The notes under the pieces were generated by a model. The model saw nothing but the letters and a program-made list of their open reading frames with translations, searched no databases and was not told the DNA's origin. Made by a program: the position numbers and the translations under genes. Positions 1-64,000 of a stretch of 64,000 nucleotides of DNA are shown piece by piece. How positions within the stretch are numbered: position 1 is the stretch's first letter; each line of letters starts with the position of its first letter. Source of the stretch: an uncultured Gemmatimonadales bacterium (GTDB lineage Bacteria; Gemmatimonadota; Gemmatimonadetes; Gemmatimonadales; GWC2-71-9); NCBI GenBank assembly GCA_963748815.1, contig CAVVKJ010000014.1:32001-96000 (forward strand), given 5' to 3'.

Positions 1-412
1 CGGCGCGGTCGCCCGCCTGAGCGGCGCGACGACCAGGTTCGGCGCCTTCTACGACTCGACCCTGGACCGCGTGAGCGACGGCGCCACCTTCATCGGGATC
101 GCCGCCTACCTGCTGCACGCGCCGGACGTGGCCTACCGGAACCTCGCCGTCATCCTCGCGATGGTGGCCACGCTTGCCTCGCTCGTCGTGTCCTATGCCC
201 GGGCGCGCGCCGAGGGGCTGGGCATCGACTGCAAGGTCGGGATCGCCCAGCGCGCGGAGCGGATCATCGGGCTCGGAACCGCGTCGCTGCTGGTCGGCGC
301 AGGGCCGCAGGCGCTGGTGTTGGAGGGGATCGTCGCCCTCCTCGCCATCGCCTCCATCATCACCGTCGTGCAGCGTTTCGTCTTTGTGTATCGCGCAACC
401 AATGGGGCGTAG
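1..412 (+). CDS. CDP-alcohol phosphatidyltransferase (PIP synthase/PgsA-like), 5' truncated by window edge
   Basis: Frame upstream of the ORF call reads ...TTRFGAFYDSTLDRVSDG (CDP-alcohol transferase motif), then SYARARAEGLG...GIAQRAER; adjacent to ino1. Confidence 0.85.
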   Translation, partial: GAVARLSGATTRFGAFYDSTLDRVSDGATFIGIAAYLLHAPDVAYRNLAVILAMVATLASLVVSYARARAEGLGIDCKVGIAQRAERIIGLGTASLLVGAGPQALVLEGIVALLAIASIITVVQRFVFVYRATNGA

Positions 413-466
413 GGGCATCGCAGACGGTGCCCCGACGCCCCTCTCTGACATACCACACGTGAAAGG

Positions 467-1803
<1,337 letters not shown>

Positions 1804-1804
<1 letters not shown>

Positions 1805-2094
1805 TGAAGTACTTCCATCGCACCAGCATCGCCCCTGACGCCGCCGTCGCGCGCGCCGCCGAGTACTTCGGCGCGCGGCTGACCCCGATCGAGGAGACCC
1901 CGCGCCGCCGCCGTTTTGGCGGGACGCTGGGGCAGATCGCCGTGACGGTCCAGGCGGAGGGGGGGCACTACACCCTGATCACGATCGACACCGACCAGCC
2001 GGGGGAGAGCGAGCTCGACAAGCTCGCCAAGCGCTTTCTCACGGTCGTGCACACCATGGCGGACCCCGCGCACGAGCCGCGGGGCGCCTACTGA
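1804..2094 (+). CDS. hypothetical protein (96 aa, MKYFHRTSIAP...)
   Basis: ATG overlaps the ino1 stop (TGATG); host-like codon usage. Confidence 0.75.
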
Positions 2095-2136
2095 GCCGTC
2101 GCCCGCCGGCGGCACCCTTTCCGGAGATACCGAGTC

Positions 2137-4578
2137 ATGCCTCGTCTGGCCTTGCGGTGGCGTAACGCACTCCTCCTGCCCTTCCTGATGCTCCCGCTCC
2201 TGGCCGGCGTCGCCGCGGCGCAGGACGCCGCTCCGGCGCATCGCCCGGGCGGGGAGGTCAACCTCCTGTTGCCCGACCTGAACCAGGGCAACTTCCTCGG
2301 GTATACCGGGCACCAGATCCTGCTCTCCGGGATCGTCGTGTGCGTCCTCGGCCTGCTCTTCGGGCTCTGGAGCTACGCCGCCGTCAAGCAGATGCCGGTC
2401 CACAAGGCGATGGCCGACGTGTCGGACATCATCTACGAGACCTGCAAGGCCTACATGATCCAGCAGGGCAAGTTCCTGATGGGGCTCTGGGTCTTCGTCA
2501 GCGCCGTCATCATCGTCTACTTTCTGCTCACCGGCCTCGAACTCCCCAAGATCGCCATCATCCTCCTCTTCTCGCTCATCGGCATGGCGGGGAGCTACGG
2601 CGTCGCCTGGTTCGGCATCCGGATCAACACGCTGGCCAATTCGCGCACCGCGTTCGCCTCGCTCCGCGGCAAGGGGTGGCCCGTCTCGGAAATCCCGCTC
2701 CGCGCCGGGATGAGCGTCGGGATGATGTTGATCGCGGTCGAGCTGCTGTTCATGCTCGGCATCCTCCTCTTCATCCCCGCCGACGTGGCCGGCGCCTGCT
2801 TCCTCGGCTTCGCCATCGGCGAGTCGCTGGGCGCCGCGGCGCTCCGCATTGCCGGCGGCATCTTCACCAAGATTGCCGACATCGGCGCCGACCTGATGAA
2901 GGTCGTGTTCAAGATCAAGGAAGACGACGCCCGCAACCCCGGCGTCATCGCCGACTGCACCGGCGACAACGCCGGCGACTCGGTCGGCCCCACCGCCGAC
3001 GGCTTCGAGACCTACGGCGTCACCGGCGTCGCGCTGATCACCTTCATCGTGCTGGCGGTGCCGGACACCACGGTGCAGGCCAAGCTGCTGGTCTGGATCT
3101 TCCTGATGCGGGTGATGATGGTCATCGCCTCGGGCCTCTCCTACCTCGTCAGCAACGCGGTGTCGAAGGCCAAGTACCGCGCCGCGGTGAAGTTCGACTT
3201 CGAACACCCGCTCACCCAGCTCGTCTGGCTCACGTCCATCGTCTCGGTCATCGCGACCTACGTCGTGTCCTACTTCATCATCCCGGAACTGGGCGGCAAC
3301 ACCGCGCTCTGGTGGCAGCTCTCCACGGTCATCAGCTGCGGCACGCTGGCCGGCGCGATCATCCCCGAGCTGGTGAAGGTGTTCACCTCCACCTCCTCGC
3401 GGCACGTGCGCGAAGTGGTCACCAGCTCCCGCGAGGGCGGGGCGTCGCTCAACATCCTGTCGGGCCTCGTGGCCGGCAACTTCTCGGCGTACTGGCTCGG
3501 CCTGACCATCATGGGCCTGATGGCCGCCGCCTACGGCGTCAGCACGATGGGGCTGAGCGACGGCATCATGCTGGCGCCCGCCATCTTCGCCTTCGGCCTG
3601 GTGGCGTTCGGGTTCCTCGGCATGGGCCCCGTGACCATCGCGGTCGACAGCTACGGACCGGTGACCGACAACGCCCAGTCGGTGTTCGAGCTCTCCACCA
3701 TCGAGCAGATGCCCGGCATCGAGGCGGAGATCAAGCGGGACTTCGGCTTCGACGTCGACTTCAACACCGCCAAGGAACTGCTCGAGGAAAACGACGGCGC
3801 GGGCAACACCTTCAAGGCCACCGCCAAGCCGGTGCTCATCGGCACCGCGGTCGTCGGCGCCACCACGATGATCTTCTCGATCATCATGGCGCTGACCCAC
3901 GGCCTCCAGAGCGGCATGGACAACCTGTCCATCCTGCACCCGCCCTTCCTCCTCGGCCTCATCACCGGCGGGGCGGTCATCTACTGGTTTACCGGCGCCT
4001 CGATGCAGGCGGTGACCACCGGCGCCTACCGCGCCGTGGAGTTCATCAAGGCCAACATCGTGCTCGAGGGCGTCACCAAGGCCTCCGTCGAGGACAGCAA
4101 GAAGGTCGTCGAGATCTGCACCCAGTACGCGCAGAAGGGGATGCTCAACATCTTCCTGGCGGTGTTCTTCTCGACGCTCGCCTTCGCCTTTGCCGAGCCC
4201 TTCTTCTTCATCGGCTACCTGATTTCCATCGCGCTCTTCGGACTCTACCAGGCCATCTTCATGGCCAACGCCGGCGGCGCCTGGGACAACGCGAAGAAGA
4301 TCGTGGAGACCGAGCTCAAGGCGAAGGGGACGCCGCTGCACGACGCGTCCATTGTCGGCGACACGGTCGGCGACCCCTTCAAGGACACGTCGTCGGTGGC
4401 GCTCAACCCCGTCATCAAGTTCACCACGCTCTTCGGCCTCCTGGCCGTCGAGCTCGGCGTCTACCTGGCCGCCGAGAAGGGCAGCGTGCTGCTGCACGTG
4501 CTGGCCGTCGCCTTCTTCCTGGTGAGCACCGTCTTCGTGTACCGGTCGTTCTACGGCATGCGGATCGAAACGCAGTAA
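2137..4578 (+). CDS. hppA: membrane-bound H+/Na+-translocating pyrophosphatase
   Basis: GGIFTKIADIGADL, EDDARNPGVIAD, GDNAGD, AGGAWDNAKK and GDTVGDPFKDT motifs; many transmembrane helices. Confidence 0.95.
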   Translation: MPRLALRWRNALLLPFLMLPLLAGVAAAQDAAPAHRPGGEVNLLLPDLNQGNFLGYTGHQILLSGIVVCVLGLLFGLWSYAAVKQMPVHKAMADVSDIIYETCKAYMIQQGKFLMGLWVFVSAVIIVYFLLTGLELPKIAIILLFSLIGMAGSYGVAWFGIRINTLANSRTAFASLRGKGWPVSEIPLRAGMSVGMMLIAVELLFMLGILLFIPADVAGACFLGFAIGESLGAAALRIAGGIFTKIADIGADLMKVVFKIKEDDARNPGVIADCTGDNAGDSVGPTADGFETYGVTGVALITFIVLAVPDTTVQAKLLVWIFLMRVMMVIASGLSYLVSNAVSKAKYRAAVKFDFEHPLTQLVWLTSIVSVIATYVVSYFIIPELGGNTALWWQLSTVISCGTLAGAIIPELVKVFTSTSSRHVREVVTSSREGGASLNILSGLVAGNFSAYWLGLTIMGLMAAAYGVSTMGLSDGIMLAPAIFAFGLVAFGFLGMGPVTIAVDSYGPVTDNAQSVFELSTIEQMPGIEAEIKRDFGFDVDFNTAKELLEENDGAGNTFKATAKPVLIGTAVVGATTMIFSIIMALTHGLQSGMDNLSILHPPFLLGLITGGAVIYWFTGASMQAVTTGAYRAVEFIKANIVLEGVTKASVEDSKKVVEICTQYAQKGMLNIFLAVFFSTLAFAFAEPFFFIGYLISIALFGLYQAIFMANAGGAWDNAKKIVETELKAKGTPLHDASIVGDTVGDPFKDTSSVALNPVIKFTTLFGLLAVELGVYLAAEKGSVLLHVLAVAFFLVSTVFVYRSFYGMRIETQ

Positions 4579-4587
4579 CGGACCGAT

Positions 4588-5643
4588 ATGACACCGACTG
4601 CCGCACCGAGCACCACCCCGGCCGCCCCGCCGCACGGGCTGAGCCGGGCCCAGCTGCACGAGATGTACTACTACATGCGACTGACCCGCTCCCTCGAGGA
4701 GCGGCTGGTCAACCTGTACCGCCAGACCAAGGTCATCGGCGGGCTCTTCCGGTCGCTCGGCCAGGAGGCCGACAGCGTCGGCAGCGCCTACGCCCTCGAC
4801 CGCACGAAGGGTGACTTCCTCTCGCCCCTCATCCGGAACCTCGGATCGATGCTGGTGCAGGGCGCCAAGCCGCTGGAGATCCTCCGGCAGTACATGGCCA
4901 AGGCGGAGAGCCCGACGCGGGGCCGCGAGCTCAACATCCACTACGGCGACCTCGAACGGGGGTTCATCGGGCAGATTTCCCACCTCGGCGACATGGTGCC
5001 GGTCATGGCCGGCGTGGCGCTCTCGTTCAAGATGCGGAAGCAGCCGAGGGTGGGGCTGGTCTACGTGGGCGACGGCGCGATGAGCACCGGCGCCTTCCAC
5101 GAGGGCATCAACTTCGCCGCCGTGCAGCGCCTGCCGATGGTCATCGTCTGCGAGAACAACGGGTACTCGTTCAGCACGCCGATGCGGAAGCAGACCGCCG
5201 TGAAGCAGCTCGTCGACAAGGCCGCGGCCTACGGCATCCCCGGGGAGCGGGCGGACGGCAACGACGTGCTCGCCGTGTACGGCGTCACCAGGCCGGCGGT
5301 GGAGCGGGCGCGGCAGGGCGGGGGCTGCACCCTGATCGAGCTGGTCACCTACCGGCGGAAGGGGCACGCGGAGCACGACAACCAGTCCTACCAGTCCAAG
5401 GCGGAGATCGCGGAGTGGGAGGCGAAGGACCCCGTCGATCGGTGCGTCCGCGACTACCTCGCGGCGGGGTGGGCCACCACCGCGGAGCTGGCGGCCATCG
5501 ACGCCCGGGTCGAGGCGCTCCTCGACGAGGCCGTCGGGATCTGTGAGAATGAGCCGATGCCCGGGGCGTTGACGGCGCTCGACGGCGTGCTGGCCGACCC
5601 GGCCCGCGCCGAGCTCGAATGGTACCGGAGGACCGATGGCTGA
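4588..5643 (+). CDS. 2-oxoacid (pyruvate/branched-chain) dehydrogenase E1 alpha
   Basis: GDGA...NN ThDP-binding motif; TYRRKGHAEHD loop. Confidence 0.9.
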   Translation: MTPTAAPSTTPAAPPHGLSRAQLHEMYYYMRLTRSLEERLVNLYRQTKVIGGLFRSLGQEADSVGSAYALDRTKGDFLSPLIRNLGSMLVQGAKPLEILRQYMAKAESPTRGRELNIHYGDLERGFIGQISHLGDMVPVMAGVALSFKMRKQPRVGLVYVGDGAMSTGAFHEGINFAAVQRLPMVIVCENNGYSFSTPMRKQTAVKQLVDKAAAYGIPGERADGNDVLAVYGVTRPAVERARQGGGCTLIELVTYRRKGHAEHDNQSYQSKAEIAEWEAKDPVDRCVRDYLAAGWATTAELAAIDARVEALLDEAVGICENEPMPGALTALDGVLADPARAELEWYRRTDG

Positions 5644-6616
5644 GGTGACGTACCTCGAGGCGATTCGCCAGGGGATGCAGGAGGAAATGCGGCGCGACGA
5701 GAACGTCTTCATCCTCGGCGAGGACATTGGCGCCTATGGCGGGGCGTTCAAGGTGACCGACGGGTTCCTCGCCGAGTTCGGGGAGCAGCGGGTCATCGAT
5801 ACGCCGATCGCCGAGGCCGCCATCGTGGGCGCGGCGGCGGGCGCGGCGCACATGGGGCTCCGGCCCATCGCGGAAATGCAGTTCATCGACTTCATCTCCT
5901 GCGCCTACGACATGCTCACCAACTACGTGGCGACGGCGCGGTACCGGGCCGGGCTCCCGACACCGATGGTGGTCCGCGGGCCCTCCGGCGGGTATGTCCG
6001 CGGCGGGCCGTTCCACTCCCAGAACCCCGAGGCGGCGTTCCTCCACACCCCCGGGCTCAAGATCGTCTGCCCCGCCACCGCGCGGGACGCGAAGGGGCTC
6101 ATCAAGAGCGCCATTCGCGACGATGATCCGGTGCTCTATTTCGAGCACAAGTTCCTGTACCGACGGATCAAGGAGGACCTGCCCGAGGGCGAGGAGATCC
6201 TGACGCCGATCGGGAAGGCGCGGGTGGCCCGTGAGGGCCGGGACCTGACGATCATCACCTGGTCCGCTATGGTGTATAAGGCGCTGGAAGCGGCGGAACG
6301 GCTGGAAAAGGAGGACGGGCTCCAGGTCGAGGTGCTCGACCTCCGGACGCTGCTGCCGATGGACGACGAGGCGATCATGGCCTCGGTCCGGAAGACCAAC
6401 CGGGTGCTGATCGCGCACGAGGACACCCGCACCGGCGGCGTGGCCGGCGAAATCACCGCCCGCATCAACGACCAGGCGTTCGAATGGCTCGACGCCCCGG
6501 TCAAGCGCGTGACGGCGCACGACGTGCCGTTGCCCTACGCGCCGACGCTCGAAGACTTTGTGCTGCCGCAGACGGACGACCTGGTGCTCGCCGCCCGCTG
6601 GCTGGCCGCTTACTAG
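5636..6616 (+). CDS. 2-oxoacid dehydrogenase E1 beta
   Basis: GEDIGAYGGAFKVT, DTPIAE, EMQFIDF and PFHSQ motifs. Confidence 0.92.
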   Translation: MAEVTYLEAIRQGMQEEMRRDENVFILGEDIGAYGGAFKVTDGFLAEFGEQRVIDTPIAEAAIVGAAAGAAHMGLRPIAEMQFIDFISCAYDMLTNYVATARYRAGLPTPMVVRGPSGGYVRGGPFHSQNPEAAFLHTPGLKIVCPATARDAKGLIKSAIRDDDPVLYFEHKFLYRRIKEDLPEGEEILTPIGKARVAREGRDLTIITWSAMVYKALEAAERLEKEDGLQVEVLDLRTLLPMDDEAIMASVRKTNRVLIAHEDTRTGGVAGEITARINDQAFEWLDAPVKRVTAHDVPLPYAPTLEDFVLPQTDDLVLAARWLAAY

Positions 6617-6634
6617 GAATTGGGAGAGGTTCGC

Positions 6635-8008
6635 ATGGCGAAGATCGACGTGATCATGCCCCAGATGGGTGAGTCCATCGCCGAGGGGACGCTGTCGCGG
6701 TGGATGAAGAAGGTCGGCGACGCGGTCAAGCGCGACGAGCCGATCTTCGAGATCTCCACCGACAAGGTCGACGCGGAAATTCCCGCGCCCCAGGCCGGCG
6801 TCCTGGTCGAGATCCTGGTGCAGGAAGGGGAGACGGTCGCGATCCAGACCGTCGTCGCCCGGCTGGAGACGGACGCCAGCGCGGCGGCGGCAGCTCCAGC
6901 TCCCGCCCCGGCCGCCCCGGCCGCCCCGGCGGCGCCGGCACCAGCCGTCCCCAAGTCAGCCCCCGCGGCTGTTGCTGCACCCGTCCCCGCTTCCCCGCTG
7001 ACGACTTCCCCGCCTCCGGCGAGCACCGGCGCGGAATCGGCGGACGAGCGGTTGCGCCGGAAAAGCACCCCCCTCGTCCGCAAGATGGCCGCCGAGCACA
7101 ACCTCGACATCAGCGCCATCGCGGGGAGCGGACACGCCGGCCGCGTGACCAAGAGTGACGTTCTCTCCTACCTCGAGACTGCCCCCGCCGTCACCCCGGC
7201 GGAAGCCGGGGCCCGCAGCCCCGCGGCCCCGCCGGCGCCCGCCGCGGGCGCTCGCGGTGCGAGCCGCCTCATCGAAGTCCCGTCGCCTGTCGTCGAGCCG
7301 TGGGAAGGGGACCGGGTCGAGCCGTGGAGCAAGATCCGGAAGCTCACCGCCGATCACATGATCATGTCGCGCCGGGTGTCGGCGCACGTGAACAGCCTCT
7401 TCGAGATCGACTTCACCCGGGTCGCGCAGGTGCGCGCCGCCCGCAAGAAGGAATACGCCGAGCGCGGCGTGAACCTGACCTTCCTGGCGTTCATCGTGAA
7501 GGCGGTCGCCGACACCATCCGGAAGCATCCGGGCGTCAACGCCGCCGTCATGGGCGACGCCACCGTCTTCCGCCGCGACATCAACATCGGCATTGCCGTG
7601 GCGCTCGACTGGGGCCTCATCGTCCCCGTCATCAAGCGTGCCGACGAGCTGTCGCTCCTCGGCGTAGCCCGGGCCATCAACGACCTCGGCGAGCGCGCGC
7701 GCAACAAGAAGCTCACCCCGGACGAGGTGCAGCGCGGCACCTTCACCATCACCAATCCGGGCGGCTTCGGCTCCTTTGCCGGCACGCCGATCATCAACCA
7801 GCCGCAGGTGGCCATCCTGGGCATCGGCGCCATCGAGAAGCGGCCGCACGTGGTCACGGCGCCCGATGGGACCGACGCCCTCGCCATCCGGACCAAGGGA
7901 ATGTTCACCATGGCCTACGACCATCGCATTGTCGATGGCGCCGACGCCGACCGCTTCCTGGCCGACCTGAAGACCGCCCTGCAGACCTTCCCCGACACCG
8001 GCGCCTGA
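6635..8008 (+). CDS. dihydrolipoamide acyltransferase E2
   Basis: Lipoyl domain (STDKVDAEIP), Ala/Pro linker, E3-binding domain (STPLVRKMA...GRVTKSDV), catalytic DHRIVDG. Confidence 0.92.
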   Translation: MAKIDVIMPQMGESIAEGTLSRWMKKVGDAVKRDEPIFEISTDKVDAEIPAPQAGVLVEILVQEGETVAIQTVVARLETDASAAAAAPAPAPAAPAAPAAPAPAVPKSAPAAVAAPVPASPLTTSPPPASTGAESADERLRRKSTPLVRKMAAEHNLDISAIAGSGHAGRVTKSDVLSYLETAPAVTPAEAGARSPAAPPAPAAGARGASRLIEVPSPVVEPWEGDRVEPWSKIRKLTADHMIMSRRVSAHVNSLFEIDFTRVAQVRAARKKEYAERGVNLTFLAFIVKAVADTIRKHPGVNAAVMGDATVFRRDINIGIAVALDWGLIVPVIKRADELSLLGVARAINDLGERARNKKLTPDEVQRGTFTITNPGGFGSFAGTPIINQPQVAILGIGAIEKRPHVVTAPDGTDALAIRTKGMFTMAYDHRIVDGADADRFLADLKTALQTFPDTGA

Positions 8009-8011
8009 GCG

Positions 8012-8312
8012 GTGGCCCGGGCACTGGCGGCGGCCCGGGTGAGCGTGCCGACGGCGCGGGAAGGGGAGTACCTCGCCCTGGCCGGTCGACTCGCCGCGCT
8101 GCTGAAGGCGCGGGGCCAGCACCTCTGGGTGTTCCGGCATCCCGACCGCCCCGGTGCGTTCCTGGAGTTTCGGGAGTCGGCCGACGGCGACGGCCCACTC
8201 GGCCCTGGCGCCGACGCCGGACGAAGCCGCGCTGCTCGGCGCCCTGCGAGGCGTCGCATCGTACGATCCCGGCGCCGACGAGCTCTGGCTCGAAGTTTCC
8301 CTGGCGGACTGA
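8012..8312 (+). CDS. hypothetical protein, +1 frameshift near 8190-8215
   Basis: MARALAAARVSV...LWVFRHP...FLEFRE continues in the next frame as DEAALLGALRGVASYDPGADELWLEVSLAD*. Confidence 0.6.
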
Positions 8313-8319
8313 GGTATTC

Positions 8320-8586
8320 ATGCCCACACGCACCATCGACGTCGCCGGCGCGACCTGGCGGGTCACCCCGAGCGGCCGCGTCACCCAGTTCGTGCGCGAC
8401 GAGTTCACCATGCTCTTCACCAGGGGCACCGGGCCCGACCGCGAGGAGCGGGTGGCCAAGTATGCGCCCCTCGGCGCGCGGAGCCGCGAACTGTCCCTGG
8501 CCGAGCTGACCGACGCGCAGCTCCAGGCGCTCTTCAGCCGGTCCCAGCCGTCCTGGACCTCGCCTGACACGGGGTATCGGCGCTGA
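8320..8586 (+). CDS. hypothetical protein (MPTRTIDVAGATWRVTPSGRVTQ...)
   Basis: GAGGT SD upstream; fits the operon; typical codon usage. Confidence 0.7.
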   Translation: MPTRTIDVAGATWRVTPSGRVTQFVRDEFTMLFTRGTGPDREERVAKYAPLGARSRELSLAELTDAQLQALFSRSQPSWTSPDTGYRR

Positions 8587-9425
8587 CTCCTCCTCGGTTC
8601 ATCGACCTGCACATGCACTCCACCGCATCGGACGGCGCCCTGCCGCCGGCCGGCGTCGTGGAGTGCGCCAAGTCCGCGGACCTCGTGGCGATCGCGCTCA
8701 CCGATCACGATTCGGTGGCGGGGGTCGCCGAGGCGGTGACGGCCGGCGAGGCGCTCGGCGTCCGGGTCATCGCTGGCTGCGAGTTCTCCGCGTCGGCCCC
8801 CTGGGGCGAGGTGCACGTGCTCGGCTACTTCCTCCCGGTGGGCGATGAGGCGGTCGAGACGTTTCTCGACCGGTGCCGCGCCGACCGCCGCCGCCGCGCC
8901 GAGGTGATGTGCGGGCGGCTCCAGGAACTCGGGCTGGCGGTGACGCTGGACTCGGTGCTTGAGGAGGCCGCAGGCGGGGCCATCGGCCGCCCGCACGTCG
9001 CGCGCGCCGTGGTGCGCGCCGGCGGCGCGGACGACGTGAACGCCGCCTTCGACCTCTACCTGGGGCGAAACAAGCCCGCCTACGCCGACAAGGTGCTCCC
9101 GACGTTCGCGGAGGTGGCGGACCTGGTGCACGCGGCGGGCGGCATCGTGTCGGCCGCGCACCTGCGTGACCGGGCGACGCGGCCCTACCTGCAGCGGCTG
9201 AAGGCGGAGGGGCTCGACGCCGTGGAGGTGCGGCACCCGCGGCACGCGGCCGAAACGCGGTCGCGGATCGCCGGGCTGGCGACGGCGCTCGACCTGGCGC
9301 GCACCGGCGGGAGCGACTGGCACGGCGACATCGGACCGGGAGAGGAGCACGGCTCCCTCGGCTCCCAGACGGTGCCGGAAGACTGGCTCGAGCGGCTCGA
9401 ATCGCGCCGCCCCACGCCGAAATGA
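8583..9425 (+). CDS. PHP-domain phosphoesterase (YciV/TrpH-like)
   Basis: IDLHMHSTASDG, ALTDHD, GRPH, AH and GGSDWHG motifs; probable CTG start. Confidence 0.88.
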   Translation: MTPPRFIDLHMHSTASDGALPPAGVVECAKSADLVAIALTDHDSVAGVAEAVTAGEALGVRVIAGCEFSASAPWGEVHVLGYFLPVGDEAVETFLDRCRADRRRRAEVMCGRLQELGLAVTLDSVLEEAAGGAIGRPHVARAVVRAGGADDVNAAFDLYLGRNKPAYADKVLPTFAEVADLVHAAGGIVSAAHLRDRATRPYLQRLKAEGLDAVEVRHPRHAAETRSRIAGLATALDLARTGGSDWHGDIGPGEEHGSLGSQTVPEDWLERLESRRPTPK

Positions 9426-10165
9426 CGGACCCCGCCATGGCGATCGCGTGGAATTTCACCGGCAAGGTCGTGCTGGTCACCGGCGTGGCCCGGGTGGGCC
9501 AGATCGGACACGCGGTTGCGCTCGCCTTCGGGCGCGCCGGCGCGAAGCTGGTGCTCTGCGACCGGAATGCGGTGGCGGCGGCGGCGCGGGCCCGGGAATT
9601 CGAGGCGGAGGGCATCGAGGCCCGGCCGACCGCCGGCGACCTGACGGAACCGGACATCGCCCGGCTGGCCGTCGAGACCGCGGTCAAGCATTTCGGGCGG
9701 CTCGATGTCGTGGTGAATGTGGCGGGCGGCCTGACCACCTTCGGGCCGGTCGAGGGAACGACGGCGGCGGATTTCGACCGGGAAATCGCCATCAACCTCA
9801 AGACGACGTTCCTGGTGTCGCAGGCGGCCATCGCCGCGCTGGCCGAGACGCGCGGCGTCATCGTGAATTTCACGTCCATCGCCGTCGTCCAGCCCGCGGA
9901 CCAGATGGCGGTCTATGCCGCGGCCAAGGCGGGCGTCGCGGCGTTTACCCGGAGCCTGGCGGTCGAGGTCCGTGACCGTGGCGTGCGGGTCAACGCCGTG
10001 GCGCCGAGCATGGTCCGCACCAGCGACAACGTGGCCGCCGTCGGCGGCGACGACGTCAGCTGGGTGGAGATGAGGCAAATCACCGATGGAGTCCTCTTCC
10101 TCGCGAGCGACGCCCCCGAGGCCCTTACCGGGCACGTCCTCCCCATCACCAACGGCGCGCCCTGA
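9422..10165 (+). CDS. SDR family oxidoreductase
   Basis: TGVARVGQIG, VNVAG, YAAAK and VRVNAVAP motifs. Confidence 0.88.
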   Translation: MTDPAMAIAWNFTGKVVLVTGVARVGQIGHAVALAFGRAGAKLVLCDRNAVAAAARAREFEAEGIEARPTAGDLTEPDIARLAVETAVKHFGRLDVVVNVAGGLTTFGPVEGTTAADFDREIAINLKTTFLVSQAAIAALAETRGVIVNFTSIAVVQPADQMAVYAAAKAGVAAFTRSLAVEVRDRGVRVNAVAPSMVRTSDNVAAVGGDDVSWVEMRQITDGVLFLASDAPEALTGHVLPITNGAP

Positions 10166-10968
10166 CCCGCTCGCGGTCCACGAATTTGTCGTCGTGGGCG
10201 GCGGCTGTTACGGCACGTTCTACGCGCGCCAGCTGGCGCGCGCGAAGGCGCGCGGCGTCCTCACCTACGCGCGTGTGCTGGTCGTCGACAAGGACCCCGC
10301 CTGCCAGGTGACGCGGGAGCTGCCGCCAGTCGGCTGATCGGGAGTTGGTGGTGCAGGAGTGGGATGGGTTCTTTGATGGGTATCTGCGCCCCTCGGGAGT
10401 CGCGGCTGATCCCGGCTCGGCCTGTCGAAAGCGACGCGATCCTTGTCCGACCGTTCTCACCCCGCCCGTCCCCTGTGGGCCGCCTTCGTACATCGTCCCC
10501 TCCCCCCTCATGCCCCACCTGATGTTCGACTGGCTGAAGCGCCTCGCCGCGCGTCGACCTGGCCCGGGCGTCGCAGTCGCGCAGCAGCCGCTCACCGACC
10601 CCGTCGGCACCCCGTACGACACCCTCGCGCCCGACGGCACCCGCTACGTCTCCTGGGCCGACTGGCTCTGCCCGACGCATTGCATCGAACCGGCCACCTG
10701 CCCGGTCATCCGCGCGCCACGGATGTGGGAGATGTCGGAGACAGCGACGGCCGTCGTGGAGCGGCTCTCCAAGTCCGGGGAGGTGTTCGGCCCCGCGTTG
10801 TTCGTCACCCGGCACCTGACCGACGGCGTGGGCGCGTTCGCGGTGAGCGACGCCGTGGCCGCGGCAGGGCTGCTCGCTCAGGCGGGCGCAAGCGGGCGCC
10901 CGGCCTCGCTGCTCGTCGGCACCGTCTCGGCGTGTCACGGGGCGCTGGGGTTGCTCGGCCTTGGATAG
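10161..10968 (+). CDS. hypothetical protein with N-terminal Rossmann-like motif and Cys cluster; start uncertain, +1 frameshift near 10330
   Basis: VVVGGGCYG...VLVVDKD, then SWADWLCPTHCIEPATCP and GTVSACHG. Confidence 0.65.
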
Positions 10969-11071
10969 ACAGCGGGCATCGACTGCGCCTCGCGCGATGT
11001 GGCGGGCCGCCTCGCCGAGCGATATACTTCAGCATCCCTGAACGATCCCCCTCCTCCAGCGGCGGGACCCA

Positions 11072-11521
11072 ATGGACATCCAGTGGTGGCACTGGCTCGT
11101 AGTTGGTCTCTTCCTCGTCGTGGTGGAGCTGGCCGCGGCCGGCGGCTTCTACGTCATCTTCTTCGGCATCGCGGCGATCCTCGTCGGGCTGCTGGCCAGC
11201 GTCAACGCCGCGGGCTCGATCGGCGCGCAGCTCATCCTGTTTTCCGTGCTCTCCGTGGCCTCCCTCCTCCTCTTCCGGGACCGGCTGGTGAAGCGCTTCC
11301 AGGGTGACCCGCAGGCGCCCCAGATCGACCAGCTCGTGGGCGAAACGGCCATCGTCACCGAGGCGCTTCAACCAGGTGCCGTCGGCAAGGTCGAGTTGCG
11401 GGGTACGACCTGGTCCGCCCGCACGAGCACGGGAGCGCTGCTGCCTCGCGGCACCCGCTGTCGGGTGACGAGCGTGGATGGTCTTACCCTTTCCGTCGAG
11501 CCCGAAGGAGCAGGCCAATGA
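11072..11521 (+). CDS. NfeD-family membrane protein (YbbJ-like)
   Basis: Hydrophobic N-terminal half; LVG...GKVELRGTTWSAR OB-fold; paired with an SPFH gene. Confidence 0.88.
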   Translation: MDIQWWHWLVVGLFLVVVELAAAGGFYVIFFGIAAILVGLLASVNAAGSIGAQLILFSVLSVASLLLFRDRLVKRFQGDPQAPQIDQLVGETAIVTEALQPGAVGKVELRGTTWSARTSTGALLPRGTRCRVTSVDGLTLSVEPEGAGQ

Positions 11522-12432
11522 ACCCGATCGTCATCGTCGCGTTGTTCCTCGGCATCGTCATCGTGATCGCCATCGCCAAGACGGCGGTGGTGGTGCCGCA
11601 ACAGAGCGCGTTTGTGGTGGAGCGCCTGGGCCGGTTCTCGGGCGTGCTGCAGGCGGGCTTCCACGTCCTCATCCCGTTCGTCGACGTGATCCGGTATCGC
11701 CATTCCCTGAAGGAGGGGGCGTGGGACATCCCGGAGCAGGTCTGCATCACCCGCGACAACGTGCAGGTGGGCGTGGACGGCGTCCTCTACCTCAAGGTGC
11801 TCAACGCCGAGCGGGCGTCGTACGGCATCGTGGACTTCGTGTTCGCCATCACCCAGCTGGCGCAGACCACGCTCCGCAGCGAGATCGGCAAGATCGACCT
11901 CGACAAGACGTTCGAGGAGCGGATGAACATCAACAGCGCGGTCGTCGCGGAGCTGGACAAGGCGTCGGAGCCGTGGGGCGTCAAGGTGCTGCGCTACGAG
12001 ATCAAGAACATCACGCCGCCGCACGACATCCTCGCCGCGATGGAGAAGCAGATGCGCGCGGAGCGGGAGAAGCGCGCGGTCATTCTCACCTCCGAAGGCC
12101 AGCGCGACGCGGCCATCAACGTCGCCGAAGGCAACAAGCAGCAGGTCATCAAGGCGTCCGAGGCCAACCGGCAGCAGCAGATGAACGAGGCCGAGGGCGA
12201 GGCGTCGGCCATCCTGGCGGTGGCCAGCGCGACGGCCGAAGGGATTCGCATGGTGGCCGAGGCGATCCACCAGCCGGGCGGCGTCGAGGCCACGCAGCTG
12301 CGCGTGGCCGAGAACTACTTGGTGCAGTTTGGCGCCCTGGCGCAGAAGACCAATACGATGATCCTGCCGGCCAACGTGGCCGACGTGGCGTCGATGGTGG
12401 CCACGGCGATGAAGGTGTTCAAGCAGGCGTGA
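11518..12432 (+). CDS. SPFH/band 7 stomatin-like protein (QmcA/paraslipin)
   Basis: VVERLGRF, QVCITRDNV, QTTLRSEIG, WGVKVLRYEIK and AEREKRA motifs. Confidence 0.92.
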   Translation: MNPIVIVALFLGIVIVIAIAKTAVVVPQQSAFVVERLGRFSGVLQAGFHVLIPFVDVIRYRHSLKEGAWDIPEQVCITRDNVQVGVDGVLYLKVLNAERASYGIVDFVFAITQLAQTTLRSEIGKIDLDKTFEERMNINSAVVAELDKASEPWGVKVLRYEIKNITPPHDILAAMEKQMRAEREKRAVILTSEGQRDAAINVAEGNKQQVIKASEANRQQQMNEAEGEASAILAVASATAEGIRMVAEAIHQPGGVEATQLRVAENYLVQFGALAQKTNTMILPANVADVASMVATAMKVFKQA

Positions 12433-12433
12433 G

Positions 12434-13763
12434 GTGACGTTCGGTACGGGAACGGCAGGAGACACCAGCGCAGGAGGACACCTGAATCGGACCGTTGCCG
12501 TCGCCGTCGCCGTGACCTTCCTCGGCGTGGGCGCCTCCGCCTGCGACCGCCCCTCCGGCAACGCCGATTACCAGGTCACCGACAGCGCCGGCGTCAGACT
12601 GGTGATGAACGGTGGCCAGGGGGCGTGGGCGCCGGGAGGGAGCTGGCAGTTCGAGGAGGATCTTCGGATCGAGTCTCCGGAGGACGAGGCGGGTCGCCAG
12701 TTCGGGGTCATCGCGGGCGTCGCGGTAAACAGCCGCGGCGACATATTCGTGCTCGACCGCTCGGTCCCCAACATCCAGCACTTCGATTCGAACGGTTCCT
12801 ACCTCGGGACCATCGGCGGACCGGGAGAGGGCCCGGGGCAGTTCGGGCGGATGGTCGCGGAGATGCTGGTCGGCGCCGGCGATACCCTTGACCGTGCCTG
12901 ATCTCGGCAACCTGCGCATCGAGATCTTTGCGCCCGATGGCCGGTTCGTGCGGAGCTTATCCCACCCCAGGCTACCCCGACACGCCCTTCCTCTGGCGGA
13001 CGCTCCCGCAGGGCCGGCTGGCGGGTCAGGTCAACGCGATGGTAATGCCCGGCCAGACCGCGGATGGTCGCACCAACGTCGTCGTTCGCCTGGCGCCCGA
13101 TGGGACGGTGCAAGACACGATCCTCTCGTTCCCGCTCGACCCGATCTTCGATATCAGCCAGGGCCCCGGCAGCATGAAGGCACGGTTCTTCAATTCCACC
13201 GCGACCTGGACCACGGCCGGCAACGGACTCGTCGCGGCCGGCATGACCGGTGAGTACCGCCTCTCCGTCTACGCACTCTGATGGCACCCTGCGGATGATC
13301 TTCGCGAAGCACCACGAGCCGAAACCGGTCACAGAGGCGGATCGGGAGCGGGTGACGACCGCGTTCAGGCAGGCCTTCGAAGCGCAGATCGCCAAGATCG
13401 ACAACGAGCAGGTACGCGGGGCTATGGCGCAGATGGCCGGCAACATCGAGTTCGGCGCGACCTACCCCGCGTTCGGCGCCGTATTGGCGGGGCCGGAGGG
13501 GAGCTGGCTGGTCCGTCAGCCGGCTACCGCGCAGGACGTCGTCGGCGCGATCGGAAAACTCCCGACAATTGAAGCGCCGCCGGCCCCGCCGGTGTGGGAT
13601 GTCTTCGACGCCGACGGACCGATTCCTCGGCACCGTCGCATTTCCCGTCGGCTTCCGCCTGACCGCGGTGGCTGGCGGGAAGTTCTATGGCATTGAGATG
13701 GACTCGCTCGACCTTCCCTCCGTCGTGCGGCTCGCAAAGACCGGTGGCGAAGTCGGACCCTGA
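12434..13763 (+). CDS. exported 6-bladed beta-propeller protein, split by four +1 frameshifts (sequence error or pseudogene)
   Basis: ASAC lipobox-like site; DSAGV, FVLD, GGPGEGPGQF, WDVFDADG and C-terminal DLPSVVRL across consecutive frames. Confidence 0.7.
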
Positions 13764-13784
13764 CGCCGGCCGGGAGGACACTGC

Positions 13785-14291
13785 ATGCATTCCAGGTGGA
13801 TGCTGATACTGCTCGTCCCCCTCGCGGCGGCCCCGCTCCATGGCCAGGTCCCGCTTCGCCCCGTGCCACTCGGGGCGACACCCAGCCGCACCACCGGCGA
13901 GCTGCCCGTCCCCCATCGCATCGTGCCGGAAGAAAGCGTCTGCCTGGAAGAGCCGCCCCACTCGTTGATGACGATCACCGACACCATCTATCGCGATTCG
14001 TCCTACATCGAGGCGTCCGTGGACGTGCCTCCGGACCTGGTCAAGATTGGCAAGCGCCGATACCCCACCGATCTGCAGCACGCCGGCGTGGGCGGGCGGG
14101 TCGTCTTCTCTTTCATCATCGATACCCTTGGGCACGCCGAGCCCTGTTCGTTCCACGTCCACTCGGTCGCGGACCCGAGACTCGAGGTCGCCGCCCTTCG
14201 GATGGTGCTGGAGAGCCTCTTCCGGCCGGGCGAGGTGCGGGGACAGAAGGTCCGTGTGGCCGTCAACCAGGCGGTGACGTTCAATCCCTGA
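13785..14291 (+). CDS. TonB C-terminal domain protein
   Basis: YP..LQHAGVGGRVVFSFIIDTLG and FRPGEVRGQKVRV..Q.VTF; signal peptide. Confidence 0.8.
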   Translation: MHSRWMLILLVPLAAAPLHGQVPLRPVPLGATPSRTTGELPVPHRIVPEESVCLEEPPHSLMTITDTIYRDSSYIEASVDVPPDLVKIGKRRYPTDLQHAGVGGRVVFSFIIDTLGHAEPCSFHVHSVADPRLEVAALRMVLESLFRPGEVRGQKVRVAVNQAVTFNP

Positions 14292-14360
14292 TTAATTTGG
14301 TCACCGCGCTTCGCACGCCACACCCGCGACCACACCTTTTCCACCCTCCGAGCACTATCG

Positions 14361-15259
14361 ATGAATCCTCCCGGCTCAGTCCGCAACGTCGCCGACACCG
14401 CCCACTGGGTGGCGCTCTACCGTGCCATTGAATCCGAGCGCCGGACGCGCATTTCCACGATGCGCACGCGCGACGCCTGGCGGGCACGCGAGGCGAGGAG
14501 ATCCATGCGACGCTGCCCAAGCCAATGCGCAACGCCGCCTGGTCGGTGGTGGCCCGGACCGTCGTCATGGACCGCATGATCCAGGCGGAGATCAGCGCTG
14601 GTGTCACACTCGTCGTCAACCTTGCCGCCGGGCTGGATACGCGGCCCTATCGCCTCCCACTGCCTCCGATCCTCACCTGGGTCGAGGTGGACCAGCCTGC
14701 CTTGCTCGCCGAAAAGTCGGCGCTGCTCGAATCGGCCACCCCCAATTGCATCCTGGAGCGGGTCTCGCTCGATCTCTCACAGGAGGCTCCCGCGCGGCAG
14801 CTGCTGCAGCAACTCGGCGAGCGGGCCGAGAAGGTGCTGGTCATCACCGAGGGGCTGCTGATGTATCTCCGCCCCGAGGACGTCGCGACGCTGGCACGCA
14901 CGATGGCCGGTGTCCCCACCATCGAGAGCTGGGTCACGGACGTCATTTCGCCCGGGTTGCTGCGGATGATCGAGAAAGACTGGGGGCACACGCTCCGGGC
15001 GGGGAGCGCGACCATGCATTTCGCGCCCGTCGAAGGGGTGGCCTGGTTTGAATCCCGTGGCTGGCGGGTGGCGGAGTGCCATTCGACCTTTGCCGCCGCG
15101 AAGGCGCTGCGGCGGCTCCCGCGATTCCTGCACCTTCTCTCCTTCCTGCCGGGCAGCGACGGCTTCCACCCCGATCGGCCCTGGTCGGGGATCTGCCTCT
15201 TGACGCGCGCCGGCGATGAGACGCCCCCCACAGTACCGCCGCCGGGTGACGCCCGGTAG
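14361..15259 (+). CDS. SAM-dependent methyltransferase (leucine carboxyl MTase-like family), frameshift near 14440
   Basis: TAHWVALYRAIES, RT..D, NLAAGLDTRPYRL, EVDQP and EGLLMYL motifs. Confidence 0.85.
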
Positions 15260-15364
15260 GGAACCCCCAATTGTTCTATATTTGAAGGACGGGCAGCGTC
15301 CCCGCTTCCCCGCTTCCCCGCACAACAGCGGTCGGCTGCGGATAACCCTACACTTGGCTTCCAC

Positions 15365-16312
15365 ATGTCCCGCTCCACCCACGATGTAATCATCATTGGC
15401 GCCGGCCCCGCCGGCCTCTGCGCCGGCATGTACGCCGGGCGCGGCATGCTCGACGCCGTCGTCCTCGAGCGCGGCATTCCCGGCGGCGAGCTCCTCAACA
15501 CCGACCTGATCGAGGACTACCCCGGCTTCGCCACCGTGAAGGGCCACGAACTGGCCCGTCTCATGGCGGAGCACGCCGAGAAGTTCGGCGCCAAGATCAT
15601 CCAGGAAAACGTCGACACCGTCGCCCGCCGCGAGGATGGAATCTTCGAGGTGGCCTGCAGCAGCGGCAACACCTTCGAGGCGCCCGCCGTCATCCTCACC
15701 GCCGGAGGCACGCCGACCAAGCTCGGCGTGCCGGGTGAGCTCGAGTACGCGGGGCAGGGGGTCTCCTACTGCGCGGTCTGCGACGGCGCCTTCTTCAAGG
15801 GCCAGACCATCGCCGTCGTCGGCGGCGGCGACGCCGCGGTCGAGGAGGCTGCGTACCTGACCCGGTACGCCGAGAAGGTGTACGTCATCCACCGGCGCGA
15901 GGAGTTCCGCGCGTCGAAGCTCCTCCAGGAGCGGCTCTTCGCCAATCCCAAGGTCGAGGTCATCTGGAACAAGGTGGTGACGGAGCTGACCGGCGACCAC
16001 ACCGGGCTGCAGGCCGTCGCCCTCAAGGACACCGTGACCGGCGCCACGTCGTCGCTGCCGGTGACCGGCTGCTTCATCTTCGTCGGCTTCAAGCCCAATA
16101 CCGGGCTCGTCACGCAGCACTTCGCGCACGATCCGGCGGGGTACATGATCACCGACGACCGGATGATGACCTCCATCCCCGGCCTCTTCGCGGCCGGCGA
16201 CGTGCGGGTCCAGCTCACCCGCCAGGTGACCACCGCCGTCGGCGACGCGACGACGGCGCTGATAGCCGTCGAGAAGTTCCTGACCGAACGGAAGGCCGCC
16301 GCCGTTGCCTGA
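15365..16312 (+). CDS. trxB: thioredoxin-disulfide reductase
   Basis: GAGPAG, GVSYCAVCDG, GGGDAAVEEA, HRR and FAAGDV motifs. Confidence 0.95.
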   Translation: MSRSTHDVIIIGAGPAGLCAGMYAGRGMLDAVVLERGIPGGELLNTDLIEDYPGFATVKGHELARLMAEHAEKFGAKIIQENVDTVARREDGIFEVACSSGNTFEAPAVILTAGGTPTKLGVPGELEYAGQGVSYCAVCDGAFFKGQTIAVVGGGDAAVEEAAYLTRYAEKVYVIHRREEFRASKLLQERLFANPKVEVIWNKVVTELTGDHTGLQAVALKDTVTGATSSLPVTGCFIFVGFKPNTGLVTQHFAHDPAGYMITDDRMMTSIPGLFAAGDVRVQLTRQVTTAVGDATTALIAVEKFLTERKAAAVA

Positions 16313-16956
16313 GCCGATCGTCGTCTCCATCCCCAACGGGCAGTTCATGCAGAACTGCTACCTGGTCGGCAATCCCGACACGGGCAGGGCGGCGATGATC
16401 GATCCGGGGGAGGAGAGCGGGCGCATCATGGCGGAGGTGGAGCGGCGGGGCTGGACGCTCGACGCCATCTGGCTGACCCACGGGCACATCGACCACATCA
16501 TGGGCGTCGACGACGTCATCAGGCGCTGGCCGGTGCCGATCTGGCTGCACCCCCTCGATCGTCCCCTCTACGACAACCTGGCGCCGCAGGCGCAGATGTT
16601 CGGGTTGCGCTGCCTGCCCGCCCCGCCGCACCGACCGACGAGATCGTCCCCGGCCAGCCGCTGACCCTCGGCGATATCACCTTCGATGTGCGGTTTGCCC
16701 CCGGGCATTCACCGGGAAGCGTCGCCCTGGTCGGCTACGGTCGGGTGTTCGGCGGCGACGTGCTCTTCAATGGTTCCATCGGGCGGACCGATCTCCCCGG
16801 TGGCGACACGGCGACGCTCTTCGCCTCCATCGAGCGCGAGTTCCTGACCCTGCCCGACAGCACCATCGTCCACAGCGGCCACGGCCCCGACACCACCATC
16901 GGCGTCGAGCGCGAACGACGAATCCCTTTCTCACCGGGGTGTATCGCCTTGAGTAA
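16305..16956 (+). CDS. MBL-fold hydrolase (YcbL/GloC-like), frameshifts near 16630 and 16915
   Basis: NCY, IDPG, THGHIDH, PGHSPG, GDVLF, GRTDLPGG, GHGPDTTIG and NPFL motifs. Confidence 0.85.
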
Positions 16957-16973
16957 CGCGGGAGCGGACGTCG

Positions 16974-17010
16974 CCCCTCTCCCGGAGGGAGAGGGGTTGG
17001 GGGTGAGGGG
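16974..17010 (+). repeat. REP-like palindromic element, copy 1
   Basis: CCCCTCTCCC-GGA-GGGAGAGGGG perfect 10-bp stem followed by TTGGGGGTGAGGGG. Confidence 0.8.
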
Positions 17011-17127
17011 TTCGACGTCGGGGCACCGAAACCTGGACCCCGGCGACCCTGCCCCGGCGAACGCCGGGGGCCGGGGTGACGACGAGCGACCTTCCCCGCG
17101 GCCCCGCAGCCCCGCTGCGCCCGCCTC

Positions 17128-17232
17128 TTGTGCAACCGCTGCGGCTTCGAGGTGCGGACCCGCGCCATGGGGTGCAAGAACCCCTGCCCCAACTGCGGCA
17201 CGGTCTATCCCCTGGGTGACTGTTCGGATTAG
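17128..17232 (+). CDS. six-cysteine zinc-finger micro-protein (start uncertain)
   Basis: Reads LCNRCGFEVRTRAMGCKNPCPNCGTVYPLGDCSD*; too short for the ORF track. Confidence 0.7.
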   Translation: MCNRCGFEVRTRAMGCKNPCPNCGTVYPLGDCSD

Positions 17233-17270
17233 GGAGCCCTTCAGTAAGGACGGAATGTGGGGCACACGTC

Positions 17271-17310
17271 CCCCCTCTCCACATCGTGGAGAGGGGGTCA
17301 GGGGGTGAGG
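17271..17310 (+). repeat. REP-like palindromic element, copy 2
   Basis: CCCCCTCTCCAC-ATC-GTGGAGAGGGGG perfect 12-bp stem followed by TCAGGGGGTGAGG. Confidence 0.8.
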
Positions 17311-17313
17311 TCA

Positions 17314-17628
17314 CTAGCGCGACATGCCGACCAGCATCACCGTGCGCTCCACCGCCTCCACCACCCCGTGCGGCACCCCGGCCGGCGCCCACACCAGCGT
17401 CCCCGCCCCCGCCTCCCGTTCCTCACCACCCACGCGCAGCCTCGCCTTTCCCTCCAGCACGAGGTAAAATTTGTCGGCCCCCTCGTGCGCGTGGACCGGC
17501 TGCGACTGCCCCGGCTCGAAGCAGTTGAGCCCGGCAAAGAGGTGCGCCCCCAGCGCCAGGTCCGCCTTGGCGAACTTGCCGGCGGCAAAGGTCGTATGGT
17601 CGGCAACATGCTTGAAATAGTCGCTCAT
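17314..17628 (-). CDS. cupin-domain protein
   Basis: PGQSQPVHAHEGADKFYLVLEG and PAGVPHG cupin motifs. Confidence 0.85.
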   Translation of the reverse strand: MSDYFKHVADHTTFAAGKFAKADLALGAHLFAGLNCFEPGQSQPVHAHEGADKFYLVLEGKARLRVGGEEREAGAGTLVWAPAGVPHGVVEAVERTVMLVGMSR

Positions 17629-17681
17629 CGTGCCCCCGTGGGCTGCACCGTGAATCAACGTCCGCTCAACCGGTATCCGTC

Positions 17682-19100
17682 ATGAAGACACGCATCGAAA
17701 AGGACCCCCTCGGCGAGAAGGCCGTCCCCGCCGACGCGCTCTACGGCATCCAGACCCTGCGCGCCATTGAAAACTACCCGATCTCCGGACTCCGCCCCCT
17801 CCCCGCCTTCGTCGACGCCGTCATCCAGATCAAGCAGGCCGCGGCGCTCACCCACCGGGAGACCGGTCGGCTCGACAAGAAGCTGGCCGACGCCATCGTC
17901 GCCGCCACGCAGGAGGTGCTCGCCGGGCACCATCGCGACCAGTTCGTGGTGGACGTCTACCAGGCCGGCGCCGGGACGAGTCACCACATGAACTGCAACG
18001 AGGTGCTTGCCAACCGCGCCAACGAACTCCTCGGCGGCGAGCGGGGCGCCTACGCGCCGGTCCATCCCAACGACCACGTGAACATGGCGCAGAGCACCAA
18101 CGATGTCATTCCCACCGCCATGCGCCTCGCGACCCTGACCACCCTGCCCCCGCTCCTGGAGGCGATGGACCGTCTGGCCGCGGCCTACCTCGGCAAGGGG
18201 AAGGCGTTCGACGAGATCATCAAGTCGGGACGGACCCACCTGCAGGACGCGACCCCGATCCGCCTCGGCCAGGAGTTCACCGCGTACGGACACATCGTCG
18301 CCCGCCACCGGGCCAAGCTGGCCGAGGCGGCCCGCTGGCTTCGCGCCATGAACATCGGGGGCACCGCCGTCGGGACCGGCATCAACGCCGAGGCGGAGTA
18401 TCCCGCCCTGATGGTGAAGCATCTGCAGGAAATTACCGGCCATACCCTCGAGGTGGCCGAGGATCGCGTCCACCTGATGCAGTCGATGGGCGACATCGCC
18501 TCCTTCAGCGGGGCACTGCGCGCCTGGGTCCTCGACCTCAACAAGCTCGCCAACGACATCCGGCTCCTCGCCTCCGGCCCCCGCACCGGGCTCGCGGAAA
18601 TCGGGCTGCCCGAAGTGCAGCCCGGGTCGAGCATCATGCCGGGCAAGGTGAACCCGTCGATCGCCGAAATGGTCAACCAGGTCTGCTACCAGGCGCTGGG
18701 GCTGGACACCACGGTGGCCATGGCGGCGGAGGCGGGGCAGCTCGAGCTGAACGTGATGATGCCGGTCATGACCCACAACATCGTCTTCAGCCTCATGATT
18801 GTCGGCAACGCGACGCGGGTGTTCGCCGAGCGGTGCGTCGAGGGCATCACCGCCGACGAGAAGCAGTGCGCGCACTGGCTGGAGCGGAGCCCGGCGCTGG
18901 TCACCGCCCTGGCGCCGAAGATCGGTTACGCCGCGGCGGCGAAGCTCGCCAAGGAGGCCATCGCCACCGGGCTGACCGTGAAGCAGCTGGTCACCGAGCG
19001 CAAGATCCTCGAGGGGAAGGAACTCGAGGAGATTCTCGACCTGCGGGCAATGACCGAGCTGGGCGTGCCCGGGGGAAAGGGACTCCCGGGCGGGGGCTGA
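17682..19100 (+). CDS. aspA: aspartate ammonia-lyase / class II fumarase family
   Basis: YGIQTLRA, GAGTS, QSTND, KSGRTHLQDA and GSSIMPGKVNP motifs. Confidence 0.85.
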   Translation: MKTRIEKDPLGEKAVPADALYGIQTLRAIENYPISGLRPLPAFVDAVIQIKQAAALTHRETGRLDKKLADAIVAATQEVLAGHHRDQFVVDVYQAGAGTSHHMNCNEVLANRANELLGGERGAYAPVHPNDHVNMAQSTNDVIPTAMRLATLTTLPPLLEAMDRLAAAYLGKGKAFDEIIKSGRTHLQDATPIRLGQEFTAYGHIVARHRAKLAEAARWLRAMNIGGTAVGTGINAEAEYPALMVKHLQEITGHTLEVAEDRVHLMQSMGDIASFSGALRAWVLDLNKLANDIRLLASGPRTGLAEIGLPEVQPGSSIMPGKVNPSIAEMVNQVCYQALGLDTTVAMAAEAGQLELNVMMPVMTHNIVFSLMIVGNATRVFAERCVEGITADEKQCAHWLERSPALVTALAPKIGYAAAAKLAKEAIATGLTVKQLVTERKILEGKELEEILDLRAMTELGVPGGKGLPGGG

Positions 19101-19119
19101 GCGACGATTGGGCGCGCGG

Positions 19120-19148
19120 TTGATATCCCACCTCCGCGCTCCCATATT
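19120..19148 (+). promoter_or_regulatory. sigma70-like promoter of the Rrf2 gene
   Basis: TTGATA-17 bp-CATATT, ending 6 nt before the ATG. Confidence 0.55.
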
Positions 19149-19154
19149 GGAACC

Positions 19155-19607
19155 ATGCGAGTCACCACCTGGACCGAGTACAGCCTGATCATCTCCCTCC
19201 ACCTCGCGCGGCGGGGTGGGACGGCGCCGGTGGCGGCGCGGGACATCTCCGAGTCGGAGCGCCTCCCCGGCGACTACGTCGAGCAGATCCTCCTCCGCCT
19301 CCGGCGGGCCGGGCTGGTGGAGAGCGTGCGCGGCGCCCGCGGGGGCTACCTGCTCGGCCGCCCCGCCGAGGAGATTTCGGTGCACGACGTGATGGCCGCC
19401 TGCGATCACCAGATCTTCGAAATCAACTGTGAAACGCACCAGGTGGATGATGAACGCTGCGGCCCCGGTGCCCAGTGCAGCATCCGCCCGGTCTGGCACG
19501 CCCTGCGCAACCGGGTGGATGACCTCCTGAAGGGGGTCAGCCTGGCCGACCTGCTGCAGGACGAGGCCCGGGTGCAGGAACTCGTCGGGATCGCCGCCGC
19601 GTCCTGA
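19155..19607 (+). CDS. Rrf2 family transcriptional regulator (IscR/CymR-like)
   Basis: YVEQILLRLRRAGLVESVRGARGGYLL; three C-terminal Cys. Confidence 0.9.
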   Translation: MRVTTWTEYSLIISLHLARRGGTAPVAARDISESERLPGDYVEQILLRLRRAGLVESVRGARGGYLLGRPAEEISVHDVMAACDHQIFEINCETHQVDDERCGPGAQCSIRPVWHALRNRVDDLLKGVSLADLLQDEARVQELVGIAAAS

Positions 19608-19625
19608 ACGCCGGCGGTCCCCACC

Positions 19626-20786
19626 ATGGCTGACCCACTCCATCCCGATCCACCCCCGCTCTCCGCCGCCGAATTCCAGCGGTACTCCCGGCATCTCATC
19701 CTCCCGCACGTCGGCGAGGCCGGCCAGCGCCGGCTGAAGCAGGCGCGCGTCCTCGTGGTCGGGGCAGGGGGGCTCGGCTCCCCGGCGGCGCTGTACCTCG
19801 CCGCCGCCGGCGTCGGCACCATCGGCCTGGTCGACGCCGACCTGGTGGACGTCAGCAACCTGCAGCGCCAGGTCCTCCACGGGACCTCCACCGTCGGCCT
19901 GCCCAAGCTCGACTCCGCCCGGGACCGCATCCACGACCTCAATCCGCTCGTCGCCGTCGAGCGGTTTCCGGAGCGACTGACGTCGAAGAACGCGCTCGAC
20001 ATCTTCGCGGGGTTCGAGGTGGTGCTCGACGGCAGCGACAATTTCCCGACGCGATACCTGATCAACGACGCGGCCTTCCTCGCCGGAATCCCCGATGTCT
20101 ACGGCGCCATCTTCCAGTTCGAGGGGCAGGCCTCGGTGTTCGCGGCGAAGGACGGCCCCTGCTACCGATGCCTCTACGCGGAGCCGCCCCCGCCCGGCAT
20201 GGTCCCGGGATGCGCGGAGGCGGGGGTGCTCGGGGCGCTGCCAGGGGTCATCGGCTCCCTGCAGGCGATGGAGGCGATCAAGCTCGTGCTCGGCATCGGC
20301 GAGCCGCTCATCGGCCGCCTGATGCTGTTCGACGCGCTCCGGCTGCAGTTCCGGGAGCTCGCGCTCCAACGCGACCCCGCCTGTCCGCTTTGTGGGGCGC
20401 AACCCACCGTGCGCGAGTTGATCGACTACGAGGAGTTCTGCGGTGTGGTGCCCGTGACGGCGCCAGCGGGTCTCGAGGTGACGCCGGCCGAACTGCAGCG
20501 TGAACTGGCCGGAGGCCGGCCGGTCGTGCTGGTCGATGTGCGGGAAGTGCCGGAGTGGGAGCTGGTGCGGCTGGAGGGCGCGCGCCTGGCGCCGCTCTCG
20601 CGGTTGCCCGGCCTGGCGCATTCGCTTGACCCGTCGGCAAACATCGTCGCGTACTGCCACCACGGCGTGCGCTCGCTGCAGGCGGCGACCTTCCTCCGCT
20701 CGGTGGGACTGCCCCACGTGCGAAGCCTCGCCGGCGGCATCGACCGGTGGGCTCAGGAAATCGATCGGGAGATGGTGCGGTACTGA
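19626..20786 (+). CDS. moeB: MoeB/ThiF adenylyltransferase fused to rhodanese (MoeZ-like)
   Basis: RYSRH, GAGGLGSP, SNLQRQ, CYRC, CPLC and YCHHGVRS motifs. Confidence 0.92.
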   Translation: MADPLHPDPPPLSAAEFQRYSRHLILPHVGEAGQRRLKQARVLVVGAGGLGSPAALYLAAAGVGTIGLVDADLVDVSNLQRQVLHGTSTVGLPKLDSARDRIHDLNPLVAVERFPERLTSKNALDIFAGFEVVLDGSDNFPTRYLINDAAFLAGIPDVYGAIFQFEGQASVFAAKDGPCYRCLYAEPPPPGMVPGCAEAGVLGALPGVIGSLQAMEAIKLVLGIGEPLIGRLMLFDALRLQFRELALQRDPACPLCGAQPTVRELIDYEEFCGVVPVTAPAGLEVTPAELQRELAGGRPVVLVDVREVPEWELVRLEGARLAPLSRLPGLAHSLDPSANIVAYCHHGVRSLQAATFLRSVGLPHVRSLAGGIDRWAQEIDREMVRY

Positions 20787-20796
20787 GGAAGGGAAG

Positions 20797-20880
20797 TGCC
20801 GAAGGGGGGACTCGAACCCCCACGGGCTTGCGCCCACTGCGCCCTGAACGCAGCGCGTCTACCAATTCCACCACTTCGGC
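20797..20880 (-). tRNA. tRNA-Leu(CAG), long variable arm, CCA not encoded
   Basis: GCCGAAGTGGTGGAATTGGTAGAC...CTGCGTTCAGGGCGCAG...GGGGGTTCGAGTCCCCCCTTCGGCA forms a cloverleaf. Confidence 0.95.
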
Positions 20881-20890
20881 GTGGGCGGCA

Positions 20891-20957
20891 AAGGTAGCGG
20901 GAGGCCGGCCCCGGCGTCAAGCGGCCCGTTGACCCTCCCGAACCCACTGTCTATCTT
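20891..20957. promoter_or_regulatory. back-to-back sigma70-like promoters for tRNA-Leu (-) and smpB (+)
   Basis: + strand TTGACC-17-TATCTT; - strand TTGACG-18-TACCTT. Confidence 0.6.
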
Positions 20958-20974
20958 GGGTTTACGAGCCGCCC

Positions 20975-21460
20975 ATGTCTACCAAATCGGATGCGCCCAC
21001 GGAGCGCCGGCATTCGGTCGCCCGCAATCCCAAGGCGACCCACGACTTCCACATCCTCGAGACGTGGGAGGCGGGCCTGGTGCTGACCGGTACCGAGGTC
21101 AAGTCGCTCCGCAGCGGCAAGGCGTCCATCAAGGAAGCGTACGCCCGGGTTTCCGGGGGACAGGTGTTTCTCGAAGGAATGAACGTCACGCCGTACGCCC
21201 AGGGCAACCGGTACAACCACGACCCGGTCCGTTCCCGCAAGCTCCTCCTCCATCGCCGCGAAATCAACCGGCTCATCGGTTCCGTCGAGCGCGACGGACT
21301 CAGCCTCGTGCCGCTCGAGCTCTACTTCAGCCGCGGCAAGGCCAAGATCGCCATCGGGCTCGGCCGCGGAAAGAAGCAGCACGACAAGCGGCAGGCGCTC
21401 AAGGAGCGGATGATCGACCGCGAAACCGCGCGCGCCATCGCGGTGGGACGGCAGCGATGA
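20975..21460 (+). CDS. smpB: SsrA-binding protein
   Basis: EAGLVLTGTEVKSLR, RKLLLHRREI and GKKQHDKR motifs. Confidence 0.95.
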   Translation: MSTKSDAPTERRHSVARNPKATHDFHILETWEAGLVLTGTEVKSLRSGKASIKEAYARVSGGQVFLEGMNVTPYAQGNRYNHDPVRSRKLLLHRREINRLIGSVERDGLSLVPLELYFSRGKAKIAIGLGRGKKQHDKRQALKERMIDRETARAIAVGRQR

Positions 21461-22644
21461 ACGCGCTCGTGCTCCTCCTCGCGCTCTCCAGCGCGCACGT
21501 GCCCACCCAGATCGTGGTGGCGACGCCCCGCGGCGAAACGCGGCTCACGGTGGCCGCCGACGCCGAAGGCCGCCCGATGGTGGCCGCGCTCCCGCTCGCC
21601 ACCGCCCTCGGCGGCTCGATTCGGCGGGACGGCGCCTGGATCACCCTGGTCATTTCACGGCAGGATTTCTCCTTCCTGCCCTTTGCGCCGCTCTTCCGGC
21701 TCAACGACCGGATCGAACCACTCGCGGTGGAGGCCATCGAACGGGGGGATTCGCTCTTCGTCCCCTACCAGTTTGTCTCCGACATCCTTCCGCGGTACCT
21801 CGGCGAGCTCTACCAGTTCGACCGCGCCGCGGGCCGGCTGGTCCAGCTTGGAACGGTGGCCGTCGCCGCGCCGGCCCCGAAGCGCCTCCCCAACGGCCTG
21901 CTCCCCGGGCACATCGTGACGGTGGACGCCGGGCACGGCGGCGCCGACCCCGGCACCCTCGGCAAGTTCTTCCCCGCCAGCGTGACCGAGAAAGACGTGA
22001 CGCTCAAGGTGGCGCTCCTCCTGCGCGACGAGCTGGTCAAGCGCGGGATCACCGTTCGGATGACCCGCACCACCGACACGCGGCCCAGCAACCTCATTCG
22101 CGCCCCCACCTGCGACGCGAGCTGCGACCTCTTCATCAGCCTCCACGTCGACGCCCTCGATACCCGCAAGCGGCGCGACTATCGATCGGTCGACGGGTTC
22201 TCGACCCTGATCATCGGCGAGGAGAATTCCGCCGACGCGGATCGGGTGGCCCGCACGGAAAACGAGGCGCTTCGGTTCGAGACGCCGGAGGATCAGGAAC
22301 TGGTGGCCGGCCCCCTGGCGTTCATCCTGAAGGACCTGCAGATGAACGAGTACCTCCGCGAGTCGGCGCGGGCGGGGGCGCTCATCCAGACGCACCTCGA
22401 GCCCGTGCACCCCGGCGTCAACCGCGGCGTGAAGCAGCGCAACGACCTCGCCGTGCTGAATACCGGCCGCCGCCCCGGCGTCCTGGTGGAAATGGGGTAC
22501 AGCTCCAGTCCCTCCGACGCCAAGTTCCTCATGTCCTCCGATGGGCAGCGAAAGATTGCGCGCGTGCTGGCCGACGCGATCGTGGACTACCTGCTGGAGT
22601 TCGAGTGGAAGAGCGGCGTGCGCGCCGGTGGGCCAGGCCGATGA
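21457..22644 (+). CDS. N-acetylmuramoyl-L-alanine amidase (Amidase_3)
   Basis: VDAGHGGADPG, EKDVTL, FISLHVD and VLVEMGY motifs. Confidence 0.88.
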   Translation: MNALVLLLALSSAHVPTQIVVATPRGETRLTVAADAEGRPMVAALPLATALGGSIRRDGAWITLVISRQDFSFLPFAPLFRLNDRIEPLAVEAIERGDSLFVPYQFVSDILPRYLGELYQFDRAAGRLVQLGTVAVAAPAPKRLPNGLLPGHIVTVDAGHGGADPGTLGKFFPASVTEKDVTLKVALLLRDELVKRGITVRMTRTTDTRPSNLIRAPTCDASCDLFISLHVDALDTRKRRDYRSVDGFSTLIIGEENSADADRVARTENEALRFETPEDQELVAGPLAFILKDLQMNEYLRESARAGALIQTHLEPVHPGVNRGVKQRNDLAVLNTGRRPGVLVEMGYSSSPSDAKFLMSSDGQRKIARVLADAIVDYLLEFEWKSGVRAGGPGR

Positions 22645-24035
22645 GGCGCGGCGCCTGGGTGCTCCTCCTCCTGCTCACCGGTTGTGTGTATTACAACGGG
22701 ATGTACAACGCCAACCGCCTGGCCAACCGCGCCAAGAAGGCGGAGGCCCAGGGTCGCACCTTCGAGGCGCAGGGCTACTGGGCCCAGGCGGAGGTCCGCG
22801 CCGATTCCGTCGTGGTCCGGCATCCGACCAGCAGCTGGGCCGACGACGCCCAGCTGATCCGGGGCCAGGCGATGGTCGCCCGGGGAGACTGCCCCGGCGC
22901 GTTGCCGGCCCTCGAGGCGGCGTCCTTCTCGCGCGACAGCCCCAAGGTGGCGCAGCAGGCCCAGGTGCTCCTCGGGCGCTGCCGCCTCGCGGCGGGCGAC
23001 CTGGTCGGCGCCGACCGCGCCTTCGTCGCACTCATGGACAGTCCCGACACCGCCGTCAGCCGGCCCGCGCGGTTGGAGCACGCCCGGGTCCTGCGCGCGC
23101 AGGGCGAATATGAGAGCGCGCTCGCCACTCTCGCGGGGCTGGACGGCCCCGCCGTGGATGCCGAGCGCGCGGCGGACTACGCCGGCCTCGGCGATCTGGC
23201 GCAGGCGGAACCGCTGATCGCCCAGGCCATCGCGCGCCAGGACCTCTCCGTCCCATGGGACTCGACCCTGGCCGGCGTCGGTCGGGTCGATCCCGGGCTC
23301 GCCTCGCGGTACACCTCCGAGGTGATCGCGATGCCCGGGCTCCCCATCGAATTGAGAGACCAGCTCCTCATCGCCGACGGATTGCGCCTCCTCCCGACCG
23401 ATCCCGATTCGGGGCTGGCCCGGCTTCGGGTGGCCGCGGCAGCGGAGCCGATGACCACCGCCTCACTGGATGCGCGGCTGCAGGTCGCGGTGTTCCTCCT
23501 CCGGCAGGCGGACACCCTCACCCAGTTGGAACTCGCGCGGGAGGAATTGACCGAGCTGAGCACGATCGGCGGACCCAACTCTGTCCAGGCGATCCGGTAT
23601 CTCCGCATCATGGACCGGGTGCAGGTGTACACCGACTCCATCACGCCGGGAGTGAGTCTCGGCGATCTCGCCACGTTCGTCCTCGCCGAGGCGGTGCGCG
23701 ACAGCCTGCCGACGCCCCGGATCGCCGCCGAGCTCTTTGCGACCGTCCCGGCGTGGTGGCCCGAGTCGCCCTATGCCCCGAAGGCGCTGCTGGCGCTCGC
23801 CGCGCTGGAGCCGATGAACTCCGGATCGATCGCGGCCACTCTCGAAGCGGATTACCCCGCCAGCCCCTACCTCCTCCTGGTGGCCGGCGATGTCACGCCA
23901 GCCGTGCTGGCGCTCGAGGACTCGCTGCAGGCGTACGCGGGGCTGGCGGCGCAAAACCGGGAGCCGAACCGGCCCCGGTCAATCAACGCCCCCGACCGCC
24001 CGGCGGGGCAGCGCCAGCAGGACGAACTCAAGTGA
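22641..24035 (+). CDS. TPR-like helical-repeat lipoprotein
   Basis: LLTGC lipobox, YYNGMYNA, HPTSSWADDA, and PESPYA/YPASPY repeats. Confidence 0.75.
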   Translation: MRRGAWVLLLLLTGCVYYNGMYNANRLANRAKKAEAQGRTFEAQGYWAQAEVRADSVVVRHPTSSWADDAQLIRGQAMVARGDCPGALPALEAASFSRDSPKVAQQAQVLLGRCRLAAGDLVGADRAFVALMDSPDTAVSRPARLEHARVLRAQGEYESALATLAGLDGPAVDAERAADYAGLGDLAQAEPLIAQAIARQDLSVPWDSTLAGVGRVDPGLASRYTSEVIAMPGLPIELRDQLLIADGLRLLPTDPDSGLARLRVAAAAEPMTTASLDARLQVAVFLLRQADTLTQLELAREELTELSTIGGPNSVQAIRYLRIMDRVQVYTDSITPGVSLGDLATFVLAEAVRDSLPTPRIAAELFATVPAWWPESPYAPKALLALAALEPMNSGSIAATLEADYPASPYLLLVAGDVTPAVLALEDSLQAYAGLAAQNREPNRPRSINAPDRPAGQRQQDELK

Positions 24036-24910
24036 TGGTCGCGACGCCGCTGGCACGAGTGGTGTTCGGCGCCCGATTCCAGAACCCGATCGTCCTCGCT
24101 TCCGGCACCGCCGGGTACGGGCGCGAACTCGCAGGGGTCATGGACCTCGACCGGCTGGGCGGGTTGGTGACGAAGGCGGTGTCCCTCGAGCCCCGGGCAG
24201 GGAACGCCCCGCCCAGAGTGGCGGAGTTTCGCGGCGGGATGCTCAACGCGATCGGGCTCGCCAATCCCGGACTCGCCCAGGTGCGCGCCGTGGAGTTGCC
24301 CTGGCTGCTGGGGCGGATGCAGGCAGGGCGGGTGCTGGTCAACGTGGTGGGGTTCACCATCGACGAATACGCATCGGTCGTCGAGGGGTTGGATGATCTC
24401 GAGGGGATCACCGCCTACGAACTGAACCTCTCCTGCCCCAACACCTCCGCCGGCGGCCTCGAGTTCGGCGCCGATGCGGCCTCGGTGACGGCCATCATCG
24501 CCCGCTGTCGACGGGTCACGAAGCGCCCGCTCGTCGCGAAACTCTCGCCGGTGCTGCCGGACATCGCGGCGATCGCGCTGGTGGCGCGCGACGCCGGCGC
24601 CGACGGTGTCGCGGTCGTGAACACCCTGCCGGGCATGGCCCTCGATCCGCATGGCACCCCGCGCCTCGGCAACGGGAATGGCGGCGCGAGCGGGCCGGTG
24701 CTCCTCCCCGCTGGCGTCCTCGCGGTGCGCCGCGTCCGCGAGCGGGCGCCCGACCTCCCCATCATCGGGCTCGGCGGCGTGCGCAGTGCGGACGATGCCA
24801 GGCAGTACCTCGCGGTCGGTGCCACGCTCGTCGGGATTGGGACGGGGGCGCTCGCCGACCCCCGCCTCCCGGAACGGATCATCGCAGAACTGGAGCGCCA
24901 CGGTGGCTGA
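24032..24910 (+). CDS. pyrD: dihydroorotate dehydrogenase (family 1B catalytic subunit)
   Basis: NPIVLASGT, MLNAIGLANPG, ELNLSCPN, KLSP and NT motifs. Confidence 0.9.
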   Translation: MMVATPLARVVFGARFQNPIVLASGTAGYGRELAGVMDLDRLGGLVTKAVSLEPRAGNAPPRVAEFRGGMLNAIGLANPGLAQVRAVELPWLLGRMQAGRVLVNVVGFTIDEYASVVEGLDDLEGITAYELNLSCPNTSAGGLEFGADAASVTAIIARCRRVTKRPLVAKLSPVLPDIAAIALVARDAGADGVAVVNTLPGMALDPHGTPRLGNGNGGASGPVLLPAGVLAVRRVRERAPDLPIIGLGGVRSADDARQYLAVGATLVGIGTGALADPRLPERIIAELERHGG

Positions 24911-25586
24911 GGTCATCCTCGCCCTCGACGTCGACTCGGCGGACGATGGTCGCAGGCTGCTCGACCGGCTTCCGGACCTCCGCTGGGTCAAGGTCGGGTC
25001 GGTGTTGATGACGCGTGAAGGCGCGCCGCTCATCGCCGAACTGCACACGCGCGGCGTCCGCGTCTTCCTCGACCTCAAATGGCACGACATCCCCAATACC
25101 GTCGCCGGCGCGGTGCGCGCGGCGGAGTCGCTCGGCGTGGCGATGGCGACGGTGCATACCCTCGGCGGCCTGCCGATGCTGCGGGCGGCGCAGGGCGCCG
25201 CCGGCGATCTGGGCCTCGTCGGCGTCACCGTGCTGACCTCGCATGGCGCGGACGGATATGCCGCCGCGGTGGCTCGGTCCTCGGTGGATCTCGAGGCGGA
25301 GGTTTCCCGGTTGGCGGGCGCGGCGGTGGAGGCGGGGCTGCGCGGCGTGGTCTGCTCGCCGGCGGAGATTGCGGTGGTCCGCCCCATCCTGCCACCAGCG
25401 GCGTGGGTCGTGGTGCCGGGGATTCGCCGGGCGGTCGACGCCGCCGGCGACCAGGTGCGCATTGCCACCCCGCGCGAGGCGGCCGCCGCCGGCGCGACCC
25501 ACCTGGTGGTCGGCCGGCCCATCACCCAGGCCCCCAACCCGGCAGCCGTGCTGGCGGAGTTCACCGCCGAGGCGGACGCGGGATGA
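24903..25586 (+). CDS. pyrF: orotidine-5'-phosphate decarboxylase
   Basis: LALD, FLDLKWHDIPNTV, VTVLTS, PGIR and VVGRPI motifs. Confidence 0.93.
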   Translation: MAEVILALDVDSADDGRRLLDRLPDLRWVKVGSVLMTREGAPLIAELHTRGVRVFLDLKWHDIPNTVAGAVRAAESLGVAMATVHTLGGLPMLRAAQGAAGDLGLVGVTVLTSHGADGYAAAVARSSVDLEAEVSRLAGAAVEAGLRGVVCSPAEIAVVRPILPPAAWVVVPGIRRAVDAAGDQVRIATPREAAAAGATHLVVGRPITQAPNPAAVLAEFTAEADAG

Positions 25587-26023
25587 TGCGAAACCTCTCG
25601 GTGGCCATCGCCGCGACCCTGATCGGCGGCGCCTCCCCGCTTCCCCGCTTCCCCGCCTCCCCGCCGACCCTCGCCGAAGTCGCCGACTCCGCCCGCGCCT
25701 CCTGGCAGCGCCGAGACCTCCGGGCCTTTCTCGCCCCGGCCGAGGGCGGGCGCCTGCTCGTGACCCTGCCGGCCGGGGAGAAGTCGGCTCCTATCACCGC
25801 GGACCAGGCCCGTGCCCTGCTATCGTCATATCTTCAAGGGACACAAGAGGTTAAGACGACGGTGCTGGGGGCGACGGCGGTGGATTCCCTCCAGGGGTAC
25901 GTCGAACTGGGCCGGCGGTACCGGGTCGTGGGGATTCCCGGGGAGCAGGAGGCCACGATCCTGCTCAGCTACCGGCGGGGACGGTCGGTCTGGGTCCTGA
26001 GCGAGGTCCGGATCGCCTCGTAA
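25583..26023 (+). CDS. exported hypothetical protein (possibly NTF2-like/DUF4783-like)
   Basis: Signal peptide, [11 protein letters not shown]-terminal [12 protein letters not shown] overlap with pyrF. Confidence 0.6.
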
Positions 26024-26032
26024 CCGCTTCCC

Positions 26033-26061
26033 TTGCGTTGGGTTCTGGCGCGGTCTATATT
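26033..26061 (+). promoter_or_regulatory. sigma70-like promoter of the rpmJ-rplQ operon
   Basis: TTGCGT-17 bp-TATATT. Confidence 0.6.
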
Positions 26062-26099
26062 CCTCAGCTACCTCAAAGTTTGGTCCTGGGAGAGATTCC

Positions 26100-26216
26100 G
26101 TGAAGGTTCGTTCGAGTGTCAAGCCAATTTGTGAACACTGCAAGGTCGTCAAGCGACAGGGCGTTGTTCGCATCATTTGCAAGCGCAACCCCAAGCACAA
26201 GCAACGGCAGGGCTGA
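26100..26216 (+). CDS. rpmJ: 50S ribosomal protein L36
   Basis: [38 protein letters not shown] (not in the ORF track). Confidence 0.97.
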
Positions 26217-26218
26217 TC

Positions 26219-26599
26219 ATGGCACGCATTGCAGGCGTGGACCTTCCGCGCGAGAAGCGGGTCGAGATTGCCCTGACGTACATCTTCGGGGTGGGTCGTC
26301 CCACGAGCGTCCGGATCCTCACCGAGGCCGGCGTTCCTGCCGACACGCGGGTCCGGGATCTCTCGGACACCGAGGTGGCACGGCTTCGTCAGTTCATCGA
26401 GCGCGCGCTGAAGGTCGAGGGCGCCCTCCGGACTGAAGTGGCGATGAACATCAAGCGGCTGATGGACATCGGCAGCTATCGCGGGTCGCGGCACCGCCGG
26501 GGTCTTCCGGTGCGTGGTCAGCGTACCCATACCAACGCCCGGACCAAGAAGGGTCCCCGGCGGGCCATTGCTGGCAAGAAGAAGGCGACGAAGAAGTAA
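26219..26599 (+). CDS. rpsM: 30S ribosomal protein S13
   Basis: [14 protein letters not shown]...[18 protein letters not shown]. Confidence 0.97.
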
Positions 26600-26601
26600 C
26601 C

Positions 26602-27036
26602 ATGACTGCACCTACTCCGGACACTCCGGCCACACCGACGCCCGCCGCGCCTGCGAAGGCGACCGGCGCCAAGCGGTCCAAGAAGATCGTCGAGTCCGAG
26701 GGCATTGCCCACATCTCGGCCACGTTCAACAACGTGCTCATCACCATCACCGACATGAAGGGCAACGCCCTGGCATGGGGGACGGCGGGCAAGGCGGGGT
26801 TCAAGGGCTCCAAGAAGTCCACCCCCTTCGCCGCCACGGTGGCCGCGGAAGGCGCCGGCCGCGAGGCGATGAACCTCGGCGTGCGCCGGGTCCACGTGCG
26901 CGTGCAGGGCCCGGGCAGCGGCCGCGAGTCGGCCATCCAGGCGCTCGCCTCGGTCGGCCTGCGGGTCGTCTCCATCCGGGACGTCACCCCGATTCCCCAC
27001 AACGGGTGCCGTCCCCCGAAGAAGCGGCGGGTCTAA
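26602..27036 (+). CDS. rpsK: 30S ribosomal protein S11
   Basis: [22 protein letters not shown] and [11 protein letters not shown] motifs. Confidence 0.97.
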
Positions 27037-27038
27037 CG

Positions 27039-27674
27039 ATGTCGCGCTACACTGGACCCAGCTGCCGGCTCTGCCGTCGCGAGGGCACGAAGCTCTTCCT
27101 GAAGGGCACCCGCTGTCTCACCGAGAAGTGCGCCGTCGAGCGCCGGGCGTACGCGCCAGGCCAGCACGGGCAGGGCACCGGTCGCGGCCGCAAGCCGTCC
27201 GAGTACTCGAAGCAGCTCCGGGAAAAGCAGAAGGTCAAGCGGATGTACGGCCTGACCGAGGGGCAGTTCCGCAACCTGTTCGAGCGCGTCACCCACGAGT
27301 CCGGCGTCAAGGGCACCAACCTGCTCATCGCCCTCGAGTCGCGCCTCGACAACATCGTCTACCGGATGGGCTTCGCCTCGAGCCGCAAGGCGGCGCGGCA
27401 GCTCGTCAACCACGGCCACGTCGAAGTCAACGGCCGCCGGGTGGACATTGCGTCGTACCACGTCATGCCCGGACAGGAAGTCCGGGTCGCTCCGACCAGC
27501 CGCGACATGGTGGCGGTCAAGGCGGCGCAGGAGTACGCGTCGCGCGGGGCTCCGGTTTCCTGGCTCTCCGTCGACGGCGACAAGGCCGCTGGACGGTACG
27601 TTGAGCGTCCCACGCGCGAGGCCATCCCGGTCAACGCGCAGGAACAGCTCATCGTCGAGCTCTACTCGAAGTAA
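27039..27674 (+). CDS. rpsD: 30S ribosomal protein S4
   Basis: MSRYTGPSCRLCRREG, LREKQK, LESRLDN and IVELYSK motifs. Confidence 0.97.
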   Translation: MSRYTGPSCRLCRREGTKLFLKGTRCLTEKCAVERRAYAPGQHGQGTGRGRKPSEYSKQLREKQKVKRMYGLTEGQFRNLFERVTHESGVKGTNLLIALESRLDNIVYRMGFASSRKAARQLVNHGHVEVNGRRVDIASYHVMPGQEVRVAPTSRDMVAVKAAQEYASRGAPVSWLSVDGDKAAGRYVERPTREAIPVNAQEQLIVELYSK

Positions 27675-27689
27675 GTGGCGGCCCGAATC

Positions 27690-28742
27690 ATGACCATTGA
27701 CCTGACCGGACTCGTCCGCCCGCACCTGCTCGAAATGAGCCGGCGCGAGGACAATCCGAACGCCGCCGAATTCCGACTCCAGCCGTTGGAGCGGGGCTTC
27801 GGCTATACCCTCGGCAACTCACTCCGCCGCCTGCTGCTCTCCTCGCTCCGCGGGTCCGCGGTCTGGGGTTTCCGGCTCGACGGCGTCGTGCACGAGCACC
27901 AGACCGTCCAGGGCGTCCTCGAGGACATCCACCAGGTCGTGCAGCGCCTCAAGGGGCTGACGCTGGTGCTGGTCCCCGAGGTGGACGAGGCCGTGCTCCA
28001 CATCAAGAAGAACGGCCCCGGTCCGGTGTATGCCCGGGACATCCAGCCGCACGGCTCCGTCACCGTCGTCAATCCCGACCACCTGCTCTTCACCGTGCAG
28101 GAAGACCGGGAAGTCAACGCGGAGCTGTACGTGAACAAGGGCCGGGGCTACGTCGAGTCGGAGCTCCACCCCTTCGATCGCTCGCTGCCGGTCGACCTCG
28201 TCCGGATCGACGCCATCTACAACCCGGTTACCCGCGCCAACTTCACGGTGGCGGAAACCCGCGTCGGCCAGCGCACCGACTATGACCGCCTGACGGTCAC
28301 CGTCGAAACCAACGGCACCATCTCGCCCGAAGACGCGGTGGCCTATGCCGCCGCCCTCGCGCAGGAGCACTTCCGGTACTTCGTCGACTTCGGCAAGGTG
28401 CCCGTCATGCGTGAGCCGGCCCCGGTCGTCTCCGAGCTCGGCGGCGATCTCCGCGACAGCCTCTCGCGCCCCATCGACGACCTCGGCCTCTCGGTCCGGT
28501 CGCTGAACTCGCTCAAGAATTCCAACATCCGCACGCTGCAGGACCTGATCGCCTACTCCGAGGAAGACCTCCTCAAGGTCAAGAACGTCGGCGAGAAGGC
28601 CGTGTCGGAAATCGTCGAGTTGCTGCAGAAGGAAGGCCTGGCCTTCGGGCACGTGCTCGACGAGATCGCCGGCGTGCTGCGCCCCAAGGGTGCCGATGCC
28701 TCGGCCGCGGCGCCTGCCGCCAGCAACGGGGAGATCGCCTAG
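27690..28742 (+). CDS. rpoA: RNA polymerase alpha subunit
   Basis: PLERGFGYTLGNSLRRLLLSSL, RVGQRTDYD and LSVRSLNSL motifs. Confidence 0.97.
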   Translation: MTIDLTGLVRPHLLEMSRREDNPNAAEFRLQPLERGFGYTLGNSLRRLLLSSLRGSAVWGFRLDGVVHEHQTVQGVLEDIHQVVQRLKGLTLVLVPEVDEAVLHIKKNGPGPVYARDIQPHGSVTVVNPDHLLFTVQEDREVNAELYVNKGRGYVESELHPFDRSLPVDLVRIDAIYNPVTRANFTVAETRVGQRTDYDRLTVTVETNGTISPEDAVAYAAALAQEHFRYFVDFGKVPVMREPAPVVSELGGDLRDSLSRPIDDLGLSVRSLNSLKNSNIRTLQDLIAYSEEDLLKVKNVGEKAVSEIVELLQKEGLAFGHVLDEIAGVLRPKGADASAAAPAASNGEIA

Positions 28743-29099
28743 ATGCGTCACCGCGCCAAGGGACGGCAGCTGTCCCGCACCTCCGCTCATCGCCGCGCGC
28801 TGCTGAACAACATGGCCACCAGCCTGTTCAAGCACGAAGGCATCAATACGACCGAAGCCAAGGCCAAGGAGCTCCGGCCCTTCGCCGAGAAGCTCATCAC
28901 CCTGGCCCGCCGCGGCGACCTGCACGCGCGCCGGCTCGTCGGCCGGAACATCAAGGACCGCGAGGTCCTCGGCCGGCTCTTCGCCGAACTCGGCCCGCGC
29001 TTCGCGGCCCGGCCCGGCGGCTACACCCGCATCCTCAAGATGGGGCACCGACCCGGCGACGGCGCCGACGTGGCTCGCATCGAGTTGCTCGCGGAGTAA
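28743..29099 (+). CDS. rplQ: 50S ribosomal protein L17
   Basis: MRHR...TTEAKAKE...RPGGYTRILK. Confidence 0.97.
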   Translation: MRHRAKGRQLSRTSAHRRALLNNMATSLFKHEGINTTEAKAKELRPFAEKLITLARRGDLHARRLVGRNIKDREVLGRLFAELGPRFAARPGGYTRILKMGHRPGDGADVARIELLAE

Positions 29100-29128
29100 G
29101 GGTGGCACTGCCCGCCTCCGAAACGACG

Positions 29129-29156
29129 AAGGGGACCCGCGAGGGTCCCCTTTTTT
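29129..29156 (+). terminator. intrinsic terminator after rplQ
   Basis: GGGGACCC-GCGA-GGGTCCCC followed by TTTTTT. Confidence 0.9.
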
Positions 29157-29206
29157 ACAGCACAGCCATGGTCCTGACGGCGCCGCCCGCGCGGGCGCGC
29201 CCCGGT

Positions 29207-29398
29207 TCAGCTCGCCTTGGCGATCTTGTTGCCCTTGATGCACTGGGTGCAGACGCGAACCCGCTTCGGCGCGCCGTCCTTCATGACGCGTACCGTCTGC
29301 AGGTTCGGATACCAGCGGCGGTTCGTGCGGTTCTTGGCGTGGCTGACGTTATTGCCGGTGACCGGCCCCTTGCCACACGTGCTGCATACCCGTGCCAT
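29207..29398 (-). CDS. rpmB: 50S ribosomal protein L28
   Basis: [34 protein letters not shown]...VCTQCIK. Confidence 0.95.
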
Positions 29399-29465
29399 AT
29401 GTCCATCCCTCAAGCAGTTACGACATTGACGGTACAGCCGGAAACCACGAAATCTAACCCGGTGA

Positions 29466-30469
<1,004 letters not shown>

Positions 30470-30470
<1 letters not shown>

Positions 30471-31424
30471 TGCGGGTCTTCGTGACGGGCGCCGAGGGGT
30501 TCGTGGGGCGCACCATGGTGCGGACCCTGCTGGCGGCCGGGCACGAGGTGCAGGCGGGCATCCGGCCCGGGTGGGCCCCTCGAGGTGCCGGGACTCGCGC
30601 CGGCGGAGCGCGCCGCCGTGGCGCGGGTGCCGCTGGAGCTGCTCGACACCGCCTCGGTGGACTCCGCGATGTCGTGGCGCCCCGATGCGGTGGTCCATCT
30701 CGCGGCCATCGCCTCCGGGGCCGACGCCCGCCGCGACATCGGCACCGCCTGGGCGGTCAACGCCTCCGGCACCGCGCGGCTTGCCGACGCGCTGGGGCGG
30801 CTCCGGGAGCGCGGCGAGGCCGATCCCGCATTCCTGCTGGTCTCCAGCGGCGAGGTGTACGGCGGCGGAGTCGACCGGCCGCGGCGGGAGACCGATCCGC
30901 TGGTGCCCTGTTCGCCGTACGCGGCGAGCAAGGTGGGGGCGGAAATCGCGGCGCTCGAAGTCTGGCGCCGGACCGGGCTTCGGGTGGTCGTGGCCCGTCC
31001 CTTTCCCCATACCGGGCCGGGACAGACCGACCGCGCGGTGGCGCCGGCGTTCGCCAGCCGACTGCGCGCGGCACGCCGGTCCGGGGCGACCACCGTCCCG
31101 ACCGGCAACCTCGATCCGGTCCGGGATTTCCTCCATGTGCAGGACGTCGTCAACGCCTATCTTGCGCTTCTCGCCCGGGGCGCGCCGGGCGAGGCCTACA
31201 ACGTCGCCCGGGGCGAGGGCATCTCCCTGCGCGAGCTCTTTGCCCGTCTCGCGGCGGAGATCGGCACCGCCGCGGTCCCCGCCGTGGATCCGGGCCTGGT
31301 CCGCACCGCCGACATTGCCCACCTGGTGGGCGACGCCACGAAACTGCGGGCCGCCACCGGGTGGCAGCCCACGATCGCTCTCGAACGGATCCTGAAGGAA
31401 GTTGCTGATGCCGAAGCGGACTGA
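30470..31424 (+). CDS. rmd: GDP-4-keto-6-deoxy-D-mannose reductase-like extended SDR (Rmd), +1 frameshift near 30575
   Basis: [32 protein letters not shown] and GNLDPVRDF motifs; coupled to gmd. Confidence 0.75.
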
Positions 31425-34400
31425 CATCTCCTCCATTCTCCTGATCGGTTCCGGCCCCATCATCATCGGGCAGGGCGCCGAGTTCGACTACTCCGGCACG
31501 CAGGCGGTGCGGGCGCTGAAGGAGGAGGGGTACCGGGTCATCCTGGTGAACTCGAACCCCGCCACGATCATGACCGATCCCGAGCTGGCGGACCGGACCT
31601 ACGTGGAGCCGGTCACGCCGGAGTGGGTGGCCCGGGTCATCGAGCGGGAGCGGCCGGATGCGCTCCTCCCGACGATGGGTGGGCAGACGGCGCTGAACGT
31701 GGCGATGGCCCTGGCGAACGACGGGACGCTGGAGAAGTACGGCGTGGAGCTGATCGGCGCCGACGCCCGCGCCATCGGCCTGGCGGAGGACCGTGAGCAG
31801 TTCGCGCAGGCGATGCGCCGCCTGGGCCTGGCGACCCCGGCGGGACGGACGGTGCGGACCCTCGACGAGGCGTTCGCGCAGGTCGCGGAGACGGGGTATC
31901 CCGCCATCGTGCGCCCGTCGTTCACGCTCGGGGGCTCGGGGGGCGGCATCGCCTACAACCGCGCGGAGTTCGAGGCGCTGGTCGAGCACGGGCTCGAGCT
32001 GTCGCCGGTCGGGTCGGTCCTGATCGAGAAGAGCGTCATCGGCTGGAAGGAGTTCGAGCTCGAGGTGATGCGCGACGCCGCGGACAACGTGGTGATCGTC
32101 TGCTCCATCGAGAACATCGACCCGATGGGCGTCCACACCGGCGATTCGATCACCGTGGCGCCGGCCATGACCCTCACCGACCGTGAATACCAGACCATGC
32201 GCGACAGCGCCCTCGCCATCATCCGCGAAGTCGGCGTGGCGGCGGGCGGGTGCAACATCCAGTTCGCCGTGGACCCCGCCACCGGCGAGCAGCTGGTCAT
32301 CGAAATGAACCCCCGGGTCTCGCGGTCGTCGGCGCTCGCCTCCAAGGCCACCGGCTTCCCGATCGCGCGGATCGGCGCCAAGCTCGCGGTAGGGTACCGC
32401 CTCGACGAACTGTCCAACGACATCACCAAGACCACGCCGGCCTCGTTCGAGCCGGTGCTGGACTACGTGGTGGTCAAGGTGCCGCGGTTCGCATTCGAGA
32501 AGTTCCCGACGGCCGATCCGACCCTGACGACGCAGATGAAGTCCGTCGGCGAGGTGATGGCCATCGGCCGGACCTTCAAGGAGGCCTTCCAGAAGGGGAT
32601 GCGCGGCCTCGAGATCGACCGGATCGGCTGGGTCGCCGGTGCCACCCCCGCCGCCGACCGCCTCGACGACGGCGGCATGGACACCGTCAAGGCGGCGCTC
32701 CGCCGGCCGACCCCTGAACGGATCTTCCAGATCAAGCGGGCGCTGGCGGGCGGCGTGCCCGCGGCGGAGGTCGCCGAGCGGACGGGGATGGATCCCTGGT
32801 TCATCGACCAGTTCGCGGAACTCGTGGAGGCGGAAGCCGCGTGGGCCACGGCCCCGGACGCCCTGGGCCCCGAATCGTTGCGCGCGATGAAGCGGATGGG
32901 CTTTTCCGACGCCCAGCTCGGCCGCATCCGCGGCATGCCGGAGGAGGACATCCGCACCCTCCGGCACCAGCACGGCATCCGGCCGGTCTTCAAGATGGTG
33001 GACACCTGCGCCGGCGAGTTCCCCTCGGCGACGCCCTACCTCTACTCCTGCTACGACGAGGAGAACGAGTCGATCCCCGACGGCCGCAAGACCGTCATCA
33101 TCCTCGGCAGCGGCCCGAACCGGATCGGGCAGGGGGTCGAGTTCGATTACTGCTGCGTCCGCGCCGTGCTCGCCTTCCGGGAGCTCGGCTTTCGAACGGT
33201 CATGGTCAACTCGAATCCCGAGACGGTCTCCACCGACTTCGACATCTCCGACGCACTGTACTTCGAGCCGCTGACGCTCGAGGATGTGCTGGAAATCGTG
33301 CACGTCGAGAAGCCGATGGGGGTGGTGGTGCAGCTCGGCGGCCAGACGCCTCTCCGGCTGGCGCGCGGGCTCGAGGCCGCGGGCGTGCCGATCCTCGGGA
33401 CGTCGCCGGAGGCGATCGACGAGGCGGAAGATCGCGGGCGGTTCGAGGCCATGGCGCGGGAACTCGGCGTCGCGCAGCCGCCGAGCGGCACCGCCATGTC
33501 GGTCGAGGAGGCCGCCGCGGTCGCCGACCGGATCGGGTATCCGATCCTGGTGCGGCCCTCCTACGTGCTGGGCGGGCGCGGGATGCAGATCATTTACGAC
33601 CTCGAGTCGCTCCAGCGCTACTTTGCCCAGGCCACGCGGGTGACGCCGGAGCACCCGGTGCTCATCGACAGCTTCCTCGAGGACGCGTTCGAAGCGGACG
33701 TGGACGCGATCTGCGACGGCACGCAGTGCATCATCGGCGGCGTCATGCAGCATATCGAGGACGCCGGCATCCACTCCGGCGACTCCGCCTGCGTGCTGCC
33801 GCCGTACCTGATCACCGAGGACCAGGTCGAGGAGATGCGGCGCCACACCCGGGCCTTCGCGCTGCGGCTGGGGGTCGTCGGCCTCATCAACGTCCAGTAC
33901 GCCATCAAGCACGGCCAGGTGTACGTGCTCGAGGTGAATCCCCGGGGATCGCGCACCGTTCCCTTCGTCTCCAAGACGACGGGCGTGCCGCTCCCCTGGC
34001 TCGCCGCGGCGGTCATGGCGGGGCGCACGCTCGAGTCGCTCGGCCTGCACGACGACGTCATCCAGCCCTATGTGGCGGTCAAGGAGGCGGTCTTCCCCTT
34101 CAACAAGCTGCCGGGGGTGGACCTCATCCTCGGGCCGGAGATGCGGTCGACCGGCGAGGTCATGGGAATCGCCGATTCCTTCGGGATGGCCTTTGCCAAG
34201 GCGCAGATCAGCGCCGACGGCGCGCTGCCGCTGGAGGGCACCGTGTTCGTGACCGTCAACGACCACGACAAGCAGACCGTCGTCCCGATCGTCCGGCGTT
34301 TCCACGAACTGGGATTCCGCATCGTGGCCACCGAGGGCACCGCCCGCCACCTCCGGAGCCGGGGCATCCCGGCGGAACGGGTGCTGAAGGTCCACGAAGG

Positions 34401-34659
34401 GCGGCCCAACGCCATCGACATGATTCTCTCGGGCGATGTGCAGCTGCTCATCAACACGCCGCTCGGCAAGCTGACGCAGCAGGACGACTACCTGATGCGC
34501 CGCGCGGCGCTCCAGCACCGGACGCCGTACACCACGACACTGTCGGCGGCCTCCGCCGCCTGCGACGCCGTCATCGCGCTCCGCAGCCGGGCGCGGACCG
34601 TCCGCTCCCTCCAGGAATGGCACGCCATGGCCCGTGAGGCCACCGCGGAATCGGTGTGA
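31408..34659 (+). CDS. carB: carbamoyl-phosphate synthase large subunit
   Basis: [27 protein letters not shown], two ATP-grasp domains and an MGS domain. Confidence 0.97.
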
Positions 34660-35624
34660 CGACCGCCCGCGATCCCGGGTTCATCGCGTCGCTCCGTGGG
34701 CAGGTGCGGGGAGAGGTGCGCGCCGAGGAGCCGCTGGCCAGGTACTCGACCTATCGAATCGGCGGACCGGCCACCGTGCTCCTGCCCGCGGTCGAGGAGG
34801 ACGTGGGCGTGGCGCTTCGCGCGGCGGCCGCGGCTGGCATCCCCTGGTTCGCGGTGGGCCTCGGCTCCAACATCCTTCTCCCCGATGAGGGGATGGACGC
34901 GCTCGTCATCCGCCTCGGCAAGGGGCTCGACCGGCTCGACCAGGACGGGGCGCAGTGGACCGTGGGGGCCGGGCTGCCGGCGCCGCTCGCGGCGCGGCGC
35001 ACCGCGGCCGGCGGGTGGTTCGGCCTGCACAAGTTCGTCGGCGTGCCGGGCACCGCGGGAGGCGGGGTGTACATGAACGCCGGCTGTCACGGGGCGGAGT
35101 GGTCGGATTTCGTGGCATCGGTCCTCGTGGTGGACGCCACCGGGACCGACCGCGTCCTTCCGCGTGCCGAAATCCCCTTTGCCTACCGCCAGAGCGGTCT
35201 CGCGGGGCAGGTGGTCCTCGCGGCGACCGTGCGCCTTCGGCCGGAGGATCCGGCGGTCATCGAGGCGGAACTGGCGGAGCTCTTCAAGTGGCGCTCCGAA
35301 GGCACGCCGTTCAACCAGCCCTGCTGCGGGAGCGTCTTCCGAAATCCGGGAGGGGCCTCCTGGCATCAGGAGGGAGGTCCCCGGACGGCGGGGCAGCTGA
35401 TCGAGGCTGCCGGGCTGAAGGGGTTCCGGGTGGGAGGTGCCGAAATTTCTCCCAGGCACGCCAACTACTTCGTGAACACCGGCGGCGCGACCGCCGCCGA
35501 CATCCGGGCGTTGATTGCGCACGCCCAGGCCAGGGTCCGGGACCAGTTCGGCGCGGCGCTCGAGACCGAAGTGAAGCTGATCAACCCGGACGGTCGCGCC
35601 GACACGCTCCCTCCCCCCCGCTGA
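34656..35624 (+). CDS. murB: UDP-N-acetylenolpyruvoylglucosamine reductase
   Basis: RIGGPA, GSN, PGTAGG..MNAG, GSVFRNP, HANYFVN and LETEV motifs. Confidence 0.93.
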
Positions 35625-35635
35625 CGGAAACTCCC

Positions 35636-36226
35636 ATGCCCGACTATTTCGTCCACGAATCCAGCTATGTCGATGAGGGCGCCGTCGTCGGCGCCGGGAC
35701 CAGCATCTGGCATTTCAGCCACGTCATGCCGGGCGCGGTCATCGGGGAGCGATGCAACCTGGGCCAGAACGTGGTGGTGATGCCGCGGACACGCCTCGGG
35801 AATAACGTGAAGGTGCAGAACAACGTGTCGATCTACGAGGGAGTGGAACTCGACGACGACGTCTTCTGCGGGCCCAGCTGCGTCTTCACGAATGTGATCA
35901 ATCCGCGGAGCCACGTCTCCCGGAAGCACGAGTATCTGCCGACCCGCGTCGGGCGGGGGGCCACCATCGGTGCCAACGCCACGATCATCTGCGGGAGCAC
36001 CCTCGGGGCCTATGCCTTTGTCGGGGCGGGGGCGGTGGTTCGTGGCGAGGTGCCGGACTACGCCCTGGTGGTGGGAATGCCGGCTCGGCGCATCGGATGG
36101 ATGTGCCAGTGCGGGGTGCGTCTCCATCTCGCCGACGGCGCCGCCACCTGCGCCGCCTGCGGCAGCCAGTACCGCGAGGAGGGGGGGCTTCTGCGCCGCG
36201 TTGATTCTGCCCCTCGGCACGGCTAA
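35636..36226 (+). CDS. hexapeptide N-acetyltransferase (WbpD/WlbB-like)
   Basis: IWHFSHV, LGQNV, KVQNNVSIY, CGPSCVFTNVINPRS and C-terminal CQCG..CAACG. Confidence 0.88.
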   Translation: MPDYFVHESSYVDEGAVVGAGTSIWHFSHVMPGAVIGERCNLGQNVVVMPRTRLGNNVKVQNNVSIYEGVELDDDVFCGPSCVFTNVINPRSHVSRKHEYLPTRVGRGATIGANATIICGSTLGAYAFVGAGAVVRGEVPDYALVVGMPARRIGWMCQCGVRLHLADGAATCAACGSQYREEGGLLRRVDSAPRHG

Positions 36227-36301
36227 GTTTGTTGGTTGCCGTAGGTTAGAGAAATCCAACCGGCCGGAGGCCCCGCCTCCTGCCCCGCGAGGGACCGTCC
36301 C

Positions 36302-37420
36302 GTGAACGTGCCGCTGCTTGATCTCGTCGCCCAGCACCAGGGCATCAAGGACGCCGTCCTGCCGGCGGTCATGAGCGTCATCGAACGACAGGGCTTCATC
36401 ATGGGGCCCGAAGTGGCGCAGCTCGAGGCCCAGGTGGCCAGGCTTTCCGGGGCGAAGCACGGCATCGCCTGCGCGAGCGGCACCGACGCGTTGCTCATTC
36501 CCCTCCGGGCCCTCGGGCTGAAGCCAGGCGACGAAGTCATCGCGCCCGCATTCACCTTCTTTGCCACCGCCGGCGCCATCCACAACGCGGGCGGACGCCC
36601 GGTCTTCGTGGACATCGAACCGGGCACCTTCAATGTCGACCCGGCCGCGGTGGCGGCCGCCATCACCCCGCGGACGCGCGCCATCGTCCTGGTCCACATC
36701 TTCGGGCAGATGGCCGATGTCGGGGCCCTCGCGGCGCTGGCCCGGAAGCACAACCTCATGCTGGTGGAAGACGCCGCGCAGGCCATCGGGGCCCGCCGGA
36801 AGGTGGACGGGACCTGGCGCGCGGCGGGCGAGGTCGGCACCGTCGGCTCGTTCTCGTTCTTCCCGACGAAGAACCTCGGCGCCTGGGGCGACGGCGGCAT
36901 GATGGTCGCCCAGGACGACAGCCTCGCCGACCGGCTCCGCCGGGAGCGCCTGCACGGCGGGGCCCGCGAGTATTACCACGACGAGGTCGGGCTCAACAGC
37001 CGGCTCGACTCGCTGCAGGCCGCGGTTCTCCTGGCCAAGCTGCCCTACCTGGCGGCGTGGGGAGATCGGCGCCGTGCAATCGCGGCGCAGTATTCCGAGG
37101 CGTTGGCCGGCGTGGCAGGGGTGACGCCGCCTCCCGTGGATCCGGCCAACGAGCACATCTTCCACCAGTACACCATCCGTGCCGACCGGCGGGAGGCCCT
37201 GCTGGCCCACCTGAAGTCGCGCGGCATCGGCCACAAGGTGTACTACCCGCTCGCGCTGCACATGCAGCCCTGCTTCGCCTTCCTGGGTACGGGGAAGGGG
37301 GCGCTGCCGGTCACTGAGCGAGCGACGGAGGAAGTCGTTTCGCTGCCGATCTATCCTGAGCTCACCTCCGCCCAAATCGACGCCGTGATCGCGGCCGTCC
37401 GGGAGTTCTACCAGGGATGA
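36302..37420 (+). CDS. DegT/DnrJ/EryC1/StrS aminotransferase (WbpE-like)
   Basis: SGTDAL, FTFFATA, EDAAQA, SFFPTKNLG and NSRLD motifs. Confidence 0.9.
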   Translation: MNVPLLDLVAQHQGIKDAVLPAVMSVIERQGFIMGPEVAQLEAQVARLSGAKHGIACASGTDALLIPLRALGLKPGDEVIAPAFTFFATAGAIHNAGGRPVFVDIEPGTFNVDPAAVAAAITPRTRAIVLVHIFGQMADVGALAALARKHNLMLVEDAAQAIGARRKVDGTWRAAGEVGTVGSFSFFPTKNLGAWGDGGMMVAQDDSLADRLRRERLHGGAREYYHDEVGLNSRLDSLQAAVLLAKLPYLAAWGDRRRAIAAQYSEALAGVAGVTPPPVDPANEHIFHQYTIRADRREALLAHLKSRGIGHKVYYPLALHMQPCFAFLGTGKGALPVTERATEEVVSLPIYPELTSAQIDAVIAAVREFYQG

Positions 37421-38708
37421 CCAACACCACCGTCCAGGACATCATCGCCAAGGCCGAGCGACGCGAGGCGCTGTTCGGCGTCGTCGGCCTCGGGTACGTC
37501 GGACTCCCCCTGGTCATCGAGCTGGCCCGGGCCGGCTACAAGGTGCTCGGCTTCGACATCCTCCCGCACGTGGTCGAGGGGCTGAACGCCGGCCGCTCCC
37601 ATGTGAAGGACATCACCGACGCCGCCCTGAAAGAGGTGCTGGCCAAGGGGCTGTTCGAGGCGACCACCGACCTCAGCCGCATGGGCGAGCCCGACGCGAT
37701 CTCGATCGCAGTGCCCACGCCGCTCTCGAAGTTCAAGGACCCCGACGTCAGCTTCATCCAGGCGTCCACGGAGTCCGTGCGCAAGACGCTGCGGCGGGGC
37801 CAGGTCATCATCCTGGAGAGCACCACCTACCCCGGCACCACGCGGGAGCTGATGCTGCCGGCGCTGGAGAGCACCGGGCTGCAGGTGGGCAAGGACTTCT
37901 TCCTCTCGTTCAGTCCGGAGCGTGTGGACCCGGGCAATGCGGTCTACGGCACGCGCAACACGCCCAAGGTGGTCGGCGGCATCACCCCCGACTGCCTGAA
38001 GGTGACGCTGGCGCTCTACCAGCCGGCCATGGACACCCTGGTTCCGGTGTCGTCGCCGGAGGCGGCGGAGCTCACCAAGATCCTGGAAAACACCTTTCGC
38101 AGCGTCAACATCGGCCTGGTGAACGAGACCGCCATCGTCTGCGACAAGCTGGGCGTGGATGTGTGGGAGGTCATCGAGGCGGCGGCCACCAAGCCGTTCG
38201 GCTTCATGAAGTTTCTTCCCGGCCCCGGGCTGGGCGGACACTGCATCCCGATCGACCCGCACTACCTCGCGTGGAAGATGCGCGGGCTCAACTACAAGAC
38301 CCGCTTCATCGACCTGGCCGGGCGAGGTGAACACCGAGATGCCGATGTTCTGGGTCCGGAAGGTCGCCGACGCCCTGAACAGCGTCGAGCCGGTCGGTGC
38401 GCGGCAGCCGGGTCCTCATCCTGGGCGTCGCCTACAAGCGGGACATCGACGACCTGCGCGAGAGTCCGGCGCTCGACATCATCCGTCTGCTCGAGCAGCA
38501 GGGGGCGCACGTCGAATTCCACGACCCGCACGTGAAGAGTTACCTGGAGGACGGCAAGACGGTGCACTCCGTGCCCCTGACGGTCGACACGGTGAAGGCC
38601 GCGGACTGCGTGATGGTGGTGACCGACCACACCGCCACGGACTACGCGATGGTGAAGCGGCACGCGCAGCTGGTCGTCGACACCCGCCACGTCATGCCGA
38701 GGGACTGA
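37417..38708 (+). CDS. UDP-N-acetyl-hexosamine dehydrogenase (WbpA/WecC-like), two +1 frameshifts near 38320 and 38390
   Basis: GLGYVGLP, ESTTYPGTT, SPERVDPG, GGHCIPIDP and DLRESP motifs. Confidence 0.88.
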
Positions 38709-38714
38709 GCCGAC

Positions 38715-40017
38715 GTGCGTGTGACGATCGTCGGGAGCGGGTACGTGGGCCTCGTGGCCGGCGCCTGCTTCGCCGAGACCGGCAACGACGTCGTCTGCGC
38801 CGACGTGGACGAGGAGAAGGTCGCGGGACTGCGGCGGAACGAACTCCCGATCTATGAACCGGGGCTCGAGCCGCTGGTGCGGAGGAATCAGGAGGAGGGG
38901 CGGCTTGCCTTCACGACCGACATCGGGGCGGCGGTGGAGCGCGCCCAGGTGGTCTTCATCGCCGTGGGGACGCCGGAGGGGGAGGACGGCTCGGCCGACC
39001 TGCACCACGTGCTGGACGTGGCGCGGGTCATCGGCAAGCACCTGAACGGCCCCAAGGTGATCGCCACCAAGTCCACCGTCCCGGTCGGGACGGCGGAGCT
39101 GGTGCGGGAGGCGATTCGCGCGGGGTCGAGCGAGGCCGTTCTCCGTCTGCGCCAATCCGGAGTTCCTGAAGGAGGGGGCGGCGGTCGAGGACTTCATGCA
39201 CCCCGACCGGGTGGTGGTCGGCGTCGACGACGACCGCGCCCGCGAGGCGATGGCGCAGCTCTACGGGCCGTTCTTCCGGAAGAGCGACCGGATCCTGTTC
39301 ATGGACATCCCGTCGGCGGAGGTCACGAAGTACGCCGCCAACGCGATGCTGGCCACGCGCATCTCGTTCATGAACCAGATCGCGAACCTCTGCGAGCGCG
39401 TCGGGGCGGACGTCACCAGCGTCCGGCGGGGCATCGGCACCGACCAGCGCATCGGGCCGGCGTTCCTGTTTCCCGGTCCCGGCTACGGCGGCGCCTGCTT
39501 CCCGAAGGACGTCAAGGCGCTGATCCGGACCGCGCGCGATGCCCACGCCCCCGCCGACCTCTTCGAGGCGGTCGAGACGGTCAACCTGCGGCAGAAGCAG
39601 GTGCTCCTCGGCAAGGTGGCCGCGGCGTTCGGTGGGGTGCTCGAGGGCAAAATCGTGGCGCTCTGGGGTCTCGCCTTCAAGGCCGAGACCGACGACGTCC
39701 GGGAGAGCCCGGCCATTCCGCTCATCGAGGGGCTGCTGGCGCGCGGGGCCCGCGTGGTGGCGCACGACCCGCACGCGATGGAGAACGCCCGGAAGCGCTT
39801 CGGCGATCGCATCAGCTTTGCCGCCGACCCGTACGCCGCCGCCCACGGGGCGGACGCCCTCGTCATCGTCACCGAGTGGCTGGTGTACCGGAACCCCGAC
39901 TTCGAGCGGTTGCTGGCCGAGCTGCGGGGCCGGGTCCTGGTCGACGGCCGTAACTTGTACGACGCGGCGCGCATGCGCGCCCTGGGATTTTCCTACGCCT
40001 CCATCGGCCGGCCATGA
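38715..40017 (+). CDS. ugd: UDP-glucose 6-dehydrogenase, frameshift near 39130
   Basis: GSGYVGL, KSTVPVGT, NPEFLKEG, GYGGACFPKD and DDVRESP motifs. Confidence 0.88.
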
Positions 40018-40742
40018 GTGCCCGGCCCGGGAGCAGCATGAACGTCAGCCCTGAGCACCTGATCCAGCAGGCCCGCGAGCGCTTTGCGCTGCAGGACTAC
40101 CGCGGCGCCGCCTACCTCCTCGAGGAGGTGGTGGCCGGTGGCCGTGCGTTCGCGGACGTCCACCACCTGCTCGGCGTCTCGTATTCGCTGTTGAGCCTGC
40201 CGGACCGCGCCCTGGTCGAGTTCGACCGGGCGCTCGCGCTCAATCCGCGGTATCTCGAGGCCCTCATCCACCGCGGGATGATCCTGATGGACCTCGGCCG
40301 TCGCGAGGAGGCGGAGGCGTCGTTCCAGCTGGCCCAGCAGGGTGAACTGCTGACGGCCGGACTGCCGGCCCACGCCGCCGGCCGCCTGGCCAACCTCCAC
40401 GCCGCGGTCGCCGAGGCGTACGCCGAACTTGGCGCGTTGCAGCCCGCGATCGAGCAGCTCACGATCGCCACCAAGCTCGGGCCGAAATTTCCGGATCTTC
40501 GGTACCGGCTTGCGCGCCTGATGCTGGAGGCGGGGCAGACGCTGGAAGCGCGCGAAGAGCTGGAGCTCGTGGTCCGCACGCGGCCCAACTTCCTCGACGC
40601 CCTCGCCCTCCTCGGACTCGCCCGGTATCTCTCCGGCGACGCGGACGGCGCCGAGACCGTCTGGCGGGATTGCCTCACCCGCCGGCCGGAAGACGCCCGC
40701 GTGGAAGCGTACCTGGCCATGCTGAGCCGCGGCACCCGATGA
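40014..40742 (+). CDS. tetratricopeptide repeat protein
   Basis: FADVHHLLG, ALALNPRY, PKFPDLRYRLA and RPNFLDA TPR patterns. Confidence 0.85.
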   Translation: MSARPGSSMNVSPEHLIQQARERFALQDYRGAAYLLEEVVAGGRAFADVHHLLGVSYSLLSLPDRALVEFDRALALNPRYLEALIHRGMILMDLGRREEAEASFQLAQQGELLTAGLPAHAAGRLANLHAAVAEAYAELGALQPAIEQLTIATKLGPKFPDLRYRLARLMLEAGQTLEAREELELVVRTRPNFLDALALLGLARYLSGDADGAETVWRDCLTRRPEDARVEAYLAMLSRGTR

Positions 40743-41647
40743 CGCTGGCAGGGCGGTCGTGGCTGGGCATCCTGGCGCTGGGCGCCGTCGCCTGCGGCCC
40801 GGCCGGGGGGCCGGAGGGCGTGGCCGACCGGGAGTACGCCGAGGGCCGGTACCAGGAGGCCCTGGCGGTGTACGCCCCCCTCGCCGAGAGCCAGCCGTCC
40901 CCGGCCCTCTGGGCCAAGGTCGGCGCCACGGCGCTGCGGCTTGGCCAGCTGCGGGAAGCGACCGCGGCCTACCAGGCGCTCGCCACCACGGCCCCGGACC
41001 GGGCCGAGGAGGCGGCGGAGGGACTGGAGCGGGTCATCGTGGCGGCGGAGCGCCGGCGCGACGAGGTGGCGCTGGAGGAGGCGGTCACGGCGCTGCGTGC
41101 CGTCGCGCCCGAACGCCCGCTCGGCCGGCACGCCCTGAACCTGATGCAGGTTGTCGAGGGGCCGGTTACGCCGTCCGATTTCGCGGCGGCGCTCGCCGTG
41201 GCCTCTGATGCGCGCACGGTGGATTCGTTGCTCGTCCGACAGGCGAATGCCCTCGTCGGCACCGGCAACTGTGCCGCCGCCATCCCGCTCTACCAGGCCG
41301 CCGTTCGCCGCGCCGGGCGATCGGGAAGCCTCTCTGCGGAGTCGGGACTGGTGGACTGCTTCTTCCGGCTCGGCGCCGCGCAGCTGGTCACGGCGCCGGA
41401 CAGTGCGGAGGCGTGGTTTCGCAGCGCCACCGGCCTCGACTCGACCACCGCGGTCGGCCGGGCGGCGATGGTCGGACTTGGCGATGCGCGGCGGAGTCAG
41501 GGCGACCTGATCGGCGCCGCGCTCGCCTACCAGACCGTCCTCTCCAGCGGGGACCGGTCCGATTCGCTCTCCACCGTGGCCGCCGCCAGGCTCAACGCGC
41601 TGGTCTCGGCCGACGCGCCGGATTCACTTTCGACGGAAACGCCATGA
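40739..41647 (+). CDS. TPR-like lipoprotein
   Basis: AVAC lipobox; Ala-rich helical repeats. Confidence 0.7.
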   Translation: MTLAGRSWLGILALGAVACGPAGGPEGVADREYAEGRYQEALAVYAPLAESQPSPALWAKVGATALRLGQLREATAAYQALATTAPDRAEEAAEGLERVIVAAERRRDEVALEEAVTALRAVAPERPLGRHALNLMQVVEGPVTPSDFAAALAVASDARTVDSLLVRQANALVGTGNCAAAIPLYQAAVRRAGRSGSLSAESGLVDCFFRLGAAQLVTAPDSAEAWFRSATGLDSTTAVGRAAMVGLGDARRSQGDLIGAALAYQTVLSSGDRSDSLSTVAAARLNALVSADAPDSLSTETP

Positions 41648-42420
41648 CGTTGCGGTCACTGTTGTTCTGCGGAGTCCTCGCCGTCGCCGCCTGCAAGTCG
41701 GGCAGCGGCAGCGCCGCCCCCGATCTGGGCGCCGCGCCGGTCGACCCGACGCTCGCGGCCGCGCGCGGCGACTCGCTCTGGGACAAGGGCGTCAAGGATT
41801 TCCGGAAGGGGTACTACCACTCCGCTTCCGAGGCGCTGCAACGGGCGCTCCTCGAGTTCAACCCGGGCGATCCCCGCATTCCCCAGGCCCATTTCTACCT
41901 CGGGGAGGCGTACTTCGGCTCCGGCAGCCAGCTGCAGGCCGTCCGCGAGTTCCGGAAGGTGTCTGATGACTTTCCGAGCAACCCCCTCGCGCCCGACGCG
42001 CTCTACCGCGCCGGCGACGCCTATGCCGTCCTCTGGCGGAAGCCGGCCCTCGACCCGACGTACGGCAAGTCGGCCATCGCGACCTATACCGAGCTCCTGA
42101 ACCGCTATCCGGACTCGCCGGCCGCCGCCAAGGCGCGGGTGCAGCTGGCGGACCTGGCGGACAAGTTCGCCTACAAGGAGTGGGAAACCGCGAAGTACTA
42201 CATCCGCAACAAGGCGATCGACTCGGCCATCCTGTACATGCGCGCGCTGGTGGCGAGCTACCCGAACACCCCCTCGGCGCAGCAGGCGCTCGCGCAACTC
42301 GTCGTCACCTACCGCAGTCTCGGGTACGTCGAGGACGCGGCGGAGATGTGCGGCGCCCTGCGGCAGTACCACCCCGAGACCAAGAACCTCGACACGCTCT
42401 GCCCTGTCGGCGGCGGGTGA
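41644..42420 (+). CDS. bamD: outer membrane protein assembly factor BamD
   Basis: VAAC lipobox; FPSNPLA, LNRYPDS, AKYY and YPNTP repeats. Confidence 0.85.
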   Translation: MTLRSLLFCGVLAVAACKSGSGSAAPDLGAAPVDPTLAAARGDSLWDKGVKDFRKGYYHSASEALQRALLEFNPGDPRIPQAHFYLGEAYFGSGSQLQAVREFRKVSDDFPSNPLAPDALYRAGDAYAVLWRKPALDPTYGKSAIATYTELLNRYPDSPAAAKARVQLADLADKFAYKEWETAKYYIRNKAIDSAILYMRALVASYPNTPSAQQALAQLVVTYRSLGYVEDAAEMCGALRQYHPETKNLDTLCPVGGG

Positions 42421-42424
42421 ACGC

Positions 42425-42996
42425 GTGATCGGGCTGTTCGGGGGTTCGTTCGACCCGATCCACGCCGGACACCTGATCGTGGGACGGGCGGTGGCGGAAT
42501 TGCTCGGGCTCGAGGAACTGCGGTTCATGCCGACGGGGGAGCAGCCGCTGAAGCAGGGGCGGCACCAGGCCAGCGCCCGCCAGCGGATCGCGATGGTGGC
42601 CGCGGCCGTCGCGGGCGAGCCGGGCCTCGCTCTCGAAGCGAGCGAGGCGGAACGGCCCGGTCCGTCGTACACGGTGGACACCCTGCGGGCGCTCCGGGCG
42701 CGTGAGCCGGGGCGGGAATTCGTCGTGCTGCTCGGCGCCGATGCCGTCGCCGATCTCGACCGGTGGCACGAGGCGGCGGCCCTGCCGGGCCTCGCGCGGC
42801 TGGTCGCCTTTACCCGGGCGGGCGCTCCGCGTCCCGCCCACCCAATGCTCCACCAGGTGGTGGACGCACCCGCCGTCGAGATCTCCTCGACGGCCATCCG
42901 GCGGCGCGTGGCGGCCGGACGCTCGATTCGCTATCTCGTCCCCGACGCGGTCGCCGCGGTCATCGCGGCCCAGGGGCTGTACAGGAACGGACTGGA

Positions 42997-43000
<4 letters not shown>
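42425..43000 (+). CDS. nadD: nicotinate-nucleotide adenylyltransferase
   Basis: [22 protein letters not shown] and ISSTAIR motifs. Confidence 0.93.
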
Positions 43001-46134
<3,134 letters not shown>

Positions 46135-46191
46135 GGGGGCACGCGTGATTCGGGCCCCGTAAACTCGGCGGGCACGGCCTAACTTGTGGTC

Positions 46192-46875
46192 GTGCCCGCC
46201 TCCCTTTCCCCCCCGGCCGTCCCCGACCTCCCCCGGGAGCGGCTCTGGGCCCTCGGGCCCTCCGCGTTGACGCCGGGCGAACTTCTCGCCATCCTCCTAG
46301 GGACCGGCAGTTCCACCACAAGCGTGACCGAGGTCGCTGCCCGCCTCCTGGAGGCGGGGGGTGGGTCCTTGCGCCGCCTGGCCGCCCGCCCGCCGGCGGA
46401 GCTGCTCCAGGTCCCCGGGGTGGGCACCGCCAAGGGGGCACGGCTCCTCGCCGCGTTCGAGCTCGCGGCCCGGCTGGCCGGGGAAACCCGCCCCGCGCGG
46501 CCCCGGATCGGGGAGCCGGCGGACGTGGCTCGGCTGCTCGGGCCGCGGCTTCGCGATCTCGAGGTCGAGGAGTTCCGGCTGCTGGCGCTCGACAGCCAGA
46601 GCTGTGTCCTGCGGGAGGTCCTGGTCACCCGGGGACTGTTGAACAGCTCCCTGGTGCATCCCCGCGAGGTCTTCCGGCCCGCCATCGCGGAGGCGGCGGC
46701 GGGCATCATCGTGGTCCACAATCACCCGAGCGGGGATCCGACCCCCTCGGCCGAAGATCAGGCGGTGACCCGGCAGCTGGTGGCGGCCGGGCGCCTCCTG
46801 GACCTGCCGGTGTACGATCACGTCGTGATCGCCGGCGATCGTTTCGTCAGCTTTGCCACCGCAGGACTCCTGTGA
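46192..46875 (+). CDS. radC: RadC/UPF0758 JAB-domain protein
   Basis: PRERL, ELLAILLGTG, VHPREVF, HNHPSGDPTPS.ED and DHVVI motifs. Confidence 0.92.
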   Translation: MPASLSPPAVPDLPRERLWALGPSALTPGELLAILLGTGSSTTSVTEVAARLLEAGGGSLRRLAARPPAELLQVPGVGTAKGARLLAAFELAARLAGETRPARPRIGEPADVARLLGPRLRDLEVEEFRLLALDSQSCVLREVLVTRGLLNSSLVHPREVFRPAIAEAAAGIIVVHNHPSGDPTPSAEDQAVTRQLVAAGRLLDLPVYDHVVIAGDRFVSFATAGLL

Positions 46876-49062
46876 CCGCTCCGACGCTCGACCTCGCCCC
46901 CGAACTTCGTGCCGTGCTGGCGAAGCACGCCGACCGCCTCGATCTGGACCTGATCGAGCGGGCGCTGCGCTTCAGCACCTCGGCGCATCACGGCCAGAAG
47001 CGGGCGTCCGGCGAGGAGTTCATTTCCCACAGCATCGCCGTGGCCATGATCCTGGCGGAGCAGCTGCCCGACTCGACCTCGATCGCGGCGGCGCTCCTCC
47101 ACGACGTGGTCGAGGATTCCGACGTCGGCGTCGAGGACATCGCCCGCGACTTCGGCCCCGAGGTCGGCGTCATCGTCGACGGCCTGACCAAGATTTCGCA
47201 CCTCACCTTCCGCTCCACCGCCGAGGAGCAGGTCGAGAACTACCGCAAGCTGCTGCTGTCGATCGCCAAGGACGCGCGGGTCATCATCATCAAGCTCGCC
47301 GACCGCCTGCACAACATGCGGACGCTCGAGCATCTCGAGCCCGCAGAAGCGCGCCCGGATCGCCACGGAGACGCGGGAAATCTACGCGCCGCTGGCGCAT
47401 CGCTTCGGCATGGCGCGGCATGAAGGCCGAACTCGAGGACCTCGCCTTCCGGTTCCTGGAGCCGGAGGAGTACAAGGCGCTCTCGGAGCAGGTCGCGGCC
47501 GAGCGCGAGGCGCGCGAGCAGATGATCGACCGGCTCCGCCGGCCGCTGGAGGACGAACTCAAGCGGGCGGGGATCGCCGCCGAGGTGACGGGGCGCCCGA
47601 AGCACCTCTGGTCCATCGAGCAGAAGATGAAGCGGCGCGGCAAGCCGTTCGACGAGATCTACGACCTGATGGCGGTCCGCGTCATCGTGGCGACCGTCCC
47701 GGAGTGCTACCACGTCCTGGGCATCATCCACCACAACTGGACGCCGCTGCAGGAGCGCATCAAGGACTACATCGCCAGCCCCAAGTCCAACGCCTACCAG
47801 TCGCTGCACACCACCATCTTCGGGCCCGGGGGCGAGCTCTTCGAGGTGCAGATCCGCACCAAGGAGATGCACCGCACGGCGGAGTACGGCATCGCCGCGC
47901 ACTGGGTGTACAAGAACGAGGGCAAGGGCGACGACGAACTCGACCAGGCGCTCGGCTGGTTCCGCCAGCTCCTCGAACTGCAGCAGGACACCCACACCCC
48001 CGAGGAGTTCCTCGAGTTCCTCAAGGTGGACCTGTACCAGGACGAGATCTTCATGTTCACGCCGCAGGGGGACGTGAAGCGGCTCCCCAAGGGTGCCACG
48101 CCGATCGACTTCGCCTTCCACGTGCACACCGAGGTCGGCCTCAAGTGCCAGGGCGCCAAGATCAACGGCCGGATCGCGCCGCTGCATCGCGAACTGAAGA
48201 ACGGCGACACCGTGGAGATTCTCACCAGCCAGCACGCCCGGCCGAGCCGCGACTGGCTCAACCACGTGCATACCGCGCGCGCGCGGCACAAGATCAAGCA
48301 GTGGATCCGGGAGGAGGAGGAGTCGGTCAGCCTGCAGATGGGCCGAGAGATTCTCGCCCGCGAGACGCGACGCCGCCGGCTCGACGCGCCGGCGCCGGAG
48401 CAGCTCGAGCGCGGCGCCGTCGCCCTCGGCCTCCACAGCGGGACGGCGCTCGAGATCGCGATCGGCCGGGGCGACGTGGCCATCGGGCAGGTCTTCCGGG
48501 TGCTCTATCCCGACCGGCCGCCGGATGAACTCGCAGGACCCGAAGCCGACCGTCTTCGGCCGCCTGGTGGACCGGATCCGCCTCGGCCGCGGCATCAAGA
48601 TTCACGGGGTCGACGGCCTCATGGTGCGGTACGCCCAGTGCTGCCAGCCGGTGCCGGGCGATCCGGTGTCGGGCTACGTGACGCAGGGCCGGGGCATCTC
48701 GATTCACCGCGCCGACTGTCCCAACCTGCTGACGCTGAGCTCCGAGGGGCGGCGGGTGGACATCGACTGGCAGGAGGTGGAGGGCGAGGCCTTCTCGGTG
48801 CGGCTGGCGCTCTCAGGGGAGGATCGGCGGGGGCTCTACGCCGACATCATGTCGGCCATCAGTTCCACCGGCACCAACATCCGGTCGGCGCGATATCCAT
48901 ACCAAGGACGGCACCGTCTTCGGCACCGTCTTCGTCGAGGTCGACAACATCGCGCATCTCGCGAAGGTGCTGAAGGCGGTGCGGCGGGTCAAAGGCGTCG
49001 TCGAGGTGGAGCGCCGGGAGGCGCCGGGGCCGGCAGGGCCGGGGGGCAGCGGGGCGGCCTAG
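46872..49062 (+). CDS. relA: RelA/SpoT (p)ppGpp synthetase/hydrolase, four +1 frameshifts
   Basis: LLHDVVED, KLADRLHNMRTL, GRPKHLWS, YQSLHT, TGS domain (PIDFA), AQCCQPVPGD and ACT domain. Confidence 0.92.
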
Positions 49063-49901
49063 TTCCCGATCACACAGCGCGTTGGATTCCCGGACTCATA
49101 GCCGCGCATGAACCACTCGCTGCGCTGCGCCGCCGAGCCGTGGGTGAAGGCGTCCGGGTTCACGTACCCGCCCCCCATCCGCTGGATGCGATCGTCGCCC
49201 ACCGCCGCCGCCGCCGCCAGCCCCTCCTCGATGTCGCCCCCCTCCAGCAGCCCCCGCGATCGGGCCGAACTGGCCCAGATGCCGGCATAGCAGTCGGCCT
49301 GGAGCTCCAGCGCGACGGAGTAGGCGTTGGCCCGCGACGGGTCGCGCTGCTGGGCGCGGCGCATCTCGGCCTCGGTGCCGATGAGGTGCTGGACATGATG
49401 CCCGATCTCGTGGGCCAGCACGTAGGCCTGGGCAAAGTCGCCGGGCGCGCCGAAGCGGTCCCGCAACTCGTCGTAGAACCCGAGGTCGATGTAGACTTGC
49501 GAGTCGCCGGGGCAGTAGAAGGGGCCGGTGGCCGATTGCGCGTAGCCACAGGCGGACTGTACGCCGTCGCGGAAGAGGACCAGCCGCGCGTCGCCATACT
49601 GGGCGTCGCTGCCAGCGAAGATGGTCGCCCACGTCTGCTGGGCGTCGTCGAGTACGTAGGAAATGAACTGCTTCGTCGAGTCCTCGGCCGGCGAGGAAAC
49701 GGGATCCGAACCCGCCGTGACCGACGGCTGGTCGTCCGCAAACCCTCCGGCCAGGGAGAGAAAGTCCCGCTTGAAGACGATGCTCAGGATGAGCAGGATG
49801 ACGATGCCGCCGAGACCGAGCCGGCCCCCCGGCATCCGCCCGCCTCCGCGGCCCCGGCGGTCCTCGACGTTGGAACTCTGATAGCCACGCTGCCACTTCA
49901 T
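49059..49901 (-). CDS. neutral zinc metallopeptidase (YpfJ family)
   Basis: SSNVEDRRG, GPFYCP, AHEIGHHVQ, ELQADC and FTHG motifs. Confidence 0.92.
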   Translation of the reverse strand: MKWQRGYQSSNVEDRRGRGGGRMPGGRLGLGGIVILLILSIVFKRDFLSLAGGFADDQPSVTAGSDPVSSPAEDSTKQFISYVLDDAQQTWATIFAGSDAQYGDARLVLFRDGVQSACGYAQSATGPFYCPGDSQVYIDLGFYDELRDRFGAPGDFAQAYVLAHEIGHHVQHLIGTEAEMRRAQQRDPSRANAYSVALELQADCYAGIWASSARSRGLLEGGDIEEGLAAAAAVGDDRIQRMGGGYVNPDAFTHGSAAQRSEWFMRGYESGNPTRCVIGN

Positions 49902-49945
49902 GCCGGGATCTCCGCTCGCGGGTAGGGCGCCCCAGGGAATCGACG

Positions 49946-50341
49946 ATGCCTCAATATTGGCTGATCAAGACCGAGCCGTCCACCTATTCGTTCGACGACC
50001 TTGCGCGGGAACAGGTCACGACCTGGGACGGCATCAAGAACGCGCTCGCGCTCATCCACCTCCGCGCGATGCAGCCCGGCGACGGCCTCCTGATTTATCA
50101 CTCCGGGAAGGAAAAGGCGATCGTGGGGCGGGGGAGCGTCGTGGCCCCGCCGCGCACCAGCGGGAAGGTGACAGTGGTGGACGTGCGATGCGAGGCGCGC
50201 CTGGCGTCGCCGGTCACGCTGGCGCAAATCAAACGGGAGCCCGGCCTGGCCGGGCTCCCGCTGATCCGCAACACCCGGCTCTCCGTCATGCCTGTCACCG
50301 CCGACGAATGGGAGGCGGTGAACCGGGTGGCGCGTGGATAG
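49946..50341 (+). CDS. EVE domain protein
   Basis: YWLIKTEPSTYS, WDGIKN, MQPGD..IYHSG and RLSVMPV motifs. Confidence 0.9.
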   Translation: MPQYWLIKTEPSTYSFDDLAREQVTTWDGIKNALALIHLRAMQPGDGLLIYHSGKEKAIVGRGSVVAPPRTSGKVTVVDVRCEARLASPVTLAQIKREPGLAGLPLIRNTRLSVMPVTADEWEAVNRVARG

Positions 50342-50359
50342 GCGCCTCTGCATGCCTGG

Positions 50360-51691
50360 TCAGATGCCGGTACAGCACGCCGTGCCGCAGCGCGACCAGG
50401 TCTTTGCGTCCGCTTCACTCCAGTTCCATCGGGCGGCGGCGGCCGGGATGACGTCACCGCCGTGGGTGCGACGCCGTACGCAGTAGTAGTACGGGTCACC
50501 CGCTGCCGGAGTGACTCGGCCCCACCAGGTGTCCTGGGAGTCGGGATCGATCCCCGTGCAGTGTTTGGCTCCCGCCGGTATGCTGCAGTCGCTCTGCGTC
50601 CCGTTGCAGATATCGACCCGGTTCATCCCGGCTTGCATTGGATACTTCGCGGAATACGTCGCATCCACGAATACGTAGGCGCTGGGTATCCAGGTGCTCC
50701 GGTAGGCGTCCACCGCGACCGAATCCAGCGCAGGCTGAGGAAAGACCACCCCCGAGACATCGGCCAGGATCAGCCGGCTATCCTCCGTCCGCAGGTCGAG
50801 ACGCTGGCGATCGGACCATCCCTTCACTGCCACCACGCGCAGCACTTCGTCCGGTGTGGCCTGGTGGACTCCCGATTTGGGGATGGGCACGACCGCCGCA
50901 AGGAACTCCGCCCCCTCCGCGGTGCCGTCGGCCGGGTCGGATGGCGCGAAGCCGGGCGCGCCAACCTCGCACCATGTGTCGCCGCACCGGATGCCGATGT
51001 ACTGCTGACGGTTCTTCTTGTCCCAGTCCCACCGCGCCACCGGAGGAATGTCCCGGGGCTTCAAGGGCGGAGGCGGCGCCACGGGGAGCACCTCGAGCTC
51101 GGTCCCGGCAAGGATGGCGCGACTCGCGGTGTCGATGGGAGCCAGGCACCGAGTCGGCTCCGATTCCACCGGCGGTTTGTCCCCGAGGGCGACGAGCGTG
51201 CCGTGCCAGGTACCGTCGTTCCAGAGGAAGAGGCAGTTGAATCCGGGCTTGATGCCGAGCGGGGCGTAGTCGTGGTCGGCGTCGAAGTTGTATAGGACAG
51301 CCACCGGAACGGCCTTGCCGTTGAGGGAGTCCCCTCGTGCAAAGGCGAGGTCAAGCTGGTTCGCGGCCCAGACCGCCACGAGCGGCCCGAAGGCCAGGCT
51401 GTCGCTGGACGGCGCCGACGCGAGCCCCGAAGTCGTCGCCGGGATGACGAATCGCTGGCAGTCATGGAACTCGGGCATGTCGGCAATCGGGCCGACCAGC
51501 GGAAGGCTCGAACCGGTGAGGCTGTCGTGCTCCGAGGTCCAAATGACCAGGTGGTCCTGCTGGCAGTCATTCTTCAACGATGTATCGGGTGGTTTGGGGG
51601 GCCAGGGGCAGGCGACCAAACCAAGCGCGGCCAATCCGGCCACTGTCCACCAGGTCCATCTGCTCGTGTTGGCACGTCCGCTTGTTCGCAT
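50360..51691 (-). CDS. Cys-rich putative lipoprotein of unknown function with an internal duplication
   Basis: 443-aa ORF, LVAC lipobox, 14 Cys; lies directly downstream of the kinase gene. Confidence 0.75.
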   Translation of the reverse strand: MRTSGRANTSRWTWWTVAGLAALGLVACPWPPKPPDTSLKNDCQQDHLVIWTSEHDSLTGSSLPLVGPIADMPEFHDCQRFVIPATTSGLASAPSSDSLAFGPLVAVWAANQLDLAFARGDSLNGKAVPVAVLYNFDADHDYAPLGIKPGFNCLFLWNDGTWHGTLVALGDKPPVESEPTRCLAPIDTASRAILAGTELEVLPVAPPPPLKPRDIPPVARWDWDKKNRQQYIGIRCGDTWCEVGAPGFAPSDPADGTAEGAEFLAAVVPIPKSGVHQATPDEVLRVVAVKGWSDRQRLDLRTEDSRLILADVSGVVFPQPALDSVAVDAYRSTWIPSAYVFVDATYSAKYPMQAGMNRVDICNGTQSDCSIPAGAKHCTGIDPDSQDTWWGRVTPAAGDPYYYCVRRRTHGGDVIPAAAARWNWSEADAKTWSRCGTACCTGI

Positions 51692-51733
51692 CGATCCCCC
51701 CGGGATAAGAGGCTGTTGGCGTGATTCCGGTAT

Positions 51734-54700
51734 TCAGTGGGTGAGCGCCTTCATTTCCTCGACGAGCGGTTGCAGGAAGTCGTCCGCGCCCGACCACAGG
51801 GCGAGCACCGCCTGGGCCCAGGCCCTTGCCGCGACACGATCTCCCTCCCGCTCCGCCAGCCTGGCGCGAAGCGCCATCGCCCGCACCAGCGGCCCCGCCT
51901 GATAGACCTCGAGAAAGAGCTGGGGTGGTGTCCGGGGGAGGGCGGTCAGGATCGGGTCGAGCCACGCCACCGCCGAACCGTCGTCACCCAGCTCGGCCAT
52001 CAACCACGCCGTGCCATAGCCGAGGTCGATGGTCCGCTCGCCCGGCTGATCCGGAGGCCTCATGGCGACATGCGGGGCCAGCGCCCGTCGGGCGCCCGGC
52101 AAGTCGCCGCGGAGGAACGCCGCATCGGCGTTCAGGAGGCCCGTGCCCGCGCCGGCCAGCTGCTCGACTTCCGGAAACTGAAACGCGGGAAAGCCGACGA
52201 GGATCGGGAGGTGGAGCCACATCTCCTCGGCCCGGGAGCGGACCTCCGGGTCGACGGACGCCTCGAGCGCTCGGCCTACCTGGGGCGCAAGCACCCGCAG
52301 GCTGTCGACCGGGCCGCCCATGGACGCGTAGGTGAGAAAGGTGATGCCGATGCCGACCAGCGCCGGCGGCGTGTCCGGGCGGGCCCGACTGGAAATGCTC
52401 CGACCCAGGCGTGCCGCCAGGTGGGCCCGGCCGGTGAGTGCCGCCAGGCTGGCCAGGAGCATCGGCTCCACGGAGCCGTCCGTCGGGGCGTGATCGAGCA
52501 GGGAATCGGCAAGCCGTCGCGCGGCGCGAAGTTCCCAGAAGCCCGCGGGGGCGTTGAACAGGACGCGCATCCAGACTTCCGAGGTGGCGACCCGGATGGT
52601 CTCGCCCGGATTCCGCGCCAGCCGCCGTGCCTGCTCAAGGGTGTCGAGCGCCGAGCGATCCCCGAGCAATTGGAGCGAGACCGCGAGCGCCTGCAGGGCA
52701 TCGGCATTGGACGGGTAGGCGGCGACCCAGCCGCGTGCGATGTCGTAGAGACGCTGCCGCTGGTGGCGGATCGCCTCACGGGTGGTCGGATCGCCCGACG
52801 TCACGATCTCCGTCCCCGCCGCCCACTCGATGGGGAACAGCACGAGGGTGTCCCCCTGCCACGAGGGGAATGCGTAGAACTTCGCGGGGTCTGGCGGCGG
52901 TCCCTCGCCGCGCCGAAAATCGGTGCCGCTCGCCAGCAGCAGGTGGACCATCTTCGAATACGATTCGGTGCGGAGATCCTTGAGAATGGAAGGGAGGAGC
53001 GCATAGGCTTGCTCAAAGGCGCGCAGCGCGGCGTGGTAACTGGACCGGAATCGCCAGGTGGTGGGCGACCGGGGGTCTCGCACCACGACCCGGTCCTGCT
53101 GCAGGCAGACAGCCAGGCCGTACCAGACGACAAAGTCGAAGGCGTGCGCGGTGGTCAACGCCTCCCATCGTTCGCACGCGGCGAGAATATCGCCCTGGGC
53201 CTGCGCCAGGACGGCCTCGGCGATCTCGCGGTCACGGATTGACAGGTCGCTCCGGGCGGCCACCGCGCGTTCGGCCGACGACCGCCAGGTGGCGGGTGCG
53301 GATGGATCCACCCAGAGGCGCACGAGGGCGAGCCAGAGGTGGGCCTGGGCGTATGCGGGATCAAACCGCAGGGCGGCGACGAAATGCGAATCTGCGGCGG
53401 TGAGATTCCAGTCGTTAATCGCGGAAGTCCCTTCCTCGAACGCCTGGCGGGCCGGCAGCGAGGTCGTCCGGCCCGCCGGCTGATAGCCGCCGGTGACCCC
53501 CGCATTCACCAGGAGCCGTTCGCCCAGTTCGGTGAACGCGGCATCTCGGCCGTTGAGATCGGCGGGGATGCGCACCGCATGCTCCCGGAGCACCGGGTTG
53601 ACACTCCCGGGCGCCACGCTGTACAGGACCGCGTGGATGCGGATCGAATCGCCGATCCGGGAGGCGTCGGCACGGATGTACCGTCCGGCCCCCAGCTGCG
53701 CCGCAAAGCGGTCCCACTCCCGGCGGGAATAGCCGGCGGTGTCGCGCCGGGCGACGGCCTCGCGGACCTGGAACGGATCGACCACGTGAATGCCGTTCCA
53801 CCGGCCCAGGGCGTCCTGGAGCAGGAGGGAGGGATGCAGCAGCTCAGGGACGCCGGAGTCTTCGCTGAACGAGACGATCGCGTACCGGGTGGTGTCGAGC
53901 GCGGCCGCGGCACTTTCGGCGCGGCGCTGCGCGGCCCCGCCGCCGGCGAGGTACCAGGCGCCGGCGACCCCGACGCCCGCCAGGAGGAGGAACCCCCACG
54001 TGCGCCGGCGCGCGGAGGGCGGGCGCGACCGCAGCGTCGTCGGCTCCCAGCCCCCGGAGGCCGTCGGCTGCAGGGCCTCGATGAACTCGCCCGCGGTCGC
54101 AAACCGGTCCGCCGGAGATTTCTCCAGCGCGCGCATCACCGTCCGCTCGACCGACAGCGGCACCGAGGCGCGGATGGTGCGGAGCGACGGCACCTGGTCC
54201 ATCCGGTGCCGCGCCAGCACCGCGTGCGGGCTGATGCCGGTGAACGGCGGCTCCCCGCCGAGCATCTCGTACAGGACGCAGCCGAGGGAGTAGAGGTCGC
54301 TCCGTCCATCGAGATCCGGCTCACCGCCTGCCTGCTCGGGCGACATGTATGCCGGCGTGCCGATGACGAGGCCGGCACTCGTCACCGCGTCCGGATCGAC
54401 CGCCTCCCGCACCGCGCGGGCGATGCCGAAGTCGGCCACCACGGCGTGCCCGTCCATCAGGAGGATGTTGCCCGGCTTGATGTCGCGGTGCACCACGCCG
54501 CGCCCATGCGCGTGCCCCAGCGCGGCGGCCACCTCACGCGCGATCTGGAGCGACTCGTCGAGCGGCAGCTGCTTCTCCCGGAGCAGGCGCTCGCGCAGCG
54601 TCTCCCCTTCGACGTACGGCATGGTGTAGTACGGCAGCGCCGGCGACTCGTCGGTTGGCGGAATGGTGCCCGAGTCGAGCAGCGGCAGGATGTTCGGGTG

Positions 54701-54913
54701 GGTCAGGTCGGAGGAAATGCGGATTTCTCGGAGGAAGCGCCCCCGGGTCATCACCCCGGCGAGCTCAGGGCGGAGGACCTTGATCGCGACGTGGCGGGGA
54801 TGCTTGAGCTCGCGGGCGAGGTAGACCGTGGCCATCCCCCCGCGGCCCAGCTCCCGTTCGAGCTGGTACGTGTCGGCCAGCGCACGCTGAAGGGAACTGA
54901 AGAGATCGTCCAC
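51734..54913 (-). CDS. Hanks-type Ser/Thr kinase with a transmembrane helix and TPR-like C-terminal region
   Basis: GRGGMATV, VAIKVL, HRDIKPGN, DFG, TPAYMSPE and DLYSLG motifs; GGAGG SD before the GTG at 54913. Confidence 0.9.
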   Translation of the reverse strand: MDDLFSSLQRALADTYQLERELGRGGMATVYLARELKHPRHVAIKVLRPELAGVMTRGRFLREIRISSDLTHPNILPLLDSGTIPPTDESPALPYYTMPYVEGETLRERLLREKQLPLDESLQIAREVAAALGHAHGRGVVHRDIKPGNILLMDGHAVVADFGIARAVREAVDPDAVTSAGLVIGTPAYMSPEQAGGEPDLDGRSDLYSLGCVLYEMLGGEPPFTGISPHAVLARHRMDQVPSLRTIRASVPLSVERTVMRALEKSPADRFATAGEFIEALQPTASGGWEPTTLRSRPPSARRRTWGFLLLAGVGVAGAWYLAGGGAAQRRAESAAAALDTTRYAIVSFSEDSGVPELLHPSLLLQDALGRWNGIHVVDPFQVREAVARRDTAGYSRREWDRFAAQLGAGRYIRADASRIGDSIRIHAVLYSVAPGSVNPVLREHAVRIPADLNGRDAAFTELGERLLVNAGVTGGYQPAGRTTSLPARQAFEEGTSAINDWNLTAADSHFVAALRFDPAYAQAHLWLALVRLWVDPSAPATWRSSAERAVAARSDLSIRDREIAEAVLAQAQGDILAACERWEALTTAHAFDFVVWYGLAVCLQQDRVVVRDPRSPTTWRFRSSYHAALRAFEQAYALLPSILKDLRTESYSKMVHLLLASGTDFRRGEGPPPDPAKFYAFPSWQGDTLVLFPIEWAAGTEIVTSGDPTTREAIRHQRQRLYDIARGWVAAYPSNADALQALAVSLQLLGDRSALDTLEQARRLARNPGETIRVATSEVWMRVLFNAPAGFWELRAARRLADSLLDHAPTDGSVEPMLLASLAALTGRAHLAARLGRSISSRARPDTPPALVGIGITFLTYASMGGPVDSLRVLAPQVGRALEASVDPEVRSRAEEMWLHLPILVGFPAFQFPEVEQLAGAGTGLLNADAAFLRGDLPGARRALAPHVAMRPPDQPGERTIDLGYGTAWLMAELGDDGSAVAWLDPILTALPRTPPQLFLEVYQAGPLVRAMALRARLAEREGDRVAARAWAQAVLALWSGADDFLQPLVEEMKALTH

Positions 54914-55031
54914 CCCGGCACCTCCATCCCGGCTACCATACCGTCCGTTCGAAATTCGGGCAAGCGGACCGGAGCGGTGATGCAACGCCCCGACCCTACC
55001 GAACATTTCCCGAAAGTGCTAGATTTGGCGG

Positions 55032-57078
55032 ATGGCTACCACCCTGTTCAAGGTCGAGGCGCCGTTCGAACCCGCGGGCGACCAGCCCCGCGCCATCGAG
55101 GAGCTCACCGCCGGGCTGCGCCGGGGCGATGCCTACCAGACGCTCCTCGGCGTGACCGGCTCCGGCAAGACGATGACCCTCGCGAACGTCATCGCCGCCT
55201 ACGGCCGCCCGACCCTGGTCCTCTCCCACAACAAGACCCTCGCCGCGCAGCTCTACGGCGAATTGCGCCAGTTCCTGCCCACCAACGCGGTGGAGTACTT
55301 CGTCTCGTACTACGACTACTACCAGCCCGAGGCCTACGTCCCGAGCTCCGACGTCTACATCGAGAAGGATGCCTCGATCAACGAGGACATCGAGCGGCTG
55401 CGGCTCCGCGCCACCTCCAGCCTCATCGAGCGGGAAGACGTCGTGATCGTCGCCACCGTCAGCGCCATTTACGGCCTCGGTGATCCGGTCGAGTACCGCG
55501 CCCAGATGGTCACGGTGGAGCAGGGGAGCGAACGGGGGCGGGATTCAATCCTCGAGGCGCTCGTCGCCATCCAGTACAGCCGGAACGACGTCAGCTTCGA
55601 GCCCGGCACCTTTCGCGTCCGGGGCGACACCGTCGAGATCTTCCCCGCCTACGAGGAGCGCGCCGTCCGCATCGAGCTCTGGGGCGACACGGTAGAGCGA
55701 ATCACCAAGATCAATCCGCTCACCGGCGAGGCGCTGCAGGCCATGCCGCGCTGCGCCATCTACCCGGCCAAGCATTTCGTGACGCAGCGGGCCAAGATCG
55801 AGCGCGCGGTGCGCATCATCCGCGAGGAACTCGCCGAGCGGCTCAAGGTGCTCCGTGAGGCTGGCAAGCTGCTCGAAGCGCAGCGGCTCGAGACCCGCAC
55901 CCACTTCGACATCGACATGCTGCTCGAGGTCGGCATCTGCTCCGGCATCGAGAACTACTCCCGCCACCTCAGCGGCCGCGCCGAGGGCGAACGCCCCGCC
56001 TGTCTCTTCGACTACTTCCCGCCGGAGTTCCTGGTGGTGGTGGACGAGTCGCACGTCACCCTGCCCGCAGATCGGCGGGATGTCGAACGGCGACCGGGCC
56101 CGGAAGGAAACGCTGGTCGAGTACGGCTTTCGCCTCCCGTCGGCGCTCGACAACCGCCCGCTCCGGTTCGACGAGTTCCTGGCCCTCGCCCCACAGATGA
56201 TCAACGTCTCGGCCACGCCGGGCGATCTCGAACTCAAGCTGTCGGGCGGCGCCATCGTCGAGCAGATCATCCGCCCCACCGGGCTCATCGATCCCCTGGT
56301 CGAGATCCGGCCGGTCAAGGGCCAGGTCGACGACCTGCTGCACGAAATCCGCGAACGCACCCGTCGCAAGGAGCGGGTGCTCGTGACCACCCTCACCAAG
56401 CGGATGTCCGAGGACCTCACCGACTATTTCCAGCAGCACGGGGTCGCGGTGCGCTATCTCCACTCCGACATCGACGCCATCGAGCGGATCGAGATCCTGC
56501 GCGGCCTCCGCCTTGGCGACTTCGACGTGCTGGTCGGCATCAACCTCCTCCGCGAGGGGCTCGACCTCCCGGAGGTGTCGCTGGTGGCCATTCTCGACGC
56601 CGACCAGGAGGGGTTCCTCCGCTCCGACCGTTCGCTGATCCAGACCGTCGGCCGGGCCGCCCGCCACCTCGGCGGGCTCGGCATCCTCTACGCCGACCGG
56701 ATCACCGGCTCGATGGAACGGGCGCTGCGCGAAATGGACCGGCGCCGCGCCATCCAGGTCGCCCACAACGAGGAGCACGGCATCACCCCGCGCTCCATCG
56801 TCAAGTCGTTCGAGCAGGTGCGGCTCTCCACCTACGTGGCCGACGCCCGCGCCGAGAAGGTCGAGCCGATCGCGGCGGGGTCGCTCGTGCGCGAGGACCT
56901 GCACGACCCGGCCGTCCGCGCCAAGACCATCGCGGCGCTGGAGCGGCAGATGAAGGAGGCGGCGGCCAACCTGGAGTTCGAGCTCGCGGCGCTCCTCCGC
57001 GACCAGGTGAACGACCTCAAGGCGTCGGGCGCTCCCGACGTCCGGCGGGACGGCGGTCGACGGCGGAGGTTCGCCTGA
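55032..57078 (+). CDS. uvrB: excinuclease ABC subunit B, +1 frameshift near 56065
   Basis: [36 protein letters not shown] and UVR-domain motifs. Confidence 0.95.
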
Positions 57079-57486
57079 TGCGGGAGGTGACGGAGGCCCA
57101 GCTCGTGGCGGAGGGCGAGGAGCTGGGACGCACCCTCCCCCCCGGCGCCATTCTCACTCTTCGAGGGCGACCTCGGCGCCGGCAAGACCACCTTCATCCG
57201 CGCCATCGTGCGCGGCCTGGGCGTCGAGCCCCCCGCCACCAGCCCGACCTACGCGCTCGTGCACCGCTACGCCGGACGGCGGGGGCCGGTCTTCCACCTC
57301 GACTGCTACCGCCTCCGCGATCCCGAGGAGGCCGCCGACCTCGACTGGGAGTCGCTGCTCACCGACGGCGACGCCGTGCTCATCGAATGGCCCGAAAAGG
57401 CCGGCGCCTGGGTTCCCGAGCCGACCATGCGGTTCCGGCTGACGCATCTCGACGACCCGGGCCGCCGCGCGCTGGAGTCGTTCTGA
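57078..57486 (+). CDS. tsaE: t6A biosynthesis ATPase TsaE, +1 frameshift near 57160
   Basis: [22 protein letters not shown] and IEWPE motifs. Confidence 0.9.
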
Positions 57487-58205
57487 TGTGGCTCGCCCTC
57501 GAGACCTCCTCGGACCGGGCCTCCGTCGCCGTCGGGCAGCCGGGACGAGTCCTCGCCGAGACCAGCCTCGAAGGGGCGCGCCAGCACGCCGGCGCCCTCC
57601 CTCGGCTCATCGAGGAAGCGCTGGCCCAGGCCGGGACGGAACTCGCCGCGCTCGAGGCGGTCATCCTCGGCGACGGCCCGGGCAGTTTCACCGGGCTGCG
57701 GGTGGGCGCCTCGGTCGCGAAGGCGCTGGTCCGCTCGCATCGGCTCGCCTTCTACACCACCCCCGCGCTCGCCGCGGTCGCGCTGGCGGCCAGGCCGTCG
57801 CCGGAGGAGCGGGTGCTCGCCGTGGCGAACGCGCTCCGCGGCGAGGTCTACGCCGCGGAATACCGGTTCCCGGAGGGGCGGGTCGAGGTGCTGCAGGCGC
57901 CGGCCGTCTGGCTGCCCGAGCGCCTCCTCGCCGACTGCCCGGTGCCCGACGTCGTCTGCGGCATCGTTCCCGAGGGGCTGGCCGACCGGCTGGCGGAGTG
58001 GCAGGCCGGCCGCCATCCGCGGACCGTGCGCGGTGTGGCCACGGCGGGCGCGCTGCTGGAGCTCACGGCACGCGCCGACGGCGCGGTGCGCGTGGCCGCG
58101 CCCGCGCAGTGGGAACCGCAGTACGGTCGGCCGGCGGAAGCACAGGCCAAGTGGGAACGGGATCATGGACAGACACTCCCCGATTCGCCCGGCCACTTTC
58201 GCTGA
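57486..58205 (+). CDS. tsaB: t6A biosynthesis protein TsaB
   Basis: [22 protein letters not shown] and EPQYGR motifs. Confidence 0.9.
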
Positions 58206-58653
58206 CGCGGCGGCCCTGGCCGCCATCGAGCGCCGGTCGTTCTCGGATCCCTGGCCGCTCGAGGGGTTCGGGGAGGTGCTGCGGCTCCCCGGGACGGTCG
58301 CCCTCGTCATGACGGACGCCGACGCGCCAATCGCCTACTTCCTCGCCCGGGAAATCCTCGGGACCGCGGAGGTGCTCAACCTGGCCGTGGTGCCCGAGCT
58401 GCGCGGCCGGGGATTGGGCGCCAAACTGCTCGACGCCGGCCTCGCGGCGGTGCGGGCGCGCGGCGGGACGGAGGTCTTCCTCGAGGTGCGGGCGTCGAAC
58501 GCCGTGGCGCAGTCGCTCTATGCGGGTCGGGGTTTTCGAACCGAAGGGCGGCGGCGCGGATACTATCGGCACCCCGACGAGGACGCGCTGGTGCTTCGGC
58601 TGGTCATGGCGCCCGTGCGTTCAAATGATGGTGACGGCGAGGCATTGGTGTAG
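58165..58653 (+). CDS. rimI: ribosomal protein alanine N-acetyltransferase
   Basis: [23 protein letters not shown] and RRGYY..EDA motifs. Confidence 0.88.
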
Positions 58654-58725
58654 ATTTGGACTGTCAGGGGCAGTAGCGTATGGCTGTCCGCGGTCCCGAA
58701 CCCTGTTGATGCGTGGGAGGTCATT

Positions 58726-59202
58726 GTGAGTCGGAGTCTGAACAAGGTCCAGCTGATCGGGAATCTGGGGGCGGATCCGGAGGTGCGCAGCACCAACAAC
58801 GGCTCCCGCGTGGCCACGCTGTCGGTCGCCACCAGCCGCCAGTGGACCGGCAAGAGTGGCGACAAGCAGGAAAAGACGGAGTGGCACCGGGTCATTCTCT
58901 GGAACACCAATTTCAGCAAGCTGGCCGACATCGCCGAGAAGTACTGCAAGAAGGGCGACAAGGTCTACATCGAGGGCGCCATCGAGTACCGCACCTGGCA
59001 GGACCGCGAGGGGCAGACGAAGTACACCACCGAGATCAACGGGCGTGAACTGATCCTCCTCGGGGGGCGGAGCGGTGGGTCGTCCGACGAGTCGTACAGC
59101 GCGGCCAAGGTGGGCGCGGCGGCATCCGCCCCCAAGAAGGACGAGTCCTTCGACGATTTCCCCGAGGCGCTCGACGGCGAGGACGACGACCTGCCGTTCT
59201 AG
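58726..59202 (+). CDS. ssb: single-stranded DNA-binding protein
   Basis: LNKVQLIGNLGADPE, TEWHRV and C-terminal DDDLPF. Confidence 0.96.
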   Translation: MSRSLNKVQLIGNLGADPEVRSTNNGSRVATLSVATSRQWTGKSGDKQEKTEWHRVILWNTNFSKLADIAEKYCKKGDKVYIEGAIEYRTWQDREGQTKYTTEINGRELILLGGRSGGSSDESYSAAKVGAAASAPKKDESFDDFPEALDGEDDDLPF

Positions 59203-59225
59203 TCGGCCCGGAGTCGGGGGCAGGA

Positions 59226-59264
59226 GAGGCCGGCGGTGGGGGAGCGTCCCCTGCCGCCGGCCTC
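59226..59264 (+). terminator. GC-rich hairpin after ssb (no U-tract)
   Basis: GAGGCCGGCGG / CCGCCGGCCTC outer stem with GGGGA/TCCCC inner stem. Confidence 0.55.
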
Positions 59265-59474
59265 CGCATTCTCAGGGCAGGGCACAGCTCTTGCTTTTTC
59301 CTCGGGACAGTCGCTTCCGTCGCTCAGGAAGTGGAGCAGGTCCGGACCTCTTAGCTTTTGTCCCACAACGTGTTACATTGTGGGCAAGCCGGCGGCCCGA
59401 ACGCTGGATGGGACGTTGCAATTCACCGCAAGTCTCTCCGGAAACCGAAGCGCCTCTACACCACAAGGACACCC

Positions 59475-60719
59475 ATGGCTATGCGAAATGCGTCGACGGG
59501 GCAGTTCTCAGTGAGGGCTCTCCTGGCCGCCACCCTTCTGGTCGGCGTGCCGGTTGTTGCCTCAGCCCAGAACGCCTCCGTTCCGGAGACCCACACGGTC
59601 CGGAAGGGCGACACCCTCTGGGATCTGGCCAAGACGTACTTCGGTGATCCGCTCACCTGGCCCCAGATCTACAAGCTGAACACCGGCGTCATCGAGGACC
59701 CGCACTGGATCTATCCGGGCGAGGTGCTCCAGCTGGCTGGCAGCGGTGCCGGTGTCATTCCGGCGGAGCCTGCCCCGGTGGCAAATGCGCCGGCCCCCAT
59801 GGCGGATGCGGTGGCCCAGGCCCAGCCTCAGGCCCAGCCTCAGGCCCCGGATGCGCCCGCTGCCGCGGTCGAGCCCGAGGTGTACGCCGATACCCCGGCG
59901 CCGGCTCCCGGCGGCGGCGCGCGCGGTGCAGGCCCCATCCCGGGCGACCCCACGCGTCTCTTCGGCAAGACCAATCCGGAGGGCGCTTCCGCCGACCAGT
60001 TGGTGGCGTACGCCGAAAAGGCCTATCGTCCTCTTCGTCCGGGCGAGTTCTACAGCGCCGGTTTCCTCACCGAAAACCAGAAGCTGAGCTACGGCGAAGT
60101 GCTCGGGGATGTGGCGCCCCCGCAGGTGGCCAACCTGCAGCCACCGACCGCCGCCAGCCAATTCTCGCGGATCGGCATCATTCCGCCGAAGGGCGCCGCC
60201 TACCAGGTCGGCGACTCGCTCATGATCGCCAGGGTGGTCACCAGCTACGCCGGGTACGGCGATGTGGTCTGGCCCACCGGCCTGGCGCGCGTCATTGAGG
60301 TCGGACCCAAGCAGACCACCGCGATCGTCCTCAACCAGTACCAGCGGATCCGGATCGGGCAGGTGGCCCTTCCTCTCGAGCGATTCGTCCCGGGCGGTTC
60401 GGCGCGCGCCGTGCCGGTCGCGGACGGGATCGAGGCGAAAGTCGTCCAGGCCCGCTCCGAGAACATCCTGACCGAGCAGCAGTCGATCCTCTTCCTGGAC
60501 AAGGGTCGCGCGGACGGGGTGGCGCCGGGCGATGTCTTCGAGTTGTGGCGCACCCCCGAAGAGCGGTGGGACGCCGCCTCGACCGTCGCGGAGCCCATGG
60601 CTCGGCTCCAGGTCGTGCGGGTCGGTGAGCACACCTCCTCCGCGCTGGTCGTCCGGATCATCTCGGCGGACATCAGGCCGGGCACCACGGCCAAGCAGGT
60701 CGCCAAGCTGCCGAACTGA
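59475..60719 (+). CDS. LysM-domain exported protein (TsaP-like)
   Basis: Signal peptide; HTVRKGDTLWDLA..WPQIY..IEDPHWIYPG; C-terminal LDKGRADGV.PGD and VVRV...S.ALV. Confidence 0.82.
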   Translation: MAMRNASTGQFSVRALLAATLLVGVPVVASAQNASVPETHTVRKGDTLWDLAKTYFGDPLTWPQIYKLNTGVIEDPHWIYPGEVLQLAGSGAGVIPAEPAPVANAPAPMADAVAQAQPQAQPQAPDAPAAAVEPEVYADTPAPAPGGGARGAGPIPGDPTRLFGKTNPEGASADQLVAYAEKAYRPLRPGEFYSAGFLTENQKLSYGEVLGDVAPPQVANLQPPTAASQFSRIGIIPPKGAAYQVGDSLMIARVVTSYAGYGDVVWPTGLARVIEVGPKQTTAIVLNQYQRIRIGQVALPLERFVPGGSARAVPVADGIEAKVVQARSENILTEQQSILFLDKGRADGVAPGDVFELWRTPEERWDAASTVAEPMARLQVVRVGEHTSSALVVRIISADIRPGTTAKQVAKLPN

Positions 60720-60742
60720 GTTTGCCGGACGTTCGTACCCCG

Positions 60743-60793
60743 AGCACGCGGGGCTACCCACCCTATCCGGGTCGGTCCCGCGTGCTTCGTTTT
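60743..60793 (+). terminator. possible terminator after the LysM gene
   Basis: AGCACGCGGG / CCCGCGTGCT stem with a large loop, followed by TCGTTTT. Confidence 0.45.
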
Positions 60794-60815
60794 ACCCTCA
60801 CCCCTGAGGCAGGAT

Positions 60816-61763
60816 ATGGCTCGACGTGTCTTGGTCAGCGGCGGCGCCGGATTCATCGGCTCGCATATCGTGGAGGCGTACCTGGCCGCCGGCTGGGAGG
60901 TCACCGCGCTGGACGATCTCTCCCGCGGGAAGGCCTCCCAGGTGCCCGACGGCGTGCCGCTGATCGTGGCGGACATCCGGTCCGACCTGGCACGCACCAC
61001 GGTGGCCACCGGTGGCTTCGAGGTCGTCAACCACCACGCCGCGCAAATCGACGTGCGGTTCTCGGTTGAGCGCCCGTCGGCCGACGCCGACATCAACATT
61101 TCCGGCTTCGTCAACCTGCTCGAGGGCGCCGCCCAGGGCGGCGTCCGGCGCGTGGTCTTCGCCAGCAGCGGCGGGGTGGTCTACGGCAACCCGGACGTCA
61201 TTCCCACGCCCGAGTCCGCGCCCAAGCGGCCGGTCTCGCCGTACGGCGTCAGCAAGCTCGCGGGTGAGCACTACCTCCGGGCCCTCGCCGACCTGCACGG
61301 GTTCGAGGGGGTGGCCCTCCGGTACGCGAACGTCTGCGGGCCCCGCCAGGACCCCAAGTCCGAGGCAGGGGTGGTCTCCATCTTCGTGTCCCGCCTCCTG
61401 GCCGGTCAGCCGCTGGCCATCTTTGGAGACGGAACGCAGACGCGTGATTATGTTTCTGTTCTGGATGTCGCGCGCGCGAATGTGCTGGCGAGCACAGCGC
61501 CGCTGGCGTCCGGCGACGATCATGATACCCGCGCCTTCAACATCGCGACGGGCATCGAACGCTCGGTGCTGGACCTGGCCGAGGTGGCTGGCAAGGTGAC
61601 CGGGCGCAGCCCCGAATTGAAGATGGAAGCCGCGCGGCCGGGAGAAATCCTCCGGAGCGCGCTCGACCCGAAGAAGGCCGCCGACGGACTCGGCTGGCGG
61701 CCCGACGTGCCGTTCGACGACAATCTCGCGCTGCTCATGGATTGGTTCCAGACGGAGGGGTAA
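60816..61763 (+). CDS. NAD-dependent epimerase/dehydratase (UDP-glucose 4-epimerase-like)
   Basis: GGAGFIGSH, HHAAQIDVR, SPYGVSK, EAGVV and GDGTQTRDY motifs. Confidence 0.88.
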   Translation: MARRVLVSGGAGFIGSHIVEAYLAAGWEVTALDDLSRGKASQVPDGVPLIVADIRSDLARTTVATGGFEVVNHHAAQIDVRFSVERPSADADINISGFVNLLEGAAQGGVRRVVFASSGGVVYGNPDVIPTPESAPKRPVSPYGVSKLAGEHYLRALADLHGFEGVALRYANVCGPRQDPKSEAGVVSIFVSRLLAGQPLAIFGDGTQTRDYVSVLDVARANVLASTAPLASGDDHDTRAFNIATGIERSVLDLAEVAGKVTGRSPELKMEAARPGEILRSALDPKKAADGLGWRPDVPFDDNLALLMDWFQTEG

Positions 61764-62476
61764 TGCTCCTGCAGGTCGGTGGCGCGGTTCCGCGCTCGTC
61801 GTTAGAGCTTCTGCAACAGGCCGGCGGCGAGACCAAGATCGTCCTCGCGATTACCGCCCTCTTCTCCGTGGTCTCCTGGTTCATCATCGGTCTCAAGTGG
61901 TGGCAGTTCCGCCGGATCCGCCGACAGGCGGATCACTTCTTCACGGAGCTGGAGCGGACCACCCGCCTGCAGGAGGCGTACACCCTCCTGATGAAACAGC
62001 CCCCCTCCCCGTACAACCGGCTCTTCCGCGAGGGGATGAACTTCTACAGCGAGCTTCGGCCCGGCGCCCTGCGCGATGAGGCGCCCACCGCCCGGGCCTC
62101 GCTGACCATGACCCAGCTCGAAGCGCTCAAGATGGTGCTCGGCAAGGAAATCTCGGCGGAGCGCGAACTCGCCGCCCACCTCGTGCCCTGGCTCGCCACC
62201 ATCGGCGCCGTCAGCCCCCTGCTCGGCCTCCTCGGCACCGTCCTCGGCATCATGGATGCCTTCATCGGCATCGCCGCCAAGGGGTCCGGCAACATCGCCG
62301 CCGTCGCACCGGGCGTCGCCGAGGCGCTGATCACCACGGTGGCGGGCCTCGCCACCGCCATCCCCGCCATGATGGCCTACAACTTCTTCGTGCACCGGAC
62401 CCGGGTCTTCGCGGGGGAACTCGAAGGGTTCGCCAACGAGCTCATCGGTACTATGGCGCGCGAGGGGCTGCTCTAG
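61763..62476 (+). CDS. tolQ: TolQ/ExbB proton channel subunit
   Basis: LATIGAVSPLLGLLGTV and VAPGVAEALITT motifs. Confidence 0.88.
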   Translation: MLLQVGGAVPRSSLELLQQAGGETKIVLAITALFSVVSWFIIGLKWWQFRRIRRQADHFFTELERTTRLQEAYTLLMKQPPSPYNRLFREGMNFYSELRPGALRDEAPTARASLTMTQLEALKMVLGKEISAERELAAHLVPWLATIGAVSPLLGLLGTVLGIMDAFIGIAAKGSGNIAAVAPGVAEALITTVAGLATAIPAMMAYNFFVHRTRVFAGELEGFANELIGTMAREGLL

Positions 62477-62911
62477 GTGGCCGGCCGGATGGGGAGTCTG
62501 GGCGGTGGCGACGACGGTGACATGCACCTGAGCGCCGACATCAACGTCACCTCCCTGGTGGACGTGGCGTTCGTGCTGCTCATCATCTTCATGATTGCCG
62601 CGCCGCTGATGACGGGCGGCGTCGACGTGCAGCTGCCCCAGGCCGAGGCGAGGCCGCTTCCCTCGAAGGAGGGGATGGTCGTCTCGGTCGACCGCGAGGG
62701 CCGGATCTTCATCGACCAGACTCGCGTCACCTACAACGACTTTCGCGTCACCTTCCGGGCGCTGGTCGAGAGCCGGAAACCGTCCGGCGTGTATCTCCGA
62801 GCCGATCAGCGGGTGCCATACGGCGACGTCGTGCGCGTCCTCGCGGTCATCCGCAACAGCGGCATCAAGGATGTCGGGTTGGTGGCCGAGGAGGAGGATC
62901 AGACCAAGTGA
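62477..62911 (+). CDS. tolR: TolR/ExbD
   Basis: INVTSLVDVAFVLLIIFMI and LRADQRVPYG motifs. Confidence 0.88.
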   Translation: MAGRMGSLGGGDDGDMHLSADINVTSLVDVAFVLLIIFMIAAPLMTGGVDVQLPQAEARPLPSKEGMVVSVDREGRIFIDQTRVTYNDFRVTFRALVESRKPSGVYLRADQRVPYGDVVRVLAVIRNSGIKDVGLVAEEEDQTK

Positions 62912-63633
62912 GCCGTCCGGTGGCGGTGCGGCGGCGCGCGCCGGAGACGGCGGCGGGGGCGGCGGGCACCGCCCTGGTACATCTGACGGCGCTCGCACTG
63001 CTGATTGCCGGGGTGAAGACGCCTCCGCCGATGGCGCCGGTCTACGCGGTGGAACTGGTCGCGGCCCCCGCGCCCACGGCCAACAAGCGCCCCGCGCCCG
63101 AAGCGGTGACGCGTCCGGTGGAGCAGCCTGATCCCGGCCCGCCGGTGACCAAGCCGAACAAGGTCTCCCCGGTCCCCTCGGCCAAGGCGCCGCCGAAGCC
63201 GAAGTCCACGGCGCCGAAGACCACGACGACCCCGGTCAAGCGCGAGCCGGCGCCCAGGTCCGAGACGAAGGCGGTCCCGGCACCAGGCGAGACCCCGAGC
63301 ACCGGCACCGACGCGGTGAACATCAAGACCCCCGGCCTGCAGTTCGCCTATCCGGAGTACCTCCGGAACATCGTGGCGCAGGTCTATCGCCGCTGGGAAC
63401 GTCCCGGCGGGAACCAGAGCCTGCGGGCCGAGGTGAGTTTCTTCATTCTGCGGGATGGCAGCGTGCGTGACATTCGATTCGTGACTCCCTCCGGCAACTT
63501 CAGCTTTGACCTCAGCGCCCAGGGGGCGATCGAGGGCGCCGGGAAAGTGCGCGCCTTCGGCCCGCTCCCCGACGGCTACGAGGCGGATGTGCTGCCGGTC
63601 AGCTTCTTCTTCACGCCGCAGGCGGGCTCGTGA
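62908..63633 (+). CDS. TolA/TonB-like protein
   Basis: Transmembrane anchor with His, Pro/Lys-rich linker, C-terminal SGNFSFDLSA..FGPLP. Confidence 0.8.
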   Translation: MSRPVAVRRRAPETAAGAAGTALVHLTALALLIAGVKTPPPMAPVYAVELVAAPAPTANKRPAPEAVTRPVEQPDPGPPVTKPNKVSPVPSAKAPPKPKSTAPKTTTTPVKREPAPRSETKAVPAPGETPSTGTDAVNIKTPGLQFAYPEYLRNIVAQVYRRWERPGGNQSLRAEVSFFILRDGSVRDIRFVTPSGNFSFDLSAQGAIEGAGKVRAFGPLPDGYEADVLPVSFFFTPQAGS

Positions 63634-64000
63634 ATCGGCTGCTGATGGTGGGGCTGCTGTTGGCGGCCGCATCACCGGTGCTGGCGCAGGACCCGATTGA
63701 CCGTGGGGTGCGTGTCGGCATCACCTACCAGCCCGGCACCCGTCCCCGGCTCGTGATGCTTCCCGGGCCGGGCCTCGACTCGGTGCGCGCCATCATCCAG
63801 AGAGATCTCGATTTTAGCGACCGGTTCGAGGTGCTTCCGCTCGCCCCGGGCGGCGCGTCGGCGTCGTCGGCCGTCAACTATCAGCTTTACCGCTCACTGG
63901 GCGCCGAATACGGCGTCGAGGTCCGGGCGGACGCCGCCGGCGTCGCCGTGCGCCTGCACGACATCGGGGCGGGCACGGTGCGCCAGCAGCAGGCGTTCGC
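63630..64000 (+). CDS. tolB: TolB-like protein, 3' truncated by window edge
   Basis: Signal peptide, then IIQRDLDFSDRFEV (TolB N-terminal pattern); follows tolQ-tolR-tolA. Confidence 0.7.
   Translation, partial: MNRLLMVGLLLAAASPVLAQDPIDRGVRVGITYQPGTRPRLVMLPGPGLDSVRAIIQRDLDFSDRFEVLPLAPGGASASSAVNYQLYRSLGAEYGVEVRADAAGVAVRLHDIGAGTVRQQQAF

Follow-up and report, generated by a model that had tools for sequence, protein, structure and literature searches.

What does a bacterial receptor kinase with a periplasmic TPR region sense, and could the gene next door encode its input? Receptors with this kinase-TM-TPR layout are common in several bacterial phyla, yet what their TPR region does is for the most part not known according to the available text of two reports (PMC11032199, PMC13147305). 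In the window, i.e. the whole 64,000-nucleotide stretch of DNA from an uncultured Gemmatimonadales bacterium analysed here, such a receptor gene is followed by a gene for a cysteine-rich exported protein, and a sequence-only reading had proposed that the two form an accessory, eukaryote-like signalling pair. We find the pair to be real and strongly conserved, an undescribed family of receptors and partners in which the partner is variable and of unmatched fold and the output is exchangeable. The data point to an undescribed two-part sensor in many uncultured Gemmatimonadota, in which the partner would bind the receptor.

Results

Both genes lie on the minus strand. The receptor gene (P0001, 51734..54913, 1059 aa from a GTG) encodes a kinase, a predicted single TM segment and a putatively periplasmic TPR-type ectodomain; the GTG at 54913 is favoured over a longer ORF from 55006, because GGAGG stands 7 nt ahead of it. 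The partner gene (P0002, 50360..51691, minus strand) encodes an exported, Cys-rich, all-beta protein of 443 aa with two repeats. The 42-bp gap between them (51692..51733, minus strand) ends in a G-rich ribosome-binding-like run, and no terminator-like site was found in it (terminator-like sites overall: 2 found vs 1.5 expected). EVE (49946-50341) and uvrB (from 55032) flank the pair on the plus strand. The ORFs bear out the layout given in the sequence-only reading, that of two co-oriented minus-strand genes 42 bp apart between EVE and uvrB; its remark that they run against a plus-strand flow holds for these two flanking genes but not for a Zn-peptidase gene (49059-49901), which is likewise on the minus strand. 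Upstream of the kinase a promoter-like element (TTGCCC-17 nt-TATGGT, 54932..54964, minus strand) was recognised by eye; it scores under the threshold of the sigma-70 promoter scan, which returned 0 sites.

The kinase domain (~residues 16-281, 54071..54868, minus strand) matches Pkinase (PF00069, E 1.6e-42, Pfam), with G-loop, VAIK, HRD, DFG and APE-type motifs all intact, and HRD, DFG and VAIK-type motifs are kept in 48/48 receptor relatives. Judged by its motifs, P0001 is a Hanks-type receptor Ser/Thr kinase with intact catalytic motifs. The TM helix (~residues 306-324, 53942..53998, minus strand), just behind an Arg cluster, is moderately hydrophobic (KD 1.5); a KD of at least 1.5 is found at this position in 79/80 receptor relatives vs 7% of control windows. 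The mean K/R count in the relatives is 3.3 before and 1.5 after the segment, a positive-inside pattern which argues for the kinase side being inside. Hydropathy and charge pattern thus predict a single TM segment with a cytoplasmic kinase and a periplasmic ectodomain (residues 336-1059, 51737..53908, minus strand). These C-terminal 724 aa are TPR-like (TPR_17 with E 0.0015, consensus-TPR PDB matches to E 3.5e-8, TPR clusters), so that the Pfam, hydropathy and TPR evidence agrees with the intact kinase, one TM helix and ~700-aa TPR-like region of the earlier reading.

The N-terminal ~265 aa of the ectodomain are common to 9 other ORFs of the genome and weakly match TIGR04510 (a cyclase; E 6e-7, far under cut-off), and for both reasons this part appears to be a generic module; the remainder is family-specific and TPR-like. 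Within it lies a family-specific insert (~residues 605-700, 52814..53101, minus strand; motifs SPSGWRFRSSY and F.A.P.W.GD.LAF). Its consensus is present in both receptor clades, the pattern occurring in 50/61 and 40/75 family members, in 0/4 receptors of another allele described below and in 0/7 other receptors of the genome; we consider this insert a candidate partner-docking site. While 44 ORFs or fragments of the genome match the kinase, the ectodomain family is present in one full copy and the partner in one copy. A few receptor relatives are labelled 'TolB-like' by JGI, and no Pfam TolB match was seen in them. Anti-phage kinase systems such as MADS and BREX PglW gave no match over the full length, as the NCBIfam MAD6 and PglW matches span the kinase domain only and lie far under cut-off. 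An anti-phage or phage origin is likewise unsupported: PHROGs gave no match for the partner, and in the PADLOC library 0 families were matched by ectodomain or partners.

The partner starts with a signal peptide and lipobox (LVAC28 with Cys28, 51608..51691, minus strand), contains 14 Cys and matches nothing in Pfam, NCBIfam, PADLOC or PHROGs, just as the sequence-only reading, which recognised no domain in this 14-Cys lipoprotein, would have it. By our own rule a lipobox-like site is present in 57/87 two-repeat and 53/70 one-repeat partners. Since only ~2/3 to 3/4 have a lipobox and most others show a plain hydrophobic N-terminus, export and anchoring seem to matter more than lipidation. Apart from the lipobox Cys, the Cys residues (13 of 14) are 82-100% conserved, and the protein is probably held together by disulfides. 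AlphaFold2 models it with pLDDT 90 as two nine-stranded halves, repeat 1 (~residues 66-252, 50936..51496, minus strand; modelled at pLDDT 92 when folded by itself) and repeat 2 (~residues 284-443, 50363..50842, minus strand), which ends in the terminal family motif W..C..GCC. In profile-profile comparisons the halves align to each other (P 95.7, E 9e-9) and each aligns to a family of one-repeat partners (P 92.8 and 97.8; E 7.5e-13 for repeat 2), which identifies P0002 as an internal duplication of a one-repeat partner.

One-repeat partners are ~220 aa long (range about 200-290 aa) and mostly end in W..C..gCC. The profile of this family was seeded from 46 of the same genes, hence cross-validation was run with whole clusters (>33% identity) left out: 68/68 members held out in this way were found again at E<1e-5, and the top-scoring sequences from outside the family, among those listed, proved to be partner genes or fragments thereof. 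No Pfam family recurs in 61 one-repeat partners; some partner members carry an Ig-like Big_2 domain (P0101, P0117, P0119). Partner homologues amount to 122 matches at 90% clustering and 913 representatives at 50% clustering, while the 10 proteins returned by a one-repeat alignment search reflect a too strict word filter and are no measure of range.

The partner model is confident (pLDDT 90-92) yet resembles no solved structure clearly. With the entire partner as query Foldseek reached at best E 1.5e-3 (prob 0.10, TM 0.10), and with a single repeat E 0.23; VIA gave Z 5.8 (rmsd 4.9, 180 aligned) and Z 4.4 (rmsd 3.5, 80 aligned), respectively. The best of these weak VIA matches are lectins and glycosidase propellers, the propellers lying at or below the tool's background for unmatched models. 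A sequence-profile search of the PDB reached E 0.079, and the ESM Atlas yielded nothing beyond a cluster labelled 'Lipoprotein', otherwise unnamed, at 0.75 and low recognition. The modelled fold thus appears to be one without a clear PDB match, which does not prove that it is new or differs from known folds. A known enzyme family was the match that would have spoken against the earlier reading; none was found in Pfam, NCBIfam and PDB profile searches.

How tightly are receptor and partner coupled? Among 77 GTDB loci with a partner relative (best 80 of 86 matches), 76 are labelled Gemmatimonadota and one, a 2.6-kb contig, Planctomycetota; genome-wide sampling of the ectodomain covered 401 genomes of the host phylum and 151 of the phylum to which the Planctomycetota-labelled locus belongs, and the same query that was positive in the former found no ectodomain family in the latter. 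All 74 evaluable loci of these 77 adjoin the ectodomain family, in 72 cases immediately upstream and in 2 directly downstream of the partner, the other 3 having <700 nt upstream. In metagenomes, 64 of 65 evaluable loci (79 found) carry the ectodomain family (63 upstream, 1 convergent); 14 were too short and one (L147) is without it. In the opposite direction, ectodomain residues 590-1059 gave 114 matches (E<=1.3e-10) in the 401 genomes, among them the host genome of P0001 and the unpublished genome G157. Of these, 26 have a two-repeat partner by coordinates, and 78 of the remaining 88 were inspected, ten including G157 being left out. An adjoining partner is present for 99 of the 104 receptors thus examined (the 26 just named, 72 one-repeat partners downstream and 1 two-repeat partner upstream). 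Five of the 78 inspected loci lack a partner by rule (L207, L229, L231, L232, L235), L229 having one by eye; L233 and L234, stretches taken from partner matches, carry no ectodomain. Receptor-partner pairing is tight both ways, although the genomes are related and neither the pairing counts nor the BTAD excess reported below are independent events. The sequence-only reading had asked whether homologues of the lipoprotein usually lack a kinase neighbour; they are almost never found without the receptor family. Tandem partner copies of 29-60% identity stand behind one receptor in 7/77 GTDB loci (best 80 of 86 matches) and 7/79 metagenome loci, and such divergent copies are hard to square with a strict one-to-one lock.

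The partner follows the periplasmic ectodomain and not the kinase. In a midpoint-rooted FastTree of 136 ectodomains (metagenome loci left out, no formal clade test), the 61 receptors with two-repeat partners together with L220 form one clade with support 1.0. Partners tend to be more alike where their ectodomains are (rho 0.50; partial 0.38 with the kinase controlled for, n=48), whereas partner vs kinase identity has a partial correlation of 0.006 given the ectodomain (n=48); one-repeat pairs give rho 0.56 (n=58) for partner vs ectodomain. One-repeat partners diverge strongly, with a median identity of 21% vs 36% for their ectodomains. Plain linkage can also yield adjacency and parallel divergence, and because the ectodomain sits between kinase and partner and the kinase is shorter and more conserved, such partial correlations can arise without contact.

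Natural exchanges of protein parts tell the same story. At L047 and L051 (Pfam) a BTAD regulator stands in the kinase's place on the same TM-ectodomain, and the partner is kept; the same apparently holds for L228 and L230 (by eye; Pfam shows TPR or nothing). In the same genus the EVE-uvrB slot (15 loci in 14 genomes) is empty in 8 cases, so that the module is indeed accessory, as had been supposed. Three loci carry the receptor-partner module, one of them with the partner in frameshifted pieces. The other 4 (2 of them cut by contig ends) carry another allele with a 70-83% identical kinase and a different TPR ectodomain, and from these the partner family is absent. Downstream of this allele lies a short peptide or small lipoprotein ending in PPPK[WY]PP, at two loci together with an exported metallopeptidase-like protein (weak match). 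Where the cassette goes, the promoter-like element goes too: it was seen by eye in 5/5 occupied same-genus alleles and in 0/6 empty ones.

The cytoplasmic output is exchangeable, either a kinase or a DNA-binding regulator being joined to the same TM-ectodomain. Separate BTAD genes lie <=750 nt from the module in 12/77 GTDB loci (best 80 of 86 matches) vs 1.4 expected, an expectation for anywhere in the 619 kb flank that was derived from the density in the P0001 host genome and treats kin as if independent. BTAD-kinase-ectodomain fusions occur in L189, P0309 and P0315, and a further one in P0361. ECF43-like genes closely flank L018, L065, L216, L217, L222 and L226, the one at L065 passing the TIGR02999 cut-off; within 300 nt of the module they are found in 2/77 GTDB loci (best 80 of 86 matches). 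BTAD or ECF43 regulators are likely the outputs, and would be the substrates of phosphorylation. No BTAD or ECF43 gene lies beside the P0001-P0002 module, so the substrate of P0001 must lie elsewhere; its host genome holds 7 BTAD-like and 2 ECF43-like ORFs, the ECF43-like ones on another contig.

Discussion

We assign a probability of roughly 0.6 to the reading that the partner is the activating input subunit of one two-part envelope sensor and binds and clusters its receptor. The partner would be exported and membrane-anchored, usually as a lipoprotein, and would dock onto its cognate receptor's periplasmic TPR region, the insert being the most likely site. It would control receptor clustering, with activation judged the most likely sign; one-repeat partners may work in dimeric form, and a two-repeat partner, itself a fused pseudo-dimer, may bridge two receptors. 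Clustering would lead to kinase autophosphorylation and subsequently to phosphorylation of a transcription regulator, in many cases of the wHTH-BTAD (SARP-like) type and in some an ECF43 sigma factor. The fast-diverging pair of ectodomain and partner would determine specificity, and the output on the cytoplasmic side is exchangeable.

Any scenario in which the partner is instead the receptor's regulated output, a surface or periplasmic effector (e.g. lectin-like or adhesive) kept in the operon and not binding the receptor, has to explain why the partner stays on when BTAD takes the kinase's place and is absent next to a different ectodomain, since an output should follow the cytoplasmic domain. 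We consider it unlikely, in spite of the lectin and glycosidase-propeller matches (Z<=5.8 whole, <=4.4 half), of which the propellers lie at or under the tool's background, and in spite of the Big_2 domains, the tandem divergent copies and the fact that the other EVE-uvrB allele, too, is followed by genes for exported proteins, one of which weakly matches a metallopeptidase. Inhibition through the ectodomain, with the kinase kept off until envelope stress, mis-trafficking or failed disulfides remove the partner, shares the binding step and the coupling data with activation and differs in sign. The thirteen conserved Cys would suit such a monitor, and the periplasmic TPR of X. citri PknS may restrain auto-activation according to the accessible portion of its report (PMC13147305). 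The divergence of one-repeat partners, however, exceeds what a generic stress monitor would appear to need, and we think that inhibition is improbable.

A periplasmic enzyme, e.g. a hydrolase or a protein of disulfide exchange, which would supply the receptor with a product or redox state to sense, is very unlikely. The two-repeat partners do show vicinal Cys and the invariant polar residues E74, H76, D77, Q79, R220, D294, R421 and D428, but one-repeat members keep the D77-, H- and D-equivalents at only 51-61%, the positions above 85% being mainly Cys, Trp, Gly and Pro, and no enzyme family was matched in the Pfam, NCBIfam and PDB profile searches. That the two genes share no function and just ride together on a small mobile cassette is largely refuted and deserves hardly any weight. 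Presence and absence in the slot within one genus and a module dS ~2x that of uvrB would be in line with it. Against it, the linkage holds in varied neighbourhoods (uvrB adjoins the pair in only 7/77 GTDB loci, best 80 of 86 matches), persists where identity is down to 20-35% and where the gene order has changed (L032, L039, L220), and no mobile-element gene was seen by eye among the recurrent neighbour clusters.

The activating input subunit has partial precedents, and the earlier statement that no described system has this partner stands for the partner family, which we did not find described, but not for the principle, as kinases with lipoprotein input are known (TagQ/TagR-PpkA, GlnH-GlnX-PknG). 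No paper on a Gemmatimonadota receptor-partner pair was found in a literature search that had supplements and most subscription papers outside its scope, and a bioRxiv preprint (10.64898/2026.09.01.748587) concerns histidine kinases only, as far as its available text goes. In the H1-T6SS of Pseudomonas aeruginosa, TagQ/TagR are proposed to dimerise PpkA (PMC13713981), and in Serratia marcescens RtkS is the partner of PpkA (PMC6082577). As the available parts of these reports describe them, both resemble P0001-P0002 in having an inner-membrane Hanks kinase with a periplasmic domain; in both, a co-encoded lipoprotein and/or periplasmic partner controls the kinase. TagR, however, has an FGE domain, whereas P0002 is without Pfam or NCBIfam match, and the P0001 ectodomain, unlike that of the PpkA systems, is a ~720-aa TPR-type region, with an output that looks transcriptional and exchangeable. 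Inspection of the recurrent neighbours by eye revealed no T6SS or FHA gene, and the neighbours at the locus itself are EVE, a Zn peptidase and uvrB.

In Actinobacteria the co-conserved lipoprotein GlnH gives extracytoplasmic input through GlnX to PknG, a TPR-containing Ser/Thr kinase, according to the accessible text of PMC6069109. PknG lies in the cytoplasm and depends on GlnX as its membrane relay, whereas P0001 is predicted to span the membrane itself and no relay gene lies in the 42-bp gap; GlnH is a solute-binding protein, whereas P0002 is modelled as all-beta and Cys-rich with no solute-binding Pfam match. Alike in layout are PknS of Xanthomonas citri, which works with EcfK (ECF43) and has a cytoplasmic kinase, one TM and periplasmic TPRs (PMC13147305), and the kinase-TM-TPR receptors of Planctomycetota and Myxococcota (PMC11032199). 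The layout of P0001 equals that of PknS and the planctomycete receptors, yet the available text of these two sources names no partner or ligand for them (PMC13147305, PMC11032199). An ECF43/TIGR02999 sigma gene next to the kinase would mark the PknS type, and P0001-P0002 are without one.

With regard to the output, PknH-EmbR is a pair of a Ser/Thr kinase with a SARP/BTAD regulator. In AfsK-AfsR the kinase is clustered with a wHTH-BTAD regulator, which phosphorylation activates only slightly as stated in the accessible part of PMC10936776, and this weakens the analogy for a BTAD output. The receptor family differs from both systems in that BTAD adjoins the kinase, is fused to it or replaces it on the TM-ectodomain.

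The receptor family brings a nearly obligate partner, named by its position, in ~100 examined loci, and among its members are cognate and non-cognate pairs made by nature, partners with one or two repeats, and receptors with a kinase or a DNA-binding output. The question of the input is thereby directly testable with purified domains, host culture not being needed. A bolder and doubtful extension is a lock-and-key system, in which each receptor allele would recognise only its own linked, fast-diverging Cys-rich ligand of possibly new fold as a self, kin or density signal, and in which the other EVE-uvrB allele would be a second receptor-ligand pair. Such a system would resemble the S-locus of Brassica, where the SRK receptor kinase is tightly linked to the polymorphic Cys-rich SCR/SP11. 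The likeness is an analogy only, with no homology, as the partners here are 200-440 aa long, membrane-anchored and all-beta, with an overall dN/dS <1. If true, the lock-and-key system would provide a general route to de-orphan bacterial kinase-TM-TPR receptors, with the ligand encoded next door.

Composition and transcripts

GC3 is 0.81 in the partner, 0.84-0.86 in the ectodomain and 0.91 in the kinase domain. Codon use outside the kinase, which had looked A/T-rich to the sequence-only reading, is mildly low in GC3 but not anomalous, ranking in the 19th (partner) and ~37th (ectodomain) percentiles among 1117 coding-like frames of the genome; a recent foreign origin by codon bias was rejected, GC3 lying within the genome's ordinary spread. 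Homologues of P0001 and P0002 have dN/dS of 0.08-0.40 in 5 comparisons; both genes are under purifying selection, with no overall positive selection (dN/dS<0.4). In metatranscriptomes of one study the same three contigs recur in all three runs, which is no proof of transcription or co-transcription; they are 161-202 nt long at depth 3-4, and one lies in the partner gene and the other two in the receptor gene, each with 0-1 mismatches.

Results and Discussion

The partner gene, which in the window encodes the two-repeat lipoprotein next to the receptor kinase, is retained beside membrane regulators that combine a BTAD-type N-terminus (BTAD being a SARP-like regulator domain) and a transmembrane segment with the same ectodomain as the receptor. 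These one-component regulators are encoded in the loci L047 (1962-5258) and L051 (2024-5335) and apparently in L228 (2519-5821) and L230 (1-2820); the L051 regulator appears to contain additional transmembrane segments. Tandem copies of the partner sharing 29-60% identity are located behind a single receptor in L003, L004, L010, L026, L037, L050, L081, L093, L096 and L115, and in L010 the two partners are followed by a second receptor. In the homologues P0101, P0117 and P0119 a Big_2 (Ig-like) domain has been added ahead of the core.

Receptor kinases also form head-to-tail arrays in G000, apparently the genome of the window, with about 11 on contig C2 (41.6 kb) and six on contig C19. The window-type partner family is absent from these arrays on both contigs.

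The kinase and partner ORFs of the window are intact, unlike its housekeeping genes at 42763-46134 (presumably secA), 46872-48973 (which we take to be relA/spoT-like) and 55032-57078 (uvrB), which are broken over several reading frames, probably by assembly indel errors. In a close relative occupying the same EVE-uvrB slot (L267 3274-4689, genome G401), the partner lies in frameshifted pieces and the receptor C-terminus is frameshifted as well, reflecting either decay or sequencing error.

An alternative allele of the slot (L270, L271, L274) encodes a kinase with a different TPR ectodomain, followed downstream by a small ORF. In L271 (approximately 3876-4076, plus strand) and L274 (approximately 2744-2950, minus strand) this is a basic peptide of about 65 aa with CC and a PPPPKWPPA end, followed by an exported protein weakly matching zinc metallopeptidases; in L270 (approximately 3907-4206, plus strand) it is a 99-aa lipoprotein with a C-terminal PPPKYPPS. 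This alternative allele may constitute a second receptor-ligand system. Both slot alleles occur in the single genome bin G403, on contigs C300 (L274) and C332 (L273); the bin is possibly a strain mixture.
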